A stretch of DNA of 64,000 nucleotides, from NCBI GenBank assembly GCA_963712115.1, contig CAVQGX010000030.1, positions 1 through 64,000 of the forward strand. Reading direction: 5' to 3'. Position numbers and translations under genes: made by a program. The stretch comes from an uncultured delta proteobacterium. GTDB lineage: Bacteria; Desulfobacterota; Syntrophobacteria; BM002. How positions within the stretch are numbered: the first letter of the stretch is position 1; the number at the start of each line of letters is the position of its first letter. The notes below the pieces were generated by a model. The model was given only the letters and a program-made list of their open reading frames with translations, had not been told where the DNA came from and did not search any database. Below are positions 1-64,000 of this stretch, piece after piece.

Positions 1-679
1 TTCCTCTTCGGTCTCAGGATACCAGGCTCGCCGGCTATTTTTTTGCCGTCCGGTGAAAACCAGGGCCCACCGCATAGCCCACCTTCTGGGTCAAGCGTCG
101 CAAGTTAGAGCCATCTGCATTTATAATGTAGATGTCGAAGTCTCCGTCCCTTTGAGAGCCGAAAACGATCTGGCTGCCATCGAGGAGACAATTGGTTCAG
201 CATCGTATTTGGGGTTGTCAGTAATTTTTATCATTCCTGAGCCGTCAGGATTGGCAATGAAGATGTCATAGGGAAAGAGAGGCCGGATAAAGTGGCCACC
301 TGTTGCGCGCCTCTGGCCTCGGCGGACAATCGCCAGGAAGGTGACTGGTGGAGGCAAAGACTATTTTTTCACCGTCGGGAAAGAAGAATGAACAGGTGTG
401 GGCTCCATGGTCGGGGCTGACTCTATGCTTGTCGGAACCATCAATGTTCATGAGCCAAATCTTGTCGCAGTCGTAGCCGCCGCGGCTGGACTGGTAAATG
501 AGCCTGCGACCATCAGGGCTGAAATAGGCCTCACCGTTATCTCCTTCGAAGGTGAGCTGGGTGACGTTCTTCATATGGTGATCCACGAATGGATACTCTC
601 CGGACTTTGGCAGCTCATTCTTTTCCACACACCCTGAAAGCAGGAAAAGCAACAACACAATGAAGGTGGTCCTTCTCAT
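1..679 (-). CDS. TolB-like PD40 beta-propeller lipoprotein, frameshifted and apparently running off the window edge
   Basis: Lipobox LSGC; repeats [40 protein letters not shown]; reading continues in other frames after ~300 and ~180. Confidence 0.75.
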
Positions 680-780
680 GATGATTCATCCGCTCCTGAT
701 GATCAAGTTGCCCTATTATAGCATTAAAGACCAGGGTGACCGCAGCCCACCCTGGGTTTTTGCCAGACCTTGTACTTCGG

Positions 781-1188
781 CTAAAAGGTGATTTGCATGG
801 CCTCATAGGGACAGGCGGGGATACAGAGTTCACAGGCAATGCACTTATCGTGGTCAAAGGAAACACGCATCTCTTTTCTTTCGACCAGAGTGCTCCAGTG
901 GGACAGACAGAGGCACAAGCGGTGCACTCGATGCATTTATCTTCGTGCCAGAGGACATCCTGGGCAAGTGGTTTGATATCTAATCCCAAGCCGGCAGCAT
1001 ACTGCAAGCCTGCATCGAGATCCTTTTTTCTTGCCGCTGACTTCTACCACTAATCTGCCCCATTCTCTGGGAGTAATTCGGGCCCTTAAAATGTTAATTT
1101 TTAAGTTGTGTTCAGTTATGAGTTGATATGTGACCGGCTGGTCGATCAAATGTGGTGGAAAATTTAACACCAATCTTTTTGTTGCCAT
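781..1188 (-). CDS. NIL domain + 2x[4Fe-4S] ferredoxin (iron-sulfur partner of aspartate-semialdehyde sulfurtransferase), with two compensating frameshifts
   Basis: MATKRLVLNFPPHLIDQPVTYQL..INILRARI (NIL); CIECTACASVCP in a second frame; CIACELCIPACP..QITF-stop back in the first frame (TAG at 781-783); extra base in a homopolymer near 1025. Confidence 0.85.
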
Positions 1189-1305
1189 GGTAAACCTCCA
1201 TAATCTTGAAATCCCAAGCTCCAAGCACCAAATCTAATGTTTTAGGTGTCAGGTGTCAGAGAGTAAAAGCGAAACACTTAAGCCTGAACACTGAAACCTC
1301 AGTCA

Positions 1306-2535
1306 TTAATCCACCGCCACCCGGGCGTTGTTGAAGATTGGTCTCTCCTGAAGGGGTTTGAATTTGATTCCCGAATCCACCGACGGCATGGGAGCCACGG
1401 GTTCGCTAAGGAGGAAGGAGCCGTCTGCAATCCAATCCTTCAGGGTGTTGGCAACTTCCCTGGCCCTGGAATAAGAAGACAGCCCGGCAGTAGGTACTTT
1501 CTTGCTCTTTACCGTTATAGAGCCAGACTTGAGCTGAGCATAGGTGACTTCGCCTAGGCTGCCCGGAATGCAGTTGGGATATGCTTCGCTGTAATCAACA
1601 ACCTGGGCAACTATGTCTTTGTCGGTTACTGCAGTATAGTTCAGCATCTCCTCATCCAGAATGGGAATGGGTATGCCAATTCCCACGGCCAGGGTGACAC
1701 CATAGCCGGTAAAAGAGGCACCGCGCAGCCAGCGATGGCTCATCTGCTTCAAATCACCCATAACTGCCAGGGTCCCGGCTCCCATGCGAGGCACTCCCGC
1801 GTCGGTGCGAGGTACGTCCGGGTTGTGCTGGGTTCCCCGATCCACCACATAGCCAATACCACCACCAAGGAATATACGTGTTCCTATCCCAATAGTGCGG
1901 TAAAGTGGATCATTGAGCAGAGGACTCAGTTGCCCTGCGCTGCAGTAGGTGGCGTTACGTAGTTTGGGGTGGAGTACCCCCATGTAGGTATAGATCATAC
2001 GGTCAGACAGGTTTACCGCCACGTTGTAGTTTTGGTAACCGTTTCGCATATTGAACAGCACTGCCTCGTTCATGTCCTCGAGCCTCACCCAGGTATCAAG
2101 CTTGCGACGAGGATAACAGTCGGTACCGTAGGCACGGCCAATGAGTTTGGCATCCTTGCCTGCAACCAAGTCTTCAATCAGGTGGCCGCCGCCGTAAGGA
2201 AATTTACCTGGATGGATCTTGTTTCGTGGGTCGTCGTCAGGTATGGCGGTGGCGCCTACGAAGAAATCCACCGCAGCAAATCCGGCATAGACTGGAATGT
2301 CATTCAAAGTGACACTGCCTCCGCCTAATTTAGTCCGCGGGTTGGAATGTCCAATATTGAAATAAGCCCCTGAGGAGCACATGGGCGCGAAGGTTCCGGT
2401 TGTGACTAAATCAACTTCTGCTGCTGCTTTCTTCGCGCCTTTACTCTTGACTACGGAGATGATTTCTTCGGCGGTGTAAACAACCGCCTTACCTCTTTTT
2501 ATCTTCTCATTGATTTCCTGGATGGTCTTTGCCAT
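1306..2535 (-). CDS. Homocysteine biosynthesis protein, DUF39 (L-aspartate semialdehyde sulfurtransferase, MA1821/MJ0100-like; no CBS domains)
   Basis: KTIQEINEKI, VDLVTTGTFAPMCSSG, YGGGHLIEDLV, GTDCYPR, RNGYQNY, GTQHNP; next to the NIL-ferredoxin. Confidence 0.92.
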   Translation of the reverse strand: MAKTIQEINEKIKRGKAVVYTAEEIISVVKSKGAKKAAAEVDLVTTGTFAPMCSSGAYFNIGHSNPRTKLGGGSVTLNDIPVYAGFAAVDFFVGATAIPDDDPRNKIHPGKFPYGGGHLIEDLVAGKDAKLIGRAYGTDCYPRRKLDTWVRLEDMNEAVLFNMRNGYQNYNVAVNLSDRMIYTYMGVLHPKLRNATYCSAGQLSPLLNDPLYRTIGIGTRIFLGGGIGYVVDRGTQHNPDVPRTDAGVPRMGAGTLAVMGDLKQMSHRWLRGASFTGYGVTLAVGIGIPIPILDEEMLNYTAVTDKDIVAQVVDYSEAYPNCIPGSLGEVTYAQLKSGSITVKSKKVPTAGLSSYSRAREVANTLKDWIADGSFLLSEPVAPMPSVDSGIKFKPLQERPIFNNARVAVD

Positions 2536-2654
2536 GAAATTCTCCTCTCTTGTCGATATTCATTCTCTGCCGCTTTGACTTTCTATTTCTAAGACCCCTG
2601 CCGGGGCGAACCATTATCCATAACATGAGACCACCCCCCTTCATTGCGCTTCGC

Positions 2655-2935
2655 GCAAAGTAAGCACTAAGCACTAGGCAGTAAGCAGTACAACTCGAAA
2701 CAGTGAACCCTCAATATCAAATTCGAAATCCTAAGCACGAAGCACGAAACAAATCCCAAATTCTAATTCTCCAATGCTCCCAACCCAAAAACTGGCATTC
2801 GTAACAGTGAGTTTTGGTCATTGGGATTTTGGAAATTAGAATTTGTTTCGGATTTCGATATTCGGATTTCGGATCTATCTGCAAACTCGGCATTGTTCCC
2901 CTTTGTGCCTAGTGCATAGTCCCTAGTGCCTAGTA
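2655..2935. repeat. Nested intergenic heptamer-repeat palindrome
   Basis: Outer aagcact/taggca units pair with tgcctag/tagtgc units; inner cgaaatc/aagcacg units pair with ggatttc tandem units. Confidence 0.75.
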
Positions 2936-2936
2936 G

Positions 2937-3851
2937 TTACGGCCAGGTGCTAATATAACGCTCTCCCGTGCTCGGGAGCAGAACTACGATAGTCTTACCT
3001 TTGTTTTCTTCTCGCCTGGCTGCTTGCAAGGCAGCCCAAGTGGCTGCGCCGCTTGAAATTCCGGCCAAGATGCCTTCTTCCCTTGCCAATCTTGCAGCCA
3101 TTTCTTCAGCAAGGTCAGCATTGACCTGGATTATCTCGTCGATTAGATCTACTCGGAGTACCGCCGGCACAAAGCCGGCACCTATGCCTTGAATCCTGTG
3201 CGGACCGGGTTGCCCTCCAGAGAGAACCGGTGATTCAGACGGTTCAACTGCAATGGCTTTGAAAGAAGGCTTTTTGGCTTTGATCACCTCGGCCACGCCG
3301 GTGATGGTCCCCCCGGTACCAACCCCTGACACGAATAGGTCAACCTCGCCGTCGGTGTCGTTCCAAATCTCCAGTGCGGTGGTCTCCCGATGGATGGCAG
3401 GGTTGGCTGGATTGGAAAATTGGTCTGGCATAAAGGCATGGGGAGTTAGGGCTGCCAGTTCCTCAGCTCTGTTGATCGCACCCTTGATGCCTTCACTTCC
3501 AGGGGTAAGCACCAGTTCCGCCCCCAATCTCGTTAGTAATTTGCGCCTCTCGATGGTCATGGTCTCCGGCATGGTGAGAATTAGCCGATAGCCCTTGCTG
3601 GCAGCAATCATTGCCAGGGCGATGCCTGTATTGCCACTGGTGGGTTCTATGATCACGCTCTCAGGTTTCAGCTTGCCCTGGAGCTCTGCAGCCTCAATCA
3701 TGCTCCGTCCGATACGGTCTTTGACGCTGCCCAATGGGTTGAAAAACTCCAACTTTGCCAAAATCTTTGTGCCTAATCCCTTGGCGATATTTTTGAGCTG
3801 AACCAGGGGGGTGAGACCAATGGTATGACCGATATCAGTATTGATTTTCAT
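2937..3851 (-). CDS. cysK: Cysteine synthase A
   Basis: [14 protein letters not shown] (PLP Lys), [28 protein letters not shown]. Confidence 0.95.
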
Positions 3852-3857
3852 TGACCT

Positions 3858-4844
3858 TTACCTCTCATTGGCTCCAGAGTCTGCATTCTTATAAATCAGC
3901 TTAGGCGGGGCCAGAAAAACTTTGGTTCCTGAGGGAACTGAAGAGGTAATCCAGACACTGCCGCCTATTACAGAGCCTGCCCCGATTACTGTCTCCCCCC
4001 CTAGTATGGTAGCACCGGCATAGATAGTAACATCGTCCTCTATGGTCGGATGCCTCTTTTCGTGCCGCAGTTGTTCCACCTCTTCCTTGGGCAAAGAGAG
4101 GGCGCCGAGGGTCACGCCTTGATAGATCCGCACACGTTTGCCTATTTCTGTGGTCTCACCGATGACAACCCCGGTGCCGTGGTCAATAAAAAAACTCTCA
4201 CCAATTGTTGCTCCCGGATGAATATCAATACCGGTGATGCTGTGCCCATGCTCTGACATCATTCTCGGCAAGAGAGGGATCTCCTGCAGCCAGAGTTGGT
4301 GAGCAATCCGGTGAATGGTTGTGGCCAGTAAGCCTGGGTAGCTTATTATCACTTCATCAATGGTCTTGGCGGCGGGATCACCATCGTAGGCAGCCTGCAC
4401 ATCGGTTGTCAGAATTCTTCTTATTTCCGGTAGATGCTCCAGAAAGCGGGCCGCTTCCCTTTGGCCTCGTTCTTGACAATGAGTGCACACCAACTGGTAT
4501 CGTTGGCAATCATGTCGAATACTCAAAGCGATTGCTTCAGAAAGGGTCTCGAAAAGCCTGGTAACCTCAACCCCAATGGCGTATTCCAACTGGTTAGCAT
4601 CCAATACCTGTCTGTTGAAGTAACCTGGGAATAGCAATCGTCTTGCTCGCTGAGTGATCTCGACGGTCAGTTCCGTGGATGGAATAAGTTCGGCGTCCAC
4701 GTGGGCGAATAGGTCAGGATCAAGGCTGGAAGCAACGACCTCCGAGATAATTGGTGGCAGCTGGTCACGAATTTTAGTACTAACCTCGAAGGCCAGGCGG
4801 CAGGCTTCGGTATCTTTATCGTGAGACTGTTGTACTGGACTCAT
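3858..4844 (-). CDS. cysE: Serine O-acetyltransferase (EpsC/CysE type)
   Basis: AAYDGDPAA, ISYPG, GIDIHPGATIG, FFIDHGTG, KRHPTI; start placed at ATG 4844 after GGAAGG. Confidence 0.92.
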   Translation of the reverse strand: MSPVQQSHDKDTEACRLAFEVSTKIRDQLPPIISEVVASSLDPDLFAHVDAELIPSTELTVEITQRARRLLFPGYFNRQVLDANQLEYAIGVEVTRLFETLSEAIALSIRHDCQRYQLVCTHCQERGQREAARFLEHLPEIRRILTTDVQAAYDGDPAAKTIDEVIISYPGLLATTIHRIAHQLWLQEIPLLPRMMSEHGHSITGIDIHPGATIGESFFIDHGTGVVIGETTEIGKRVRIYQGVTLGALSLPKEEVEQLRHEKRHPTIEDDVTIYAGATILGGETVIGAGSVIGGSVWITSSVPSGTKVFLAPPKLIYKNADSGANER

Positions 4845-4949
4845 AATCTTCCTTCCCAAGGCACGTACGTCTAGGCCTAAAAACTTTGAAGCTGGTGTAG
4901 TCCTGGTTGCTTAATTGAGGTAAGGTGGCGGGAACCCGTTGCGTGGCGA

Positions 4950-5084
4950 TCAGACTTGGGGGAGGCTTTGGGATGGTGCCATGCAGGATCTGGTCAGCCA
5001 AACCACCTGCGGGTAGAAGCCCCCAGCCCTACCGTTCAACAATACAGGGCAACAACAACACATGTCGTCATCACACATGACCAT
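4950..5084 (-). CDS. Putative Cys-rich leader peptide MVMCDDDMCCCCPVLL... (44 aa)
   Basis: SD-like GAAAGGGGGTGGT; TGT TGT TGT TGC at 5060-5049; TGA at 4952-4950; lies between a promoter and cysE; below the ORF-track length cutoff. Confidence 0.72.
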   Translation of the reverse strand: MVMCDDDMCCCCPVLLNGRAGGFYPQVVWLTRSCMAPSQSLPQV

Positions 5085-5136
5085 ATCCACGTCACCACCC
5101 CCTTTCAATTATCATACCTTGCTGGTAGGGTAATGA

Positions 5137-5164
5137 AGTATATCACAACAAATACCTATGTCAA
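5137..5164 (-). promoter_or_regulatory. Sigma70 promoter of the leader-cysE-cysK transcript
   Basis: TTGACA-N16-TATACT on the minus strand. Confidence 0.7.
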
Positions 5165-5363
5165 GAAAAGCCCAAAACATTCTGTCATTTTTTTATTTAG
5201 AGCGTTGAGATTGCCCCATGCCCTTATGACGGATTGTAAACTTTGCTATGTAATGTAAGTGACTATTGAAGCGATCGAATGGCGCAAAGCTCGGGGTGAG
5301 GTATGCAACTTATGTTAAGCCTTCGCAGACTTGCAGCGAGGCAAAAGGCGCGGGAATCAAACA

Positions 5364-7277
5364 ATGGCAGACTCTGATAAAAAGATTACTTTGCTTACAG
5401 AGCAAGACCTCTACCTTTTCAACGAGGGAAGTCACTTCCGCTTACACGAAAAATTGGGATCACACGTGATCTCAGAGGGGGGTCTGCAGGGAACTTACTT
5501 TGCAGTTTGGGCGCCCGATGCTGAGAAGGTTTTTGTCATGGGTGACTTCAACGGCTGGAGCAAGGATAATCACTCCCTCCAACCTAAAGGCCGCTCGGGA
5601 ATCTGGGAAGGATTTATTCCTGGAGTGGACAAGGGTGCCCGTTACAAGTATCACGTTGTTTCTCGTTATCAAGGCTATCGGGTGGATAAGGCCGATCCCT
5701 TTGCCTTTTACAATGACCCGCCTCCGGAAACCGCTTCCGTAGTCTGGGACTTGGACTACACCTGGGGTGACCAGGAGTGGATGGCAAACCGCGGTAGCCG
5801 CATTTCGCCAGACTCCCCCATTTCCATCTACGAACTTCACCTAGGGTCGTGGATGAGGGCGGTTGAAGAGGACAATCGTTGGCTGACTTACAGGGAGCTT
5901 GCCCCCAGGCTAGCAGAGTATATAAAGAAGTTGGCCTTCACCCATGTGCAGTTCCTTCCGGTGATGGAGCACCCGTTTTATGGCTCTTGGGGTTATCAGG
6001 TCAGAGGATTCTTCGCTCCCACCAGTCGATACGGTACACCACAGGATTTCATGTATCTCATAGATTATCTGCATCAACATGACATTGGGGTGATTCTGGA
6101 TTGGGTGCCCTCGCATTTCCCCACAGACGAGCACTCCATCGGGTTTTTTGACGGGACGCATCTTTATGAACATGCGGATCCGCAAAAAGGATTCCACCCG
6201 GATTGGAAGAGCTTCATCTTCAACTATGGCCGGGCTGAGGTCCGCAGTTTCCTCATAAGTAGTGCTCTTTACTGGCTGGATACCTATCACGCGGACGGCT
6301 TGCGGGTGGACGCTGTTGCTTCCATGCTCTATCTGGACTATTCTCGGGAAGAAGGCGAGTGGATTCCCAATGTCTACGGCGGCCGCGAAAACCTGGACGC
6401 CATTACCTTTCTCCGCCGCCTCAACGAGGAGGTTTATCGCGTCCATCCAGATGTGCAGACCATAGCTGAGGAATCAACCGCATGGCCCATGGTTTCTAGC
6501 CCTACCTATGTGGGTGGCCTTGGTTTCGGGATGAAATGGGATATGGGTTGGATGTACGACACCTTGACCTACATGTCCAAAGATCCCATTTTTAGAAAGT
6601 ATCATCATAACCAACTTACCTTTCGAGTTCTGTACGCCTTCAGCGAAAACTTTGTCCTGCCGCTCTCACACGATGAGGTTGTGCACGGTAAAGGCTCGCT
6701 CATCGGCAAGATGCCGGGAGATATTTGGCGGAAGTTTGCCAATCTCAGGCTCTTATTTGGGTACATGTACGCCCAGCCGGCAAAAAAGCTGCTCTTTATG
6801 GGAGGAGAATTCGGTCAGTGGCGGGAGTGGTATCACGAAGAAGCTCTGGATTGGCGCTTGCTCGACTTCCCATCCCACGCCGGGCTACAACGCTGGGTGC
6901 AAAATCTGAATCAAAGCTATCGCAGCGAAAAGGCATTACATGAACTTGACTTTGAGCCGCAAGGGTTTGAATGGATCGATTGCAACGACACTGAGCAGAG
7001 TACTCTCAGCCTCATTCGCAAGGCCCGGTCCACCCGGGAGATGGTACTGGTAGTTCTCAACTTTACGCCCACACCCCGCTATAGCTACAAGGTGGGTGTT
7101 CCCCAAGGCGGATTTTGGCGGGAACTGCTCAACAGTGACGGTGAAGAGTTCGGCGGCAGCGGGCACGGCAATTTTGGCGGCATGGACGCTGTGCCCATTG
7201 AAGTCCACGGCAGACCTTACTCTCTGAACCTCACCCTTCCACCTCTGGGAGCATTGTTCTTTAAACACGAAGGATAG
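5364..7277 (+). CDS. glgB: 1,4-alpha-glucan branching enzyme (GH13)
   Basis: FAVWAP, YELHLGSW, EHPFYGSWGYQ, GLRVDAVASMLY, AEEST, LSHDEVVHGKGSL. Confidence 0.96.
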   Translation: MADSDKKITLLTEQDLYLFNEGSHFRLHEKLGSHVISEGGLQGTYFAVWAPDAEKVFVMGDFNGWSKDNHSLQPKGRSGIWEGFIPGVDKGARYKYHVVSRYQGYRVDKADPFAFYNDPPPETASVVWDLDYTWGDQEWMANRGSRISPDSPISIYELHLGSWMRAVEEDNRWLTYRELAPRLAEYIKKLAFTHVQFLPVMEHPFYGSWGYQVRGFFAPTSRYGTPQDFMYLIDYLHQHDIGVILDWVPSHFPTDEHSIGFFDGTHLYEHADPQKGFHPDWKSFIFNYGRAEVRSFLISSALYWLDTYHADGLRVDAVASMLYLDYSREEGEWIPNVYGGRENLDAITFLRRLNEEVYRVHPDVQTIAEESTAWPMVSSPTYVGGLGFGMKWDMGWMYDTLTYMSKDPIFRKYHHNQLTFRVLYAFSENFVLPLSHDEVVHGKGSLIGKMPGDIWRKFANLRLLFGYMYAQPAKKLLFMGGEFGQWREWYHEEALDWRLLDFPSHAGLQRWVQNLNQSYRSEKALHELDFEPQGFEWIDCNDTEQSTLSLIRKARSTREMVLVVLNFTPTPRYSYKVGVPQGGFWRELLNSDGEEFGGSGHGNFGGMDAVPIEVHGRPYSLNLTLPPLGALFFKHEG

Positions 7278-7458
7278 CCCGGATGTTCCATGAATCGCCT
7301 ACTGCGACCACGGATATGGCCGTCCTTCCGTGCGTCCTCAGGTGTAGGCCCCTGCGACGTACCATTCAGGTACGCCTCGGGACCAACACCCTGCGGTTGC
7401 CCGGTGGCACGCCCATCTTCGTGGTCTCGTGACACCATTTCATGAAACATCCGGGCTA
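7275..7458. mobile_element. MITE-like element family A, copy 1
   Basis: TIR TAGCCCGGATGTTCCATGAA / TTCATGAAACATCCGGGCTA; begins at the glgB stop codon. Confidence 0.85.
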
Positions 7459-7664
7459 GATGTAGGATGTGAGATTTCGGATTTCGGATTTCGGATTGCG
7501 GATTGATGAAAGGCACAAGGCACAAGGCAGCAGAAGACTAAATTTTTTCCTTGCGCCCTGAGCCTTGAGCCGTGCGCCTCTCTGGCTACTGGCTACTATC
7601 TACAAGCAAGTATATAACAACTGACAACGGATCCGCCTTCGGCGGAACAACGGACAATAGTAAT

Positions 7665-10089
7665 ATGGAACGATACGTCTGCATTCACGGCCACTTTTAC
7701 CAGCCGCCAAGGGAAAATCCCTGGTTGGAAGTAATTGAACAACAGGATGAAGCCCGTCCATATCACGACTGGAACGAGAAAATTACCGCAAGAGTGCTAC
7801 GCAGCCAACTGCGCCTCTCGGATCTTGGATCAACAGGGGCGCATCGAGCGTATAGTAAATAATTACGCCAAGATGAGCTTCAATTTTGGCCCGACCTTGT
7901 TGACCTGGTTAGAGATAAATACCCCTGAAGTATATGAGGCCATTAAGGAAGCCGATCGCTTGAGCCAAAATAAGTTTTCTGGCCACGGTTCGGCCCTGGC
8001 TCAGGCTTACAATCACATGATTCTGCCCCTGGCCAATCAAAGGGATAAATACACTCAGGTACATTGGGGCATAAGAGATTTTCAGCACCGTTTCGGCCGT
8101 GACCCTGAAGGGATGTGGCTGCCTGAAACCGCAATTGACCTGGAGAGCCTGGAAGTACTGGCAGAGCTAGGAATTCGGTTCACTATTCTTGCGCCAAGAC
8201 AAGCCTACAGAGTACGGGAGATGACAGGTGGAGATTGGCTGGATGTGAGTGGCGAAAGAATCGATACCACCATGGCCTACACCTTACGACTACCTTCAGG
8301 AAGAACCATTGCCATATTCTTTTATCATGGGCCTTTGTCCCGTGCCGTGGCCTTTGAAACAGTATTGAAAGATGGAGAATCCTTTGCCAGGAGGTTGCTG
8401 GATGGCTTTTCAGTAGAAGATAACCGCCCACAGCTGGCTCATATAGCCACGGACGGGGAGACTTACGGACACCATCACCCTTTCGGAGACATGGCCCTCT
8501 CCTTTGCCCTCAATTACCTTGAGAGCAAAGAGCTAGCCCGTCTCACTAACTATGGTGAATTCCTGGCAAAACATCCTCCCACCCACGAAGTTGAAATCTT
8601 TGAAAACTCTTCCTGGAGCTGCTCCCACGGGATAGAGCGATGGCGAAGCGATTGTGGTTGTTATACTGGTGGGCACTCGGAGTGGAATCAGGCGTGGCGG
8701 GTTTCTTTAAGAGAGTCTTTTGACCGGTTGCGCGATAGTGTTGTTCCTTTTTTTGAAAACAAGGCAAGTGAGTTCCTACACGATCCCTGGTCGGCGAGAA
8801 ACAGCTACATAGGAGTAGTCCTGGAGCGCTCGCCGGAAAGCATTTACAGGTTTATGCAAGAGCAGGTTTTCAGGCCGCTGACCGAGGAAGAAAGAGTTAC
8901 GGTCTTGAAACTTATGGAGTTGCAGAGACATTCAATGCTCATGTATACAAGCTGCGGCTGGTTCTTCGATGATCTGGCGGGAATCGAGACAGTTCAGGTA
9001 ATAAGTTACGGAGCCCGGGTAATTCAACTGGCCCAGGAACTTTTTGGCAATGCACTGGAGAGAGAATTTTTAGAAATACTGGGACAGGGGAAGAGCAATC
9101 GCGCTGATCTGGGTGATGGAAGGGAGATCTATGAAAAGCTTGTCCGTCCTTCCATCTTCAATCTGGCCAGGGTGGCCGCTCACTACGGAGTGGAAAGCCT
9201 GTTTAATGATTATCCTAAGCAGGCCAAGGTATACTGCTACACTGCAGAAAGCCAGGACAAACAATTCCACGAGGCCGGAAGGGCGAAGCTGGCTTTGGGG
9301 AAGGCCAGGGTCACCTCGGACATAACTCTGGAGTCAGCAGTACTTGGTTACGCAGTTCTACACATAGGTGACCATAACCTTAGTGGGGGCGTAAAGGAAT
9401 TTCCAGAGGATAATTCATATGGAGAGATAGCAAAGGAGCTGTGTAGGGCTTTCAGTTCAGCTGATTTTACCAAGACAATTCGTGTTTTGGACAGAAATTT
9501 CGGTGATTCTACCTTTGACCTAAAGTCTCTCTTTGCCGACGAGCAGAGAAAGATATTGAAACTGATGTTGCAGACGACTCTAGAAGAGATCGAGGCAGAT
9601 TACCGACAGCTTTACGAGTATCACACCCCTCTTCTAAGGTTTCTCAAGGATGCGGGCACCCCACCACCCAAGGCTTTGTATACAGTCGCTGAGTTCGTCT
9701 TAAATGTGGAATTACATCGAGCGTTCGAAAATGACGACCTTGAACTGAATCGCATTGAACATTTGTTGCGAGAGGCTCAATTGGAGGGTATCTCCTTGGA
9801 GGGCGAATCACTTGATTACAGGATTAGAAAGGCACTTGAGCGGCTAGCAAATAGACTCGAAGCAGATCCTGAAGATTTTTCAGTGCTCCATAAACTGGAG
9901 CAAGCCACCGCACTGGTCAGTGGGTTGCCATTCAAAGTAAATCTGTGGGAGGTTCAGAACATCTGCTTTGGGATGCTGGATACGGTTTACCAAGGATACC
10001 AGGCCAGAGCGGAACAAGGGGATGAGCGGGCAGGAGAATGGCTGCAAGCCTTCAGGAACATTGCCAAGAGTTTGGCGGTGCGGGTATAG
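7665..10089 (+). CDS. GH57 / DUF3536 glycoside hydrolase, one frameshift near 7790
   Basis: MERYVCIHGHFYQPPRENPW in one frame continues as ECYAAN..SFNFGPTLL..GMWLPET..ATDGETYGHH..SWSCSHG..MYTSCGWFFD in the next. Confidence 0.9.
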
Positions 10090-10137
10090 TCGACCATGTT
10101 CTAAATTCCGGATGAACCTAAATTGTCACCAAGGTAA

Positions 10138-10974
10138 TTGCAAGGTGGTAAGGTGGAATCTAGAGTTGAGGATCTTTTGTTTTACTTGGGTAAGGTAGCA
10201 GAAAGGCTGTGTTTCATCGAAGCAGCAGCGGGCACGGCCGGAAATATCTCTGTGAGTGCTGACGATTTTCCAGTTGAAGAATTTCCGCAAATAGGTGCCA
10301 GGGAAAAAATGCGTCACGAGATGGATAGAGATTTGCCCGAGCTTCATAATAAAAGATTTGTCATTACAGGCTCTGGCAAGAATCTGCGCTACATCGCCCA
10401 TCGGCCGCACCTATGTCTTGCTTTGGTCGAAATAGCCAAAGGGGGATACAATATACTCTGGGGGCTGAAGGAAGGGGAAAAGATTACCTCTGAGCATCCT
10501 GCCCATTTTACTATTTACCAGCGGAGGCCCAAAATCTCAGCCGTGATCCATGGGCAACCAACCAGCGTCAACGTCCTGGTTAGACTTTTTCGCAGCGAGG
10601 CAAGCCTCAATAGTTTAATGTTTGTTCAGCACGAACAGCTGAAAATCTGCTGTCCAGATGGAATTGGCCTGGTTGAAAGGGTTAAACACGGCTCGTATGA
10701 GCTGGCAGACGCAGTGGCAACTTCCCTTGAGAGTAAGGATATCTGCGCTGTTGTCCGGCATGGAACTTTTTCAGCTGGTGAGGGTAATTCTATTGATGGA
10801 CTGAATCGAGCCTGTGACCTGCAGGAATATTATCACGACGCAGCCAGAACTTTTCTCGACAATCCTTGGCTGAGGCTGCTGCCCTTCGATTTTATGATTA
10901 AGAATCTTGGAAGAGTCTCCCGCCTGCCCCTAGGGGATAAGATGGTTAATGCCTTCCTCCGACCGCCAAAGTAA
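10138..10974 (+). CDS. Class II aldolase/adducin family protein (RhaD-like)
   Basis: TAGNISV, ITGSGKNLR, TSEHPAH, AVIHGQP, VRHGTF. Confidence 0.7.
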   Translation: MQGGKVESRVEDLLFYLGKVAERLCFIEAAAGTAGNISVSADDFPVEEFPQIGAREKMRHEMDRDLPELHNKRFVITGSGKNLRYIAHRPHLCLALVEIAKGGYNILWGLKEGEKITSEHPAHFTIYQRRPKISAVIHGQPTSVNVLVRLFRSEASLNSLMFVQHEQLKICCPDGIGLVERVKHGSYELADAVATSLESKDICAVVRHGTFSAGEGNSIDGLNRACDLQEYYHDAARTFLDNPWLRLLPFDFMIKNLGRVSRLPLGDKMVNAFLRPPK

Positions 10975-10992
10975 TCCAGAAAATGTTTCTGA

Positions 10993-11175
10993 TCACAGTG
11001 AAGACTGCTTGAGGCTATCAAGTTCTTCTTCTGTGATCATGGGGTTAAACCATGCGTCTTTGCAGCCTTTACTGCAGAAGAAATAGACTCCTTCATCGCT
11101 GTGAAGCAGCATGGTCAAATCGTCTTGCTCAAGGGTCTTCAAGGTTTTGTTACATTGGCTGCAGGCAAGCTTCAT
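10993..11175 (-). CDS. Small YHS/TRASH-like metal-binding protein
   Basis: CSQC ... YFFCSKGC; GGAGG upstream. Confidence 0.6.
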   Translation of the reverse strand: MKLACSQCNKTLKTLEQDDLTMLLHSDEGVYFFCSKGCKDAWFNPMITEEELDSLKQSSL

Positions 11176-11206
11176 TTTGGGCAGGCCTCCAATAGCGAGT
11201 TAAGGG

Positions 11207-11578
11207 CTACTCACCATCAACCGCTTTGTGGAAAGTCTTCGTCTCAAAGTGCTTTGCAATCAACTTGTGAAGAACCTGGCGGTCATCTGGTGACATTCTG
11301 GTAAACTGAACACCTATGCCAAAATAGGGGTCGCCTTCACTGTTCTTTAAAACAGTTGACCAGACCACTTTTGCGTTAAGATTCATTGCCTTATAATCGG
11401 GAGCCTGGATGACCATTAGAAAGCCTTCTTCAAGTGGAGGTAGTTCCTTGCAGGAGACAAAGGCACCTTTGGAGCTGAAATTTTCTATTTTGCCCTCCAC
11501 CTGGAGTTGAGGGCTCAACATAGTGACAGGCCACTTGATTTCCGCTCTAGGGACTATGCGCTTTTCTTGTTTACTCAT
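11207..11578 (-). CDS. PilZ-domain protein
   Basis: EKRIVPR and NFSSKG motifs, GIGVQF. Confidence 0.85.
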   Translation of the reverse strand: MSKQEKRIVPRAEIKWPVTMLSPQLQVEGKIENFSSKGAFVSCKELPPLEEGFLMVIQAPDYKAMNLNAKVVWSTVLKNSEGDPYFGIGVQFTRMSPDDRQVLHKLIAKHFETKTFHKAVDGE

Positions 11579-11592
11579 CCGTGCCTCCCCCA

Positions 11593-11776
11593 TAGCCCGG
11601 ATATTTCATGAATCACCTGCTGCGACCACGGATATGGCCGTCCTTCCGGGCGTCCTCGGGTGTCGGTCCCTGCGACGTACCGTTCAGGTACGTCTCTGGA
11701 CCAACACCCTGCGATTGCCCGGTTGCGTGACCATCTTCATGGTCTCGCGACAGCAATTCATGAAATATCCGGGCCA
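11593..11776. mobile_element. MITE-like element family A, copy 2
   Basis: TAGCCCGGATATTTCATGAA ... TTCATGAAATATCCGGGCCA; interior colinear with copy 1. Confidence 0.85.
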
Positions 11777-11949
11777 GAGAAAATGCTATAGCTAGCGCAT
11801 TCCCGGCCCCGCTTTAGCGGGACTGCAGGGAGCTTCAGTTGTTTCCACGGATAAGGTAGAAATGCAGGAAATATGCCACAGATGTCAACAAGTTTGGGGG
11901 TTGAGCGAGAGTAGAGGTAGGATGTTGTGGGTTAACGGAACTTGGTCTT

Positions 11950-12507
11950 TTATGATGCTTCAAGTATTTTCTTTTCCACTAGGTAAACATTTTGCCCCAA
12001 GTCTTTGAGATGCCCCTTAAATTTTAATGTTTCGATGCTTTGTCTCAAGGTTTGTGCGGTAAAGTCGCTGGAAACGTAGATGTCTTTGAATTCAATCACA
12101 CTTTTCGGATGAACCTCGGCCCAAGACTTAAGTAGGATTCTAAGTGATTCCTCCCTCTCAGTTTCGTCCACTTCAAGACCCAGCAAAGTTCTGAAGTTTG
12201 ATGAGTTGAGTACTTGTCCATTATCACCTGAGAGAAAGTCAAGTGATTTGGCCTTGAGGTGGTGGCACAAAAACCTCACGAGAAGCCATTCCAGAGGAAC
12301 ACCTAGCTTATAAAAGGTGTAGTCTTCCGAGAACTCCCTGCTTACTCCCATAAGAGTTCTCCATTTGTCATAAGGATCAGTGAAGCTGACACCCTGCACG
12401 GTGAAATCGAAAAGAAAACGGTCAAGAGCGCGTTTGCTTTCAGCTTTTTGAATGGAAAGGCTGTAGACATTGTCAGGCAATATCAGGATGTTAGGAAAAT
12501 GTACCAT
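11950..12507 (-). CDS. Hypothetical protein, possible C-terminal winged helix
   Basis: 185-aa ORF; C-terminal LRQSIETLKFKGHL..VYLV pattern. Confidence 0.55.
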   Translation of the reverse strand: MVHFPNILILPDNVYSLSIQKAESKRALDRFLFDFTVQGVSFTDPYDKWRTLMGVSREFSEDYTFYKLGVPLEWLLVRFLCHHLKAKSLDFLSGDNGQVLNSSNFRTLLGLEVDETEREESLRILLKSWAEVHPKSVIEFKDIYVSSDFTAQTLRQSIETLKFKGHLKDLGQNVYLVEKKILEAS

Positions 12508-12678
12508 CTAGGTAGCCTTTTGGATACAGAATTATTCTCGTCGAAGTCCTTATCCTATGTCGTAGCCTGACTCTTCTACTGGAAATAGATTTTTCTTTAC
12601 GCAAATATAATGCCAAGAGGTAAAAAAGCAAATCGAAATTAGTGAGTGCATAACTGAAAAAAAATTTACCTCTGCCCC

Positions 12679-12802
12679 TTGTCTTTTCACTTCTTTGGAG
12701 TTACTTTTCCCACATGCGGTATGGTTCAGAGTCACAAGCTCGTTTTTCCCCATGCCGTTCTAAATCCCCCACCCTCGTAACAATCGGGGGTGGGGGTTTT
12801 TT
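12679..12802 (+). ncRNA. Candidate ~90-nt sRNA with its own promoter and terminator
   Basis: TTGTCT-N17-TACTTT (12679-12707); GCGGTATGG/CCATGCCGT stem; CCCCCACCC/GGGGTGGGGG hairpin followed by T6. Confidence 0.45.
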
Positions 12803-12823
12803 ATTGTTCTCTCTCTGGTTGAC

Positions 12824-13096
12824 TCAATCCGAGGCTAGAGGATTGCCTGCTGTACCCTTGTTATAAAGATGCTCGAGAAATAGTGCCATAGTCTGCTCCG
12901 GTGAATAGAGCGCATCCGCCAATTCCTCTATGGCAAGCGATTTAGCCTTTTCCTCTACAAACCTCTGAATTTCTATCCTCATGATCTCCCGGTCCGAGTC
13001 GGTGGTGAACCCATGTAAATCGAGCTGAGGCTCAACCATGCGCCAGATTTCTTCTTGAAGCTCCCTTATAATCATTACCCTGCTTGGTTTGCGCAC
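12824..13096 (-). CDS. Hypothetical protein
   Basis: 90-aa ORF, GAGGTG upstream. Confidence 0.55.
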   Translation of the reverse strand: MRKPSRVMIIRELQEEIWRMVEPQLDLHGFTTDSDREIMRIEIQRFVEEKAKSLAIEELADALYSPEQTMALFLEHLYNKGTAGNPLASD

Positions 13097-13243
13097 TTAC
13101 TCTACTTTTACACCTCAGGGGCTAACTGCTTGGCGAATGGATAGCTTGGTCTGCCGTTTTTTTGTTGCCATTACTCATCTCATTCCTGTAATTTTAAAAC
13201 CATCCAAGAGTTTCACAAAATATCTGCTAAAAACCTCCAACAA

Positions 13244-13864
13244 TTGGCGTTTGCGAGAGATTGGGCCATGTGTAGAGGAAGATGGTTTCTTTCATTCATT
13301 CTAATCTCTTTGGCTTTTTTGGGCTGTGAAAGCATCAAGGGATCTGGGATTAAAGAGTTAGAGGGGCAAACTGTTTTTAACAGAGTCAGTTTCAGGACTG
13401 ATGGAGAAAACAAAATCAAAAATACGAACCCTTTCTCCAGTAAGGTTTTGATTCCCCCGGGAACTGCGTGCACTATTAAAGCTATTTCACCCGAAGAAAT
13501 CAAGTTTATTGCCGCCGGGGAAAGGTATGTGCTCACTAGCTGGCGCATAGGCTACGGCGGAGTGAATACACGAGCATCATTTTACAAGTTTTTTGCAGAG
13601 AATAAGGAAGCAGTCGGCCTTGATAAAGTTAACCCAGACTTTCGTGAAAGCGTCTTAGCGGGAATAGCAGAAGTGGGCATGACCAAAGGAGAGGTTTTGC
13701 TCAGCCTTGGATATCCTGCTTATCTTGGTAAAGAAAATCCTACTACCGATGATAGCCGGGCAGCGATTCTTGCCAATGACGATTGGTATTACTTGAAATC
13801 CGGAAAAGAAAAAGTCTCGTTGAAATTCGCGGCAGGGGTACTTACTCAGATAGTCGGGCAATGA
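13244..13864 (+). CDS. Lipoprotein with a C-terminal SmpA/OmlA-like motif (start probably a little downstream)
   Basis: Lipobox FLGC; VGMTKGEVLLSLGYP..WYY. Confidence 0.65.
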   Translation: MAFARDWAMCRGRWFLSFILISLAFLGCESIKGSGIKELEGQTVFNRVSFRTDGENKIKNTNPFSSKVLIPPGTACTIKAISPEEIKFIAAGERYVLTSWRIGYGGVNTRASFYKFFAENKEAVGLDKVNPDFRESVLAGIAEVGMTKGEVLLSLGYPAYLGKENPTTDDSRAAILANDDWYYLKSGKEKVSLKFAAGVLTQIVGQ

Positions 13865-13922
13865 TTAAGGTCCAAACATTAGGAGTTCTGGATCTCGGGT
13901 CAAAGAAAGGTATCTTGTTCCA

Positions 13923-14198
13923 ATGATTGTCAAGACAGACGCAATCTATCATTTGTCATTACTTTTTATTATCTCCATGATTTTTTTCCCACTCAAACGG
14001 AGTCGTCTAGTCATTTTATTATTGGTAATTCCAGGGTTAACAGAAATTTTACAGTTTTTCGTGCCGGGCCGAGTACCTGACTTTATGGACGCGTTCCATG
14101 GGTATCTCGGAATTCTTCTAGCCTACTGTCTGATTCAAATGTGGCGAGAGATATTGCCGGCAGTAAAGAAATTTCGGCTCCATCTTCAGAAGCAATAA
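13923..14198 (+). CDS. VanZ-family membrane protein
   Basis: DAIYH, TEILQFFVPGRVPDFMD. Confidence 0.8.
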   Translation: MIVKTDAIYHLSLLFIISMIFFPLKRSRLVILLLVIPGLTEILQFFVPGRVPDFMDAFHGYLGILLAYCLIQMWREILPAVKKFRLHLQKQ

Positions 14199-14418
14199 TA
14201 TAATTACCCCTTTACTTTATTTCGTCTTGACAATACCACTCTCACTTGTGGTAAGGTGCAAGTACTGCGCTGTTTTATTCTTTTGGCCAGGTCTTGGTAC
14301 TGGCCCAGCCCCATTTGTCTTTCCCATCTTAGAAAACCTCAACCCTTAGGCACTTCCGTTCGAGCACATCAGATTAGCTTTAGACTGGCGGCAATTTTCG
14401 ACAAAAAGGGGGGGAGTC

Positions 14419-14781
14419 ATGGCTACAGAAAAGCGTCAACACCCTAGAGTTGAAATCTCCTGGTCAGCAACTATCATAACTCCAGATGGCCTGGTGAGCT
14501 GTAGAACGGAGAACCTAAGTGCCGACGGTACTCTGATTCGCTGTTCTGCATTGCCCGATAAACTACATAGCTTCCGCCTAGTCTTCAGGCCCTCTGAGCG
14601 CCAACTAATTCTTGCCACTGCAGAAAGGGTATGGTCGAAGACTGTAGACACTGACCACAACACGCCCCATGCCATGGGAGTCCGTTTCACCTTTGTCCCT
14701 GGCCACGATTACCAGCAGATTAGCGCGGCAATTTCAAACAACAGCTATGGCCAGAAGAGCCGAATGAGCGCGGCTTTGTAG
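14419..14781 (+). CDS. PilZ-domain protein
   Basis: EKRQHPR, NLSADG, MGVRF. Confidence 0.85.
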   Translation: MATEKRQHPRVEISWSATIITPDGLVSCRTENLSADGTLIRCSALPDKLHSFRLVFRPSERQLILATAERVWSKTVDTDHNTPHAMGVRFTFVPGHDYQQISAAISNNSYGQKSRMSAAL

Positions 14782-14824
14782 CTCACAAGTTTCTATTTAC
14801 AATCTCCATTTTAGCCATGCAGGG

Positions 14825-14840
14825 TGGCATAAACCCTGCA
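14825..14840 (+). promoter_or_regulatory. Sigma54 -24/-12 promoter
   Basis: TGGCATAAACCCTGCA (GG-N10-GC), 31 nt before the FHA gene. Confidence 0.6.
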
Positions 14841-14871
14841 CATTAGTGGGTCAAATTTCGAGGGGTGCCAT

Positions 14872-15237
14872 ATGTATCGGTTAGAGGTGAAGTTCCAAAA
14901 CCTCACGATGAAAGAGTACATTCCACAGAAGGAGCGTACACTGACGGTTGGTCGTCATCGTGAAAATGACATTGTGCTCAGAGATAACAGCGTCTCCCGC
15001 CATCACGCATGCTTCACTAAAGAAGGGGAAAATTTAGTTGTCACTGACAAGGGAAGCAAAAACGGAACGATTGTCAACGGACTGAGAGTGGAATCAGTTC
15101 GGTTAGAGGATGGTGACGTTATCAGAATTGGTGACAACCTGGTTATTGTAGTACATGTTTCTTCAGACTCTGAGGCAGAGGCAACCGTAACTGGAGAGCA
15201 CGTAAAAAGAAGTATTGTGCCAAATACTTCTGAATGA
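14872..15237 (+). CDS. FHA-domain protein
   Basis: VGRHRENDI, VSRHHA, DKGSKNGTIVNG. Confidence 0.9.
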   Translation: MYRLEVKFQNLTMKEYIPQKERTLTVGRHRENDIVLRDNSVSRHHACFTKEGENLVVTDKGSKNGTIVNGLRVESVRLEDGDVIRIGDNLVIVVHVSSDSEAEATVTGEHVKRSIVPNTSE

Positions 15238-15245
15238 ACTGCTAC

Positions 15246-15414
15246 CTAGGAGTGTGTCGGACTAGCTAGCTCTCAATGGAAAAATAGGGACGCAAGGTTC
15301 AGTCGCACTGGCATTCTGACTAACGTTGACCACTCCATTCGCCGTTTTAGGGTCCCATTAGGGCCACGATGACCACCAAGTGTCCAATAAAGAGGTACTC
15401 CGACAGACTCCTAG
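15246..15414. mobile_element. MITE-like element family B, CTAG at both ends
   Basis: CTAGGAGTGTGTCGGA ... TCCGACAGACTCCTAG. Confidence 0.75.
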
Positions 15415-15443
15415 CCCGGATAATTCATGAATTATCCGGGCCA
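15412..15443. repeat. Collapsed family-A element (two TIRs head to head)
   Basis: TAGCCCGGATAATTCATGAATTATCCGGGCCA; supplies the stop codon of the 15425-16627 gene. Confidence 0.75.
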
Positions 15444-16627
15444 GCGGGATGACCACTTGCAGATCCCTTGAATTCTACTCTACCCTTCTTAAATAGTATT
15501 TTCTTTGCTTCTTCGGCAGATAAGGCACCATCAATTATTGCAGTAGTCAATTTGTGTAGCACTCGTGTATCTATGAAGATAAGATCGTCAAGCTGCTCTG
15601 CGTCTTCATCAGCATAGGGTATGCGTCTATCTTCGGGGTCGTTTTCTATGTCATGATTTACAATTAGTGCTCCATCGGCTCTTGTACCCAATCCAGAAAA
15701 GTGCAAATCTTGCCAGACTTGAGTAATAAACTTGTAAGACGGAATGACACTGTGAGTCCCCTTAATTTTAACTATAACAATTCTGTTATTATGCTTGATC
15801 AAAATATTTTCGTTGAACTCGGCTCTCTTCGCTTTATTCATAAAAGATAATTTCAAAGACCAATATTTTGCCAGTATAATTGCAACAGCTTTTTTGAGTT
15901 CTTCACCCTCCAGATATAAAATGCTCCTCAATTGTTCATAGGTCTTTTTTATTTTCTTTTTTTTGTCAACGAGCTTTTCTATCTTCTTTTCATATTCTGC
16001 TATTTTTCTATCAATAACTTGTATAGATTCAGGATAATACTGGCCGCTGTCTAGCCAATTTGTTTTATCAGATGTAACCCTAGGCTTCCCATCAACGGGA
16101 ACTGCCGCATTAGCACCTGCTTCTCTGCTAGGTGCTTCCTTTACCACCTCTATGTTCAAGAATAGATTTTTGGGGAATTCCTTCTTGGGCTCAGGTATGG
16201 ACTCGGTACAGTCCTTTTCACTGGTAGCTTGAACCGTTGGCTCATTATGAGCCGCGCCACCACCAGTAAGATGGTCGTCAGCCTCAACAGATTCCTCACT
16301 GGCTCCCTCTTTTTGGAATTCCTCCTCTATCAGCTTGGCAGCAGCCGACTCGCTCGATTCGAATAATTTGACTAAGGCTTCTTCAAAATCCGGATTCGTC
16401 TCATTTTCGCTTGCGACCGTTCCCTTACTGTCTCTGGCATCGATTCCCAACAACTCATCATCCAGCGTGTCAGCCAGAGCATCAAATTCAACACCGGAGA
16501 GATTAAGATTTGTTTCTATGGTCTCCAGGTACTCGTCTGCGGGATCCACTAGATCAATGATCTCACCTTCAAGGTTATCTTCCCGGATATCCAGCTCAGC
16601 AGTATCTTTGACAGACTTTTTTTTCAT
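15425..16627 (-). CDS. Hypothetical protein: acidic disordered N-terminus, coiled coil, restriction-endonuclease-like C-terminus
   Basis: LEGEEL..AV..IL, ENILIK..VIVKIKG..TQVW..GALIVNH..P..R. Confidence 0.6.
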   Translation of the reverse strand: MKKKSVKDTAELDIREDNLEGEIIDLVDPADEYLETIETNLNLSGVEFDALADTLDDELLGIDARDSKGTVASENETNPDFEEALVKLFESSESAAAKLIEEEFQKEGASEESVEADDHLTGGGAAHNEPTVQATSEKDCTESIPEPKKEFPKNLFLNIEVVKEAPSREAGANAAVPVDGKPRVTSDKTNWLDSGQYYPESIQVIDRKIAEYEKKIEKLVDKKKKIKKTYEQLRSILYLEGEELKKAVAIILAKYWSLKLSFMNKAKRAEFNENILIKHNNRIVIVKIKGTHSVIPSYKFITQVWQDLHFSGLGTRADGALIVNHDIENDPEDRRIPYADEDAEQLDDLIFIDTRVLHKLTTAIIDGALSAEEAKKILFKKGRVEFKGSASGHPAGPDNS

Positions 16628-16890
16628 TGAAACCTTTGCCCCTTGAACTGCACGCCTCTTTTAGTGGAGCAGAGGCGCAATTATTCGCATCCAGTTTCTT
16701 TACTAATGCAATTCGTGTACCACAGTAAGGTACCCCTTCAACAAGGGAATGGTGGTTTTTCCTATTGACAATGACCGTCCTGTGTTTAGCTTCGTGGATA
16801 CGGTTAATGCTTTTTTAACCGATGAAATGATGCCCTCAAACAACCTGTTTCGGAACTTTGATTCGCTGAGACGGGTGGGAGGTAAATACA

Positions 16891-17460
16891 ATGTCTGGAC
16901 AAGCCGCAGAAAAAAGAGAGCCAAAGGTAAACGGCGTTGATGTAGGCGCCGTTGAGAGTACGGTCAAAGCTATTGAAGAAAAACCTGATCTCGCCAAGTC
17001 CAAATTCCGAGCCCACAACACATGGATCGACGGTGGACACAATCGTTCCACCATCAACTCTTTTTACGGTGCTGGTCAGGAAAATTACCGTAGTAAACCC
17101 TTTGTACTGGAAGCGGACGAACCCCCACTCCTGGCTGGAGAAGACCGGGGAGCCAATCCTGTGGAACATCTTCTCAATGCACTGGCAGCTTGCATGACCA
17201 CCACCATGGTCTACCACGCTGCGATTCGCGGTATCAATTTGGAGGAAGTAGAATCGGAGTTGGAGGGAGATATTGATCTCCGTGGCTTCCTGGGCCTATC
17301 CGATGAGGTCAGAAGAGGATATGAGGAGATCCGGGTCAATTTCAAAGTTAAAACGGATGCTGAGAACGTGGAAAAGCTGAAGGCCTTCAGCAGACTATCG
17401 CCGGTTTACGATGTGGTCAGCAATGGGACGCGAGTCAAGGTTAAAATAGAGAGAAAGTAA
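16891..17460 (+). CDS. OsmC-family protein
   Basis: VNGVDV, ADEPPLLAGEDRGANPVEHLLNALAAC, GDIDLRGFLG, SPVYD. Confidence 0.9.
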   Translation: MSGQAAEKREPKVNGVDVGAVESTVKAIEEKPDLAKSKFRAHNTWIDGGHNRSTINSFYGAGQENYRSKPFVLEADEPPLLAGEDRGANPVEHLLNALAACMTTTMVYHAAIRGINLEEVESELEGDIDLRGFLGLSDEVRRGYEEIRVNFKVKTDAENVEKLKAFSRLSPVYDVVSNGTRVKVKIERK

Positions 17461-17476
17461 AGGGAGCTAATATAAT

Positions 17477-17504
17477 TTGACTTTTCTCAAAGAACCACTA
17501 TAAT
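17477..17504 (+). promoter_or_regulatory. Sigma70 promoter of the cold-shock gene (5' UTR about 120 nt)
   Basis: TTGACT-N16-TATAAT. Confidence 0.65.
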
Positions 17505-17630
17505 CACCACAATCAATAAAGGGCCGTCCTTGTTGGCGGCCCGGTTTCGTTCTGAGGGAAGCTCCATTTGTCAAAAGTGGCAACCTCAAGTTTGGGACCA
17601 TGAGAACTTTTTAGAAAGGAGGGTGTCACT

Positions 17631-17831
17631 ATGGCTAATGGAATTGTCAAGTGGTTTGATGACCGCAAAGGCTACGGCTTCATCGAGCAGGAAGATGGCA
17701 CGGATGTATTCGTTCACCATTCAGGGATCAATGCAACCGGCTTCAAATCTCTCAGTGAAGGCGACAACGTGACTTTTGATGTAGAGCAGGGCAAGAAAGG
17801 CCCTTCAGCAGTTAATGTAACTGTATCCTAA
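17631..17831 (+). CDS. cspA: Cold-shock protein
   Basis: [24 protein letters not shown]. Confidence 0.95.
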
Positions 17832-17851
17832 GTTGCTTTGCCAAGTCAAAA

Positions 17852-17891
17852 CAGGGCATTTCATCTGACTCGATGGAATGCCCTTTTTTTT
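17852..17891 (+). terminator. Intrinsic terminator after csp
   Basis: GGGCATTTCATC/GATGGAATGCCC stem followed by T8. Confidence 0.85.
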
Positions 17892-17915
17892 GTCCTAATC
17901 GCAGGAGGTTATTCA

Positions 17916-18983
17916 ATGAAAAGGTATTTGTTCTTGATCTTGGTCATGATTGTAATTGGCATGCCCATGACGCCTCTAGCCTCGACAAAATCCAGTTGCA
18001 CCGAAACGGTGCCGGAACTGTTCCGAAGACTCTCGTCTTCGGTTGTCTCCATCTCCGCTGTATCTTTTGATCCTTTTAGGTCGAGAAACCGGATGGCAAC
18101 CACAGTTGGTTCTGGCTTAATTATTAGGGAAGACGGGCTAATACTCACAAACTCACATCTTGTTTTTGCACACCAAACAATCAGCGTGACTTTGGATGAC
18201 GGGCGAATGGTCCCAGCGGAACTGGTGGGAGCAGATCCGCTCCTCGATCTTGCTGTGCTAAGAATTCGGATACCGGCCAAGGGCTTTCCCGACATAAGTT
18301 TTGGCGACTCTGACAAAATTGAAATCGGAGAAGAAGTGCTGGCAATTGGCAATCCCTTTGGATTGGAGCAAACTCTGACGATGGGAATAATCTCCGGTAT
18401 TAACCGGACGCTTCCCACAGCCCCCATGACCCTTAGACTCCCGCTCATCCAAACCGATGCAGCCATTAATCCTGGTAACTCTGGCGGCCCTCTGGTAAAC
18501 CGCTGTGGAGAGGTGATAGGCATAAACACCGCCATGCTTGGTCGGGCAGAAAACATAGGTTTTGCCATCCCCATCAATTTAGCCAAGAGATTCTTGCCCC
18601 AGTTAATTGACAAGGGCAGGGTCATTCGCCCTTGGGTGGGTGTCGGCGGTAAGTATATTAAGAAAGAGCTGGGCGAGATCATTAACATCCCCATGGTAGA
18701 TGGTTTTTTGGTGGAAACGATAGATCCCGAAAGTCCTGCCGAGCGAGCAGGATTACGTAAAGGTTATCTGCCGGTGACTACTGGAGGTAATGAATTCCTA
18801 TTTGGTGGGGACATTATCATCGCCGGCAACGGACAGCGGCTTGATAGTTTAGAGGAGTTGGTAAAATTCACTCGCTCTCTCAATGTGGGGGACAAAGTGC
18901 GGTTCACCCTTTACTATAAAGGCGAAACCCGAGAAGTTGAAATGCAGTTGAAGGAGAGGCCCATTCTGCCGGGTGATCTTTAG
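17916..18983 (+). CDS. HtrA/DegS-like trypsin serine protease with PDZ domain
   Basis: GSGL, LTNSH, DLAVL, IQTDAAINPGNSGGPL; signal peptide; GGAGG. Confidence 0.92.
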   Translation: MKRYLFLILVMIVIGMPMTPLASTKSSCTETVPELFRRLSSSVVSISAVSFDPFRSRNRMATTVGSGLIIREDGLILTNSHLVFAHQTISVTLDDGRMVPAELVGADPLLDLAVLRIRIPAKGFPDISFGDSDKIEIGEEVLAIGNPFGLEQTLTMGIISGINRTLPTAPMTLRLPLIQTDAAINPGNSGGPLVNRCGEVIGINTAMLGRAENIGFAIPINLAKRFLPQLIDKGRVIRPWVGVGGKYIKKELGEIINIPMVDGFLVETIDPESPAERAGLRKGYLPVTTGGNEFLFGGDIIIAGNGQRLDSLEELVKFTRSLNVGDKVRFTLYYKGETREVEMQLKERPILPGDL

Positions 18984-19067
18984 TTGAGTCCGCGGCGATT
19001 GTATTACATTCACCTTAGTAGATAGGGCCTAACATTCAATATTTAACTATGGTGTCCTCCTAGAAGA

Positions 19068-19108
19068 TAAAAAACAGCCGCTCATGTGAAACAAGAGCGG
19101 CTGTTTTT
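19068..19108. terminator. Bidirectional terminator
   Basis: AAAAACAGCCGCTC/GAGCGGCTGTTTTT between convergent htrA and tRNA-Pro. Confidence 0.8.
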
Positions 19109-19118
19109 GTCGCATACT

Positions 19119-19196
19119 TGGTCGGGACGAGAGGATTTGAACCTCCGACCCCCTGAACCCCATTCAGGTGCGCTAGCCAGACTGCGCTACGTCCCG
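19119..19196 (-). tRNA. tRNA-Pro(GGG)
   Basis: CGGGACGTAGCGCAG..CCTGA ATGGGGT TCAGG..GGTTCAAATCC..CCCGACCA. Confidence 0.96.
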
Positions 19197-19251
19197 ACAG
19201 TAGGTGATGTAACACCATTTCTAGACTGTGTCAAGGAGTCAGGGGACAGCA

Positions 19252-20657
19252 TGTAGTTGGTACATAATGTGACCGCATATTTTAACAAATGAAATGTCCG
19301 CTTTTCGGCGGAAGGCTGTACAAAGGTAACCGAGGAGGGTTGCCTATGAAACTGTACGGGCCATCCGCGCTGGAGCGGGCAATGAAGATTCAAGAAGTGA
19401 TCCTTAGAGCGATGAGCGGACAGTTGAAGTGGACACAAGCAGCTGACATTTTGGCGATAAGCCCACGTAGTTTGAGGCGTTGGAGAGGGCGCTACGAGCT
19501 CTATGGCTATGACGGTCTTTTGGACCGTCGTACAGGAAAACCCTCGCCCCGTCGGGCACCGGTGGCGGAGGTTGAGAAGGTACTTCGCCTCTACCGCGAG
19601 CGATATCAGGGCTTTAATGTCCGCCATTTCCATGGGATTGCACGCAGAGAACATGAAGTAAGCCTTTCATACAGCTTTGTCAAAAAAGCACTCCAGGAAG
19701 CAGGCCTAGTCAAAAAAAGACGTAAACGCGACAGACACCGCAAAAGACGAGAGCGCCGGGCCCTGTTTGGAGAAATGCTCCATCTGGATGGCAGCCGTCA
19801 TAGGTGGTTGGCCCGAAACGCAGAGCAATACCAAACGATGATTACCGTAGTCGATGACGCCACCAACGGTCTTCTGTATGCCCAGCTGTGGAAAAAAGAG
19901 TCCACCTGGGCGGTGATGACAGCCCTGGGCGAGGTCACAGAAACCTACGGGATCCCCATGGCACTGTATACCGATCGGGCCAGCTGGGCCTTCCATACTC
20001 CCAAGGCAGGAGGTCGGGTGGACAAGGAAAACCTCACCCAAGTTGGACGCTGTTTGGCTCGTCTCGGCGTAGAGCATATTCCCTCCTACTCGCCGCAAGC
20101 ACGAGGACGAAGTGAGCGCATCAATCGCACCCTACAGGATCGGTTGGTTAATGAGTTGCGAATCGCTAGAATCTCCACCATCAAAGGGGCAAATCGGTAT
20201 CTGCGTCAGCGCTTTTTGCCTCAGTACAATCAAGAATTCAAAAGAGAGCCAGCTCTCCCACAAAGTGCTTTTGTCACTGCTGGCAACGCTAACCTCAACC
20301 AAATTCTCTGTCTCGAAGAAGGTCGCACTGTCGCTAAAGACAATACTGTGGTCATGAACAAGGTGCGACTCCAAATAGACAAACAGCCAGGAAGAGCCTC
20401 CTGTGCAGGCTTACGTGTTATTGTGCGAAAATACCTCGATAATACACACACTGTCTGGTGGGGTACTAGATTGCTGGGTCGCTACAATGCCAAAGGAAAG
20501 CCGGTACCAAAACAAGTAACTCACAGCACTGAACTCCAGGCATCCAACCGTATCCCCGTTGCTAAAGCCTCGTCATGGTAACAGGGGGAGGACTGAAAAC
20601 TATGGAGCGGACATTTCATTTGTCAAAATGAACCGGACAAATCACTTGTCAACAACA
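19252..20657 (+). mobile_element. IS1202-family (former ISNCY) insertion sequence with 17-bp target duplication
   Basis: TGT...ACA ends; subterminal IR ACAAATGAAATGTCCGCT / AGCGGACATTTCATTTGT; DR GGAGTCAGGGGACAGCA at 19235-19251 and 20658-20674. Confidence 0.9.
19346..20581 (+). CDS. DDE transposase (IS1202/ISNCY)
   Basis: N-terminal HTH; LHLDGS.H.W, LYTDR, SPQARGRSERINRTLQDRL. Confidence 0.92.
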   Translation: MKLYGPSALERAMKIQEVILRAMSGQLKWTQAADILAISPRSLRRWRGRYELYGYDGLLDRRTGKPSPRRAPVAEVEKVLRLYRERYQGFNVRHFHGIARREHEVSLSYSFVKKALQEAGLVKKRRKRDRHRKRRERRALFGEMLHLDGSRHRWLARNAEQYQTMITVVDDATNGLLYAQLWKKESTWAVMTALGEVTETYGIPMALYTDRASWAFHTPKAGGRVDKENLTQVGRCLARLGVEHIPSYSPQARGRSERINRTLQDRLVNELRIARISTIKGANRYLRQRFLPQYNQEFKREPALPQSAFVTAGNANLNQILCLEEGRTVAKDNTVVMNKVRLQIDKQPGRASCAGLRVIVRKYLDNTHTVWWGTRLLGRYNAKGKPVPKQVTHSTELQASNRIPVAKASSW

Positions 20658-20704
20658 GGAGTCAGGGGACAGCAGATAGCCCTTCGACAGGCTCAGAGCA
20701 AGCT

Positions 20705-20794
20705 GGCAGCAGGTAGAACTCAGAGGTCAGAGATCAGATGTCGGAGGTCAGGGTTAAAGCTGATCTCTGATCTCCGACTTCTGACCTCTGTGAT
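20705..20794. repeat. CAGAGGT-type heptamer hairpin element
   Basis: Near-identical to 42998-43086; AGAGGTCAGAGATCAG... pairs with ...CTGATCTCTGATCTCCGACTTCTGACCTCTG. Confidence 0.85.
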
Positions 20795-20911
20795 GGACGC
20801 CTTCAACGAATCAACTAATTCTCTAATCAACTAATTGACGAACTCCTTTGAGCTGTGAGCTGATTCAACGATTTTAACGGGTTGAACGAGTTCAACGATT
20901 GAAGTTGTGCG

Positions 20912-21862
20912 CTATGCGATCTTCATCGATTCTAATTTATTTTTGAAATACTCGATGGTTTGGCTCAACCCGGTTTTGAAGTCGATTTCGGGCTGCCAAT
21001 TGAGTTCAGCTTTGGCGAGAGCAATATCAGGACAACGTCTAACCGGGTCATCAGGGGGCAGGGGCTGGTATTCGATGCCGGCAGTGGATCCGGTAGTTTT
21101 GATTATGCTTTCTGCTAGTTCGGCGATGCTAATCTCTTGAGGATTACCAAGATTGACCGGGCCAACGAACTCTTCCTGTTCCATCATTGCTATCATACCC
21201 TTGACCATGTCGCTTACGTAGCAAAAGGAACGGGTATGACTGCCGTCACCATAGATTGTAAGAGGTTTTCCTCGCAGTGCCTGGGTTATGAAGTTGCTCA
21301 TAACTCGACCGTCGTTCAGGGCCATCCGCGGCCCATAAGTGTTGAAAATACGAACAATACGAATGTCAACTTGATTCTGGCGGTGATAGTCCATCATTAG
21401 GGTTTCAGCCACCCGCTTGCCTTCGTCATAACAGCTCCGCAGCCCAATGCAGTTAACGTTCCCCCAATAGGTTTCCGGTTGGGGGTGCAAAGTTGGATCG
21501 CCATACACCTCAGAGGTAGATGCCTGGAGGATGCGGGCCTTTACCCTTTTGGCTAGGCCGAGCATGTTCAAGGTCCCCATGACACTGGTCTTTACGGTCT
21601 TCACGGGATTGTATTGATAGTGAACCGGTGAAGCAGGGCAGGCAAGGTTGTAGATCTGGTCCACCTCGAGGAGAATACCGTTCACTAGATCGTGACGGAC
21701 CAGCTCAAAGCGGTAGTCGCTGAATAAATTTTTGATGTTGTCCTTGCTGCCGGTAAAAAAGTTATCGAGGCATACCACCTCGTTTCCTTTCTCCAGCAAT
21801 CGTTCGCACAGATGACTACCAATGAAACCGGCCCCGCCTGTAACCAGAATGCGTTTTGCCAT
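20912..21862 (-). CDS. uxs: UDP-glucuronate decarboxylase
   Basis: [51 protein letters not shown]. Confidence 0.93.
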
Positions 21863-22042
21863 ACTATCCTCCGGATAGGCATGGAGCATGGAGCATGGAC
21901 TGGGCAAAACTCGTTACCCTTTGCACCTTGCTCTGTGCTCTTGGCCTACTGAATTCTGGCTCCTATCTTCAAGTGATTGGAGTTATCAGAGTTGAAAGCA
22001 ATTGTTATGCCCGAAAGGGTTTATAAACTCAGTTACATTCAG

Positions 22043-23011
22043 TTAAAATTTTTGGTTCTGATGCCAGTTCCAGGCGGTGGAAATAATTTCATCCAGGGAA
22101 TAGTGAGGACTCCAGTTGAGGATTTCCCTGGCCTTGTCTCCTGAAGCCACGAGTTCTGGAGGATCTCCGGGCCTTGGCCCCACATCTCTGTGTGGGATGG
22201 TACACTGACAAATCTGCTGGCAATGCTCAAATACTTCTCGTACGGAGTGACCTTTGCCCGTGCCCAGATTGAGGGAGATGCTTTGGCCGCCCGAGAGAAG
22301 ATAGCTGAGGGCTGAAACGTGGGCCTCCGCCAGGTCACACACATGGATGTAATCGCGGATACAGGTGCCGTCTGAAGTGGGGTAGTCGGTGCCAAAAATT
22401 TGTATCTCAGATCGACGGCCTAGAGCAGCCTGCAACACCAGGGGAATCAAATGGGTTTCAGGATCGTGCGACTCGCCGATACGTCCTTGAGGGTCAGCAC
22501 CGGCTGCATTGAAATAACGCAAGGAGACATGTTTTATACCGTGGGCAACTTCATAACTGGAGAGGATCTCCTCAAAGAAATGCTTGGTCAGACCGTATGG
22601 ATTTATCGGACTTTTGGCATGGGTTTCGGGAATGGGAATCTCAGAGGGGTCGCCGTAAACCGCACAGGAGGAGGAAAAAATGATCTTGTCCACCCCAGAC
22701 TTCAGCATGGCGTTGAGAAGATTGAGGCCATTGACCAAGTTGTTGTTGAAGTATTTTTCGGGCGTTTCCACGGATTCGCCCACATAGCAGAAAGCGGCAA
22801 AGTGAACAACTGCTTCAATTGGAAATGTATCGAATAAGCGGCTAAGGGCGGTATTATCAGCCAGGTCCGCCTGAAGGAAATGACCTTCCAGGACTGCCTC
22901 ACGGTGACCATAGCAAAGATTGTCAAGGGTAACCGGCTCGTGGCCACCATCCACTAAACTCAGCAATGTGTGGCTGCCGATATAGCCGGCACCTCCAGTA
23001 ACAAGGATCAT
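22043..23011 (-). CDS. galE: UDP-glucose 4-epimerase
   Basis: TGGAGYIGSH, HFAA..VGES, NPYGLTK, LRYFNAAGA, DGTCIRDYIHV. Confidence 0.95.
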   Translation of the reverse strand: MILVTGGAGYIGSHTLLSLVDGGHEPVTLDNLCYGHREAVLEGHFLQADLADNTALSRLFDTFPIEAVVHFAAFCYVGESVETPEKYFNNNLVNGLNLLNAMLKSGVDKIIFSSSCAVYGDPSEIPIPETHAKSPINPYGLTKHFFEEILSSYEVAHGIKHVSLRYFNAAGADPQGRIGESHDPETHLIPLVLQAALGRRSEIQIFGTDYPTSDGTCIRDYIHVCDLAEAHVSALSYLLSGGQSISLNLGTGKGHSVREVFEHCQQICQCTIPHRDVGPRPGDPPELVASGDKAREILNWSPHYSLDEIISTAWNWHQNQKF

Positions 23012-23235
23012 TAGCAAAATCCCTAATGACGGGCGTAAGCCCAAATGACATAGTGACGGCGAAGCCAAATAACTGGGCGCAACAGGCTGCGCCCTATGGA
23101 GGGCTTATTCCACATTAGAGGGGGAGTGTCAAGAGTTGGGACTACAAAGTAATTTAAATTTCAGAAAATATCCTTGAAGGCACCTGTGGGTTTCGCTATA
23201 GTTGCGGCACAGTTCTTGTAAGAGGAGGCACTGAC

Positions 23236-24426
23236 ATGGCCGTTGCTGCAAAAATACAGGATGCCATAGAACGCTCGTCGTGGATCCGTAAAATGTTCGA
23301 GGAAGGAGCCCGTCTCAAGGCTCTTCACGGTCCTGATAAGGTTTACGATTTCAGTCTAGGGAATCCAGACCTGGAGCCGCCAGAAAAGTTTCGCCAGGTG
23401 CTTGGTTCAGTCATTGCTGAGTCGCCCACTGGAGCCCACGCCTATATGCCCAATGCCGGCTATGAGGAAACTCGTGCTGCGGTGGCCGACTACGTGAGTC
23501 GGGAGCAGGGAGTAAGGGTTGGGAGCGAGCACGTGGTGATGACCTGTGGAGCTGCTGGGGCTCTGAACTGCATTTTCAAAGCCCTTCTCGATCCAGGGGA
23601 GGAGGTAATCGTTTCAGCGCCATACTTCGTGGAATATGGCTTTTATGCGGATAATCACGGAGGTCAGATACGAGTAGTTTCAACTAAGGACGATTTCACT
23701 CTCGATCTAGGGGCCATTGAGAAAGCAATCAACTCCAGAACTAAGGTGGTTTTAATCAATTCTCCCAATAATCCCTCAGGACAGATTTACGACCGCGACT
23801 CTTTGAAACAACTCGGCGACCTGTTGACTGCCAGCAGCAAGAAGATGGGTAGGACGCTATATCTGGTCTCAGATGAACCCTACCGGAAAATTGTCTACGA
23901 TGGCTTCGAGGTGCCAAGCATTTTCGAGGCATATCCCAATAGCATTGTAGCTACTTCCTACTCCAAGGACGTTTCCTTGCCGGGTGAGCGTCTCGGCTAT
24001 CTGGTAGTTCATCCGGAGGCAGATGAGGTGAAGGGTATGATGGGTGGCTTTGTCTTGGCAAACCGGATTCTCGGCTTCGTCAATGCTCCAGCTTTGATGC
24101 AGCGGGTGGTTACCCATCTTCAAGGAGCTTGCGTGGATGTGGGGGTGTATCAAGCTCGAAGAGATCTTTTTTGCCAGGGACTGGCTGATGCCGGCTATGA
24201 ATTGGTCAAACCCCGGGGAGCTTTCTATCTCTTCCCCAAGAGCCCCGTTGCCGACGACGTATCCTTTGTCCGCTTACTTCAGGAAGAAAACATCTTGGTT
24301 GTACCCGGCAGCGGTTTTGGGTCTCCCGGGTATTTCAGGATTGCCTATTGTGTTGGAAAAAAGACAATTGAGAGTGGTATGCCAGGATTTGCCAGGGCAC
24401 GGAAGCGGGCCCTTGGGAAGGCATAG
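23236..24426 (+). CDS. Class I PLP aminotransferase (aspartate aminotransferase-like)
   Basis: SWIRKMFE, DFSLGNP, NSPNNPSG, SDEPY, SYSKDVSLPGERLG. Confidence 0.9.
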   Translation: MAVAAKIQDAIERSSWIRKMFEEGARLKALHGPDKVYDFSLGNPDLEPPEKFRQVLGSVIAESPTGAHAYMPNAGYEETRAAVADYVSREQGVRVGSEHVVMTCGAAGALNCIFKALLDPGEEVIVSAPYFVEYGFYADNHGGQIRVVSTKDDFTLDLGAIEKAINSRTKVVLINSPNNPSGQIYDRDSLKQLGDLLTASSKKMGRTLYLVSDEPYRKIVYDGFEVPSIFEAYPNSIVATSYSKDVSLPGERLGYLVVHPEADEVKGMMGGFVLANRILGFVNAPALMQRVVTHLQGACVDVGVYQARRDLFCQGLADAGYELVKPRGAFYLFPKSPVADDVSFVRLLQEENILVVPGSGFGSPGYFRIAYCVGKKTIESGMPGFARARKRALGKA

Positions 24427-24578
24427 GGCATGGAGCATGGGGAGACAGCTAGCAGAAGTCAGAGATCAGAGATCGGAGGTCAGAGGTCAGAGATCAGAGG
24501 GCAGACGACGGAGGACAGAGGACAGATTTCAGCAGGGAACAGGCAGCGGGCAGCAAGCAGAGGTCAGAGGTCAGGAGT

Positions 24579-25174
24579 CACATATGAAAAGTGAAGTAAA
24601 GAAAAACTTATCCATTACCGTGAAATCGAGTTTTTGACTTCACAGGACGACCGTGAGCCTTGTTGGCCATGTGGGAGCAGACCATCACTTAACTTATGAA
24701 GTGTGCATACACAGTCGGGTGATCGGATCAACATGACAGTGCGGGCCGTGTTCTTTCCAGTCAGATATATGAGTCTGTTTTTCCTGAGAGGAAAATGACT
24801 AGGGTCACATTGGGTATAAAGGCCGGGGGCCTATCCAGAGGTCGAGCCTGTCGCCCCGAAGCATCGGGGGTGGCTAGACGTCTATTGATCGAGACTCACC
24901 CGGCAACCCGGATCCGCCGGACTGGTCTGCGCACTTCAGTCCAGTTAATGGTGCTGTCTCCTTTAGACAACGTTCATCTGTGGCGAATCCAGGAACAGTT
25001 CAGGCCTGGAGACGGTGATACGCTAAGAGGCGATACGAGAGTTTAAATGAGCAAGTGGGAGCGAAGGGAATTCTTGAGCTCATAGCGACGACCTCACAGC
25101 TCGAGGTGTGAAATGGTTTTCGGTAGAAGTCAGCTTTATAGCGACCAGCAGGTCAGTCCGTTTTTCATTAACCA
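24579..25174 (-). mobile_element. Second IS1111-type copy lacking almost all of the transposase
   Basis: 24579-25007 is the reverse complement of about 41981-42409 with two substitutions seen; degenerate left end TGGTTAATGAAAAACGGAC. Confidence 0.85.
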
Positions 25175-25349
25175 GAGGTCAGGGGTGAAGCTGATCTCAG
25201 ATCTCCGACTTCTGACCTCTGTGATAGACGACTTGAACGGCTTGAACGACTGGAACGTTTCGAAGGCTTTGATGAATTAACTGGATTTGCCCTCGGTGGC
25301 GCCGCAAGGTAAAATAAAAATTTCTGGGTTTGAACTTGAGAGATAAATA

Positions 25350-26283
25350 ATGGAACCGAGTTACCTCAAAACTCACAAAGACTCCATTCTTCAAGAACGA
25401 GTCGAGAGCGCTCTGTCCATTCTCGAAAACTGCCGTCTCTGCCCGAGGCATTGCGAGGTCAATCGACTGGAAGGTGAATTGGGCGTCTGCAAGACGGGAC
25501 GTAAGGCGGTGGTCTCGAGCTACAGCCCCCATTTTGGCGAAGAGGATCCCCTGGTTGGCCGGGAAGGGTCCGGCACAATCTTCATGACCCACTGCAATCT
25601 GGGCTGTGTGTTTTGCCAGAACTACGAAATCAGTCATTTGTCTGAAGGGGTTCAAGTGAGCGCAACTGACTTGGCCCAAATCATGCTTACTTTGCAGCGG
25701 CGAGGCTGTCATAACATCAATTTTGTCACTCCCACCCACATGGTGCCCCAGATTCTCGAGGCCCTGCAAGAGGCCATCGAAGGAGGGTTGAAGGTTCCAC
25801 TAGTTTACAATTGTGGCGGCTATGAAGAGGTGGATACTCTGAGGCTCTTGGATGGAATTTTTGACATTTATATGCCGGATTTCAAATTCTGGGACTCCGA
25901 AGTGGCGGCTCGCTTCTGTTCCGCCCCTGATTATGCTGAAAAGGCATGTGCGGCAGTAAAGGAGATGCACCGACAGGTGGGAGATCTTACCCTGGATCAA
26001 GAAGGTATTGCCCAGCGTGGCTTGCTTATTCGGCACCTGGTTATGCCCGAAGGGCTGGCTGGTACCCGTGAGGTCATGCGGTTTCTCGCTAACGAAGTTT
26101 CCAAGGACACCTACGTGAATGTGATGAGCCAGTATCGCCCCTGCGGCGAGGCTCATAATTTCCCGGAATTGAGACGGTCCCATTACTGCAGGGGAGTTTC
26201 GTGATGCTGTAAGCATGGCTCAGGAAGAGGGAATCCATCGTCTGGATGAGCGGAGGTTGATCAAGCTATTTAAATGGCTGTAG
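25350..26283 (+). CDS. Radical SAM protein, PflX-like; frameshift near 26180
   Basis: CRLCPRHC, HFGEE, CNLGCVFCQN, NINFVTPTH, DIYMPDFK, RHLVMP; C-terminus ITAGEFRDAV..KWL-stop in the shifted frame. Confidence 0.88.
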
Positions 26284-26298
26284 GGAACTTCGTCCCCA

Positions 26299-26412
26299 CT
26301 GGAATATTGGAATAATGGAATAGTGGAATGATGGGTCCAAAGGAAGTTACAGCCTCAAGGTTATTAATGATTTTGGCACCAAATATTCCATGATTCTAAC
26401 ATTCCAGTATTC
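26299..26412. repeat. GGAATANT octamer-repeat palindrome
   Basis: ggaatattggaataatggaatagtggaatg paired with attccatgattctaacattccagtattc; related element at 53514-53613. Confidence 0.7.
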
Positions 26413-26480
26413 AAGAAGCTAAGCGACGGTGAAAGGAATTTAATTTCAACAGCGTGTAGAGATTTCGGGACGTTAATACT

Positions 26481-27161
26481 ATGGATTTGACAGAACGCAT
26501 TTTTGTTATAGGCGACATACACGGATGTCTCAACAAACTCGAGCTTCTATGGGGCAAAATTGACCCTCGCCCCGGTGTGGACCAGCTTGTGTTCCTTGGT
26601 GATTACATTGATAGGGGTGAGGATTCAAGCGGCGTAGTGGATTTTCTTTTACAGCTGAAACAAGCCTACCCTGACACTATTTTCTTGATGGGAAATCACG
26701 AAAAAATGTTCATTGATTTTCTCTCGGGAGTTGAGCGAGCTCTATTTATCTACAACGGCGGCGAGTCCACTCTCAAGAGCTATATGGTCCGCATGGAGAA
26801 CTTCTGGGACAATAGTCAAGCAGTACTGGATGAGGAAACCCTAAATCAGCTGGTGCCTGAAAACCACCGCGCCTTTCTACAAGAACTGCACCCTTTCTAC
26901 GAAACCGATAATTACATCATGGTCCACGCCGGACTAAGACATGGTGTGCCCCTGGAGAATCAGAGCCTCGACGATCTGGTCTGGATGCGGGAAGAATTCA
27001 TCTACTCCGAGGAGGATTTTGGCAAGCGGATTATCTTCGGTCATACCCCTTTTGTGCGCCCTCTGGTGCTGCCCAACAAGATAGGCATAGATACCGGGGC
27101 AGTGTATGGAAACAATCTCACCTGTCTAATCTTGCCCGATCTAGAGTTTATCAGCGTTTAA
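26481..27161 (+). CDS. PPP-family Ser/Thr metallophosphoesterase
   Basis: GDIHG, GDYIDRG, GNHE, VHAG, GHTP, IDTG. Confidence 0.92.
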   Translation: MDLTERIFVIGDIHGCLNKLELLWGKIDPRPGVDQLVFLGDYIDRGEDSSGVVDFLLQLKQAYPDTIFLMGNHEKMFIDFLSGVERALFIYNGGESTLKSYMVRMENFWDNSQAVLDEETLNQLVPENHRAFLQELHPFYETDNYIMVHAGLRHGVPLENQSLDDLVWMREEFIYSEEDFGKRIIFGHTPFVRPLVLPNKIGIDTGAVYGNNLTCLILPDLEFISV

Positions 27162-27368
27162 AAGCATAGAGCAAAGAGCCCGGGGCCATTAGTCATTTGG
27201 CTTCGCAGTTACTACGCTGTGCTGTCATTGATTGTCATATATTGTAAAGACATAATGAATCAATGACGACCGCAAGGCCTAATGACGGGCGCAGCCCTAA
27301 TGACAGCGAAGCGCAATTGCGCGCAGCGTATTGACCCATCGCTGTGCCTAGTAACTAGTCTTTAGTGC

Positions 27369-29742
27369 CTACTCGCTAAGCGTGCGCACCGTGATCGGCT
27401 CGCTTTTCTCGCTCTCCAGCCCGTCTTTGTCTGTGGCTGTTATACTTATGCTGTAATCATCTCCGGGTTTTAAAGTATCTATGGTGAATTCGACCTTGTC
27501 GGTGCTGCCGATTTCTTTGTCCATGAAAAAAGAGCGCAAGTAAATTTTGTAATTGGCAATGTCCGACTCTGGGTTTGGTTTCCACTTGAGCTCGAATCCA
27601 TTGGCAAGAGGTTTCACCTCAAGGCCGGCAGGTGGTTTTGGCAAAGGTTTGGTTGTGGCTTCTACGTTGCTAGAAAAGTCGCTCAGTAGTTTGTCCTCAT
27701 CCTCCACTTGGAGCCTGTAGACGTAAGTGGTGCCGTGGTCGAGTTTGACATCTTCATAAAGGGTCGTGTCTGCGGGCAGCTTTTCTACCTCTTTGAATTT
27801 GTCCCCGCTCCGCCTGCGGTGAAGCTGATAATGCTTGATGTCCGTTTCGGGATTAGGATTCCAGGCCAGGGCGATCTTACCAGGCAGTCCTCCCTGGGCG
27901 CTGAGACCAGTCGGTGTTGTCGGTCTTGGCTTGGTGGTTGCCGAGGCAATTGAGCATGGGTCGCTGTTTACATCTACTTTGTTGTAAGAGGTAATCATGT
28001 AATGGTAAGTTGCGTTGTCGTCTAGGGGACGGTTGCGATCTCCCCGGTCGAGGAAAGTGGTCTTTTCTCTACTTTTGACTTTGCCTATCTGTTTGAATTC
28101 ACCGGACTCAGTATTGTTCCAGAAAATGTAGTAACCCTCTACTTCCTTTTCCGGGCGGATCTTCCAGGAGAGTTTGACTTCCTTGACCAAACCGCTTTGG
28201 GCAGCCAAACCTTCAGGAGTGGGCGGCTTGCCTCTGGTAGTGGTCGAGGCAATTTCCGACAGGCCGGTTTCGCGCCCCTTATTGTCATAAACGGTCATCC
28301 TGTAGTAGTAAGTTGCGGCATCGCCTAGGTTCTGTTCATCCACAAATGAATCTTTTTTGTACCCTTCCACCTCCCCAATCCGCTCGAAGGTACCTTCCGC
28401 GGAGGTGTTTCTGTAAAGGCGGTAGCCTTTGACTTGTGAAAATGGCGTGGGATGCCACTGCAGGTGAATCTCTCTAATCATATCCCCCATTGCCTGGAGA
28501 CCAGCGGGTCTACTAACAGTGGAGCCCTCAAGAGTACTGGAAAAATCGCTCTCTATCCCTTTGCTGTTGAAAGCGGTGAGGCGATAGTAATATTTGGCTC
28601 CATCAGCGAGCCCTGAATCTTCGTATTCAAACTGCTTCAGTCTGAGTTGGCTCAGGTTTTCGCTCTCCACCGAAATAGAGCCAACCCAGACGTATTCACC
28701 CTCCGGCTCTGTGGCCCGGTAGATCTTGAATCCGCTCACCTCTGTGCCTTCATCACCTTTGCGGGGGTTTGTGGTCCAACGGATGCTGATGCTAGCTATA
28801 AGAGATGTGGCATCGAGGATAATAGGGCTAAATGGGCTTGGCGCTGTCTCAGCTGCTATGACGGTTGATGTTGGGCTTTCTTTCCCTTCCTCATTGAAGG
28901 CCTGAACTTTGTAATAATAAGTGCGGTTGTTCTCCAAATCAGCATCATCAGTAAAGGTGTTTTTAGTTACACTCGCAACTTTGGAAAAGGGTCCCATTGG
29001 CGTGGTCCCTCTAAACACTTTATAGCCACGAAGGTTGGACTCCTTATTTGGATGCCAAGTAAGAACGACCTTTTGGGAACCCCCGCGGGCCTGCAAACCT
29101 TCCGGTTGAGCTGGACAGGGGGAAACTTCTTGCTTTTGGACCATTACCGGAGACGGGTGGTACTGCTGTGCGATTTGGACTATCTCCCTGGTGATTTCCT
29201 CGATTTTTTGCCGCAGGGCTGCAAAGCCGAAAACTTGCTCAGTGCGGTGGAGCAAGTTTTCGCCTCGGCATATTTCCACAAATTTCACTTCGAACTCAAT
29301 TGTGCTTCCAACCTTTTTTACATTACCGAAGATAATTCCATCCAAACCCAGACGGATGCCTACCGTCTGCACCACAGAGATCATCTTCGCTCTGCTGAAT
29401 CCCAGCACGCCGCAGGCTGTCTTCTAATCCTTTACGATTCATGACCTCCAAGATCTGATGCTGAGTAAGCAAGGTCATGAAAAGGTTGGAGATGGTGGCA
29501 TCGCAGCCGGCAGCACCGAGGTTGAGAATGTTAAAGGTGAATACTGCTATTCTGATGCGTCTGTCAGCCTGGGCAAAATGGTGTGTTGCAATATTCTCCT
29601 GGGGGTGAACCACGGTTGAGGGCTGCAGGTGAGAATTTGGCGGAGGCAGAACTCTCGCTCCGGAAGATATTGAAGTAACACAGATAACTAGGGCAACGAG
29701 GAAAAAGGAGAACACCTCTTCCTCGAGGGCGAAGGCCTCCAT
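27369..29742 (-). CDS. Exported protein: CsgG/TolB-N-like domain followed by about six fibronectin type III repeats; frameshift near 29385; start uncertain
   Basis: IRIAVFTF..LEVMNRKGLE then VGIRLGLDGIIFGNV; repeated P.GL.A..L.W..GY..YR..F.D..L....YYY. Confidence 0.8.
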
Positions 29743-29826
29743 AGGACAGAACTCCAAAGTCAATTGGGTCTGGTCCAAAAAGGGGACTGAGAAGGGGACC
29801 AATTCATGAAACATCCGGGCTAGTGA

Positions 29827-31818
29827 TCAGAGTTCACTGATTAGTTGGTCGACAACCTCCATGGACTTCTTGCTGATAGGGCTTTCGATTCCCTTAGTGC
29901 GCTCATCGTAGATGGCGTCTACATACTTCTCGATGGCTTCTTCGTGGCGGCGACGTTGCCGCAGAATCTCCCCCTCGTCGAAATAAGTGGTCTGGAGACT
30001 CTGAAATGGTTTCAGGACCACCAAAGCAAGGTCGCGAACCACTTCGGCGGTCACTTGCTCGAGCAGTTGGCTTTCGGTAGGCAACTCCAGAGGGTTATAA
30101 GGAATGTTGGCTTCAGCGATACCATCATTCCACTCGTCTGTTACCTCCGCATTACGCTTAATGGTATCCGTTGCTATGATTTCTCCTTTTTTGGCATCGA
30201 TGATTTTGTAGTAGATATGCACAGCAGCACGCATTTTGTTGCGGCCCACCGTATAGTTTTCATAGCGGTATTCCGGGACCTGTATCACGGCTGGGGGCGC
30301 TTGTTTGAGTTGCTCAGAAGTGGGATTGGGATGCATGGCCTTCCAGTTGAGAAACTCTGGGTTATCTTGGACCTTGGTGCCCGTTTGAATCTTGGCCGCC
30401 TTACTCGCCTTGGTCTCATCTTTTTCGGTCTTGTAGAGGAGGACATTTCCCATAATAAAGATGTCAATCCCGGTCATGCGTCCTACTTTCCGGGCAGCTT
30501 CCATATCACCAACGATTCCTGCTTGCTCTAAATTCATCTCTTTCAGGATCGACTGAAGGTCCTGACGCTCCAAGATGCGAATGTCACCACTGGAATTGTT
30601 GAACAGATAGGTAATGAGGTTAGAGGAGGCGTTAGATCCAGCATCTGGATTATAAGATGGGCTGGAAAAGTCAAATACAGCAATAGCTCGTCTCAGCCGC
30701 TTTTTGATTACGTCCTCGGTCTCCTGGATCTTGTAGAAAAGCTCAGGATACTCGGGATTGATCTCGTTTAGCTGCCAGTACCAGGCCAGAGCGTTGCCGT
30801 GTTTACCCTGATCAATATATTTAGAGGATCTTTGCAGGACCTTTGTTGTGTAACTTTCCACGGCTTCTTTGAAAAAGAAACTGTTGCGCAATGAAGGTGA
30901 GTAGGCAAGGGCCTTTTGGTACTCTTTGTTGGCGAGGTAGAGGCGATTCTCCTTGGCGCGCTGGTTAGCTAGGCCGAAGTAGTGTCTGCCGGCTTCCAAT
31001 TTAGCTTTGACTAGTAAGGTCCGGACATTGGCGTCTCCAGGAGCATATGACAGAGCAGTTTCGTAAAAACCTACGGCCCGGTCCCATTCTTTGGCACTTG
31101 ACATCTCAGCCGCACGGCTGAGGAAGTATTCCGGGTTGTCATTCTTTTTTACCTGCTCCACCAGCATGTGGGTATTTTTATAAGAGGGATCGATTGTCAA
31201 GACTTTGCCGAAAGAGTTCAATGCCCCTTTCCAGTCCTCGCGTTGAACTGCAGCAATACCTTGTTTATAGTATTCATCGGTTCCTGCGGCCACAGCCATA
31301 GCCAGCTTATCTTCGGTGTCTTCGTAATTGGGATAAATATCGTTTACCTTGTGGAAGTTTATAAATGCTTCAAACCATTGCTCTTTGTTGAGAGCTGTTA
31401 CTCCCTGCTCGTAGGAACTTTTCGCCTCTTCGGTCAATTCTTTTTTCTTGGCTTCAAGTTGTCGATGTAATGAGATAATTTTTTCGTTTTCTGGATCGAG
31501 TTCAATGGCCTTGTTGAGGCTTGCCATGGTTCTGGTTACTGCTTGATAGTCTTTGACAGCAGCTCCAGTCCAAGTGTTGACAGCCCTCTGGTAATACTTG
31601 TTTGCTGCTTCCTGCTGGGCTTTCTGCAGGGCCTCCTGATAGGTCTTATTCTTGGGCTCTTGCGCTAGGGCATCTTTGTAAAAGGCTATGGCTCCTTCCC
31701 AGTTTCCCATCTGACTCAGCTCTTCTCCCTGCCGGTAGCTATCTTTTCCGGGAGCACAGGTGGTCAGAAGCAAAAGTGCTGTCAGCAATGGTAGGTATCG
31801 CAGCCATTTTTTCTGCAT
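29827..31818 (-). CDS. TPR lipoprotein with C-terminal CsgG/HfaB-like domain
   Basis: Lipobox-like LTTC; several TPRs; IAVFDF..ILERQDLQSILKE..ARKVGRMTGIDIFIMGNV. Confidence 0.85.
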   Translation of the reverse strand: MQKKWLRYLPLLTALLLLTTCAPGKDSYRQGEELSQMGNWEGAIAFYKDALAQEPKNKTYQEALQKAQQEAANKYYQRAVNTWTGAAVKDYQAVTRTMASLNKAIELDPENEKIISLHRQLEAKKKELTEEAKSSYEQGVTALNKEQWFEAFINFHKVNDIYPNYEDTEDKLAMAVAAGTDEYYKQGIAAVQREDWKGALNSFGKVLTIDPSYKNTHMLVEQVKKNDNPEYFLSRAAEMSSAKEWDRAVGFYETALSYAPGDANVRTLLVKAKLEAGRHYFGLANQRAKENRLYLANKEYQKALAYSPSLRNSFFFKEAVESYTTKVLQRSSKYIDQGKHGNALAWYWQLNEINPEYPELFYKIQETEDVIKKRLRRAIAVFDFSSPSYNPDAGSNASSNLITYLFNNSSGDIRILERQDLQSILKEMNLEQAGIVGDMEAARKVGRMTGIDIFIMGNVLLYKTEKDETKASKAAKIQTGTKVQDNPEFLNWKAMHPNPTSEQLKQAPPAVIQVPEYRYENYTVGRNKMRAAVHIYYKIIDAKKGEIIATDTIKRNAEVTDEWNDGIAEANIPYNPLELPTESQLLEQVTAEVVRDLALVVLKPFQSLQTTYFDEGEILRQRRRHEEAIEKYVDAIYDERTKGIESPISKKSMEVVDQLISEL

Positions 31819-31874
31819 AGTTAGCCTCCCTGATTTTCACCAGCCCTACGCTTACATTATTCTAAGGGCAGTAA

Positions 31875-33026
31875 TCAGCGATTCGTCGGGATGATCAATA
31901 CCTTAAGCTGATTATGAGTTGATTCTTTGATCTCGAATCTATATTTACCGAATGTTCTGGTGGTGAGATCCGCCGCCAATGATTGGGTGCTGCCGGTGAG
32001 CTCTACCTCCAAGTCGGCTGTGCCCATGGTGTAATTTCGCTGGTAAATTTCCTTAATTCCTCTGACGTTGTCAGAAATAAGCTGAATGACTTCCTGAAGA
32101 TGAGCATACCCTTGCAAGCCGTGGATAGTAAGATTGACGTTGGCAATGTTGTAAACCTGTTCCTGAAAGATGTCGATCATCCTATCTATCATGTCGTTGG
32201 CAAGATATTCGCTGGCCTCTGTTATGGCCATTTGTTTGCCGGTAAGACTGTTGACATGGGGTTTAGCGGCTTGGCGGGTCTCAGATACCTTAACCTCACC
32301 GGTGTCAGCCCTGACCAGCTTGGCACTAACAACAGCCTGATTGCTGTTGATTCTAATATCACCAATAGTCACCTCATTAGTGGTAGCCTGGGCAGTGCCG
32401 ATGAGAAGCATTTCAGCCCCATATTTGTCACCTATTACCGCGGCAACTCTCTCGTCTCCTGCCAACAGTCCCCTGACACCGTCCCGACCCAGGTTGCGGC
32501 GGACAACGTCTGCATCCACTAGCTTAAAGCCGCGTTCAAGAAGCACTTTTGACACAGCATCTTCGGCTAACCTGCCACTGTTGAGATCCTGAGACAGAAT
32601 CTCTTCGAAAAGTACCATGACCCGAGGTTTTCTGACCTGGCGCATGAGGATGTTGAGGGCTCGAAGGTCGTTTTTCAACTCGCCGCTAGCCACAGTGGCT
32701 TGTATGGTGACCCGGTAAAGTCCCTCCTCTGCCTTTTCGTCGAGCACCTCATAGGACTGAACGTACCCCTTTGACTGAGAATAGATTTTGTCTGATAGGA
32801 GTTGGTAGTTCTCGACCAGGGTCTCATTCTCAATGAGACTACCTGTGGCCTGCTCCACAGCATTGCGGAGGGCGTCTTCGATAGCTTTGTCCCGGGAAAT
32901 GTCAAGGTTGCCCTGAACAATGGCTGCCACTCCCTGGCTCTCTATGGAACTGCTCTGGCTGAGTACATTCTGGGGAAGAAGGCTAAGCAGAAAAACTAAT
33001 AGCACGATCCGATAAGAACAACGCAT
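31875..33026 (-). CDS. FlgT-N-terminal-domain exported protein
   Basis: GVA..SRDKAIEDALRNAVEQATG..I..ET.VENY..SKGYV; KPRVMV middle domain. Confidence 0.8.
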   Translation of the reverse strand: MRCSYRIVLLVFLLSLLPQNVLSQSSSIESQGVAAIVQGNLDISRDKAIEDALRNAVEQATGSLIENETLVENYQLLSDKIYSQSKGYVQSYEVLDEKAEEGLYRVTIQATVASGELKNDLRALNILMRQVRKPRVMVLFEEILSQDLNSGRLAEDAVSKVLLERGFKLVDADVVRRNLGRDGVRGLLAGDERVAAVIGDKYGAEMLLIGTAQATTNEVTIGDIRINSNQAVVSAKLVRADTGEVKVSETRQAAKPHVNSLTGKQMAITEASEYLANDMIDRMIDIFQEQVYNIANVNLTIHGLQGYAHLQEVIQLISDNVRGIKEIYQRNYTMGTADLEVELTGSTQSLAADLTTRTFGKYRFEIKESTHNQLKVLIIPTNR

Positions 33027-33639
33027 GATCTGTATCCAATGTAGTTAAGGTTGCCTCAAACTGGTTTGACCTAAGTAACTGGAAAGGAAGGAATACCTTC
33101 GCGAACGATGAATCAGGGAGAAACGAGCTTATCTAAGGATTCAAAATATTTAGTGAATGATAGCAAATCAATTTCTCAATTGTCAATGACAAAAAATTTC
33201 GAGGCAATGCAGGGGTACACTTTGTTAAAACCACACAAAACCCTGATTTCGATGAATATTTCCTTGCCGCTAATCCCCAGGGAGCAATCTGCTGGAGCAT
33301 GTTTTCGAGTTGACACACACCCGCACAGAATTTTAAGATTCGGCGAACAAACTCTTCCACCCCGTCGGCGGACGCCGGGGGGAAACTGGTGGGGTAATTC
33401 ACCACCTGGTCCCGGCTTCTTTATCGGCTAGCGCAGTAGAAAGGGAGTGGCTAAGGTGCACTCGTTGTTTGACAAATCGTGTTCAAAAAAGGTATATAGC
33501 ACCAGTAGATCAACATATGGAGATGCCAGGGAAAGAGGGCCTGGTCTGGATACCGGGCCTTTTGCCTGTTTTTATGCTAATTTTTGACGTGGGGCTGGGT
33601 AAGGAAAGCCGGCCCAGGGATAGAGCGGAGGAGGATAAC

Positions 33640-34485
33640 ATGAGAAAAACTGTAGCTTTTGCCATAATTGCATTAGTGTCGGCAATTCTCATGGTGCCTG
33701 CCATGGTCTGGGCTCAAGATGAGGTGGTTCAGCAGTTTAATAATGGCAGCATCAACTGGAGCAGTGGCAAGGTTACCGCAGTGGGAATTGGTGCCCCGCC
33801 GGCCCAACCAGCTAATATGGCTCAGGCCAGGGCCATGGCCAGGCGTGCTGCCATCACTGTTGCTCGTCGAAATCTACTGGAGATTACCCAGGGGGTTCAA
33901 GTGGACTCTATGACCTTGGTCAAGGATTTCGTGGTTAAGAGTGACATTGTCCGGACTTCAGTCCAGGGAGTAGTCCGGAATGCCCAAGTGGTGGACACTG
34001 CCTACATGAGTGACGGCTCTGTGGAAGTGACAATTATGATGGACATGGGGGGCGAATTCGCCAGTGTAGTCCTGCCGCCTCCTCCCGTGATGCCTGAGGG
34101 ATTTCCAGGACCCATGGCGCCAACAGGTGCTGAGGTGCCCCCTCAAGTTTTCACTGGGTTGGTGATAGATGCCCGTGGACTGGGTACTCGTCCGGCAATG
34201 GCTCCGAAAATCCTGGATGAAAGCGGCAAGGAAATATATGGATCTGCCATGGTTGATCGAGAGTACGCAGTGCAGCAAGGCATGGTCGGTTATGCCAAGG
34301 ATTTAAGCGCTGCTCAAGGAAACAGCAGGGTTACCGACAGACCAATAGTTGTAAAAGCGTTGCGGACCTCCGGTCCGGCCAAGTGCGATGTGGTAGTGTC
34401 CAACAGCGATGCGGCAAAACTGGAAGCCGCTGGGGAAAACCTGAGCTTTTTGCAGAAATGCCGGGTAATGGTTGTTCTGGACTGA
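33640..34485 (+). CDS. LPP20-like exported protein
   Basis: INWSSGKVTAVGIG..ARRAA..ARRNLLE..GVQVDS; FTGLVIDARG..PAMAPKI; GGAGGAGG RBS. Confidence 0.8.
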   Translation: MRKTVAFAIIALVSAILMVPAMVWAQDEVVQQFNNGSINWSSGKVTAVGIGAPPAQPANMAQARAMARRAAITVARRNLLEITQGVQVDSMTLVKDFVVKSDIVRTSVQGVVRNAQVVDTAYMSDGSVEVTIMMDMGGEFASVVLPPPPVMPEGFPGPMAPTGAEVPPQVFTGLVIDARGLGTRPAMAPKILDESGKEIYGSAMVDREYAVQQGMVGYAKDLSAAQGNSRVTDRPIVVKALRTSGPAKCDVVVSNSDAAKLEAAGENLSFLQKCRVMVVLD

Positions 34486-34610
34486 GTCTGGAAACAGCCC
34501 GAGGAAATAGATTCCCTGGGGCCTGGCCTTAAGGGGCTGAGCATAGAATTTCTCTAGGGAGGAAACTAGCAGCAACCCGCCATTTAATGGGTTGCAGGGA
34601 GGATATGGAG

Positions 34611-35819
34611 ATGAAGAGCCATACCTATTGGAAATTATGGACACTTGCAGCCCTCCTGGTTTTTTCACTAGCATTGTTTGTCGGTTGCGCTAAGAAAAGA
34701 GCACCCGAAAGCGTGATGGATACTCCCCAACATCACACCAATAACGGCATGAGGTCTTTCGAAAAAGGGGAACTGGATGTGGCCCAGCAAGAGTTCAAAA
34801 TGGCTTTGGAGCTAGAGCCTAAATACGGCCCCGCTCATGTGGGTATGGGATTGGTCTACTCTGCCAGATATGTTCAGGTGCAGGATAAGAAAGAAAAAGA
34901 AAAGCTCCTAGACCAAGCCTTCGACAGCTTGAAAAGTGGCAAAAAATACTCCAAGGAAAAAGAGCAAAAGGTCTTTGCCCGGGTGGGCTACATTAGAGTT
35001 TACACCCTAACCAAGCCGAAAGGGTGGCTTGAAGATGCCAAACAGAACTTCGACTATGCCGTTCTAGAAGACAAGCAAGCCCCAGCACCCTACTACTTCA
35101 TGGGTGAGGCGTATAAACAGTCATATGAGTTCAGTAAAGCAGCTGATATGTATCGTAAGGTTCTCGACCTGGATACAGAATATACAGCAGAGGCCAACCG
35201 AGCTTGGGAATTGGTGCAGAAAATTGAGCGGGCTAAACCGGGTACAACTATGGGTAAACAGATCGCCCTGGTTGAGCACATTACCCGCGCCGACGTGGCC
35301 GCACTCTTTGTGGAGGAACTCAAGCTGGAGGAAGTTTACGAAAAGCTGAACGTCAAAACCTTCGACACTGAATTCAAACCGCCCAAGTCCGGCCTGGAAA
35401 TGGAGACTGAAACTGTGGTGAAGATGGCGCCTGCCACCGACATCGCTGACCATGTTCTTCGCCATGACATTAATACGGTAATCCGCATAGGTGTTCGCGG
35501 TCTGGAGCCTTATCCGAACCATACATTTCAACCTGACAAGCAGATCACCAGAGCCGAATATGCCATGATGATCGAGGACATTCTGGTCAAGGCCACAAGG
35601 GACGAAGGACTGGACACACGCTTCTTTGGAAGTCAGTCTCCCTTTCCTGACTTGCGGAGCGATTTGCCCTACTTCAACTCGGTAATGGTTTGTACTAGTC
35701 GCAATATAATGACTGTGGCCGACAAACGGACCGGCGAGTTTCAGCCCATGGGAACGGTTTCAGGGGCCGATGCCCTGCTAGCAATCAGGGAACTGAAGGA
35801 ACAGCTCAGGGTGTTTTGA
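34611..35819 (+). CDS. TPR + S-layer homology (SLH) lipoprotein
   Basis: Lipobox FVGC; TPRs; ITRADVA, FQPDKQITRAEYA, PFPDL..FQPMGTVSGADA. Confidence 0.85.
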   Translation: MKSHTYWKLWTLAALLVFSLALFVGCAKKRAPESVMDTPQHHTNNGMRSFEKGELDVAQQEFKMALELEPKYGPAHVGMGLVYSARYVQVQDKKEKEKLLDQAFDSLKSGKKYSKEKEQKVFARVGYIRVYTLTKPKGWLEDAKQNFDYAVLEDKQAPAPYYFMGEAYKQSYEFSKAADMYRKVLDLDTEYTAEANRAWELVQKIERAKPGTTMGKQIALVEHITRADVAALFVEELKLEEVYEKLNVKTFDTEFKPPKSGLEMETETVVKMAPATDIADHVLRHDINTVIRIGVRGLEPYPNHTFQPDKQITRAEYAMMIEDILVKATRDEGLDTRFFGSQSPFPDLRSDLPYFNSVMVCTSRNIMTVADKRTGEFQPMGTVSGADALLAIRELKEQLRVF

Positions 35820-35911
35820 GAACTAGTTTTTGCCACGAAGGGCACAAAGGAATTATCGCATAGCGTATAGCGCCGAGCGTATAAAGGGAGTGAATAACGA
35901 GCGTATTTGGT

Positions 35912-36697
35912 ATGAACTATTCTCGACGGAAGTTGCAGCCAGGCCTGTTCTGGACCGTGCTGCTGTTTGCCTCAATTCTTCTTGGCCTGAGCCCGGCAAG
36001 CTTGGCTCAGGAGTCCTTCGTTTTTCCCTTGGAGGGTGAACGAGCTCGGGTCACCTACGTGCAGGGTGAGGTGCGGCGCCAGGCTTCAGAGGAGGGTCCG
36101 TGGGCAGCTCTCACCCTTGGAGCGTTTGTCGAGGCCGGCGAGCGAATCATGACCATGAAAGGTGGACGGTTAGAACTCCAACTTCCAGACAAAAGCATTA
36201 TCCGGTTTGACGAAGAAAGCGATGTCCGCTTGGCAAAGGCAGAATATAATCCTGCCCAGTCGAAACGGGACGTTCGTTTTTCCCTCGTCCTCGGAAAAAC
36301 TTGGGCGAACATCCAGACCATTTTCGGCAGCAGCAAAGGCGTTCAGGTAGAGACAGAAAATGCAATAGTGGGAGTTCGTGGCACCGTCTTTCGCATGAAT
36401 GTGGACCTTGATAGGTCAGCGATCATCAGAGTTTACCGTGGTAGCGTGGCGGTGAGCAAACCCCACCGGATTCCTGCCCCTGGTGAGCCTGGGAGTGAGA
36501 TACAGCGGGTTCCTGGTCCAACTAGGGTGCCCGGGCCTCACCGGGTGACCGTGGAAGAATGGATTCGTATTGTGGAGGCGATGCAGCAGATTACAGTCAG
36601 TGGTGAAGGGATTCCTTCAAAACCACGAACCTTCACCATGGAGGAAGATTTGAACGACTGGGTGCAGTGGAACTTGGAGCGCGATCTCCAAATCTAA
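35912..36697 (+). CDS. FecR-domain exported protein
   Basis: VTYVQGEV, GRLELQLPDKSIIRFDEES, VETENAIVGVRGTVF. Confidence 0.82.
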   Translation: MNYSRRKLQPGLFWTVLLFASILLGLSPASLAQESFVFPLEGERARVTYVQGEVRRQASEEGPWAALTLGAFVEAGERIMTMKGGRLELQLPDKSIIRFDEESDVRLAKAEYNPAQSKRDVRFSLVLGKTWANIQTIFGSSKGVQVETENAIVGVRGTVFRMNVDLDRSAIIRVYRGSVAVSKPHRIPAPGEPGSEIQRVPGPTRVPGPHRVTVEEWIRIVEAMQQITVSGEGIPSKPRTFTMEEDLNDWVQWNLERDLQI

Positions 36698-36867
36698 CGT
36701 TGCATTAGACACCTGCCTCAACATACCTTTGGGGCCAAGTTCAGGTACTGCCCAGCGCGATATAATTTAGGATGCCAACCCTGTGAAACTTCAGTTGACA
36801 AGGCGGTTGGACAAATTCTGCAAAGTGTAATTTGGAGATGATGATTGACGGGTTCAGTTAACCCGTG

Positions 36868-36883
36868 TGGCCCGCCTTTTGCA
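36868..36883 (+). promoter_or_regulatory. Sigma54 promoter upstream of pilT
   Basis: TGGCCCGCCTTTTGCA; palindrome ACGGGTT-N5-AACCCGT just upstream. Confidence 0.55.
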
Positions 36884-37007
36884 TTACCCTTCTGAGCTGT
36901 TGATTTGAACTTCACCCCTCTTGCATGAACAAATGACGGTGGAAGTAAAGGAGCACTATTCGGCCGAGGAGTTTTGCTAACTATAGTTAGGAGACCGGAG
37001 TTGAGCT

Positions 37008-38090
37008 ATGGCCCGTATTGATGCGTTTTTCAAGCTGATGCATGAGCAGAAGGCCTCAGATTTACACCTTGTGGCAGGCCTGCAGCCTGCTCTCAGGATT
37101 CAGGGAGACATGGAGCGGGTTAAGTACAAGGTGCTAGATAACGATGAACTCAAAGGTATGCTTTATGAAATTACGCCGGAGGAGAAGATAAAAACCTTCG
37201 AAGAGACCGGCGATGTGGACTTTGCTTACGAAATACCCGGACTAGCCCGATACCGCTCTAACTTTTTCCAACAGAACTTTGGTATAGGTGCCGTATTTCG
37301 TGAAATTCCAAGTGAAATTTTATCCGTGGAGGAACTAGGTCTTCCCCAGGTGGTTTCTAAGCTGGCCCTGCTGCCAAGGGGATTGGTGCTGGTGACAGGG
37401 CCCACCGGGAGTGGCAAATCCACCACGCTTGCGGCCATAATTGATGAGGCTAATCAAAAACGCAAAGATCACATTATCACCATCGAAGATCCCATAGAGT
37501 TTGTCCACAAGAGCAAAAGCTGCATCGTTAATCAACGAGAAGTGGGCATGCATACAAAATCTTTCTCATCAGCACTGCGAGGCGCCCTGCGCGAGGATCC
37601 TGATGTGATATTGGTGGGTGAGATGCGCGATTTGACAACTATCTCTCTGGCCATTGAGGCTGCGGCAACCGGACATTTGGTATTTGCCACCCTGCATACT
37701 ACCAGTGCAGCAAAGACCGTGGATCGGATGATCGAGGTCTTTCCAGCCGAGCAGCAAGCCCAGATTCGCTCCACCCTCGCAGATGGCATTCGGGCGGTGG
37801 TTGCCCAAAACTTGCTCAAGCGCATCGATATTCCAGGACGTATTGTCTGTCCGGAAATATTGATTGCTACCCATGCCGTAAGAGCTTTAGTCCGTGAGAA
37901 CAAGACCTATCAGATCCCCACGGCGATCCAGACGGGCAAGAAATACGGCATGCAATCCTTGGATGATGCAATTATGTCACAGCTGAAGGCAAACCGGATC
38001 AGCGCGGATGAGGCCTACATGAAGTGTGATGACAAAGAGAAGTTTCGGCCATTTTTACGAAATCCGCCCACTGATTTTACTGAGGTTTAA
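37008..38090 (+). CDS. pilT: Type IV pilus retraction ATPase
   Basis: ASDLHL, GPTGSGKST, TIEDPIE, ALREDPDVILVGEMRD, TGHLVFATLHT. Confidence 0.95.
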   Translation: MARIDAFFKLMHEQKASDLHLVAGLQPALRIQGDMERVKYKVLDNDELKGMLYEITPEEKIKTFEETGDVDFAYEIPGLARYRSNFFQQNFGIGAVFREIPSEILSVEELGLPQVVSKLALLPRGLVLVTGPTGSGKSTTLAAIIDEANQKRKDHIITIEDPIEFVHKSKSCIVNQREVGMHTKSFSSALRGALREDPDVILVGEMRDLTTISLAIEAAATGHLVFATLHTTSAAKTVDRMIEVFPAEQQAQIRSTLADGIRAVVAQNLLKRIDIPGRIVCPEILIATHAVRALVRENKTYQIPTAIQTGKKYGMQSLDDAIMSQLKANRISADEAYMKCDDKEKFRPFLRNPPTDFTEV

Positions 38091-38214
38091 ACTTGGCACT
38101 TATTTTAGCTGCTCGTAGCCTAATGGATTTTGGTTTTAGCAAGGGCTAAATGTCCCGGTGAAGCACACTTTGGTGCCGGGGTTTTTCGCTGACTCAAGGG
38201 TAAAGGAAACTAGC

Positions 38215-39393
38215 ATGCGAAAGAGAGAAATAGATCATTTTCTTCGCAAGATGCTGGATTTTCACGAGAATGTTTCTGACCTGGTGGTTACGGTAGATCG
38301 TCCCTTTCAGGTTGAATCTGACGGCGAACTCATGGCCGTTCCCATGGATGTGCCAATTGATAACCTGACTCCCTTTCAGTCTGAGACTTTCGCCCTAAAT
38401 TTGTTAGGCGGTGACAGGCGCAACATAGAAGCCCTGCTTAGCGAGGGATCTTGCGATCTTTCCTACCACCTGGCTGGCAAAGCGCGCTTTCGTGTAAATG
38501 TCTTTTCCCAGCGAGGCTACTTTTCGGTGGTTATGCGTAAACTGGAGACCCGTATCCCCAGCATAGAAGATCTGAAATTGCCACAAATCTTCAAAAACAT
38601 AGCCGCTGAGAGAAACGGTATAGTTTTCGTTACTGGGGCCACCGGCAGTGGCAAGTCAACTTCTCTTGCAGCCATTCTCAACGAAGTGAACGACCTTCGC
38701 CCGGTGCACATCGTAACCTTGGAAGATCCTGTGGAGTTCGTCCATCATCACCGGAAGGCAACTTTCAACCAAAGGGAGATGGGCACCGACTTTGATTCAT
38801 TTTCCACCGGCTTGAGGGCGGCACTGCGCCAAGCTCCAAAGATAATTCTGGTAGGTGAGATGCGCGATCGAGAGACCGTAGAGATCGGCCTCAGTGCCGC
38901 AGAAACAGGCCATCTGGTTCTTACCACCTTGCACACAGTGGATTCCGGCCAAACCATAAACCGTATCCTCGGTATGTTTGATACCGAGGAGGAGAAGCAG
39001 ATAAGAATCAGATTGGCCGACTCTATCCGCTATGTGGTGTGCCAGCGTCTTCTCCCCAAAGAAGGCGGCGGTCGTGTGGCAGCCTTCGAAATAATGGGGA
39101 AGGATATTAGGGTCAAGGAAGTCATCCTCGAAGGTGAAAGCGAGGGGAAAACATTATACGAGATCACCGAGAGTAATCGAGCTTTTGGCTGGTGTACCTT
39201 TGATGACTCCATATTGGAACTTTTCCAAGAGGGACAAGTAAGCCACGATACTGCAATGGCATTTGCTTCCAAAAAAGCCATCATGAGGCGAGGTATCGAC
39301 CGGATCAAGGCCGCTCGCGGTGAAAAGGTGACAGACATCGAAGGCCTTGAAATCGACAGGGGATATGGAAGGCCGGGAAAAAGGAAAAAATAG
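38215..39393 (+). CDS. pilU: PilT/PilU-family ATPase
   Basis: GATGSGKST, TLEDPVE, ALRQAPKIILVGEMRD, TGHLVLTTLHT. Confidence 0.85.
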   Translation: MRKREIDHFLRKMLDFHENVSDLVVTVDRPFQVESDGELMAVPMDVPIDNLTPFQSETFALNLLGGDRRNIEALLSEGSCDLSYHLAGKARFRVNVFSQRGYFSVVMRKLETRIPSIEDLKLPQIFKNIAAERNGIVFVTGATGSGKSTSLAAILNEVNDLRPVHIVTLEDPVEFVHHHRKATFNQREMGTDFDSFSTGLRAALRQAPKIILVGEMRDRETVEIGLSAAETGHLVLTTLHTVDSGQTINRILGMFDTEEEKQIRIRLADSIRYVVCQRLLPKEGGGRVAAFEIMGKDIRVKEVILEGESEGKTLYEITESNRAFGWCTFDDSILELFQEGQVSHDTAMAFASKKAIMRRGIDRIKAARGEKVTDIEGLEIDRGYGRPGKRKK

Positions 39394-39429
39394 TTGCTAA
39401 TATGCAGTAAGGCCGGGGGTTAATATCCA

Positions 39430-40113
39430 GTGAGGATACAATGTAACCATTGCCAGGCTGTTTTTAACGTGTCTGCTGACAAAGTTCCCAAGGGCCAGCA
39501 GTTCAAGGCAACCTGTAGCAAATGTAGGCGCACCATCATAGTGGAACCACAGTCAGCAGCAAAGGGCTCCGTAGTCGGCGTGGATGCATCCCTTTCAGAG
39601 GTTGCGGATGCGCCAACAGCCATTGCGGCAGATCTCGACGTTACCAGCGCTTACGATTCTCCTCTAGAAGTCCTGGAAGAAGGGGCCAGGAGCGCACTTG
39701 TTTGTGTAGACGAGCCAGGACGGCTCAGGGCTGTAAAGGAAGCCCTCGAGGATCTGAATTATTACAGCAGTATGGCCTCTTCAGTCAAAGAGGCTCTCAG
39801 CAAGCTCCGCTACAATCAATATGATTTAGTGATGCTGGATGAGGAATTCTGTGGAGAAAACGCCGAAAACAATACCATTCTCCGTTATCTTCAACCCATG
39901 CCCATGTCCACCCGGAGAAACATATTTCTCATGTTGATCAGTAGCCAGGTCAAGACCCTGGACAACCTTATGGCCTTCGCCAAGAGTGTCAATGCGGTGA
40001 TACATGTTAGTGATATACAGAAAGTTAAACTCGTACTTGAACGAGCTATTGCTGACCACCGACGCTTCTACAAAGTTTACTGGGACCTTACCAAGTCTAT
40101 AGGCATCCACTGA
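39430..40113 (+). CDS. Zinc-ribbon (MJ0042-like) + receiver-like domain protein
   Basis: CNHC..CSKC; EALSKLRYNQYDLVMLDE. Confidence 0.75.
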   Translation: MRIQCNHCQAVFNVSADKVPKGQQFKATCSKCRRTIIVEPQSAAKGSVVGVDASLSEVADAPTAIAADLDVTSAYDSPLEVLEEGARSALVCVDEPGRLRAVKEALEDLNYYSSMASSVKEALSKLRYNQYDLVMLDEEFCGENAENNTILRYLQPMPMSTRRNIFLMLISSQVKTLDNLMAFAKSVNAVIHVSDIQKVKLVLERAIADHRRFYKVYWDLTKSIGIH

Positions 40114-40184
40114 TCCCCCCTACCACCCCAAATCCACCGTCTAATTTAGTTATCAGGACTGAAATCAGCGGCTTATGGAGTATT

Positions 40185-40311
40185 CCTGATCACCAGCAAG
40201 GTATTAGATGCAAGGCGCCGAGGAGCGACGACTGAGGCGTATGGGGCAATACGCCGCAAGGAGGAGCGATCAAAGGCAACGCCGCAGATGATGCCTTGAT
40301 GGTGGATCAGG
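40185..40311. mobile_element. MITE-like palindromic element family C
   Basis: CCTGATCACCAGCAAGG / CCTTGATGGTGGATCAGG termini; core GAGGCGTAT-GGGGCA-ATACGCCGCA. Confidence 0.65.
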
Positions 40312-40477
40312 GGCACAGAAGAAGGTTGCATTCCACCGAGTATTGGAGTACAAGGTAAGTCCAGATCAAGTCCATTTCTGCACTACCCCAAAACATTCCT
40401 TCCCATCCGTCAGGTCTACGCTCAACTGTTATGGACCGGCTTCCGGCCTAGGTCGAAGATTAAATGGAGGATGGTTG

Positions 40478-40777
40478 GTGAAGTTATTCAAACGGTGGCA
40501 ACAGAGAAAAGAGATTCGCGAACTACAGCTTCGCATTGACCACTGCCGCACCACTATCGAGGAGGTGCACAGTGCACTTCTGAAAGAGGAAATCCAACCG
40601 GAGATTGCTGAACAGTTCAGGCGGTTGGAGGAGGCATTGGAACAGGTGGACGTAAACCAGTTGGGGAATCGTGATATCGAAAAGATTGAAATGGCAACAA
40701 ACAAGTTGCTTGATGAGTTTCGCAGCCTCTATCGCCAGGGCAAGCTCAGGAACATTTACGAAGGACCGGTGCACTAA
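40478..40777 (+). CDS. Hypothetical helical protein
   Basis: GGAGG followed by GTG start; 99 aa, coiled-coil-like. Confidence 0.6.
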   Translation: MKLFKRWQQRKEIRELQLRIDHCRTTIEEVHSALLKEEIQPEIAEQFRRLEEALEQVDVNQLGNRDIEKIEMATNKLLDEFRSLYRQGKLRNIYEGPVH

Positions 40778-40972
40778 AAGATTAGTGACAGACTTAATCC
40801 TTCAGGAGAAATAGCCTCTCACAGAGGTCAGAAGTCGGAGATCAGAGATCAGCCTCACGCTTGCCCACTGACCTTTGACTTCTGACCTCTGGTTAAATGA
40901 AAAACGGACGACCGTGGTGTATAAAGCGAATTATCCGAACCAACCAAAACACACCACAAAGGAGGTCGTCCA

Positions 40973-42025
40973 ATGAAAAAGGTAGCATATCTGGCTATAG
41001 ATGTACATGCCGGTCACTGTGTTCTCGGCCACATGGATTTTGATGGAACTTTTATTGGAAACAGAAGATTTCCCACATCCGAGCGACACATTATCCAGGC
41101 CCTCAAAGCTGTTAAAGCAAAGGAGAAGTATCTGGCACTGGAAGAAAGTAACCTTGCCTATTGGGCTGCCCAGGTGGCCAGACCCTATGTAACCGAAGTC
41201 ATCTCCTCTGATCCCAGGGAGAACGCCTTGATCTACCGCAGTGCCAACAAGAGAGATAAGGTTGATACCCACAAGTTGTGCCGTCTTCTTAGACTGGGGG
41301 AGTTGAACCGGGTTTATCATGCTGAAAATGATGACCGCGCCATATTTAAGTCGGCGGTTCAACACTATATAGATCTTCGCGATCAGCAGGTGGTGTTGAA
41401 GAACAAGATTAAAGCTATGTACCGTCACTGGGGTGTTATTGAGGTAACAGGCCAAGCCGTCTATGGCACCAGCCGTGATGATTATCTGCAAAGGGTGAAG
41501 CATCTTCATATTCGCAATCAACTTCATCGTCTCTATTGTCTAATGGATGAAACCGAGTCCATGCAAAAAAGAGCTCTTAAGGCAATGAAGCAACTCGGGC
41601 GTAAATATCCTGAGATCAAAGAATTCGAAAAGATGCCTGGCATAGGGGAGATTCTTTCCCATATTTTCGATGCCTTCATTCAAACTCCCCACCGCTTTGC
41701 TCATAAGCGTAAACTCTGGCGCTATTGCCGCTTAGGGATCACCGATCGCTCCAGCGACGGTAAACCGCTGGGATTTAAACGGCTGGACAGATCCGGTGTC
41801 TCAGAACTCAAAGCCTTGAGCTATCGAGCATGGCTTGGTGCCATGGGAGGCGATAACGAGGTTAGAAAGTTTTACTCACGCTCCTTGCGGCAGACTCTAA
41901 GCCATGTCCATGCCAGACTCAATACCCAGCGAAAGATCATTGCCGTCATGTACGGCATGTGGAAAAGAGGAGATGCCTATAGGCCTGAACTGTTCCTGGA
42001 TTCGCCACAGATGAACGTTGTCTAA
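40973..42025 (+). CDS. IS110/IS1111 DEDD recombinase
   Basis: AIDVH, LEES, KRDKVD, MPGIG, GITDRSSDGK (catalytic Ser region). Confidence 0.93.
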   Translation: MKKVAYLAIDVHAGHCVLGHMDFDGTFIGNRRFPTSERHIIQALKAVKAKEKYLALEESNLAYWAAQVARPYVTEVISSDPRENALIYRSANKRDKVDTHKLCRLLRLGELNRVYHAENDDRAIFKSAVQHYIDLRDQQVVLKNKIKAMYRHWGVIEVTGQAVYGTSRDDYLQRVKHLHIRNQLHRLYCLMDETESMQKRALKAMKQLGRKYPEIKEFEKMPGIGEILSHIFDAFIQTPHRFAHKRKLWRYCRLGITDRSSDGKPLGFKRLDRSGVSELKALSYRAWLGAMGGDNEVRKFYSRSLRQTLSHVHARLNTQRKIIAVMYGMWKRGDAYRPELFLDSPQMNVV

Positions 42026-42029
42026 AGGA

Positions 42030-42340
42030 GACAGCACCATTAACTGGACTGAAGTGCGCAGACCAGTCCGGCGGATCCGGGTTGCCGGGTGAGTCTCGAT
42101 CAATAGAAGTCTAGCCACCCCCGATGCTTCGGGGCGACAGGCTCGACCTCTGGATAGGCCCCCGGCCTTTATACCCAATGTGACCCTAGTCATTTTCCTC
42201 TCAGGAAAAACAGACTCATATATGTGACTGGAAAGAACACGGCCCGCACTGTCATGTTGATCCGATCACCCGACTGTGTATGCACACTTCATAAGTTAAG
42301 TGATGGTCTGCTCCCACATGGCCAACAAGGCTCACGGTCG
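42030..42340 (+). ncRNA. Predicted seek/bridge RNA region of the IS1111 element (ends approximate)
   Basis: Hairpin-rich; AGAAGTC (42105-42111) and GACCTCTG (42145-42152) match the two target strands; ATATGTG (42220-42226) matches the element's right end. Confidence 0.7.
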
Positions 42341-42455
42341 TCCTGTGAAGTCAAAAACTCGATTTCACGGTAATGGATAAGTTTTTCTTTACTTCACTTT
42401 TCATATGTGACTTCTGTCTTCGGCCTGCTGGATAAATGTTCTTTCCCTGATTTCC

Positions 42456-42484
42456 TTGACAGTCAATCAGCAAAGGTTTATAAA
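42456..42484 (+). promoter_or_regulatory. Sigma70 promoter of tRNA-Ala
   Basis: TTGACA-N17-TATAAA. Confidence 0.7.
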
Positions 42485-42498
42485 AAGGCCGGCAAAAA

Positions 42499-42574
42499 GG
42501 GGACGTAGCTCAGTTGGGAGAGCGCAGCGTTCGCAACGCTGAGGTCGTGGGTTCGAATCCCATCGTCTCCACCA
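42499..42574 (+). tRNA. tRNA-Ala(CGC)
   Basis: G3:U70 pair; CAGCG TTCGCAA CGCTG; encoded CCA. Confidence 0.96.
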
Positions 42575-42583
42575 ATGAGTGGT

Positions 42584-42611
42584 AACCGCGGCCTTGACCG
42601 CGGTTTTCTTT
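42584..42611 (+). terminator. Intrinsic terminator after tRNA-Ala
   Basis: AACCGCGG/CCGCGGTT followed by TTCTTT. Confidence 0.7.
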
Positions 42612-42663
42612 ATCCCGGCGGAGGTTTCGAGCAGGGGTCTAATCATATTTTTGGAGGATTGTT

Positions 42664-42984
42664 ATGAAGCGGAAGGCAACTGCTATTTTGGCTTTTGTTG
42701 TTATATTGAGCATGGCGGCTCTTCCGGCAAAAGTCTATAGTACCAACGACGAGTATGAGTCCCTCGAATTCTTTCTGGATCAAGCCCTAAAGCAGACAAA
42801 GGATGCCGATCAACGAACCGAGATTCTTAATCGCTACCTAATAAAGGCCTTGGGATTGGTTTACCGGCAGAATAAAGAACTCATCCGTCTTCAGCGTCAG
42901 ACTCTGGATGCTATGCAAGAACTGCGAGATACAGAAAAGAAAGAGATGCGGGACTTGGAGATACGGATGCAGAGGAGTCAGTAA
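42664..42984 (+). CDS. Hypothetical exported protein
   Basis: GGAGG RBS, signal peptide, helical body. Confidence 0.65.
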   Translation: MKRKATAILAFVVILSMAALPAKVYSTNDEYESLEFFLDQALKQTKDADQRTEILNRYLIKALGLVYRQNKELIRLQRQTLDAMQELRDTEKKEMRDLEIRMQRSQ

Positions 42985-42997
42985 GCAGAGAAAAGCA

Positions 42998-43086
42998 GGC
43001 AGCAGGTAGAACTTAGAGGTCAGAGATCAGATGTCGGAGGTCAGGGTTAAGCTGATCTCTGATCTCCGACTTCTGACCTCTGTGAT
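42998..43086. repeat. CAGAGGT-type heptamer hairpin element
   Basis: Near-identical to 20705-20794. Confidence 0.85.
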
Positions 43087-43132
43087 CGAATACTTGGCCA
43101 ATTACTTGACTCTCTACGTATGGTGATCAGGA

Positions 43133-43161
43133 TTGACAGGGTTCAATATTTCCCCTATAGT
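43133..43161 (+). promoter_or_regulatory. Sigma70 promoter of hisB
   Basis: TTGACA-N17-TATAGT. Confidence 0.7.
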
Positions 43162-43233
43162 TCGCTGGCACAATGTAACTTGGCGGTTTTAATCTGCTCA
43201 GATAGCGCACCAACAGATATGGGAGGAAATGGG

Positions 43234-43821
43234 GTGCCAAGAAAAGCAAATATCACCAGAAAAACTAAAGAGACCAAAATCAAGCTGACTCTCAATCTAG
43301 ATGGCAGTGGGAAAAGCTCGATCAACACCACGGTTGGCTTTCTAGACCATATGCTCACGCTGCTGGCAGCCCACGGCCGTTTTGACCTGGAACTGAAAGC
43401 CGAAGGCGATCTCCGGGTGGATCAGCACCATACGGTTGAAGATGTCGGTATTTGTCTGGGGCAGGCTTTTGCCAAAGCCTTGGGAAAAAGAGAGTCCATT
43501 CGGCGCTACGGACAGCAATTCGTTCCCATGGATGAAGCACTTGCCTCGGTAGTGGTTGATCTATCCAACAGGCCATATCTGGTATATAACGTCCCTAAGC
43601 TGAGTGAGAGAGTAGGGGAGTTCGAGACTCAATTGGTCCAGGAGTTCTTCCGGGCCTTTACCGTAAATGGGGGCGTGACCATGCATGTAAATGCTTCTTA
43701 TGGTGACAACAGCCACCACCTTATCGAGGCTATTTTCAAGGCCTGGGCTAGGGCAATGAGACAGGCCTGTGCCATAGATCCGGGCCTTGACACCGTGCCT
43801 TCAACCAAGGGAGTTTTGTAG
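43234..43821 (+). CDS. hisB: Imidazoleglycerol-phosphate dehydratase
   Basis: RKTKET, FLDHML, DQHHTVED, PMDEAL, NSHHLIEAIFKA, PSTKGVL. Confidence 0.96.
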   Translation: MPRKANITRKTKETKIKLTLNLDGSGKSSINTTVGFLDHMLTLLAAHGRFDLELKAEGDLRVDQHHTVEDVGICLGQAFAKALGKRESIRRYGQQFVPMDEALASVVVDLSNRPYLVYNVPKLSERVGEFETQLVQEFFRAFTVNGGVTMHVNASYGDNSHHLIEAIFKAWARAMRQACAIDPGLDTVPSTKGVL

Positions 43822-44005
43822 AAGTAGCCACCAGGCTACTGCGGCTCAAGGTGCAAGGCATAAGGCTAAGGGCATAAAAGAAAACTATCTTGATCCTTGA
43901 GCCCTGGGGCCTGAGCGAGGGGGTTCACTAGAATTGAGAAATCGAGCAACCTCCGCTTGACAATTCTGTCCAGATAAAGTTAAAAATAGAGGTTGGAAAA
44001 TTTAA

Positions 44006-44082
<77 letters not shown>

Positions 44083-44086
44083 ATTT

Positions 44087-44122
44087 AAAAAAGGACTCAG
44101 GGTTGATCCCGAGTCCTTTTTT
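44087..44122. terminator. Bidirectional terminator
   Basis: AAAAAAGGACTC/GAGTCCTTTTTTT. Confidence 0.85.
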
Positions 44123-44189
44123 ATTTGCCTAAGAAGACGAACCTGCTCCTGATTCTCCCCTTGGTTGAGATGCCAGACCTCTCTTGGAT

Positions 44190-44957
44190 TTAAAAGCTCA
44201 CCGAGATGCCCGCGTACAATCCCGAAGTGTTGTAATTTAATTCTAGATCATTGGTGTCTACATCTACGAAGAAGGTCCGATAGCCAGCATGAATGTCAAC
44301 AAAGGGTATAGGAGTGAAGGAGAGTTCTGCCTGGGCGTCAACCATGTAACCGTCCCAATAGCCCATCCCCGTTGCCAAGATCCGAGCTTCCAAGATGTCA
44401 GCGAGAATGCCCAAATGGAAATTAAGTCCTAACATTGGTACCGGTACGGTGTAGTCCTCCTTTTGTCTTTGGCCAGTAGTCTCGGATCTTATCTCCGCTT
44501 CAAGATCGAAGACCCTGACCCTGCCCACAAGACCCAAAGAAAAGCCGGCCAGGACATTCTCCAGGTCAAGGACATCGTATTGATAGGTAAGGTCATATAC
44601 ATCGTATTTTAGGGTGCTTTTGACCCTATCACCCGCAGGATAGGTGTCGCCACCAAAGTTGATATCCTGGTCCAACGTCTCCCTACCATCGTAGTCTGCC
44701 CGATAAAATGAAAAGCTCAGGTGATGATCGCCCAGTCCAAGAAAAATTTCACCAAAGGGATAGTATTCATCATCAAAACCCAGGTCATCTTCCAGATCTA
44801 GTTTAGTGCCCGCGAGCGAGTTGTCGCTATATTTGATGTCTCCGTCTAAAGATGGGAACCAGTAATAGGCTCGCACACCTGCCTCAAAGCCCTGGGCAGG
44901 TAGGGCAGTTAGCATCAAGGTCAATGCACTTAGGCATAGTATCAGTATTTTTTTCAT
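44190..44957 (-). CDS. Outer-membrane beta-barrel (TIGR04219-like)
   Basis: Signal peptide, DLEDDLG, alternating aromatic strands, C-terminal GLYAGISVSF. Confidence 0.8.
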   Translation of the reverse strand: MKKILILCLSALTLMLTALPAQGFEAGVRAYYWFPSLDGDIKYSDNSLAGTKLDLEDDLGFDDEYYPFGEIFLGLGDHHLSFSFYRADYDGRETLDQDINFGGDTYPAGDRVKSTLKYDVYDLTYQYDVLDLENVLAGFSLGLVGRVRVFDLEAEIRSETTGQRQKEDYTVPVPMLGLNFHLGILADILEARILATGMGYWDGYMVDAQAELSFTPIPFVDIHAGYRTFFVDVDTNDLELNYNTSGLYAGISVSF

Positions 44958-45059
44958 CTTGTCCCCCTTAGAGAACACCCTCGGTGCCCGATAAATAAGT
45001 ATTATCTGCCTTTCAAACGGTTTTTGAGTTGGAAGCTGAAATGGTTCAGCCAAACAATT

Positions 45060-45075
45060 AGCATGATTCGTGCCA
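45060..45075 (-). promoter_or_regulatory. Sigma54 promoter
   Basis: TGGCACGAATCATGCT on the minus strand upstream of the beta-barrel gene. Confidence 0.65.
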
Positions 45076-45339
45076 CGGAGGATAGTCCCGGAAACCTGGC
45101 TCTTCCCCGCATAGCGGGATTTTCGATGGGTTAGGTGAGAGTTTACTGAGGTTTCAGTGTTCAGGTTTCGGGTTTCAGCGTTTGTGTTTCTTCTTCCTGA
45201 CACCTGAAAGCTGACACCCGACACCTTGGAATGTAGCAGGACTGATTTAGATAAGGTGCGAATAGGTCAATTGATCCATGAAAAAGCTAACAAACTTAAA
45301 CTACAGCCTTGAACGTAAGAGAATCACCCGGCCCATTGT

Positions 45340-46875
45340 TCACAGAAGCTTGACCACAACAAGTGTCATATCGTCTTCTTGAGGGGCGTTTCCCCGAAAG
45401 ATGCTGAGTTCATTAATGATCGCCTTCTGAATAGCATCCGCGGACTTGGTGACGTTTATCCGAATTACTTCGCGCAAACGATCTAGGCCAAACATCTCTC
45501 CCTCCAGATTAAGGGCCTCCCGGATACCATCAGTTCCTACAGCGATTACACTGCCAGCATTCCAGCCCTGGCGGCTAAACTCGTGGAATTCAATATTCTT
45601 GTCCACACCTAGAGCCATACCTTCCCCGGCCAACTCATCAAAGGTACCTTCCCCTGCGTCGTAAAAAATGGCTGGATCATGACCAGCTCGAACCCAACGT
45701 AGCATTTTGCTAGAGACATCTATTTCCATGAAAAACATGGTCATGAACCGGCCCGTTTCTTTTACGTCCCTGAAGAGCTCCTGATTGACATCAGTAACAA
45801 TGCGGGCGATGTCACCGGTCATGGCCGCCCGTTGGCGGATGAGGGCCCGGGCTGTGGTCATGAGAAGAGCCGCACCCACGCCGTGCTCAGATACATCAGC
45901 AACAACCACCCCCAAGCTGCCTCTAGGAAGGGCAAGGTAATCGTAATAATCCCCCCCGGTCTCATCGCAGTATTTACTGGTACCGGCAATATCTAGCCCG
46001 GCTAGGGACGGAGGTTCTTGGGGCAGAAGGTTTTGCTGCACCTCCTCGGCCAGTTTGAGGGCGGTGACCAGTTGTATACGATGTCTTAACCCTTTAATCA
46101 TGGTATTGGTGTGTCCAGCTATAACGCCAAATTCATCGTTGGTGGCAACTGGAACGAGTTTGGAGAGGTCACCCCGACTTACACGTTCCAACACATTGGT
46201 TTCATTGTCAAAAAGAAGTTTTAGATTCCTGGAATATGAAACTATCAGGTTAACTACCCAGAGCAAGAGCACGACCATGACGAAAAATACTTCGTAGGTC
46301 ACTGATCGCTGTGCTTGAGCTACGGACATCCCACTTTGGCCGATCTTGGCAAGCCAGACCACATCGCCGGAGATCACTAGGCCGATTATGGCCGCGACAA
46401 ATAGGGTGGCGGCAAAGGCGACCAAAGAGAACTTGCGGGTCATAGGGTAGAGACGCTTTGGGGGTGACAAAAACCTATTACTCTTGGAGGCCTGGTTGAT
46501 CACAGCGCGCTCACGGGCTAGAGCTGTGTCGAGGGAGAGAAAAAACCCGGCAATAGCGCAACCGAGGACCACCTTGAGCCCGCTCAGGGCCGGAAAATTG
46601 TAGACCATGATATTGTAGGACATGACAGCAGATCCCACCGCAAGGCAGAGGATGAAGTCGAGGACAAACTGCCGCTTGGACTGGGAAGTTTCGTCTATGG
46701 AGAGCACGAACCACCGTTCCAGGGGAGTCCTCACTGCGAGCGCCGCAAGGAAGGCAGTTAGAATAATTACCCCCAGGACCACGGGGGGTAAAGTCACCAG
46801 GAAAGGTCAGACCTGTCCGCCATATAAGGTCAGTACCGTAAGTGCAAAGATGTAATGCAGAGCTAATCGCAACAT
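45340..46875 (-). CDS. Membrane HAMP + PP2C/SpoIIE phosphatase, probable selenoprotein (in-frame UGA at codon 23)
   Basis: GAGGA + ATG 46875 gives MLRLALHYIFALTVLTLYGGQV-TGA-PFL, in frame with the 485-aa ORF; HAMP NDEFG; PP2C TGGDYYD, ADVSEHG, GTDGI, QEDDMT. Confidence 0.8.
46767..46791 (-). promoter_or_regulatory. Putative bacterial SECIS hairpin
   Basis: TTACCCCC-CGTGGTCCT-GGGGGTAA, starting 15 nt after the UGA. Confidence 0.65.
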
Positions 46876-47170
46876 GCGGATTATCCTCAACTTCAAAAAT
46901 TAAGATTACGGTTTGGAATTGCTGTTGAACGCAGCTGATCCTTGTCATCACTTGAGATTAATAGTAAGGTCCAATTGTCCGGTTTTCAACTCTACCTGCT
47001 ATTCAGTAATGATGATTCGGTGTGGTTTGGTGAAAAAACTCCCCCTTTTAGCCTTTATAAAAATAATCTTGTATACTACTAAAGATTCTATAAATCTTTG
47101 ATATGGTATCATATCATCTTTAATCCTAGTTTGTTGGTACCTCAATTAAACCTCGGAGGAGCTTTCTGTC

Positions 47171-49696
47171 ATGAGAAAGGTTAAACCCCCTGTGGTAAAC
47201 AGGTCGCTTTCGTCCTGGATTTTAACTAGCAATTTAAAACTCCAGGCGTTGCTCCTTGTGGTCATTGTCATTGCTGTCTTTACCCGGGTCCTTCCTCTGG
47301 AGATGCAGAAGCGAATAGTCAATGAGGCTATTCGTTTCGGTGAACTAGAAATGCTTTTTCGCTACTGTGCACTGTATCTTGCCGCTGTTGTTCTCGCCGT
47401 TGGTTTGAAATACCTTATCAACGTTTTGCAAAATCTCATCGGCGAGACCGTGTTGGCCGACATGAGAAAGGAACTCTATCATCACATTCTCACCCTACCC
47501 CTAAATTTCTTCAGAAAGACCCAACCCGGCTTGGTGGTCTCGTCCTTGGTGACAGAGCTCGCCACCGCCGGTAGCTTCGTAGGTATGGCCATAGCCGTCC
47601 CGGTGACCAGTGTTTTAACCCTGTTAGCTTTTGCGGCCTACCTCCTCTGGCTAAACCCCCTTCTGGCAGTTATCTCTCTCAGCATCTATCCTCTGGTCCT
47701 GATTCTGCTGCCCAGGATTCAGCGAAGAGCCAACCTAGCCAACAAGGAGCGAGTGGACGTTACCAGGACACTATCTGGAAAAATTGGCGAGGCCATCAGC
47801 GGAATTCATGAGATTCACGGCAATGGTTCTTACCGCATTGAGAACCGCAAATACGACAAGATGGTCGAAGCCTTGCGCAAAGTCAGAGTCAGCTGGAACC
47901 TCTATAAATTTGGGGTAAAAGTATTAAACAATTTCTTCAACAGCTTAAGCCCTTTTCTGATCTTCATCGTAGGGGGTTACCTGGCCATTAAGGGGAGATT
48001 GGATTTAGGTGCCCTGGTTGCCTTTATCTCCGCCCAGGAAAAGCTCTATGAGCCGTGGAAGGAACTGATAGAATTCTATCAGGTTTATCAGGATGCCACT
48101 GTTCGTTACAGCCGGACCATGGAATACTTTGACGGCATGCCAGAGCACACTCTCGAACCTGAAGGCCGCAAGCCTTATGAGTTGGCAGGCAGCATAGAGG
48201 TCAAGGACCTGTCCTTTGAGGCTGAGGGGGGGATACAGCTCTTGGACAATATCAATCTCGAACTAAAACCAGGCGAACAACTGGCTTTGGTAGGTTTTTC
48301 CGGCAGTGGCAAATCCACATTAGCCCAATGCATCGGACAACTGCACAGTTACACGAGCGGTCATGTTTTCTTGGGTGGTAAAGAGGTGAAAGATCTATCG
48401 AAGAAAGACGTGGTTTACAACACGGGCTTTGTCTCTCAAACACCATTTACCTTCGAAGGGACTATCAGAGAAAATCTGCTCTACTCGTGTGCCTCGGTTA
48501 TCAATGGTGATGAAACTGTTGAGGGTGAGGCCATGCCCAGTTTGGACGACATGATCGAAACCTTGCAGCAGACGGGTATCTTTGTGGACGTCCTGCGATT
48601 CGGCCTCAATGCGATTCTCTTATATGACGAACACCAAGAGCTAGCTGCAAAACTTGTTCGGGTCCGCGAGAATTTCAAGCGCGATTTTGGCGAGGAGCTG
48701 GCAGATTATGTGGAGTTTTTCCATGAGGACGAGTACCTTTATCACTCGAGCGTCGCGGCAAATTTGACTTTCGGCTCCCCAAACAAAGAGACATACACCA
48801 TGGAAAGATTGCCTGAAAATGACTATTTCATGCGGTTTACAGGCGAGGCCGATCTTACCAGACCGCTGTTAACTCTTGGAGCTGATCTCTGCAGACAAAC
48901 CGTGGATATTTTGGGCAACCTACCGCCTGAGAATGTCTTTTTTGAACAAAGCCCAATATATGCAAATGAGTTAGAGGGGTATAAAGAGCTGGCAAAACGG
49001 TATGCCAAGAAAAGACTGCATCAACTAAGCTCTCAGGATAGAACCAACCTCTTACGACTAGCGCTGCGTTTTACTCCTAGCGTACACAAGATGGTAAGAA
49101 TGCCAAGCATTTTTGAAGAGTTGATTCTTGAGGGTCGCGCCCTGTTCAAAGAGAAGATTTCCCACGATGACCCCGAAGCTATCACTTTCTATCAGACCTC
49201 AGAGTACATATATTCGCAGACCATCCTAGATAATATACTTTTTGGAAAGACTAAAACAGTTAATCCACAAGCGGAGGAAAAAATCAACCAGTCCATTATT
49301 CAAGTACTTATCGAAGAAGATTTGTTGGAGACCATTGTTGAGATAGGCATGGAATTCGAGGTGGGCAGCAAAGGCGACAGGCTCTCCGGAGGCCAACGTC
49401 AGAAGTTAGCCATAGCTCGCATTTTCCTCAAGGCACCAGGTGTGCTTATCATGGACGAGGCTACGTCGGCCCTCGACAACAATTCTCAGTCTCGTATTCA
49501 GGGTTTACTTGATAGCCGATGGAAGGGAAAAAGCACCCTGATTGCCGTGGTGCACCGTTTAGACATTATCAGGGGCTATGACAAGATTGCAGTAATGAAA
49601 GCGGGAAGAATCGGTGAAATAGGGACCTACGAAGAACTCATCAACAAGAAGGGGATGTTGCATGAACTTATCTATGGAAAGAAGGCAGCCGCCTGA
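47171..49696 (+). CDS. ABC exporter-type TMD+NBD fusion with a large insertion in the NBD
   Basis: Type IV TMD; GFSGSGKST; LSGGQRQK; MDEATSALD; VVHRL; about 240 extra residues between Q-loop and signature. Confidence 0.9.
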   Translation: MRKVKPPVVNRSLSSWILTSNLKLQALLLVVIVIAVFTRVLPLEMQKRIVNEAIRFGELEMLFRYCALYLAAVVLAVGLKYLINVLQNLIGETVLADMRKELYHHILTLPLNFFRKTQPGLVVSSLVTELATAGSFVGMAIAVPVTSVLTLLAFAAYLLWLNPLLAVISLSIYPLVLILLPRIQRRANLANKERVDVTRTLSGKIGEAISGIHEIHGNGSYRIENRKYDKMVEALRKVRVSWNLYKFGVKVLNNFFNSLSPFLIFIVGGYLAIKGRLDLGALVAFISAQEKLYEPWKELIEFYQVYQDATVRYSRTMEYFDGMPEHTLEPEGRKPYELAGSIEVKDLSFEAEGGIQLLDNINLELKPGEQLALVGFSGSGKSTLAQCIGQLHSYTSGHVFLGGKEVKDLSKKDVVYNTGFVSQTPFTFEGTIRENLLYSCASVINGDETVEGEAMPSLDDMIETLQQTGIFVDVLRFGLNAILLYDEHQELAAKLVRVRENFKRDFGEELADYVEFFHEDEYLYHSSVAANLTFGSPNKETYTMERLPENDYFMRFTGEADLTRPLLTLGADLCRQTVDILGNLPPENVFFEQSPIYANELEGYKELAKRYAKKRLHQLSSQDRTNLLRLALRFTPSVHKMVRMPSIFEELILEGRALFKEKISHDDPEAITFYQTSEYIYSQTILDNILFGKTKTVNPQAEEKINQSIIQVLIEEDLLETIVEIGMEFEVGSKGDRLSGGQRQKLAIARIFLKAPGVLIMDEATSALDNNSQSRIQGLLDSRWKGKSTLIAVVHRLDIIRGYDKIAVMKAGRIGEIGTYEELINKKGMLHELIYGKKAAA

Positions 49697-50189
49697 GTCC
49701 AGCGAATTTCAGCAGAATCTGGAGCTCCTGCGGCAGATGGATTTTTTTTCAGCCCTGCCGCTTGAAGCTCTCAAAGTTTTTGCCTATCTTTTCACTAGGG
49801 AGAAATTCAAGCCAGGAGATCATCTCTTTCAGCAAGACGATAATGACGGCAAAGCTTTTTATATTATCTCCGGAAGTGCTGATATAGTCAGGGAGGATGA
49901 AAGAGGTGAAACGATTTTGGGGAAATTCGCTCAGGGCGAGTTTTTAGGCGGCCTGGCACTACTAGGGGATATGCGCCGTCTTTTCTCTGTGAGGGCTCAG
50001 ACAGACCTAATGTGCTTGGTGATGACCCGCGAGAAGTTCACCAAAGCCATAGAACAATTCCCAGAACTCATGCCGAGAGTCTTGGAGGTCATGGTTAGGG
50101 AAATTCGCCTCTGGGAAGAGAGACTCCTCATAGAACCTGGGGGACTTTGCGACCAATGTCGAAAGAAAGTCGGTGTAAGCTTGATCTAA
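49662..50189 (+). CDS. Cyclic-nucleotide-binding domain protein
   Basis: FYIISG, GEFLGGLALL..RRLFSVRA; overlaps the ABC stop; C-terminal CDQC. Confidence 0.88.
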   Translation: MNLSMERRQPPESSEFQQNLELLRQMDFFSALPLEALKVFAYLFTREKFKPGDHLFQQDDNDGKAFYIISGSADIVREDERGETILGKFAQGEFLGGLALLGDMRRLFSVRAQTDLMCLVMTREKFTKAIEQFPELMPRVLEVMVREIRLWEERLLIEPGGLCDQCRKKVGVSLI

Positions 50190-50279
50190 ATGGGCTAAGA
50201 TCCATAGTGATACTGGGTCAGCTTTCGGCTAAACAGAAGCTGATTGCTGAACTCTTATAAAGAAAGAAAGGTTGCAGTG

Positions 50280-50705
50280 ATGATCGCGGACGGAGTTTCA
50301 TTAGAACTGAGGAACAGCCTTTCCGAACTAGATACACTATGCCAAAGCCTGCAGCAGTTTGGAGAAGCGCTGGGCCTCTCTAACAAGGCCTTATTTCAAA
50401 TCTGTCTCGCCATGGAGGAGATTTTTAGCAATATCATATCCTATGGGTACACCGACGATGCTGTTCACTGGATCAAAATAGCCATTTCACATGATCAAGG
50501 AATTCTTATGATACGGTTGGAGGATGAAGGCATTCCCTTTAATCCGCTGTGGGCGGATGAACCAGATTGTGAATGTCCCGTGGAGGAGCGGAAAGTAGGC
50601 AACCTTGGTATCCATCTCTGCAAAAAAGTTATGGATGACATGATCTATGAAAGATGTGGGAACAAAAACATACTAACCCTAAAAAAAGACATAAAGGTTA
50701 CCTAG
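50280..50705 (+). CDS. RsbW-like anti-sigma/Ser kinase (HATPase)
   Basis: LAMEEIFSNIISYG, DEGIPFNP, GNLGIHL, GNKNIL. Confidence 0.88.
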   Translation: MIADGVSLELRNSLSELDTLCQSLQQFGEALGLSNKALFQICLAMEEIFSNIISYGYTDDAVHWIKIAISHDQGILMIRLEDEGIPFNPLWADEPDCECPVEERKVGNLGIHLCKKVMDDMIYERCGNKNILTLKKDIKVT

Positions 50706-50816
50706 TCAGGATGTCGAGCCAGTTTTTTTCAGCTTTACCGGATAGTAGGACGGTTGATGCCCCACCCGGGATGAGCAGTTGCCTCAAAAGAGAACGAGGC
50801 AAGGAGGGGAGAATAA

Positions 50817-51149
50817 ATGGAAGTATTGGAGAAAAGACAGGACGGGATTTGTATCTTGGGACTCCTTGGACGCCTTGATTCAAATACCTCTCCGGAATTC
50901 GAGAAAAAAATCTTTGAGGTAATCGATGATGGGACTAGAAGTGTGGTCGTGGATTTTGCCAGCTTGGATTACATTTCTAGTGCCGGATTACGGGTATTGT
51001 TAAAAGCGGCCAAGGAACTAAAGCGCTCAGATGGAAAAATAGTACTTTGTTCTATGAAAGATTACATCAAGGAGGTTTTTGAAATAGCGGGATTTGTTTC
51101 CCTCTTCCCCATAACCTCCTCGGTGGGAGATGCTGTAAAAGAGTTTTAG
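50817..51149 (+). CDS. STAS anti-anti-sigma factor (RsbV-like)
   Basis: GRLDS, LDYISSAGLRVLL, EVFEIAGF. Confidence 0.92.
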   Translation: MEVLEKRQDGICILGLLGRLDSNTSPEFEKKIFEVIDDGTRSVVVDFASLDYISSAGLRVLLKAAKELKRSDGKIVLCSMKDYIKEVFEIAGFVSLFPITSSVGDAVKEF

Positions 51150-51487
51150 CCCGGGCTAGCGCTCAGCTTTGTCCTGGGGAGTGAGAGTTTTTTGTTGCCG
51201 CCGATACCTTTAGTGGTTTTGCTTTCACCGGACCGTAGAGGGACTGCGAGGAACTTTAAATCTAAAGTGGCAGTACATAGCAGTTTACAATGTATAGCAA
51301 TATATATCTAAATTGGGAATATATGTTTAAATTCTCCCTCCCCTCTGATTGACCAGACAGTTCAGGAATATTGCTGCACAAGTTGAGAACCGTCACAATA
51401 AGCGTAACTCATTTTAATCATAATAAAAGTTAGAACTATCGTCACGCTCTAAAGAAGGAAGACCATTTTGGCTTCCTCTTTTTCTTG

Positions 51488-51503
51488 TGGCACGGATCAT
51501 GCT
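51488..51503 (+). promoter_or_regulatory. Sigma54 promoter
   Basis: TGGCACGGATCATGCT, 47 nt before the FHA gene. Confidence 0.65.
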
Positions 51504-51550
51504 TTCTACTTAGTTGTCACAGTTAAAAGAGGACACGGAAGGAGAACCGC

Positions 51551-52096
51551 ATGGAGGAAGTGCATCATGAAACGTTGCTTGATTACCTGAACAGCTTTAA
51601 AGGCTTAGGAGCCAAGCAGTTTCTGGAAACATATACCCATCCGTTCTTGGTGGAGAATTATCTGGCCCCCTCCAGTAAAATAAAGCTAGGCAGGGTGGAA
51701 ACCATCACCGAATTTGAACTGAATGATACTCTTCCGGTAAGTGGCAAAGGAGAAGATGAAGCTATTCTGCAAGCACGAGTGATACCCCTGGAAAAGAGAG
51801 AAATAGGTTCCTCTGAGCGCATGATTTTCGTGGGGCGTGCCGACAATAACGATATAGTCCTGGCAAACAAGATGGTATCAAAACTTCACGCTTACTTTTG
51901 TCAAGTTCCCGGCAGCGGAGTTATGCAATTAGTTGACATGACTTCTACCAACGGTACTTTTGTCAATGGCACCAGACTCTCGCCGTCAGTGAAGTCAAGT
52001 TTGCAGGACGAAGATGTAATTTCCTTTGGTCCCGAAACCAAACTAGAATATTTCAGCCCTGCCTTCTTCTGTCAACTCCTTCAGGAGCTTTCCTAA
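51551..52096 (+). CDS. FHA-domain protein
   Basis: VGRADNNDI, VSKLHA, DMTSTNGTFVNG. Confidence 0.9.
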   Translation: MEEVHHETLLDYLNSFKGLGAKQFLETYTHPFLVENYLAPSSKIKLGRVETITEFELNDTLPVSGKGEDEAILQARVIPLEKREIGSSERMIFVGRADNNDIVLANKMVSKLHAYFCQVPGSGVMQLVDMTSTNGTFVNGTRLSPSVKSSLQDEDVISFGPETKLEYFSPAFFCQLLQELS

Positions 52097-52288
52097 CCCG
52101 GATATCTCATGAATAACTTGCTGCGACCACGGATATGGCCGTCCCTCCAGGCGTCCTCGGGTGTCGGCCCCTGCGACGTACCGTTCAGGTACGCCTCGGA
52201 ACCAATCCCGCGGTACCGCGGGACGGTTACCAGGTGGCCCGCCCATCTTCGCGCTCTCGCGACAGCAATTCATGAAATATCCGGGTTG
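52094..52288. mobile_element. MITE-like element family A, copy 3
   Basis: TAACCCGGATATCTCATGAA ... TTCATGAAATATCCGGGTTG; starts at the FHA stop codon. Confidence 0.85.
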
Positions 52289-52355
52289 ACTCGCGTATTT
52301 CGTGGGTTGTCCTTCGGTTGGTTTAAAAGATTAAGCACTCTAGTTAATAATTTTC

Positions 52356-52470
52356 TTGACCAATTAATCACAATAAGGTAAATTGTCCAACATAGGGAGA
52401 TGCCAGTCTCCCTTGGTGCCCCTTGCCCCTATCGGCCACCGTGCGCCGGGCCGATAGGGGATCTTTTTTT
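52356..52470 (+). ncRNA. Candidate ~80-nt sRNA with promoter and terminator
   Basis: TTGACC-N17-TAAATT; AGGGAGA/TCTCCCT hairpin; CCCCTATCGGCC/GGCCGATAGGGG followed by T7. Confidence 0.5.
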
Positions 52471-52479
52471 GGGGTCCAA

Positions 52480-53451
52480 TCAATAGAAAATTGTCCGCGT
52501 TCGATGATAGGGCAGGGCGCGATAAGCATCCTCTTGCCCCAAATACCAGAGCCAGTTATCTAACTGAGCGGAATTTACCCTGAGGCCCTGGTTGGTTAGC
52601 TTTTGCCGAAGTAGTTCCACAGCCCAAATAGTTGCCGCGCGAATCTCCACTTCTTGAGGACTACCCGCGGGTATATGCACTAGGTTCTGGATGAGGTTTG
52701 CCAATTTTGGTTTGTAGTGAAGTATAGCCAGATGGCGAAGGACCTGGGGTAATTTGTAATCAGCGAAACCGGTGAGGTGTTCCAGATCAGAGAAATTTCC
52801 CCAGGACTGACCCGAGAAAGTGCACCGAAGATCGTGCACCAGCAATTGGGCGCGTTTGTAAAAATAGACCTGCTTGCCGCCGTAGGTAGCTGTGTCGTTG
52901 AAACTAGGAAACTCCCTTGCTAACAAATCAACCAACTTTGTGGCTGAACCGCCAGCCTCCTCAAGCACATGAATAAAGCTCCCCTTGAATCGATCTATTA
53001 GAACCCGTCCGGCTTGACGAAGATTTTTCAGTCGTTCCTCAAAGAGGGGAATCCTACCTCTCCCCCGAAAGATGTGGGCCAGGGTCTGTGAGTCCAGGTC
53101 AGCAAGAGTTGTTGCCCGGTGGATGGGAAATCCCTCCTCGATAGCACGTTTTAGACTGGCAGCCAGCGCCCAGTAACCGGAGAGCGCTTCGTTGTTGTAA
53201 TGAACAGTCCAGCGGGGGGAGCCCACATCTGGCCAGAAGCAATGGTTGACAGTATCAAGCAGGAAAAGCCACTCTGCGGTGGCGGCGGTGGAGTCAAAAA
53301 AGTGGTATGGGGCAGGACCAAGGGTGAGGGGCGAGATTGTAAGATGCGAATTATCAGCTAGAAGGTTTGATATGGCCTTAGTGTCAATATGCACATATTT
53401 GCTCTGTTCCACAACTGCCAAACAAGAGGAAAGAACAGAGAGTAGACTCAT
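52480..53451 (-). CDS. Queuosine salvage hydrolase (DUF2419/Qng1 family)
   Basis: NHCFW, GYWAL, YFYKRAQL, FADYKLPQVL, EVEIRA, YHRTRTIFY. Confidence 0.9.
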   Translation of the reverse strand: MSLLSVLSSCLAVVEQSKYVHIDTKAISNLLADNSHLTISPLTLGPAPYHFFDSTAATAEWLFLLDTVNHCFWPDVGSPRWTVHYNNEALSGYWALAASLKRAIEEGFPIHRATTLADLDSQTLAHIFRGRGRIPLFEERLKNLRQAGRVLIDRFKGSFIHVLEEAGGSATKLVDLLAREFPSFNDTATYGGKQVYFYKRAQLLVHDLRCTFSGQSWGNFSDLEHLTGFADYKLPQVLRHLAILHYKPKLANLIQNLVHIPAGSPQEVEIRAATIWAVELLRQKLTNQGLRVNSAQLDNWLWYLGQEDAYRALPYHRTRTIFY

Positions 53452-53625
53452 GAGCTCTAACGTTTATCGCCAATGGGGTAAGATTTTGCTGCTCTGTCCG
53501 GCGAAATACCTCGAGGAGTGTTGGAGTATTGGAGTACTGCAAAGACGTTAATAGACAGATATAGTTTTAAATGAGCTTTTCCATTACTCCATCGCTCCAG
53601 TACTCCATTACTCCCTTCTTTTCGT

Positions 53626-54015
53626 CTAAGAACTGGCTAAGGATGCAGCCTGCAAGGTAATCCGTCGCAGCCTTCGCACCAGGGTGCGGATGATTTTACG
53701 GAAGTCGGGAGAGAGGCTGTCGTATTCCCGCCTTAGTTTGTCACGATCTAAAACCCCTAACTTTACCTCCCCCTCAGCTACCACTGTGGCCGAACGGGGC
53801 TCCTTTCCCAGGTCCAAGAATTCAAGTTCACCGATAAATTCGCCCTCGCCGAGCTTGGCAACGGTAACTTTGCCTTTTGGGGTGCTCTTGGTTACCTTAA
53901 CCTGACCCTCCATGATTACATACACCCAGTCGCTGAATCCTCCTTCGTCGAAGATAACCGTGCCGTCCGGGTGCGATTCTTCATCACGAATATAAAGCAG
54001 ATCTATCACTTGCAT
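53626..54015 (-). CDS. Stand-alone cNMP-binding domain protein
   Basis: VYVIMEG, GEFIGELEF..PRSATV. Confidence 0.88.
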   Translation of the reverse strand: MQVIDLLYIRDEESHPDGTVIFDEGGFSDWVYVIMEGQVKVTKSTPKGKVTVAKLGEGEFIGELEFLDLGKEPRSATVVAEGEVKLGVLDRDKLRREYDSLSPDFRKIIRTLVRRLRRITLQAASLASS

Positions 54016-54275
54016 CTCCTTCCGCCTTGGCATTAAACTTGGTGAACCACAATAAGTATAGTGTTTTTACTGGCCTTTGTTCAAGCCAAAAGCACAAAGT
54101 TGAAGCTTCCACACCCAGAGGACCTGGCATTGAGTTGGCCTCGGCAGAAGTTTGTGAGGCAGCCACACCGCTTGCTGCAGAAGTAAGTGATGGAGTGACA
54201 GTAATTGCAGAGTTGCAGATTGCAGATTTTAGATTTAAGATTAGTGATTGTGAATATAGATTGAGGAGACAAGCG

Positions 54276-55787
54276 ATGCGAGCTAGTGATTTCCCAGCTG
54301 ATATTCAGCCCCATCTTATTCCTCTTCCTTCAGGTGATCTCGTCTATCGTTGCCTAAAGTGCGAGGAAATCTTTACCATTGAGTCGCTACTCTATACCTG
54401 CCCTGAGTGCAAGAGCATTCTCTTGATTGAAGATCGTCAATGGGAACGGTTGAAAGAGTTCAGCGGATCATTCTGGCGGCGTCTGTTTGACTACCGTAAG
54501 ATGCTCAACCACCCTGCCTTGAAGGGAATTTTCCTTTTCTACGAGATAATTGCCCCAGTGATACCGTTGGAGGACATTATTTACTTGGGTGAGGGTCATA
54601 CCCCGGTAGTTCGGGCGAACGATGGACTGCGAGATTGGGTAGGAGTCGATTTCTACTTCAAAAATGACGGGCAAAACCCGAGCGCTTCTTTTAAAGACAG
54701 AGGCATGGCATGTGCCTTGAGCTATTTGAATTATATTGTCCGCAGTCAAAACTTGACAGAAGTGCTGTCCATATGTGCCTCCACTGGAGATACTTCAGCA
54801 GCCGCAGCTCTCTACTCTGCCTACATGAGCAAAAAGGTTAAATCGGCGGTCCTCTTGCCTCACAAAAAGGTAACGCCCCAACAAATCTCTCAGCCTCTGG
54901 GAAGCGGTGCTCGGGTCTTCGAGATCCCCGGGGTATTTGACGACTGCATGAAGGTAGTAGAGCATCTTGCTGATAATTACCATGTGGCACTGCTCAATTC
55001 AAAGAACGCCTGGCGCATCCAAGGGCAAGAGTCCTACTCCTTTGAAGTAGCTCAGGGCTTTGACTATGACCTGGCAAACAAGGTGGTTATAGTGCCCATC
55101 GGGAATGCTGGTAATATTACCGCGGTTATGGGGGGTTTTCTGAAGCTCCTCGACCTTGGAGTGATAGATACTCTGCCCAAGATTATTGGCGTCCAGTCGG
55201 AGCATGCCGATCCAGTCTATAGGTACTATCGAGAATCCGACCCAAGTAAAAGGATATTTCGTCCTGTGACTGTCAGACCCAGTGTGGCCCAAGCAGCCAT
55301 GATAGGTAATCCCGTTTCCATGCCCAGGGTAATACGTTTGGTTGAAGCTTACGAAAAGGTTCCAGGCAGTCCCGGGGTCTTTGTAGTGCAGGTAGGTGAA
55401 CAGGAGATTATGGACTGCCAACTAATTGCCAACCGAAATGGCCATATCGCTTGTACTCAAGGGGGAGAATGTTTGGCTGGTTTGCTTAGGGCCCGACAAG
55501 AAGGGATTGTATCAGAAGGAGAGGTTGCGGTGCTTGATGCTACCGCTCACGCTCTCAAATTTGCCGGCTTCCAAGAAAACTATTTTGGCGACAAGTTGGA
55601 CGCAGCCTATGAAATTGTGCCGAAAGATGAATTGAGGAATTTCCCCACTCTGATTGAAGCTCCGGGAGTGAAAAGAATGCCCGCACCGGGGAAACCCTTA
55701 CCTGAAAATGAGTTTCAGAATTTCGTGGAGGCAACCGCCAGTGAAATTGCCCGAGAACTTGACCTGAAAGCGAAAGGGTCGGGATAG
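54276..55787 (+). CDS. thrC: Threonine synthase
   Basis: LGEGHTP, NPSASFKDRG, CASTGDTS, NSKNAWR, VPIGNAGN, TAHALKF. Confidence 0.92.
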   Translation: MRASDFPADIQPHLIPLPSGDLVYRCLKCEEIFTIESLLYTCPECKSILLIEDRQWERLKEFSGSFWRRLFDYRKMLNHPALKGIFLFYEIIAPVIPLEDIIYLGEGHTPVVRANDGLRDWVGVDFYFKNDGQNPSASFKDRGMACALSYLNYIVRSQNLTEVLSICASTGDTSAAAALYSAYMSKKVKSAVLLPHKKVTPQQISQPLGSGARVFEIPGVFDDCMKVVEHLADNYHVALLNSKNAWRIQGQESYSFEVAQGFDYDLANKVVIVPIGNAGNITAVMGGFLKLLDLGVIDTLPKIIGVQSEHADPVYRYYRESDPSKRIFRPVTVRPSVAQAAMIGNPVSMPRVIRLVEAYEKVPGSPGVFVVQVGEQEIMDCQLIANRNGHIACTQGGECLAGLLRARQEGIVSEGEVAVLDATAHALKFAGFQENYFGDKLDAAYEIVPKDELRNFPTLIEAPGVKRMPAPGKPLPENEFQNFVEATASEIARELDLKAKGSG

Positions 55788-56097
55788 TCGATGAATCTTT
55801 CATACAAAGCATGGAGCATAGGGCATAGAGCATAGGGCATAGAGCATAGAGTAAGGAGCCAGAAGTCGGAGGTCAGAGATCGGAGGACAGACGACAGACG
55901 ACGGATGCATTCAAGTTCAAGGTTCAAAGTTCCAAGTCCAGAGCTAAGAATGAACGGTTTCCACTGCTCACGGCTTACCGCTTACTTTAGGTTTTAACGG
56001 TTTAAACGATTTGAACGGCTTGAAAGAGTTGACTTTACGCTGTGCGTTTGGCGTTCTGCGCTCTGCGGCAGACTCTTTTTGCACTTTGTGGTAAAAA

Positions 56098-56388
56098 TCA
56101 CCCCTCGACGCTCTGAGACAAGTTGCCTAGGCTTCGGCAGGTTTTTTCCAGAGTTGCAGATGGATTGAGGTAATATTGCCGCATTTGATTGGCATCGAGT
56201 GCCTCGAATATTATGCGATGGCGGTCAAGTTCCTCCAAAGCGCTGACTAGCGACTCGGGTCTGTCATTCCAAAATGTTCCCGCCGACTCAATAGTAATCG
56301 GCGTACCACTTTCGGCAAGATTGCAGATTAGTATATAGGCCGAAGTGGCTTCCACAGACAAATTCAAACTAAAAATCTTCCGATCCAT
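56098..56388 (-). CDS. Conserved hypothetical protein
   Basis: IFSLNLSVEATSAYILIC..WN..ALEEL; AAGGAG RBS. Confidence 0.6.
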   Translation of the reverse strand: MDRKIFSLNLSVEATSAYILICNLAESGTPITIESAGTFWNDRPESLVSALEELDRHRIIFEALDANQMRQYYLNPSATLEKTCRSLGNLSQSVEG

Positions 56389-56463
56389 GACCTTAGATCT
56401 CCTTGTTCTCTAGCGGGTAGCAGGGGCTATAATAATATCTTATGAAGCACAAGGAAAGACTTC

Positions 56464-56783
56464 GAGCCCGGATATTTCATGAATTCACGCCCTGGCGTGA
56501 CTGCGACCACGGATATGGCCGTCCTTCCTGGCGTCCTCGGGTGTCAGCCCCTGCGACGTACCGTTCAGGTACGCCTCGGCTTCGATCTTGGATTTCGGAT
56601 TTCGGATCTCGGGTTTTTGACTACAATTGATGATAATGAACTCAACAGTTCAGGTTTTGCCATTTGTTCTCTGGTTCTCACAAAATTTTCAGCAAATTTT
56701 CAATCCGCATTCCGCAATGGTCGACCCGGTGGCACGCCCATCTTCGTGGTCTCGCGACAGCAATTCATATAATATCCGGACTA
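56464..56783. mobile_element. MITE-like element family A, copy 4, with a nested ~140-bp heptamer-flanked insert
   Basis: Same TIRs and core; insert GGATTTCGGATTTCG...CAATCCGCATTCCGC at about 56580-56722. Confidence 0.8.
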
Positions 56784-57006
56784 GACGATTAAATGTTGAA
56801 CACTCTGGATCTTTCACCGTTTTTTGCATAGGTCAGTCCACCCCAAAAGAGGGTATGTCACTAAAAATGGCGCTAATATGATTACATTTTTGTAGTTGCA
56901 AGTGATTTTGTTATTGAGTATGTTTTTTTTGATTCAAACACCTTCACCTAATACTTTCGCAGGGTTTGTGGAGGACGGTGAAAGATATTTAGGACAGGAT
57001 AAAGCA

Positions 57007-59310
57007 ATGGCAAATGTCTATGATAACGTCCTAGAGCTAATCGGCAACACACCTTTGATTCGGGTAAACCGCCTCAATTCCAATGCAAAGGTGACCATTT
57101 ATGCCAAGCTGGAGTCTCGAAACCCCGGTGGTTCAGTTAAGGATCGCATTGCTCTTCAGATGGTCGAGCAGGCGGAGCTTAGAGGAGAGCTTACGCCGGA
57201 AAAGACGATAATCGAGGCCACCAGTGGAAATACTGGCATTGGTTTGGCCGTGGTGGCCGCAGTGAAAGGATATCGCATTACCCTGGCCATGCCTGAGACT
57301 GCCAGTCAGGAGCGTCAGAAGATTCTCAAGGCACTTGGTGCCGAGATCTTACTTACCCCTGGGACCCTAGGAACGGACGGTGCAATCGAAAAGGTTTATG
57401 AGCTGGCACGCCAGTTTCCAGGTCGCTATTTCATGCCTGACCAGTTCAATAATGAAGACAACTGGAAGGCGCACTATTTCTCAACTGCCAAGGAAATCTG
57501 GGAACAGACTGAGGGTAAAGTTACTCATGTTATAGCAACTCTTGGCACTACCGGCACGGCTATCGGCATAACGAAACGCTTGAAAGAGTACGACCAGGAC
57601 ATCTGCGTTATTGCTGTGGAGCCCTATATGGGACACAAAATTCAAGGGCTCAAGAATATGAAAGAGTCATATGTTCCCGGGATTTTTGACAAAGAAATCT
57701 TGGATGAGATAGTTCATATTGAGGACGCCGAGGCTTTCGAAACAGCCAGGAGACTGGCCCGGGAAGAAGGCCTTTTTGTGGGAATGAGCGGTGGGGCTTC
57801 CATGGCGGCGGCCCTCCGCACTGCAAGCACCTTGGAAGGGGGATACATTGTGGCCATCCTCCCCGATGGTGGTGAACGTTATCTCAGCACGAACCTATTT
57901 ACCACTCTGTCGGAGCCGGATTTTCGCTTTTACAATACCTTCTCGCGTCAAAAAGAAGAATTCAAGCCGATCTCGGAAGGCAAAATCTCTCTTTTTACCA
58001 CCGGTCCAACGGTGGGGGAATCACTCGAGCTAACCGAGAGTCGCCGTTTGGTGGTGGCCGATCTCCTCCGGAGGTATTTGGAATATAAGGGTTTTGAGGT
58101 AAGCCAAGTGGTCAACATAACCGACATGGGAGAAAAAGCCATATTGGATTCTAGTTATGACTTAGATACTGACGCCGAGCGGTACATGGAGATCTGCCGG
58201 CGGGATACAGAAGTCTTGGGTGTACAACCGGCCACTTACTATCCCCGCACAAGCGAACACGTGGATGATATTCTGAACATTAGCAAGGCATTGATGGAAA
58301 AGGGTGTCGCCTACGAAAAACTCCGTTCGGTATATTTTGACATCTCCAAATTCGCTGACTACGGTAAACTATCTCGGGTGGATCTGCAAAAAATAAGGCT
58401 GGGTAAGACCGTTGACCTTGAAGCTTATGAGAAGGAGAACCCCCGTGATTTCACTCTCCTTAGACGGGCTACTCTGGCCGAGCTGAAACGGGGGATCTAT
58501 TTAAAAACCACCTGGGGAAACGTGCTGCCCTCCCTGCATCTCGAGACAGTAGCTCTAGCCACTAAACAATTGGGGGTGACCATAGACATTCATGTAAGCA
58601 GTTTAGACTTTTTATTTCCCCACAACGAAAACGAAATCGCCATCGCCCAAGCAGCTACGGGTAAACCTCTCGCCAACTACTACATTCATTGCGAGCGGGT
58701 GCTTATGGATGGCAAGAAGATGTCAAGGGAAGGTGAAGGTAGGGAGACGGTGCAGCAACTGCTAAATCGGGGCTACAGTGGCAGACAGATACGCTACTGG
58801 TTGTTGGCTACACATTATCGTAAGCCACTGCACTATGAAGAGGACAGATTAGAGGAAGTTGCACGGAGTCTGGAACGGTTGGATGAATTTATCCAAAGGT
58901 TGCACCATGTGGTTACAGGCAAGGCTGCTGAGGAGGTCAATCAGTTAATCTATGAAGTTGAGCAGAATTTTGACGAGGCAATGGGCGACGACCTGAACAT
59001 ATCATCAGCCCTTGCTGCTGTCTTCGGTTTTATCCGCAAACTCAATCCATACATTTCCGAGGGCAGTCTGAGCGAGGGCCAAAAGGAAGCGGCACTTGCG
59101 GTGATGGGACGACTGGATTCTGTACTGAATATTATTCACTGCCCTGAGGTTGATCTTGATGAGAAAACCTGTAGACTTCTGGAAGCCAGAGCTGAGGCCA
59201 GACGGAGTAAGCGGTGGGAAGAGGCTGACCGGATTCGCCAAGAACTTCTGGAGCTTGGTATCAGGGTTGTTGATACTCCGGAGGGCACTCGCTGGAAACG
59301 GGCGGACTAA
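57007..59310 (+). CDS. Cysteine synthase fused to a degenerate cysteinyl-tRNA synthetase
   Basis: N-terminal NPGGSVKDR, TSGNTG, KIQG, DGGERYLS; C-terminal YNTFSR, GPTV, NITD, YGKLS, FPHNENE, KMS, HYR, DDLN, ADRIR. Confidence 0.92.
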   Translation: MANVYDNVLELIGNTPLIRVNRLNSNAKVTIYAKLESRNPGGSVKDRIALQMVEQAELRGELTPEKTIIEATSGNTGIGLAVVAAVKGYRITLAMPETASQERQKILKALGAEILLTPGTLGTDGAIEKVYELARQFPGRYFMPDQFNNEDNWKAHYFSTAKEIWEQTEGKVTHVIATLGTTGTAIGITKRLKEYDQDICVIAVEPYMGHKIQGLKNMKESYVPGIFDKEILDEIVHIEDAEAFETARRLAREEGLFVGMSGGASMAAALRTASTLEGGYIVAILPDGGERYLSTNLFTTLSEPDFRFYNTFSRQKEEFKPISEGKISLFTTGPTVGESLELTESRRLVVADLLRRYLEYKGFEVSQVVNITDMGEKAILDSSYDLDTDAERYMEICRRDTEVLGVQPATYYPRTSEHVDDILNISKALMEKGVAYEKLRSVYFDISKFADYGKLSRVDLQKIRLGKTVDLEAYEKENPRDFTLLRRATLAELKRGIYLKTTWGNVLPSLHLETVALATKQLGVTIDIHVSSLDFLFPHNENEIAIAQAATGKPLANYYIHCERVLMDGKKMSREGEGRETVQQLLNRGYSGRQIRYWLLATHYRKPLHYEEDRLEEVARSLERLDEFIQRLHHVVTGKAAEEVNQLIYEVEQNFDEAMGDDLNISSALAAVFGFIRKLNPYISEGSLSEGQKEAALAVMGRLDSVLNIIHCPEVDLDEKTCRLLEARAEARRSKRWEEADRIRQELLELGIRVVDTPEGTRWKRAD

Positions 59311-59312
59311 TA

Positions 59313-60086
59313 TCATTTCCTTAGTTGGCGAATCTCAACATCCGATCCGTTACCTACCACCACAATACGAAGGGAAATGGCTTTTTGCTTCTGGGGATTG
59401 GCCAATCTGTGAACCTCCACCTGACTTTGATCCAAGTGACCTATCCTTTGCAATTCGCGGAGTAGATGGGAAAAACGTTGCCCTGGCACTTCGACATCGA
59501 TCAAACGAGCCGAACTGGAATTAAGGGGGCGAGTAGGCTCCCTTTCCTGTATCATTGAACCGGAGATAGAACGAAGCATAGATTCCAGCTCGCGATCAGC
59601 CCTAGAGAAATCTTTGACTCTGAGGACCATTACCGGGACAGGAGGTTGGCCCGCCCCACGTCTCGTTGTGAACTTGGCCGTTGGCTGACTAGCAGGTTCG
59701 CCTATAATCAAGTTATTATTTTGGTCTGATACAAGAGACCTGAGGGAAAAGGATGGCAGCAGAACCTGCCAGAGGGTAAGGGAGATGACTAATACTACCG
59801 CTGCACCCACCCCCAGTGGGAGCCACCTTGGGAGATAGGTGAAAGGCCAAATAAGCTTTCGCAGGCGACGTTCCTTCAACCTTGCCATTACTACTGCACT
59901 GAGATGTGCGGGAGGATGCAGATTTGGCAGTCGGCTCAAGATTTCCTTGGTTTTCTGCAGAGAGTTCCATTTGCGATAGCAAGACAAGCATTTCCGCAGA
60001 TGGAACTGCAGTGTTTCGCGCTCCTCCAGAGAAAGCTCGCCGTCCAGATAATCATTGAACTGTGATACGTACTTACGGCACTCCAT
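59313..60086 (-). CDS. zf-HC2 anti-sigma factor
   Basis: YLDGEL..HLRKCLSC; one TM helix. Confidence 0.88.
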   Translation of the reverse strand: MECRKYVSQFNDYLDGELSLEERETLQFHLRKCLSCYRKWNSLQKTKEILSRLPNLHPPAHLSAVVMARLKERRLRKLIWPFTYLPRWLPLGVGAAVVLVISLTLWQVLLPSFSLRSLVSDQNNNLIIGEPASQPTAKFTTRRGAGQPPVPVMVLRVKDFSRADRELESMLRSISGSMIQEREPTRPLNSSSARLIDVEVPGQRFSHLLRELQRIGHLDQSQVEVHRLANPQKQKAISLRIVVVGNGSDVEIRQLRK

Positions 60087-60089
60087 GGG

Positions 60090-60713
60090 CTACTCTAGTT
60101 TATCTGCCAAACATTGCTGCAAAGTGGCTCTAGCGCGATGTAGTCGCGATTTCACTGTGCCCGGGTTAAGGGAGAGCATTTCACCCAACTCCTCGTAGGA
60201 AAAACCCTGCACATCTCTCAACACCAATATCTTCCTTGCCTGGGGAGCCATCTGATTAAGGCATTGCTGCACCTGGGTGGCCATGCTTTTCGTCAATGTC
60301 CACTGCTCCGGTGTTGGAGCGCTGTCAGCCAGGAACTCTGGGTTTTCCCAGGGGCTTTCTTCTCTGTACTGTGTTCGCCTGCTCTGCTTGGCAAAAAAGT
60401 CTCTTCTCGATAAGTATTTTATACGATTGCGTGTTTGATTTAGAGCGATCCGATAGAGCCAGGTAGAAAACTTGGACTCGCCGCGAAATCTCCGGATGCC
60501 CCTGAAAGCAGCCACGAAGATATCCTGAGTCAAATCCTCAGCCTCTTCCTCGTTTCCTAACATGCGATAAGTGAAATTGTAGATCTGTTTTTCATGTAGT
60601 CTCATTAGCTGAGCAAAAGAATCTCGGTCTCCTTGTCGACAACGATCAACGAGAAGTTGTTCCTCCTCACGCTTAACAGATCTACTTTGTTGAGCCAAAG
60701 GTCTCGTTCCCAT
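60090..60713 (-). CDS. rpoE: ECF sigma factor (RpoE-like)
   Basis: AEDLTQDIF, FRGESKFSTWLYRIA, GFSYEE, GTVKSRLHRAR. Confidence 0.9.
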   Translation of the reverse strand: MGTRPLAQQSRSVKREEEQLLVDRCRQGDRDSFAQLMRLHEKQIYNFTYRMLGNEEEAEDLTQDIFVAAFRGIRRFRGESKFSTWLYRIALNQTRNRIKYLSRRDFFAKQSRRTQYREESPWENPEFLADSAPTPEQWTLTKSMATQVQQCLNQMAPQARKILVLRDVQGFSYEELGEMLSLNPGTVKSRLHRARATLQQCLADKLE

Positions 60714-60722
60714 TTGTGGGGA

Positions 60723-60749
60723 TTAGACAACTACAACCGGAAAAAGTTC
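60723..60749 (-). promoter_or_regulatory. SigmaE-type autoregulatory promoter
   Basis: GAACTT-N16-TCTAA directly upstream of rpoE. Confidence 0.75.
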
Positions 60750-61108
60750 TATCCGGTTTCCGTCAAAAAATAACATAAATTACTCCCCTTTGTCCAAAAC
60801 CCAGCTCTTGAACGGATAGGGGGAGGGGGATAAGCTTTTGGGAGCAGTGCAAGTATGAAGTTTTGATGGAATTTTTAAACCGCAGAATATCGAACAAGGA
60901 ATATCGAATATTGAAGTCATCACTTCATGATTCTGCGGTTTCTTGTTCTACATTCGATATTAAATGGTCTCAACCAGTGGCAATCATCTCTGAAAACAGC
61001 CGTGTCTCAAGTATGTATAGAGATCAACCCGTTGAGGGGGAGGAAATTTTGAGGTTGCCGGGCAATCTCTATCTGGATTTTTCAGTTGTATTTAGAAAGG
61101 CAAACCCA

Positions 61109-61744
61109 TTAAAAGTCAGAAAGGGGCATCTTGGCCAAAGGTTTGAGGTAGGAGGTGTCGTTAAGGAAGGCAATGATCCATTGCCCGTCCCTGTAAATGA
61201 ACAGATTGGTGCTAGCGGTGTCCTGTTGAATGCGCCAGAAGTGACTGTTGTCCAAGCCCAGCATAGCGCAACAGATTACTTTGTTCGGAACCCGGTGGGC
61301 AACCAGGACAAAATTCTCATTTTTATGTTTAGCCAGAAGATCTTCCAAACCCTTCATAGTGCGGGATCGGACCTCATCAAGGCTCTCACCTCCAGGAAAC
61401 TTGATTTTGTGAGGTTCGCGCTGCCACAAAGCGTGGAGTTCTGGATACTTTTTCTTGACCTCTTGGTTTTCCAGTCCCTCCCATTCTCCGTAACTTATAT
61501 CGATTATGGCATCAAAGGGTGTAACCGGGATGTTATGAAACTTCGCTATGTTCTCAGCTGTTTCTATGGATCTGGAAAGGGGGCTGCTGTACACAGCATG
61601 GAGGGTCTCATCTTTGAGTGCTTCACCCGCCAGGTGCACTTCTTGTTTTCCCGTCTCATCTAAGGGGATATCCGCCCGTCCTCGAAAGATTTCACCCACG
61701 TTCCAAGCAGTCTGGCCATGGCGCACCAGGTAGACTTTGGACAC
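61109..61744 (-). CDS. Histidine phosphatase (CobC/PspA/GpmB-like)
   Basis: LVRHGQTAWN, YSSPLSR, YGEWEG, PGGES, VAH. Confidence 0.9.
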   Translation of the reverse strand: MSKVYLVRHGQTAWNVGEIFRGRADIPLDETGKQEVHLAGEALKDETLHAVYSSPLSRSIETAENIAKFHNIPVTPFDAIIDISYGEWEGLENQEVKKKYPELHALWQREPHKIKFPGGESLDEVRSRTMKGLEDLLAKHKNENFVLVAHRVPNKVICCAMLGLDNSHFWRIQQDTASTNLFIYRDGQWIIAFLNDTSYLKPLAKMPLSDF

Positions 61745-61747
61745 TAT

Positions 61748-62788
61748 CTACCCCTCCATTTCTGAAAGATCCTTAATTTGCTGATGCAACTCTTTGGTCT
61801 TTTCCCTCCTGGCTCGATCACGATCTTTTACCAAACGGAGAAGATTCTCCTCCACCGTGACCAGTTCGCCGTCTGTGGGATCTCTATCCTGAAGATGACC
61901 ATCGATAAGAATCCGGTAGCAACGAATCATCTGGCCGATGAGTGAGACAGGGTACTCGCGCCCCTGGACTTTGAGGGTTTGCAAACCTAAATCAATGTAT
62001 TGCTTCAACTCTTGGCCCTGGATGGCGAAGGCCACGTTAGGCTGTCTACGAATTTTTTCATTAATAGCAGATATTTCATTGGCGCTTTTGCCTTTACGGC
62101 GCATCAATTTTTCTCTCTGGACTTCGGTGAGGAGACAAAAGCGAAAACAGCTCCCACTCCTATCGGGCCAGCCCTCATACTCGACTATCTCGTTGCCGTC
62201 CTCATCCTTGTAGACTTTCTTAACGTATGAGTCGTTGGTAATTTCGTGAAACAGGCAGTTACCCACGCCACCGATGCAGCGATTGCCGTGGATTAGCACT
62301 TCGGTGAGGACCCCGGCTTCGTCAGCCTCTTTTTTGAAATAGGCCAATTTGTCCACCGTATTGATTTCGGTGGAGGCCACAACTTGGGAAGCACCAGCTC
62401 CTCGGTAGTACTCCATTTCCTCTCTAGAACGGATATTACAGCCCACACTGGCGTGAATGACCAGTTCAGGGAAGTCGCGCTTGATGAGCCGCATTAGTTC
62501 AGGGGTCTTGGCAATTACCCCCTCTGCACCCCATTGGGCCCACTTGGTTGCCTTGCCTAGTAAACGAAAGAACTTGTTTTCTGGAATATCAGTGTTAATA
62601 GCTACCCGGATCCTTCCACCATAATCGGCAGCAATACTTATTGCTTCTTTAATCTGGCTATCCTCTAATTCCCAGGCGCATTTTCTTCGACTGAATCCCT
62701 TCGCGCCAACATAGACAGCATCAGCACCATTGGCAAAAACTTCTGCCACCATTTCGAGGCTGCCACCGGGTGCCAGCAACTCATTCAT
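61748..62788 (-). CDS. Peptidase U32-family Fe-S protein
   Basis: [46 protein letters not shown]. Confidence 0.85.
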
Positions 62789-63055
62789 CTTGCAAGGTCC
62801 TCCTTAATCCTAAAGTTGCTATATTAGAAGGCGGTGATTAAATCGGAGTAAGGTAGCACCAAACATCCCCCATAGCAACCATTTTGAGCTCGTGATAATT
62901 ATAACAATTCTAAAAAATACTGCAACAACTGTCAAAGCATTTTTGTCTTGGGCTTTTACCGGCTCCACCCACAGTTGATATTATAACACGTATAGCATAG
63001 AATTTTTCGGATAGCCCGGCTATTTCTGTCGGCAGCCGTTGGATGAAAAAAGATA

Positions 63056-63091
63056 AAAAAAAGGAGGCGGCCCTCTTTGAGGACCACCTCC
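63056..63091 (-). terminator. Intrinsic terminator
   Basis: GGAGGTGGTCCTC/GAGGGCCGCCTCC followed by T7 on the minus strand. Confidence 0.8.
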
Positions 63092-63124
63092 GAAGCGAAG
63101 GGTAGAAAGTAGCTTAGGGGCAAT

Positions 63125-63433
63125 TTATTTATTCATTACTGCTGCAAGACTAAGGGTGCCTGCATCGGTTCTGAGAATAAGGGTGCGGTCAACCAACTCC
63201 ACCTCTCTCACATTAACCCACCTGCCGTCAAGCAAGACAGTCATAATCGAACCATTCCTGCTAAGACATATAACTTTATGGGCGGCGAGGGTGTCGGAGA
63301 TTATCTTGCTTTCAGAATGGCTTTCCTTTGCGTAGGCTTTCGCACCAAAAGTACCAAGATGAGGACCGTTCACAAAAAAGCTTAGCATGACTAATAGCAC
63401 AGTAAAAGTGAGCAAGAAGCCATTTGTTTTCAC
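63125..63433 (-). CDS. Hypothetical exported protein
   Basis: GAGGAG + GTG; hydrophobic N-terminus; own promoter and terminator. Confidence 0.6.
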   Translation of the reverse strand: MKTNGFLLTFTVLLVMLSFFVNGPHLGTFGAKAYAKESHSESKIISDTLAAHKVICLSRNGSIMTVLLDGRWVNVREVELVDRTLILRTDAGTLSLAAVMNK

Positions 63434-63467
63434 ATTGCTCTCCTCTTTGATATTTTCCTGATTATCA

Positions 63468-63483
63468 AGCAAGCCACATGCCA
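63468..63483 (-). promoter_or_regulatory. Sigma54 promoter
   Basis: TGGCATGTGGCTTGCT. Confidence 0.65.
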
Positions 63484-63750
63484 AGGATGTAAAGGAGGGA
63501 TAGTGCCAGCAAAGGTTATACTCAGAGGTGGTCAAATAGTTGGTGAGAAGAAAAAGTCAAGATAAATTGATAAGTTAAGAATGAGGTTAACAGGCTTGTT
63601 CTGGTCTTGGCATTCACTAGAAGGAGGAAAGACCAAACCACTTTGGTGCACAGAGAGATACCAAAGGTATTTTTTTGTGCATCTCAGGAGAAATTGAGAC
63701 CTAATAATTATAATGGGTTTTTGGGATAATTTTCTAATTCTTGTGCAAGG

Positions 63751-64000
63751 TTATTCTACGAATTCTGCTTTGCCGCTCAGCCACATGAAGTAGGTAAGGA
63801 CCTCAACGTCCGGGAAGAGGGATTTGAGCATAGCCCTTGCACTTTTTAGATCGTCTCGATGGATGGCGAGTTCCTCTTCGCTGTCCGGGACATCCTCTAG
63901 ACCATAGGCCCCGCAGTCCTCGTGATTAATGAGGTAGAACCGGCGCACCCCATGGAGATCATATGAGACATTTAGCATTTCCAACAAAAAGTCACGATCT
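63751..64000 (-). CDS. Beta-carbonic-anhydrase-like protein, 5' end outside the window
   Basis: LHG..LINHEDCGAYG motif. Confidence 0.65.
   Translation of the reverse strand, partial: DRDFLLEMLNVSYDLHGVRRFYLINHEDCGAYGLEDVPDSEEELAIHRDDLKSARAMLKSLFPDVEVLTYFMWLSGKAEFVE

Follow-up and report, generated by a model that had tools for sequence, protein, structure and literature searches.

A 1518-bp insertion sequence in the window (the whole 64,000-nucleotide stretch of DNA that was analysed) is very probably, at roughly 0.88, an active or recently active IS110-family element of IS1111-type organisation that uses its own RNA to guide insertion into TGACCTC/TGACTTC heptamer arrays. In the mechanism that we propose, the 3' non-coding region would encode a structured RNA of ~240 nt with two parallel modules, which would be transcribed, processed and bound by the transposase. 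Within module 1, AGAAGUC would pair with the top strand of the target's right half (core G + ACTTCT) and GACCUCUG with the bottom strand of its left half (GACCTC + core TG). Within module 2, AUAUGUG would pair with the bottom strand of the right end and core within an excised circle, and the 5' segment (candidate AUGUGACC) with the left end. The DEDD/Ser transposase would exchange strands at the common TG, leading to insertion into TGACCTC/TGACTTC arrays. The element is a well-supported case of bridge/seek RNA guidance, a known mechanism that it leaves unchanged; it adds a distant, compact system with a TG core, whose scaffold is well resolved through ~40 natural variants.

Element boundaries, copies and target repeats

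We confirmed the element observed in the original prediction; it occupies positions 40892-42409 of the window and belongs to the IS110 family. The left junction reads GACCTC (40884-89)-TG (40890-91)-GTTAAATG, and the right junction CATATG (42402-07)-TG (42408-09)-ACTTCTG. [quoted passage not shown] Occupied and empty sites together display a trait of the IS110 family, namely that terminal inverted repeats are absent and a short core is common to target and element, with no further duplication. The element consists of a left end of 81 nt, a gene for a 350-aa transposase and a 3' non-coding region of 382 nt. The 7-bp pair ATGAAAA/TTTTCAT sits 5 and 3 nt from the ends, and a perfect 11-nt inverted repeat lies 14 and 64 nt inside them. 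Joining of the ends in a circle would, judging by the sequence, form a junction promoter; a sigma-70-like promoter scan of the element returned 0 sites.

Table 1 Features of the element, its target and its derivative in the window.
Feature	Position	Strand	Details
Left target (LT) GACCTC	40884..40889	+	last unit of heptamer array; identical in 4/4 copies with ends
Core dinucleotide TG, left copy	40890..40891	+	occupied junctions versus single TG in congeners' empty sites
Insertion sequence	40892..42409	+	1518 bp including one core copy (GTTAAATG...CATATG-TG); supported by three complete copies (99-100% identical) and by empty sites in G012, G014 and G009
TTAAAT	40893..40898	+	with core TG and one G would give TGnTTAAAT extended -10 upon circle joining; -35-like TTTACT 42388-42393, spacer 17 nt; read by eye
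Left subterminal repeat ATGAAAA	40897..40903	+	pairs with TTTTCAT 42398-42404; related 10-nt pair also reported in inverted-repeat scan (I13)
Inverted repeat, left arm GGACGACCGTG	40906..40916	+	11-nt perfect, partner 42333-42343 (I5); kept in relatives
Transposase gene, 350 aa	40973..42025	+	DEDD_Tnp_IS110 and Transposase_20 domains; conserved D10, E58, D95, D98, S261
Structured non-coding RNA scaffold (bridge/seek RNA)	42050..42291	+	outer helix 42064-42077 with 42259-42276, extending to 42050-63 with 42278-91
Right-target guide AGAAGTC	42105..42111	+	complementary to top strand, core G + ACTTCT; 42108 is A in copies 1-2, C in copies 3-5
Inner hairpin, target-binding loop	42113..42143	+	helices 8-9; compensatory change at 5/10 pairs
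Left-target guide GACCTCTG + G42153	42145..42153	+	sense of LT + core (42145-52), pairs bottom strand; G42153 is the element's first base
Candidate right-donor guide (ATGTGACC + C)	42178..42186	+	position equivalent to right-target guide in parallel module (CAAT-N7-TAG-hairpin-CTC-guide); inference
Inner hairpin, donor-binding module	42188..42216	+	helices 11-12; compensatory change at 5/8 pairs
Left-donor guide ATATGTG + 42227	42220..42227	+	sense of right end + core; 42227 follows first right-target base; 42224 is G in copies 1-2, C in copies 3-5
Inverted repeat, right arm CACGGTCGTCC	42333..42343	+	11-nt perfect repeat (I5)
Right subterminal repeat TTTTCAT	42398..42404	+	read from sequence
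Right target (RT) ACTTCTG	42410..42416	+	right junction, copy comparison, empty sites
Non-autonomous derivative, second window copy	24579..25174	-	~594 bp, internally deleted; diverged left end, ~100 nt unique sequence, last ~45 nt of transposase gene, full 3' non-coding region

Three copies in the genome are complete, 99-100% identical and carry stop-free open reading frames of 365-366 aa; one further copy is an end-less fragment. The second copy in the window, predicted to share the register of the first, keeps both ends and does sit at CTGACCTC-TG-ACTCCTG (flanks CTGACCTC-TG / TG-ACTCCTG), but it is a deletion derivative and not a full-length element. All four both-ended copies are located at TGACCTC-TG-AC[T/C][T/C]CTG, with left target and core (TGACCTC-TG) identical in 4/4; alignment of these insertion sites revealed no unrelated targets. 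Their right flanks (ACTTCT, ACCTCT, ACCTCT and ACTCCT) differ at 0-2 of 6 right-target positions. Unoccupied repeats reading CTGACCTC-CG-ACATCTG were found twice, as had been claimed, although their true places are 20735-20751 and 43028-43044 on the minus strand, some 30 nt from where they had been put.

The genome has 2058 heptamer tandem arrays, and the targeted unit is indeed abundant, with 118 arrays that place it second among 271 period-7 units. Such repeats, abundant and unexplained in the genome, serve as landing pads of a very probably RNA-guided element. The 3' non-coding regions of the five copies differ at only two positions, 42108 and 42224, both within guide segments. Perfect 14-mer sites in the genome number 26 for the A42108 form and 1 for the C form. 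The site of copy 1 matches its own guides perfectly, and 3/4 sites differ from the resident right-target guide at 1-2 positions.

A probable structured non-coding RNA and its guide segments

The original prediction placed AGAAGTC at 42105, GACCTCTG at 42145 and ATATGTG at 42220, with the stem AGCC..CCCCGA-TGCT-TCGGGG..GGCT between the first two. All three starts hold in the sequence, the stem was located at 42113-42143, and the non-coding region proved to fold into a conserved scaffold, with 97.4% of cells paired versus at most 45.1% when the partner is slid and compensatory change at 14 pairs versus 6.5 in shuffles (0/500). AGAAGTC and GACCTCTG lie on opposite strands of a conserved internal loop around the hairpin, forming, as is characteristic of the IS110 family, a target-binding loop with two sides that match the two target halves; ATATGTG is located in a second module parallel to this one. 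When the 376-nt non-coding region was shuffled 20,000 times with dinucleotides preserved, the 8-mer appeared in 211 shuffles, the 7-mer in 491 and the two together in 6; in 2 they stood in order within 80 nt, and none contained all three segments. A chance origin of the guide segments is not expected. An Rfam scan of 40700-42600 (E up to 10) detected no bridge RNA family, only a neighbouring tRNA and chance matches.

We compared ~40 relatives with a transposase identity of 63-99%, in which the scaffold is conserved. Both target guides follow each copy's flanks, in agreement with the roles predicted for them. The left-target guide matches its own flanks at 4.39 of 6 variable positions versus 3.17 when permuted (reached in 0/5000; 31 unique pairs of 43), and the right-target guide, scored with two pairing registers allowed, at 5.36 of 7 versus 3.50 (0/5000; 33 unique of 40), as where AGACGAC accompanies the flank G-TCGTCT. 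Poor right-target matches occur in L021, L027 and L065 (3/7 in register A) and in L051 (at best 2/7). CTCTG, made up of the last bases of the left target and the core, is nearly invariant across the family, so that reading by RNA and reading by protein are indistinguishable at those positions. The predicted donor guide ATATGTG varies together with the right end of the element, of which there are three types (CATATG, CATGTG and CATACG): it is identical to right end plus core in 31/41 copies, and another 5/41 carry G opposite a bottom-strand T. The base at 42227, a handshake-like position, is the same as the first base of the right target in 27/37 unique cases (permuted mean 12.8; 0/10,000 reach 27). 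A mutual-information scan of DNA positions against RNA columns was dominated by clade structure and was used only for the signals at 42223 and 42227, which were then permutation-tested. Natural reprogramming of the guides can be seen from one species to another as well as among the copies of a single genome, and the resulting guide/target table could seed orthogonal recombinase tools.

For the fourth guide, which would read the left donor end, we propose a candidate by position only, because the left ends vary too little for a covariation test. The segment at 42178-86 pairs at 7/8 positions of core G + GTTAAAT, with one G-T, and the consensus fold puts it inside a helix. We also considered TTTATACC (42169-76), where a 1-nt insertion gives a perfect 7-mer in L068/L069, but its ACCC is paired in the consensus helix; for this reason 42178-86 is preferred, both being candidates.

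RNA-library contigs cover the non-coding region at 41985-42305 (X18, 2 differences), 42068-42310 (X15) and 42064-42374 (X16), the latter two coming from relatives. They give a weak hint of transcription, because such libraries can contain DNA and contigs reveal no ends. Neither a circle junction nor a precise empty-site joint was seen in assembled contigs of the sequencing runs, and a joint in X16 (40776>42449) does not represent the product of excision.

In 30 unique reconstructed target sites of relatives, lag 7 scores best in 16/30 and is at least 0.5 in 7/30; several relatives at a greater distance occupy period-8 or non-periodic CTCTG contexts. The guides of three congeneric copies have 0-1 perfect sites in their own genomes, which does not support host tuning of the relatives' guides and therefore restricts any tuning to the host to the A42108 form of this genome. 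Because the element targets a direct repeat, its two target guides come close to being each other's complement and could close the target loop on itself; guides that retain a mismatch would then be favoured. As a speculation that we hold unlikely in its entirety, this divergent clade may have specialised in using short tandem repeats with CTG in Desulfobacterota genomes, with natural retargeting by single-base guide changes, such loop closure selecting mismatch-keeping guides, 42153/42227 acting as a product-reading handshake and transposase-less derivatives mobilised in trans.

Family placement and alternative readings

By sequence, the transposase is a distant IS110-family member. It passes the Pfam cut-offs for PF01548 (38.3 bits; cut-off 29) and PF02371 (33.4 bits; cut-off 21.3), and aligns over its full length (6-333) to the NCBIfam equivalog NF033542 at 82 bits, below the cut-off of 140. 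Its C-terminal domain can be aligned to the transposase of IS621 (E 7e-5). D10, E58, D95, D98 and S261 are kept in 19 aligned homologues, down to ~32% identity, and correspond, by pattern and C-terminal alignment only, to D11/E60/D102/D105/S241 of IS621. The serine motif reads LGITDRSSDGK, with S-D-G and no proline, and differs from the GL-P----S(t)G described in PMC11187229. Searching plasmids with the element returned nothing at the DNA level and a single protein match at 21.7% identity. PF01548 has 14 matches in the genome, 11 of them outside the three copies of the element; heptamer arrays are absent from the flanks of three pairs among these 11.

The predicted IS1111 label stands for the organisation of the element (3' non-coding region, guide order, 350-aa transposase and short subterminal repeat) and not for its phylogeny; the transposase is distant and the literal motif absent. 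As described in PMC11187229 and PMC11208160, the IS1111 group has its longer non-coding region on the 3' side of the transposase gene, here 382 nt versus 81 nt upstream. According to PMC11187229, it also has subterminal inverted repeats of 7-17 bp and seekRNAs with the top-strand guide 5' of the bottom-strand guide; here the top-strand-matching segment (42105-11) lies 5' of the bottom-strand-matching one (42145-52). Somewhat short of even odds, in our view, is that the element forms part of a deep IS110-family branch separate from the IS1111 group proper, and that its IS1111-like layout is convergent or ancestral. The modest Pfam scores (38 and 33 bits), the NCBIfam score below cut-off, the distance of the sole plasmid match, the G-I-T-D-R-S-S-D-G motif and the 11-nt repeat 64 nt inside the right end all point that way, whereas the 3' non-coding region, guide order, protein length and 7-bp subterminal repeat fit the IS1111 description.

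We regard it as highly improbable that the protein or the hairpin structure of inverted heptamer arrays dictates where the element inserts, with the RNA matches as by-products such as carried repeat fragments. Such a reading would accommodate the near-invariant CTCTG, the position of copies 1 and 5 at the 3' arm of inverted arrays and the target hairpin requirement reported for ISPpu10 (bioRxiv 10.64898/2026.03.19.712850). However, no inverted array lies within 70 nt to the left of copies 2 and 3, the variable guide positions track the variable flank positions of relatives, the donor guide tracks the element's end, the guides are embedded in a conserved, covarying scaffold, and the matches exceed chance in shuffles. 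It is also unlikely, though less so, that the guide system is real and the copies in this genome are immobile relics, or that at least the C/C form (copies 3-5) is impaired. C42224 mismatches the right end of copies 3-5 themselves, C42108 has its one perfect genomic site, one copy is internally deleted and another an end-less fragment, and just ~4 out of some 60 candidate sites carry a copy. Against this stand the near-identity of the three full copies with their uninterrupted open reading frames, the congeners' orthologous site without insertion, and the perfect match of the copy 1 site. We favour RNA-guided insertion by an active or recently active element.

Comparison with known systems

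The element resembles the IS1111 seekRNA elements ISEc11, ISPa11, ISKpn4 and ISPst6, as described by Siddiquee et al. 2024 (PMC11187229), in its DEDD transposase of ~330-350 aa, its long non-coding region 3' of the gene, its guide order, the overlap of two segments at the insertion point and its element-specific target. It differs from them in that its transposase is only very remotely related and lacks the literal GL-P----S(t)G, its clade uses two right-target registers, its subterminal repeat is just 7 bp and its target is a heptamer tandem array, whereas those elements, in the same account, use a REP element, an attC site or a transposon end.

With the IS621 bridge RNA, as described by Durrant et al. 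2024 (PMC11208160) and Hiraizumi et al. 2024 (PMC11208158), it shares two parallel internal-loop modules with guides flanking a hairpin, a 2-nt core common to both modules, insertion into a genomic repeat and, like the handshake guides, an extra base beside the guide that follows the non-cognate DNA. In those descriptions, IS621 has its RNA in the left end, the reverse guide order and a CT core (TG here), and its handshake bases pair with top strands, whereas in the present element the guides that pair with the bottom strand are followed on their 3' side by the handshake-like base.

Our literature search found no paper on IS110/IS1111 elements targeting heptamer tandem repeats, which does not prove that none exists. 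IS110-family insertion into abundant intergenic palindromic repeats is described for ISPpu9 and ISPpu10 of Pseudomonas putida, whose host repeat, unlike the one here, is of the REP class (PMC12288879; bioRxiv 10.64898/2026.03.19.712850). The extra small-RNA gene copies of ISPpu9 without transposase, as reported in PMC12288879, resemble the derivative at 24579-25174.

An IS110-family transposase and the ends of its element

We examined the insertion sequence at 40892-42409 together with its copies and relatives, and conclude that it belongs, as a new and distant member, to the known RNA-guided IS110/IS1111 kind and that heptamer tandem repeats are its target. The original prediction of such an element is supported and its underlying observation confirmed. 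Its group may be IS1111 or another deep IS110 branch. The 350-aa protein matches PF01548 (38.3 bits) and PF02371 (33.4 bits), both above the Pfam cut-offs; its full-length alignment to the NCBIfam IS110 model scores 82 bits, below the cut-off of 140. Its C-terminal domain can be aligned to the solved IS621 transposase (E 7e-5), and tblastn detected a single plasmid-borne relative, with 21.7% identity. When 19 homologues with identities down to ~32% are aligned, D10, E58, D95, D98 and S261 (context DRSSDGK) are kept, matching the D/E/D/D plus Ser pattern of IS621 (PMC11208158). Non-coding DNA of 81 nt lies 5' of the gene and 382 nt lies 3' of it.

All 70 contigs of the 4.9-Mb genome were scanned for copies (see table). 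The left flank TGACCTC-TG is common to all four copies that have ends, and the core, the dinucleotide shared by the junctions, is a 2-bp TG. Congeneric genomes G009, G012 and G014 lack the element at the orthologous intergenic position upstream of tRNA-Ala(CGC), where the sequence is GACCTC-TG-ACTT; because these empty sites hold a single TG, the element measures 1518 bp with one core copy counted. The element lacks terminal inverted repeats. It is followed after 90 nt by the tRNA-Ala(CGC) gene (42499-42574); the best Rfam match there, to tmRNA and below its gathering score, corresponds to this tRNA.

A promoter scan found no promoter-like site in the element. Read by eye, joining its ends would bring together TTTACT and TGgTTAAAT with a 17-nt spacer between them, directed into the gene; a reference title within PMC13626964 mentions junction promoters in the IS110 family. 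Contigs from three RNA libraries, which carry no strand or end information, cover the non-coding region and are a weak sign of expression.

Features of the element, its copies and nearby repeats (window positions unless a contig is named; the window is C30:1-64000, and C47 is another contig of the same genome)
Feature	Position	Strand	Detail
Full copy 1	40892-42409	+	99-100% identity among full copies; junctions GACCTC-TG-GTTAAATG... and ...CATATG-TG-ACTTCTG
Full copy 2	C30:~130.7 kb		right junction ...TG-ACCTCTG
Full copy 3	C47:~2.2 kb		right junction ...TG-ACCTCTG
End-less fragment	C30:230902-231910
~594-bp derivative	24579-25174	-	diverged left end, last ~45 nt of gene, whole 3' non-coding region; right junction ...TG-ACTCCTG
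Transposase ORF	40973-42025	+	1053 bp, 350 aa
7-bp subterminal repeat	40897-903 / 42398-404		ATGAAAA / TTTTCAT
11-bp perfect inverted repeat	40906-16 / 42333-43		further inside
Outer helix	42064-77 with 42259-76		around two arms; extendable by 42050-63 with 42278-91
First arm	hairpin 42113-43		internal loop around hairpin; AGAAGUC on 5' strand, GACCUCUG on 3' strand
Variable guide position	42108		A in copies 1-2, C in copies 3-5
Variable guide position	42224		G in copies 1-2, C in copies 3-5
Period-7 arrays (examples)	2659-2934, 7465-7597, 24453-24574, 55808-55902

A predicted two-arm RNA in the 3' non-coding region

Relatives of the element are encoded in three congeneric genomes and on 56 metagenome contigs. 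We used the three genome loci and 47 of the contigs, leaving out five cut within the gene, three with identities of 32-34% and one piece of 31 residues; 49 sequences, copy 1 among them, contain at least 200 nt of the 3' region. Across relatives this region is a strongly conserved scaffold broken by a few variable blocks, and the blocks coincide exactly with the guide segments predicted from the sequence alone, which are present as described: AGAAGTC (42105-11) and GACCTCTG (42145-52) for the target, and ATATGTG (42220-26) for the element's own end. Among 20,000 dinucleotide-preserving shuffles of the element's non-coding region, both target segments occur together in 6, and in the right order within 80 nt in 2; all three segments occur together in none.

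Folding used 37 non-redundant sequences of the 49, after removal of 6 duplicates and of 6 whose length was unsuitable. In the structure tested, an RNAalifold consensus with an inner hairpin added and guide-guide pairs taken out, 97.4% of cells are paired, versus 35-45% with the 3' partner slid. Compensatory change is seen in 14 pairs versus 6.5 in shuffles, and 0 of 500 shuffles reach 14. The first arm reads CAAU, 7-nt guide, UAG, hairpin, CUC and a guide ending in UG; the second, CAAU-GUGACCC-UAG-hairpin(42188-216)-CUC-AUAUAUGUG, is a near letter-for-letter repeat of it. As described in the cited parts of PMC11208160 and PMC11187229, respectively, this is the two-loop architecture of bridge RNAs, and the guide order, with the top-strand match 5' of the bottom-strand match, is that of IS1111 seekRNAs. 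In relatives L037, L038 and L050, the second inner hairpin (donor module) has a ~165-nt insertion in its apical loop (aligned ~42201); this loop thus appears tolerant of large insertions.

Target guides and heptamer repeats

To the left of the core, the left-target guide agrees on average with 4.39 of six bases, compared with 3.17 for permuted flanks; none of 5000 permutations does as well (31 unique pairs of 43). For the right-target guide (33 unique of 40), the values are 5.36 of 7 versus 3.50 when two registers are allowed and 4.00 versus 2.79 in register A alone, each with 0 of 5000. In register A (copy 1 and close relatives), the guide ends in a C before UA that pairs with the core G; in register B (L039-L053, L068 and others), six guide bases lie directly 5' of UA, which could pair with the core TG. 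Relatives L008 and L013 have guide AGACGAC and flank G-TCGTCT, two guide changes matching two target changes. In the more distant L039-L042, L047 and L055, flanks are period-8 or short CTCTGCG-type, non-heptamer, and the right-target guide register is shifted by one base.

Across the genome, TRF detects 3872 arrays that do not overlap; 2058 are period-7, in 271 unit classes. These period-7 arrays dominate its short repeats, are mostly short and intergenic, and often form inverted pairs that could fold as hairpins. The ACCTCTG class (= TGACCTC) ranks second, with 118 arrays. The site GACCTCTGAC[CT][CT]CT occurs 64 times. That of copy 1, matched exactly, is present 26 times in this genome and 9, 5 and 11 times in three congeners; its reversed-pattern control found 0. 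For three congeneric copies, perfect sites predicted from the guides occur rarely (0-1) in the respective genomes.

The genome holds 11 further PF01548 (IS110-family) matches, from other, better-scoring clades, including C18:72565, C48:13359, C41:2806, C3:96773, C13:20156, C9:21762 and C29:9451 (contig:position). Heptamer arrays are absent from those of their flanks that were examined, and heptamer targeting therefore appears specific to the element's clade.

Inverted heptamer arrays also make up a palindromic element of ~100 nt, present 32 times in the genome (e.g. 20705-20800 and 42994-43096); since congeners carry many copies at 85-95% identity, its behaviour is that of a dispersed repeat resembling REP or MITE sequences. 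Another dispersed repeat, ~185 nt long, sits between two genes a short way upstream of the insertion sequence (40127-40315), with 14 copies at ~88-98% identity in the genome and others in congeners.

Left-donor guide, a candidate right-donor guide and guide variation between copies

In 31 of 41 copies, which cover three end types (CATATG, CATGTG and CATACG), the left-donor guide is the same as the right end with its core. Among the rest, five have G opposite a bottom-strand T, three have a core that differs as aligned, and two non-identical copies are the C42224 form of the element's own genome. Base 42227, after this guide, equals the first right-target base in 27 of 37 unique cases (permuted mean 12.8; 0 of 10,000 permutations reach 27), and base 42228 gives no clear signal (10 of 37; 530 of 10,000 reach 10). 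The element starts with an invariant base, and G42153, which follows the left-target guide, is identical to it. Bases 42153 and 42227 resemble the handshake guides of IS621 as presented in the cited parts of PMC11208158 and PMC13626964; unlike those, they adjoin the bottom-strand-pairing guides.

Left ends vary so little (GTTAAATG, GTAATATG and a few others) that covariation cannot place the right-donor guide. From its position in the parallel module, we infer AUGUGACC(C) at 42178-86 as a candidate. Of the 8 positions in core G plus GTTAAAT, 7 pair with this segment, including one G-T pair; the consensus fold pairs the segment with 42251-58, in a helix lacking compensatory change.

Among five copies, the 3' non-coding region has only two variable positions, both within guide segments. 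Congeneric relatives L007 and L008 carry C42108 and G42224, so each form holds one derived change. With A42108 the guide is perfect for GACTTCT, and the full 14-mer site occurs 26 times in the genome for this form versus once for the C form; C42224 disrupts the match to the element's own end. Insertion at sites matching just part of the RNA is described for IS621 in the cited portion of bioRxiv 10.64898/2026.08.31.748434. Here, the resident right-target guide has 1-2 mismatches at 3 of 4 sites.

What the first reader, a model, noticed from the sequence alone, without database searches (positions are those of the whole stretch)
57007..59310. Cysteine synthase fused to a pseudo-CysRS that keeps its tRNA-binding end
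Seen: the CysK half has intact PLP motifs. In the CysRS half CGPTVY..HIGN reads TGPTVG..ELTE, GRPGWHIEC reads VLPSLHLET, DFALWK reads DFTLLR, DIHGGG reads DIHVSS and KMSKS reads KMSRE. The anticodon domain (R..AR..K.WEEADRIR..L...G..V.DT..GT.W) is conserved. Known: the two lost Cys are zinc ligands, and HIGH/KMSKS bind ATP. A normal cysK already exists at 2937. Inference: it cannot activate cysteine and may instead be a tRNA(Cys)-gated cysteine synthase, a channelling scaffold, or an enzyme acting on aminoacyl-tRNA. I recall such fusions being annotated in Desulfobacterota but know no function for them.
Basis: partly seen in the sequence, partly recalled or inferred. Interest (0 to 1): 0.82.

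Follow-up and report, generated by a model that had tools for sequence, protein, structure and literature searches.

The report
Cysteine synthase fused to dead CysRS
A cysteine-making enzyme is joined to a disabled copy of the enzyme that loads cysteine onto its tRNA, and because the disabled half still looks able to grip that tRNA, it may tie cysteine production to demand.

Summary
Window 57007-59310 (+) encodes one 767-aa protein. Residues 9-298 are an intact CysM-type cysteine synthase. Residues 307-765 are a CysRS paralogue that has lost HIGH (ELTE), two of four zinc ligands (C28T, C209T in E. coli numbering), W205 and KMSKS (KMSRE).

A canonical cysS lies about 108 kb downstream on the same contig. 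The dead half is not decaying: dN/dS is 0.14 against the closest relative, and its amino-acid divergence is about that of the CysM half.

The fusion is a large family, found in at least 150 of 401 sampled genomes of the phylum. Across the family the ATP/cysteine site erodes repeatedly. All 15 canonical-invariant positions from E. coli residue 290 to the C-terminus, anticodon-binding domain included, are kept, and the CP domain carries a new, nearly invariant motif (YEKxNPRDFTLL).

In 26 of 41 fusion-bearing genomes examined (including the window's own), the fusion is the only CysK/M homologue and cysE is absent.

Best reading (inferred, untested): a CysE-independent cysteine synthase whose pseudo-CysRS module binds tRNA(Cys) and gates synthesis. 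My searches found no paper on it.

The parts
57007..59310 (+). Whole gene: 767-aa CysM-like / pseudo-CysRS fusion, plus stop codon
   Evidence: The 22 aligned homologues begin at the aligned position.
57031..57900 (+). CysM-type cysteine synthase domain (aa 9-298). PLP lysine K45 is at 57139-57141. Asn loop T72-G77, glycine loop G180-T184 and S261 are present.
   Evidence: TIGR01136 scores 386.2 bits against a cut-off of 344.15. Best PDB hits are Salmonella and E. coli CysM, with K216 aligned to CysM R210. The motifs are invariant in the family.
57901..57924 (+). Short inter-domain linker (aa 299-306)
   Evidence: pLDDT is below 50 at residues 294-302. This is the boundary between the family matches.
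57925..59301 (+). CysRS-like half (aa 307-765), full length: Rossmann, CP, SC fold, helical bundle and anticodon-binding domain
   Evidence: TIGR00435 scores 339.4 bits against a cut-off of 340. It aligns end to end with CysRS structures 8qhp, 3tqo and 1li5.
58000..58038 (+). Degenerate first signature: T332 (E. coli C28, a zinc ligand) through E341-L-T-E344 (in place of HIGH/HIGN)
58426..58467 (+). Family-specific CP-domain motif Y474-EKENPRDFTLLR-R487 (canonical K.NP.DFALWK)
   Evidence: It is invariant or nearly invariant in the family. It is retained even in the hyper-degenerate members. pLDDT is below 50 at 464-488.
58522..58548 (+). V506-LPSLHLE-T514 in place of GRPGWHIEC: W205->L and C209->T lost; H206 kept
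58585..58635 (+). D527-IHVSS ... F537-PHNENE543: GG->SS and H235->N. D222, H224, D229, and zinc ligands H234 and E238 are kept.
58717..58731 (+). K571-MSRE in place of KMSKS (K269->R, S270->E)
58966..59130 (+). DALR_2 helical domain (aa 654-708)
   Evidence: F342, D349, A355 and N367 (E. coli numbering) are kept.
59152..59295 (+). CysS_C anticodon-binding domain (aa 716-763), with R728, R732, W737, D741, R744, G751, D756, G760
   Evidence: Pfam PF23493. All 7 canonical-invariant positions of this domain are kept in the family. They are nearly all kept in hyper-degenerate members.
2937..3851 (-). Context: stand-alone canonical cysK (304 aa)
3858..4859 (-). Context: cysE-like serine acetyltransferase gene next to cysK

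Best explanation
The gene encodes a two-module protein.

Module 1 is an active CysM-type, PLP-dependent cysteine synthase. In most genomes that carry the fusion it is the only such enzyme and there is no serine acetyltransferase. It is therefore probably the housekeeping, CysE-independent route. By inference its substrates are O-phosphoserine and sulfide.

Module 2 descends from a CysRS and can no longer activate cysteine. The ATP signatures and the zinc/thiol pocket are gone in this clade. The module is nevertheless held under strong purifying selection. It keeps the whole tRNA-body and anticodon-binding apparatus, and it has acquired a new, nearly invariant surface in the CP (acceptor-end) domain.

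Most likely mechanism (inferred, not shown): module 2 binds tRNA(Cys) through its GCA anticodon and acceptor end. It reports the tRNA's availability or charging state to the fused synthase, so cysteine is made in step with demand. This would replace the CysE feedback control that these organisms lack. The logic resembles the HisRS-like domain of GCN2 or HisZ-HisG.

Confidence by layer:
- Architecture, loss of aminoacylation capacity and selection: about 0.9.
- tRNA(Cys) binding retained: about 0.65.
- Regulatory gating as the purpose: about 0.35-0.4. The overall figure refers to this last layer.
For: Shown:
- Intact CysM motifs, with TIGR01136 above its cut-off.
- HIGH, C28, W205, C209, H235 and K269 lost.
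- Canonical cysS elsewhere in this genome, and in 5 of 5 complete fusion-bearing genomes checked.
- dN/dS of the CysRS-like half is 0.136 against a 98%-identical relative. Against nine relatives at 80-85% identity, pN is 0.083-0.096, versus 0.071-0.082 for the CysM half.
- 118 of the 120 best database hits carry both domains.
- Full-length fusions occur in at least 150 of 401 sampled genomes of the phylum.
- Of 92 positions that are at least 85% conserved in 56 canonical CysRSs, all 15 from E. coli residue 290 to the C-terminus are kept in 41 family members. These include R423, R427, D436, R439, G446, D451 and G455 of the anticodon-binding domain. Only 41 of 77 in residues 1-273 are kept.
- Even three hyper-degenerate fusions that have lost H206, H224 and K266 keep R423, R/K427, D436, R/K439, G446 and D451, and the CP motif.
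- The zinc cysteines and KMSKS are lost in several separate branches.
- The fusion is the sole CysK/M match with no cysE in 22 of 35 and in 4 of 5 further fusion-bearing genomes. In the 13 of those 35 with a second CysK, cysE is also present. Where I compared coordinates, cysE lies beside that second cysK (G264; several of the 13).
- SepRS is absent in the window's genome and in 5 of 5 complete fusion-only genomes.
- Contigs from four metatranscriptome runs of three studies cover the gene at 95% identity or more.

From papers (passages read):
- M. tuberculosis CysM prefers O-phosphoserine (PMC9547175).
- Anticodon recognition in E. coli CysRS is allosterically coupled to the active site about 70 A away, on a G29-R427 pathway (bioRxiv 10.1101/2025.02.14.638259). 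Both residues are kept here.
Against: - No binding or activity was measured. That R423, R427, D436, R439 and D451 contact the anticodon rests on the Pfam domain name and my recollection of the 1U0B complex, not on a call.
- No conserved neighbour gene, riboswitch or T-box points to regulation.
- The AF2 model leaves the inter-domain geometry open (pTM 0.58).
- The two-halves complex job gave only weak support.
- The window's own genome also has cysE-cysK, so here the fusion is not the only route.
- O-phosphoserine use is inferred only from the absence of cysE. K216 at the CysM R210 position does not discriminate between substrates.
- Genome tallies come from hand-picked, high-quality and phylogenetically related genomes, so they are not independent samples.
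- RNA-library contigs cannot exclude contaminating DNA.
Confidence: 0.4

Rival explanations
1. tRNA-borne chemistry. The pseudo-CysRS holds tRNA(Cys) so that the CysM site acts on, or uses as nucleophile, an amino acid esterified to its 3' end. This would be a new tRNA-dependent route, or a modification of Cys-tRNA(Cys).
For: The anticodon domain and a remodelled acceptor-end (CP) domain are the most persistently conserved parts. There is precedent for aaRS homologues that use aminoacyl-tRNA as a donor (SbzA, in the review PMC9437257). The linker is short, about 8 residues.
Against: The Asn loop TSGNTG is invariant. From established CysK/CysM enzymology, recalled rather than tested here, this loop clamps the free alpha-carboxylate of the substrate, which argues for a free amino-acid first substrate. 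No SepRS is present to make Sep-tRNA. Only one ordinary tRNA-Cys(GCA) was found in the genome.
Confidence: 0.1
2. tRNA(Cys) holder without allostery. The dead half sequesters, protects or hands over tRNA(Cys) or Cys-tRNA(Cys), localising cysteine synthesis next to translation (a channelling scaffold with the real CysRS).
For: The same conservation of tRNA-binding parts. A separate fusion of CysK to a fully canonical CysRS exists (P0125), which shows that physically coupling the two steps is selected elsewhere.
Against: A pseudo-CysRS that occupies the anticodon and acceptor end would compete with the real CysRS rather than feed it. No contact with CysRS was tested.
Confidence: 0.1
3. Structural appendage only. 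The CysRS-like half is kept for folding, solubility or oligomerisation of the synthase and binds no RNA.
For: Purifying selection alone does not prove RNA binding. The complex job gave weak support for an interface between the halves: 0.38 against a best control of 0.02.
Against: A scaffold role would not require exactly the canonical anticodon-domain residues to stay fixed while the catalytic residues drift. Apparently stand-alone forms of the same family exist (P0137, P0140, P0144, P0156).
Confidence: 0.1
4. Cysteine (product) sensor of the HisZ type. The old amino-acid pocket binds free cysteine and feedback-inhibits the fused synthase.
For: 24 of the 44 family sequences in the tree keep both zinc cysteines, and W205 is kept in 78% of the 41 sequences compared. 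H206, H224 and H234 are kept throughout. The organisms lack the usual CysE feedback point.
Against: Both zinc cysteines and W205 are lost in this protein and its clade, and independently in other branches, with no relaxation of selection. This reading also does not explain the conserved anticodon domain.
Confidence: 0.07
5. Cysteine persulfide synthase. The CysRS-like half makes CysSSH from the cysteine supplied by the CysM half, as reported for E. coli CysRS and CARS2.
For: The reported persulfide activity does not need C28 or C209 (PMC10655014, passages). A sulfidic lifestyle would make this chemistry relevant.
Against: The reported activity depends on the KIIK and KMSK lysines. In the family K73 is kept in only 46%, position 76 is not lysine, and K269 is R in 56%. 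This protein reads KAIL and KMSR.
Confidence: 0.05
6. It is still a working, if unusual, CysRS, making a true bifunctional enzyme.
For: TIGR00435 scores 339-341 bits, at the cut-off. Sources name relatives 'cysteine--tRNA ligase'.
Against: HIGH, two zinc ligands, W205 and the catalytic KMSKS lysine are all replaced. A canonical cysS is always present beside it.
Confidence: 0.02

Closest known systems
CysM (O-acetylserine/O-phosphoserine sulfhydrylase B), e.g. E. coli/Salmonella CysM (2v03, 2jc3) and M. tuberculosis CysM
   Same: The fold and all PLP and substrate motifs match. It has the short CysM-type loop rather than the CysK insertion. K216 sits at the CysM R210 position. Like M. tuberculosis CysM, it probably works without CysE.
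   Different: It carries a 460-residue pseudo-CysRS at its C-terminus. It scores below the cysM equivalog cut-off (375.1 against 394.2). No CysO/Mec partners were seen nearby.
Canonical bacterial CysRS (E. coli 1li5/1u0b; the genome's own cysS)
   Same: The domain order matches from end to end. The SC fold, helical bundle and anticodon-binding domain keep every canonical-invariant residue.
   Different: HIGH, KMSKS, C28, C209 and W205 are lost. The CP domain is remodelled (R168T, W184L, plus about 20 family-specific fixed residues).
Known CysRS paralogues: MshC (mycothiol ligase) and CysRS* (Desulfobacterales, charges SelC* tRNA)
   Same: They are CysRS-derived proteins with a non-standard role. 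CysRS* also occurs in Desulfobacterales (PMC9437257).
   Different: Both of those are active ATP-dependent ligases. CysRS* lacks the anticodon-binding domain according to the passages read. That MshC also lacks it is my recollection, not a call result. This protein is the reverse: the ligase site is dead and the anticodon domain is kept. MshC model: 142.5 bits against a cut-off of 485.1.
Regulatory pseudo-synthetases: HisZ (with HisG) and the HisRS-like domain of GCN2
   Same: A catalytically dead aaRS paralogue is coupled to an enzyme of the cognate amino acid's economy. GCN2 senses uncharged tRNA and HisZ senses the amino acid (recalled knowledge; analogy only).
   Different: There is no sequence relationship (those are class II HisRS). 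The coupling here is a covalent fusion to the biosynthetic enzyme itself. The function is untested.
SepRS/SepCysS tRNA-dependent cysteine synthesis
   Same: It links O-phosphoserine, sulfur and tRNA(Cys).
   Different: SepRS is absent. SepCysS belongs to a different PLP fold type (recalled). Here the Asn loop implies a free amino-acid substrate.

Membership tests
Cysteine synthase CysK/CysM (TIGR01136 cysKM) | Family model above its curated cut-off | tested here: met
   386.2 bits against 344.15. 389.5 bits in the genome search.
Cysteine synthase CysK/CysM (TIGR01136 cysKM) | Schiff-base lysine, Asn substrate loop, glycine phosphate loop and active-site serine | tested here: met
   K45 in SVKDR, T72SGNTG77, G180TTGT184 and M260SGG are present and invariant in 22 of 22 aligned family members.
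CysM subtype (TIGR01138 equivalog) | Equivalog cut-off and the short CysM-type loop | tested here: inconclusive
   375.1 bits against a cut-off of 394.2. The best PDB hits are CysM, and the loop lacks the CysK insertion.
Cysteine--tRNA ligase (TIGR00435 cysS) | HIGH/HIGN and KMSKS ATP signatures | tested here: not met
   The motifs read ELTE and KMSRE.
Cysteine--tRNA ligase (TIGR00435 cysS) | Zinc site C28, C209, H234, E238 and W205 for the cysteine thiolate | tested here: not met
   C28->T332, C209->T514, W205->L510. H234 and E238 are kept. The ligand identities are recalled and agree with PMC10655014 for the two cysteines.
Cysteine--tRNA ligase (TIGR00435 cysS) | Anticodon-binding domain (PF23493) with its conserved residues | tested here: met
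   PF23493 scores 37.3 bits against 23. 7 of 7 canonical-invariant positions are kept.
Cysteine--tRNA ligase (TIGR00435 cysS) | Aminoacylation of tRNA(Cys) | not testable with these tools
   Needs ATP-PPi exchange and charging assays.
MshC (TIGR03447) | Family model above cut-off; active ligase motifs | tested here: not met
   142.5 bits against 485.1. The ATP motifs are lost.
CysRS* (Mukai et al. 2017, as described in PMC9437257) | No anticodon-binding domain; active ligase; coupled to selC*/selB* | tested here: not met
   The anticodon domain is present and the motifs are dead. Only one ordinary tRNA-Cys was found and no second Cys- or Sec-type tRNA.
CysM-fused 'FTLL' pseudo-CysRS family (defined here) | N-terminal CysM; RR after the HIGH position; YEKxNPRDFTLL[KR]; IHxS[GS]; canonical anticodon domain | tested here: met
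   All features are present in P0001. They are shared by members at 47-95% identity and by representatives. The family lies apart from the canonical CysRSs in the tree.

The most novel reading that the evidence does not exclude
The pseudo-CysRS positions the 3' end of tRNA(Cys), charged or not, at the CysM active site. The PLP enzyme then carries out chemistry on or with a tRNA-bound substrate. That would be a SepRS-independent, tRNA-dependent step in cysteine (or cysteine-derivative) metabolism, performed by a fold-type II PLP enzyme.
Probability: 0.1. Interest if true: 0.95.

Novelty: new variant of a known kind. Interest (0 to 1): 0.74.

Why it matters
- Possible new control principle. If the pseudo-CysRS senses tRNA(Cys), this would be a bacterial enzyme whose output of an amino acid is set directly by the cognate tRNA. 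So far that principle is known from GCN2 (kinase signalling) and T-box RNAs (transcription), not from a biosynthetic enzyme itself.
- Missing cysE. It would explain how many sulfate-reducing and related Desulfobacterota make and control cysteine without serine acetyltransferase.
- Annotation. Relatives are labelled 'cysteine--tRNA ligase' or 'cysteinyl-tRNA synthetase', which is wrong for this clade and can hide the true cysS.
- Evolution of a dead synthetase. The family shows a graded series from intact zinc site and KMSRS to complete erosion. That series indicates which parts of a synthetase are needed once catalysis is abandoned.

Tried and rejected
- Operon context. ORFs of 20 related loci plus the window were clustered. 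Only a Desulfobacterales-local synteny appeared (tmk upstream, an unknown 323-aa gene downstream). Nothing was shared with the window.
- Apparent 'split' forms in L076, L086 and L061 turned out to be CBS or CysK pairs and are irrelevant.
- Leader RNA. No Rfam match was found at E up to 1 in 55700-57100. The promoter and terminator scans were no better than shuffles.
- SepRS route: absent.
- Special tRNA partner: only one tRNA-Cys(GCA) was found.
- Two-halves complex. The verdict was weak support. The score was 0.38 against a best control of 0.02. That mark was reached by 58 of 80 solved complexes and 2 of 110 mismatched pairs, but at 0.60 or under by only 7 of those 80 and by both passing mismatches. 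The runs agree in at least 90% of contacts and the partner pLDDT is at least 81. No interface was given, so it does not locate the CP motif at the interface.
- AF2 monomer. pTM is 0.58, so I did not interpret the domain orientation.
- RNA runs. Only assembled contigs were available, so transcription start, strand and level cannot be read.
- Literature. Searches found no paper on a CysK/CysM-CysRS fusion. PMC8762117 has 0 occurrences of CysK, CysM or 'cysteine synthase'. Supplements were closed and were not seen, and subscription journals are not in the library.
- Tree. The treekit maximum-likelihood run timed out. I replaced it with FastTree LG+gamma, midpoint-rooted, on 99 rows. Sequences under 400 aa were dropped and no support values were inspected.
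- Domain boundaries are recalled, and the two sequence sets differ in diversity. Only within-set rankings are meaningful.
Full report
1. WHAT IS THERE

Window 57007-59310 (+) is one open frame. The longest ORF starts at a TTG at 56896, and the ATG at 57007 gives 767 aa. The 22 aligned homologues begin at the aligned position.

Pfam finds PALP (9-287), the CysRS catalytic domain (319-618), DALR_2 (654-708) and the CysRS anticodon-binding domain CysS_C (716-763). NCBIfam places the N-half above the cysKM cut-off (386.2 against 344.15). It places the C-half exactly at the cysS cut-off (339.4 against 340). The MshC model is far below its cut-off.

The N-half aligns best to enterobacterial CysM and has every PLP and substrate motif.
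- C28->T, HIGH->ELTE
- W205->L, C209->T
- GG->SS, H235->N
- KMSKS->KMSRE
- H206, H224, H234 and E238 are kept.

2. IT IS NOT THE CELL'S CysRS, AND IT IS NOT DECAYING

A canonical cysS (576 bits; HVGH, GRPGWHIEC and KMSKS intact) lies on the same contig at 166913-168376. Five of five complete genomes that carry the fusion also carry a higher-scoring stand-alone cysS.

Against a 98%-identical metagenomic relative, dN/dS is 0.07 for the CysM half and 0.136 for the CysRS-like half. Against nine relatives at 80-85% identity, synonymous sites are saturated. Non-synonymous divergence of the dead half is 0.083-0.096, about that of the CysM half (0.071-0.082). The old catalytic body (0.066-0.079) is more constrained than the C-terminal third (0.12-0.147).

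3. A LARGE FAMILY WITH A CHARACTERISTIC PATTERN

Distribution:
- Of the 120 best hits among 4648, 118 carry both domains, at 47-95% identity.
- Named genome records place fusions in Desulfobacterales, Desulfobulbus, Desulforapulum autotrophicum, Desulfatibacillum, Caldimicrobium, Desulfovibrionaceae and others.
- In an even sample of 401 genomes of the phylum, the 150 listed places are full-length (or contig-truncated) fusions in 150 different genomes. About ten more genomes have best E-values between 1e-127 and 1e-215.

Signature. The family shares RR after the HIGH position, YEKxNPRDFTLL[KR] in the CP domain, IHxS[GS] and often KMSRS. Many true CysRSs read HIGN, so that single change is not diagnostic.

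Tree. I used FastTree on 99 sequences with a midpoint root, and did not inspect support values. The family lies apart from the canonical CysRSs. Members lacking the zinc cysteines sit in several separate branches, which implies repeated loss. One fusion with fully canonical motifs (P0125) nests among true CysRSs and is probably an independent, genuinely bifunctional fusion.

4. WHAT IS KEPT AND WHAT IS LET GO

I used E. coli cysS as a ruler and took 92 positions that are at least 85% conserved in 56 canonical CysRSs. These were compared with 41 family members:
- All 15 positions from residue 290 to the C-terminus are kept. They are R290, H297, Y298 and R299; F342, D349, A355 and N367; and R423, R427, D436, R439, G446, D451 and G455.
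- Only 41 of 77 positions in residues 1-273 are kept.
- The relaxed positions are the ATP and cysteine pocket: C28, Y33, H37, G39, K73, W184, G201, G204, W205, C209, G226, G227, H235, Q241, M267, K269, S270 and N273.

About 25 positions are fixed only in the family. Nearly all lie in the CP domain (E. coli 136-200), which is the best-conserved region of the family.

Three hyper-degenerate fusions (P0126, P0128, P0129) have lost even H206, H224 and K266. They still keep R423, R/K427, D436, R/K439, G446 and D451, and the CP motif.

The simplest reading is that the family's function needs tRNA(Cys) anticodon and body binding and a new CP surface, but not amino-acid activation. That the named residues contact the anticodon is my recollection plus the Pfam domain name, not a tool result.

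5. THE CysM HALF IS USUALLY THE ONLY CYSTEINE SYNTHASE

The window's genome also has a cysE-cysK pair at 2937-4859 (-), with a second copy on contig 65.

I hand-picked 35 high-quality fusion-bearing genomes. In 22 of them the fusion is the only CysK/M match (E at most 1e-30), and exactly those 22 lack cysE (E at most 1e-20). The other 13 have both a second CysK and cysE; where I compared coordinates, the two genes lie side by side. Among five complete genomes the figure is 4 of 5. Of 35 fusion-lacking genomes, 27 have cysE.

SepRS is absent from the window's genome and from five of five complete fusion-only genomes.

I infer that the fused CysM is a CysE-independent, probably O-phosphoserine-using synthase. 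The precedent is M. tuberculosis CysM (PMC9547175, passages). These genomes are relatives and hand-picked, so the counts are descriptive.

6. MECHANISM

Shown:
- An intact synthase module.
- A ligase-dead but selected CysRS module with an intact anticodon domain.
- A canonical CysRS elsewhere.
- Frequent absence of CysE.

Inferred: organisms without CysE lack the usual feedback point. The committed step is then the synthase itself, in a cytoplasm where sulfide is not limiting. A module that reads tRNA(Cys) supply or charging and gates the synthase would fill that gap. CysRS already has long-range coupling between anticodon binding (R427) and the active site (G29) (bioRxiv 10.1101/2025.02.14.638259, passages), and both residues are kept here.

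I put about 0.65 on retained tRNA(Cys) binding and 0.35-0.4 on regulatory gating. The rivals are chemistry on a tRNA-bound substrate, a holder or channelling role, a purely structural role, a cysteine sensor, a persulfide synthase and residual ligase activity. They are weighed in their own sections of this report.

7. SUPPORTING AND NEUTRAL DATA

- AF2 gives mean pLDDT 81 and pTM 0.58. The linker (294-302) and the invariant CP motif region (464-488) have low confidence.
- The two-halves complex job gave weak support only: 0.38 against a best control of 0.02, with the calibration counts given under Tried and rejected.
- Contigs from four metatranscriptome runs of three studies cover the gene at 95% identity or more. 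This is compatible with expression but is not proof.
- No riboswitch or T-box lies upstream.
- The upstream spacer is occupied by a multicopy MITE-like repeat.

8. COMPARISON AND NOVELTY

The 2022 review of duplicated synthetases lists only CysRS* and MshC as CysRS paralogues (PMC9437257, passages). The review of prokaryotic cysteine-encoding systems does not mention CysK or CysM (PMC8762117). Six full-text searches found nothing on this fusion. Supplements and subscription journals were not visible.

The sequences are abundant in databases under misleading names. I class the finding as a new variant of a known kind: a non-translational aaRS paralogue. Its function is untested but can be directly tested.

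Noticed in passing
window 56462-56785: A MITE-like repeat with 24-nt terminal inverted repeats (83% complementary) fills the spacer upstream of the gene. BLASTN of 56440-56820 gives 242 HSPs across the genome's contigs, as long (about 320 nt) and short (two-arm) forms. RNA-library contigs pile up on its arms (depth 200-1000, against 5-15 on the gene), with many variable joints. The small ORFs at 56479-56881 are probably artefacts of this element.
   Followed up: partly
window 54027-55787 (+): A threonine-synthase-family gene (TIGR00260, 173.6 bits against a cut-off of 167.1) has an N-terminal CxxC...CxxC zinc-ribbon-like extension. It lies 1.2 kb upstream on the same strand. It was not among the gene clusters shared by 3 or more of the 20 related loci compared.
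   Followed up: partly
window 59313-60713 (-): An ECF sigma factor and an anti-sigma factor carrying an HxxxCxxC (ZAS-type) motif, with weak similarity to RsrA. They are convergent with the fusion: the stop codons are 2 nt apart. This pairing is not among the gene clusters shared by 3 or more of the 20 related loci compared.
   Followed up: no
G000:C65:11198-12661 versus window 2946-4409: The cysE-cysK pair occurs twice with virtually identical scores (430.6/430.4 and 162.4/162.4 bits). This is either a real duplication or an assembly or binning duplicate (contamination estimate 5.99%).
   Followed up: no
P0125, P0247, P0138, P0155 (representative library): Other fusions of cysteine-pathway enzymes exist. 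P0125 is CysK plus a fully canonical CysRS. P0247 is a hexapeptide (SAT-like) N-terminus plus a canonical CysRS. P0138 and P0155 are PALP-PALP-serine acetyltransferase.
   Followed up: partly
P0126, P0128, P0129, P0131: These are hyper-degenerate fusions. Their CysRS catalytic core is almost unrecognisable (PF01406 scores 63 bits in P0129 and is undetected in P0131), yet the three that I aligned (P0126, P0128, P0129) keep the anticodon-domain residues. P0131's C-terminal half was not examined.
   Followed up: partly
G002, G018, G027, G046, G060, G222, G331, G355: Eight of 35 fusion-lacking genomes of the phylum also lack a cysE match at E of 1e-20 or better. Their route to cysteine was not examined.
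   Followed up: no
window 61109-61744 (-): A histidine-phosphatase-family gene whose best hit is phosphoserine phosphatase PspA (177 bits against a cut-off of 350). This could be relevant to O-phosphoserine supply, but the score is well below the cut-off.
   Followed up: no
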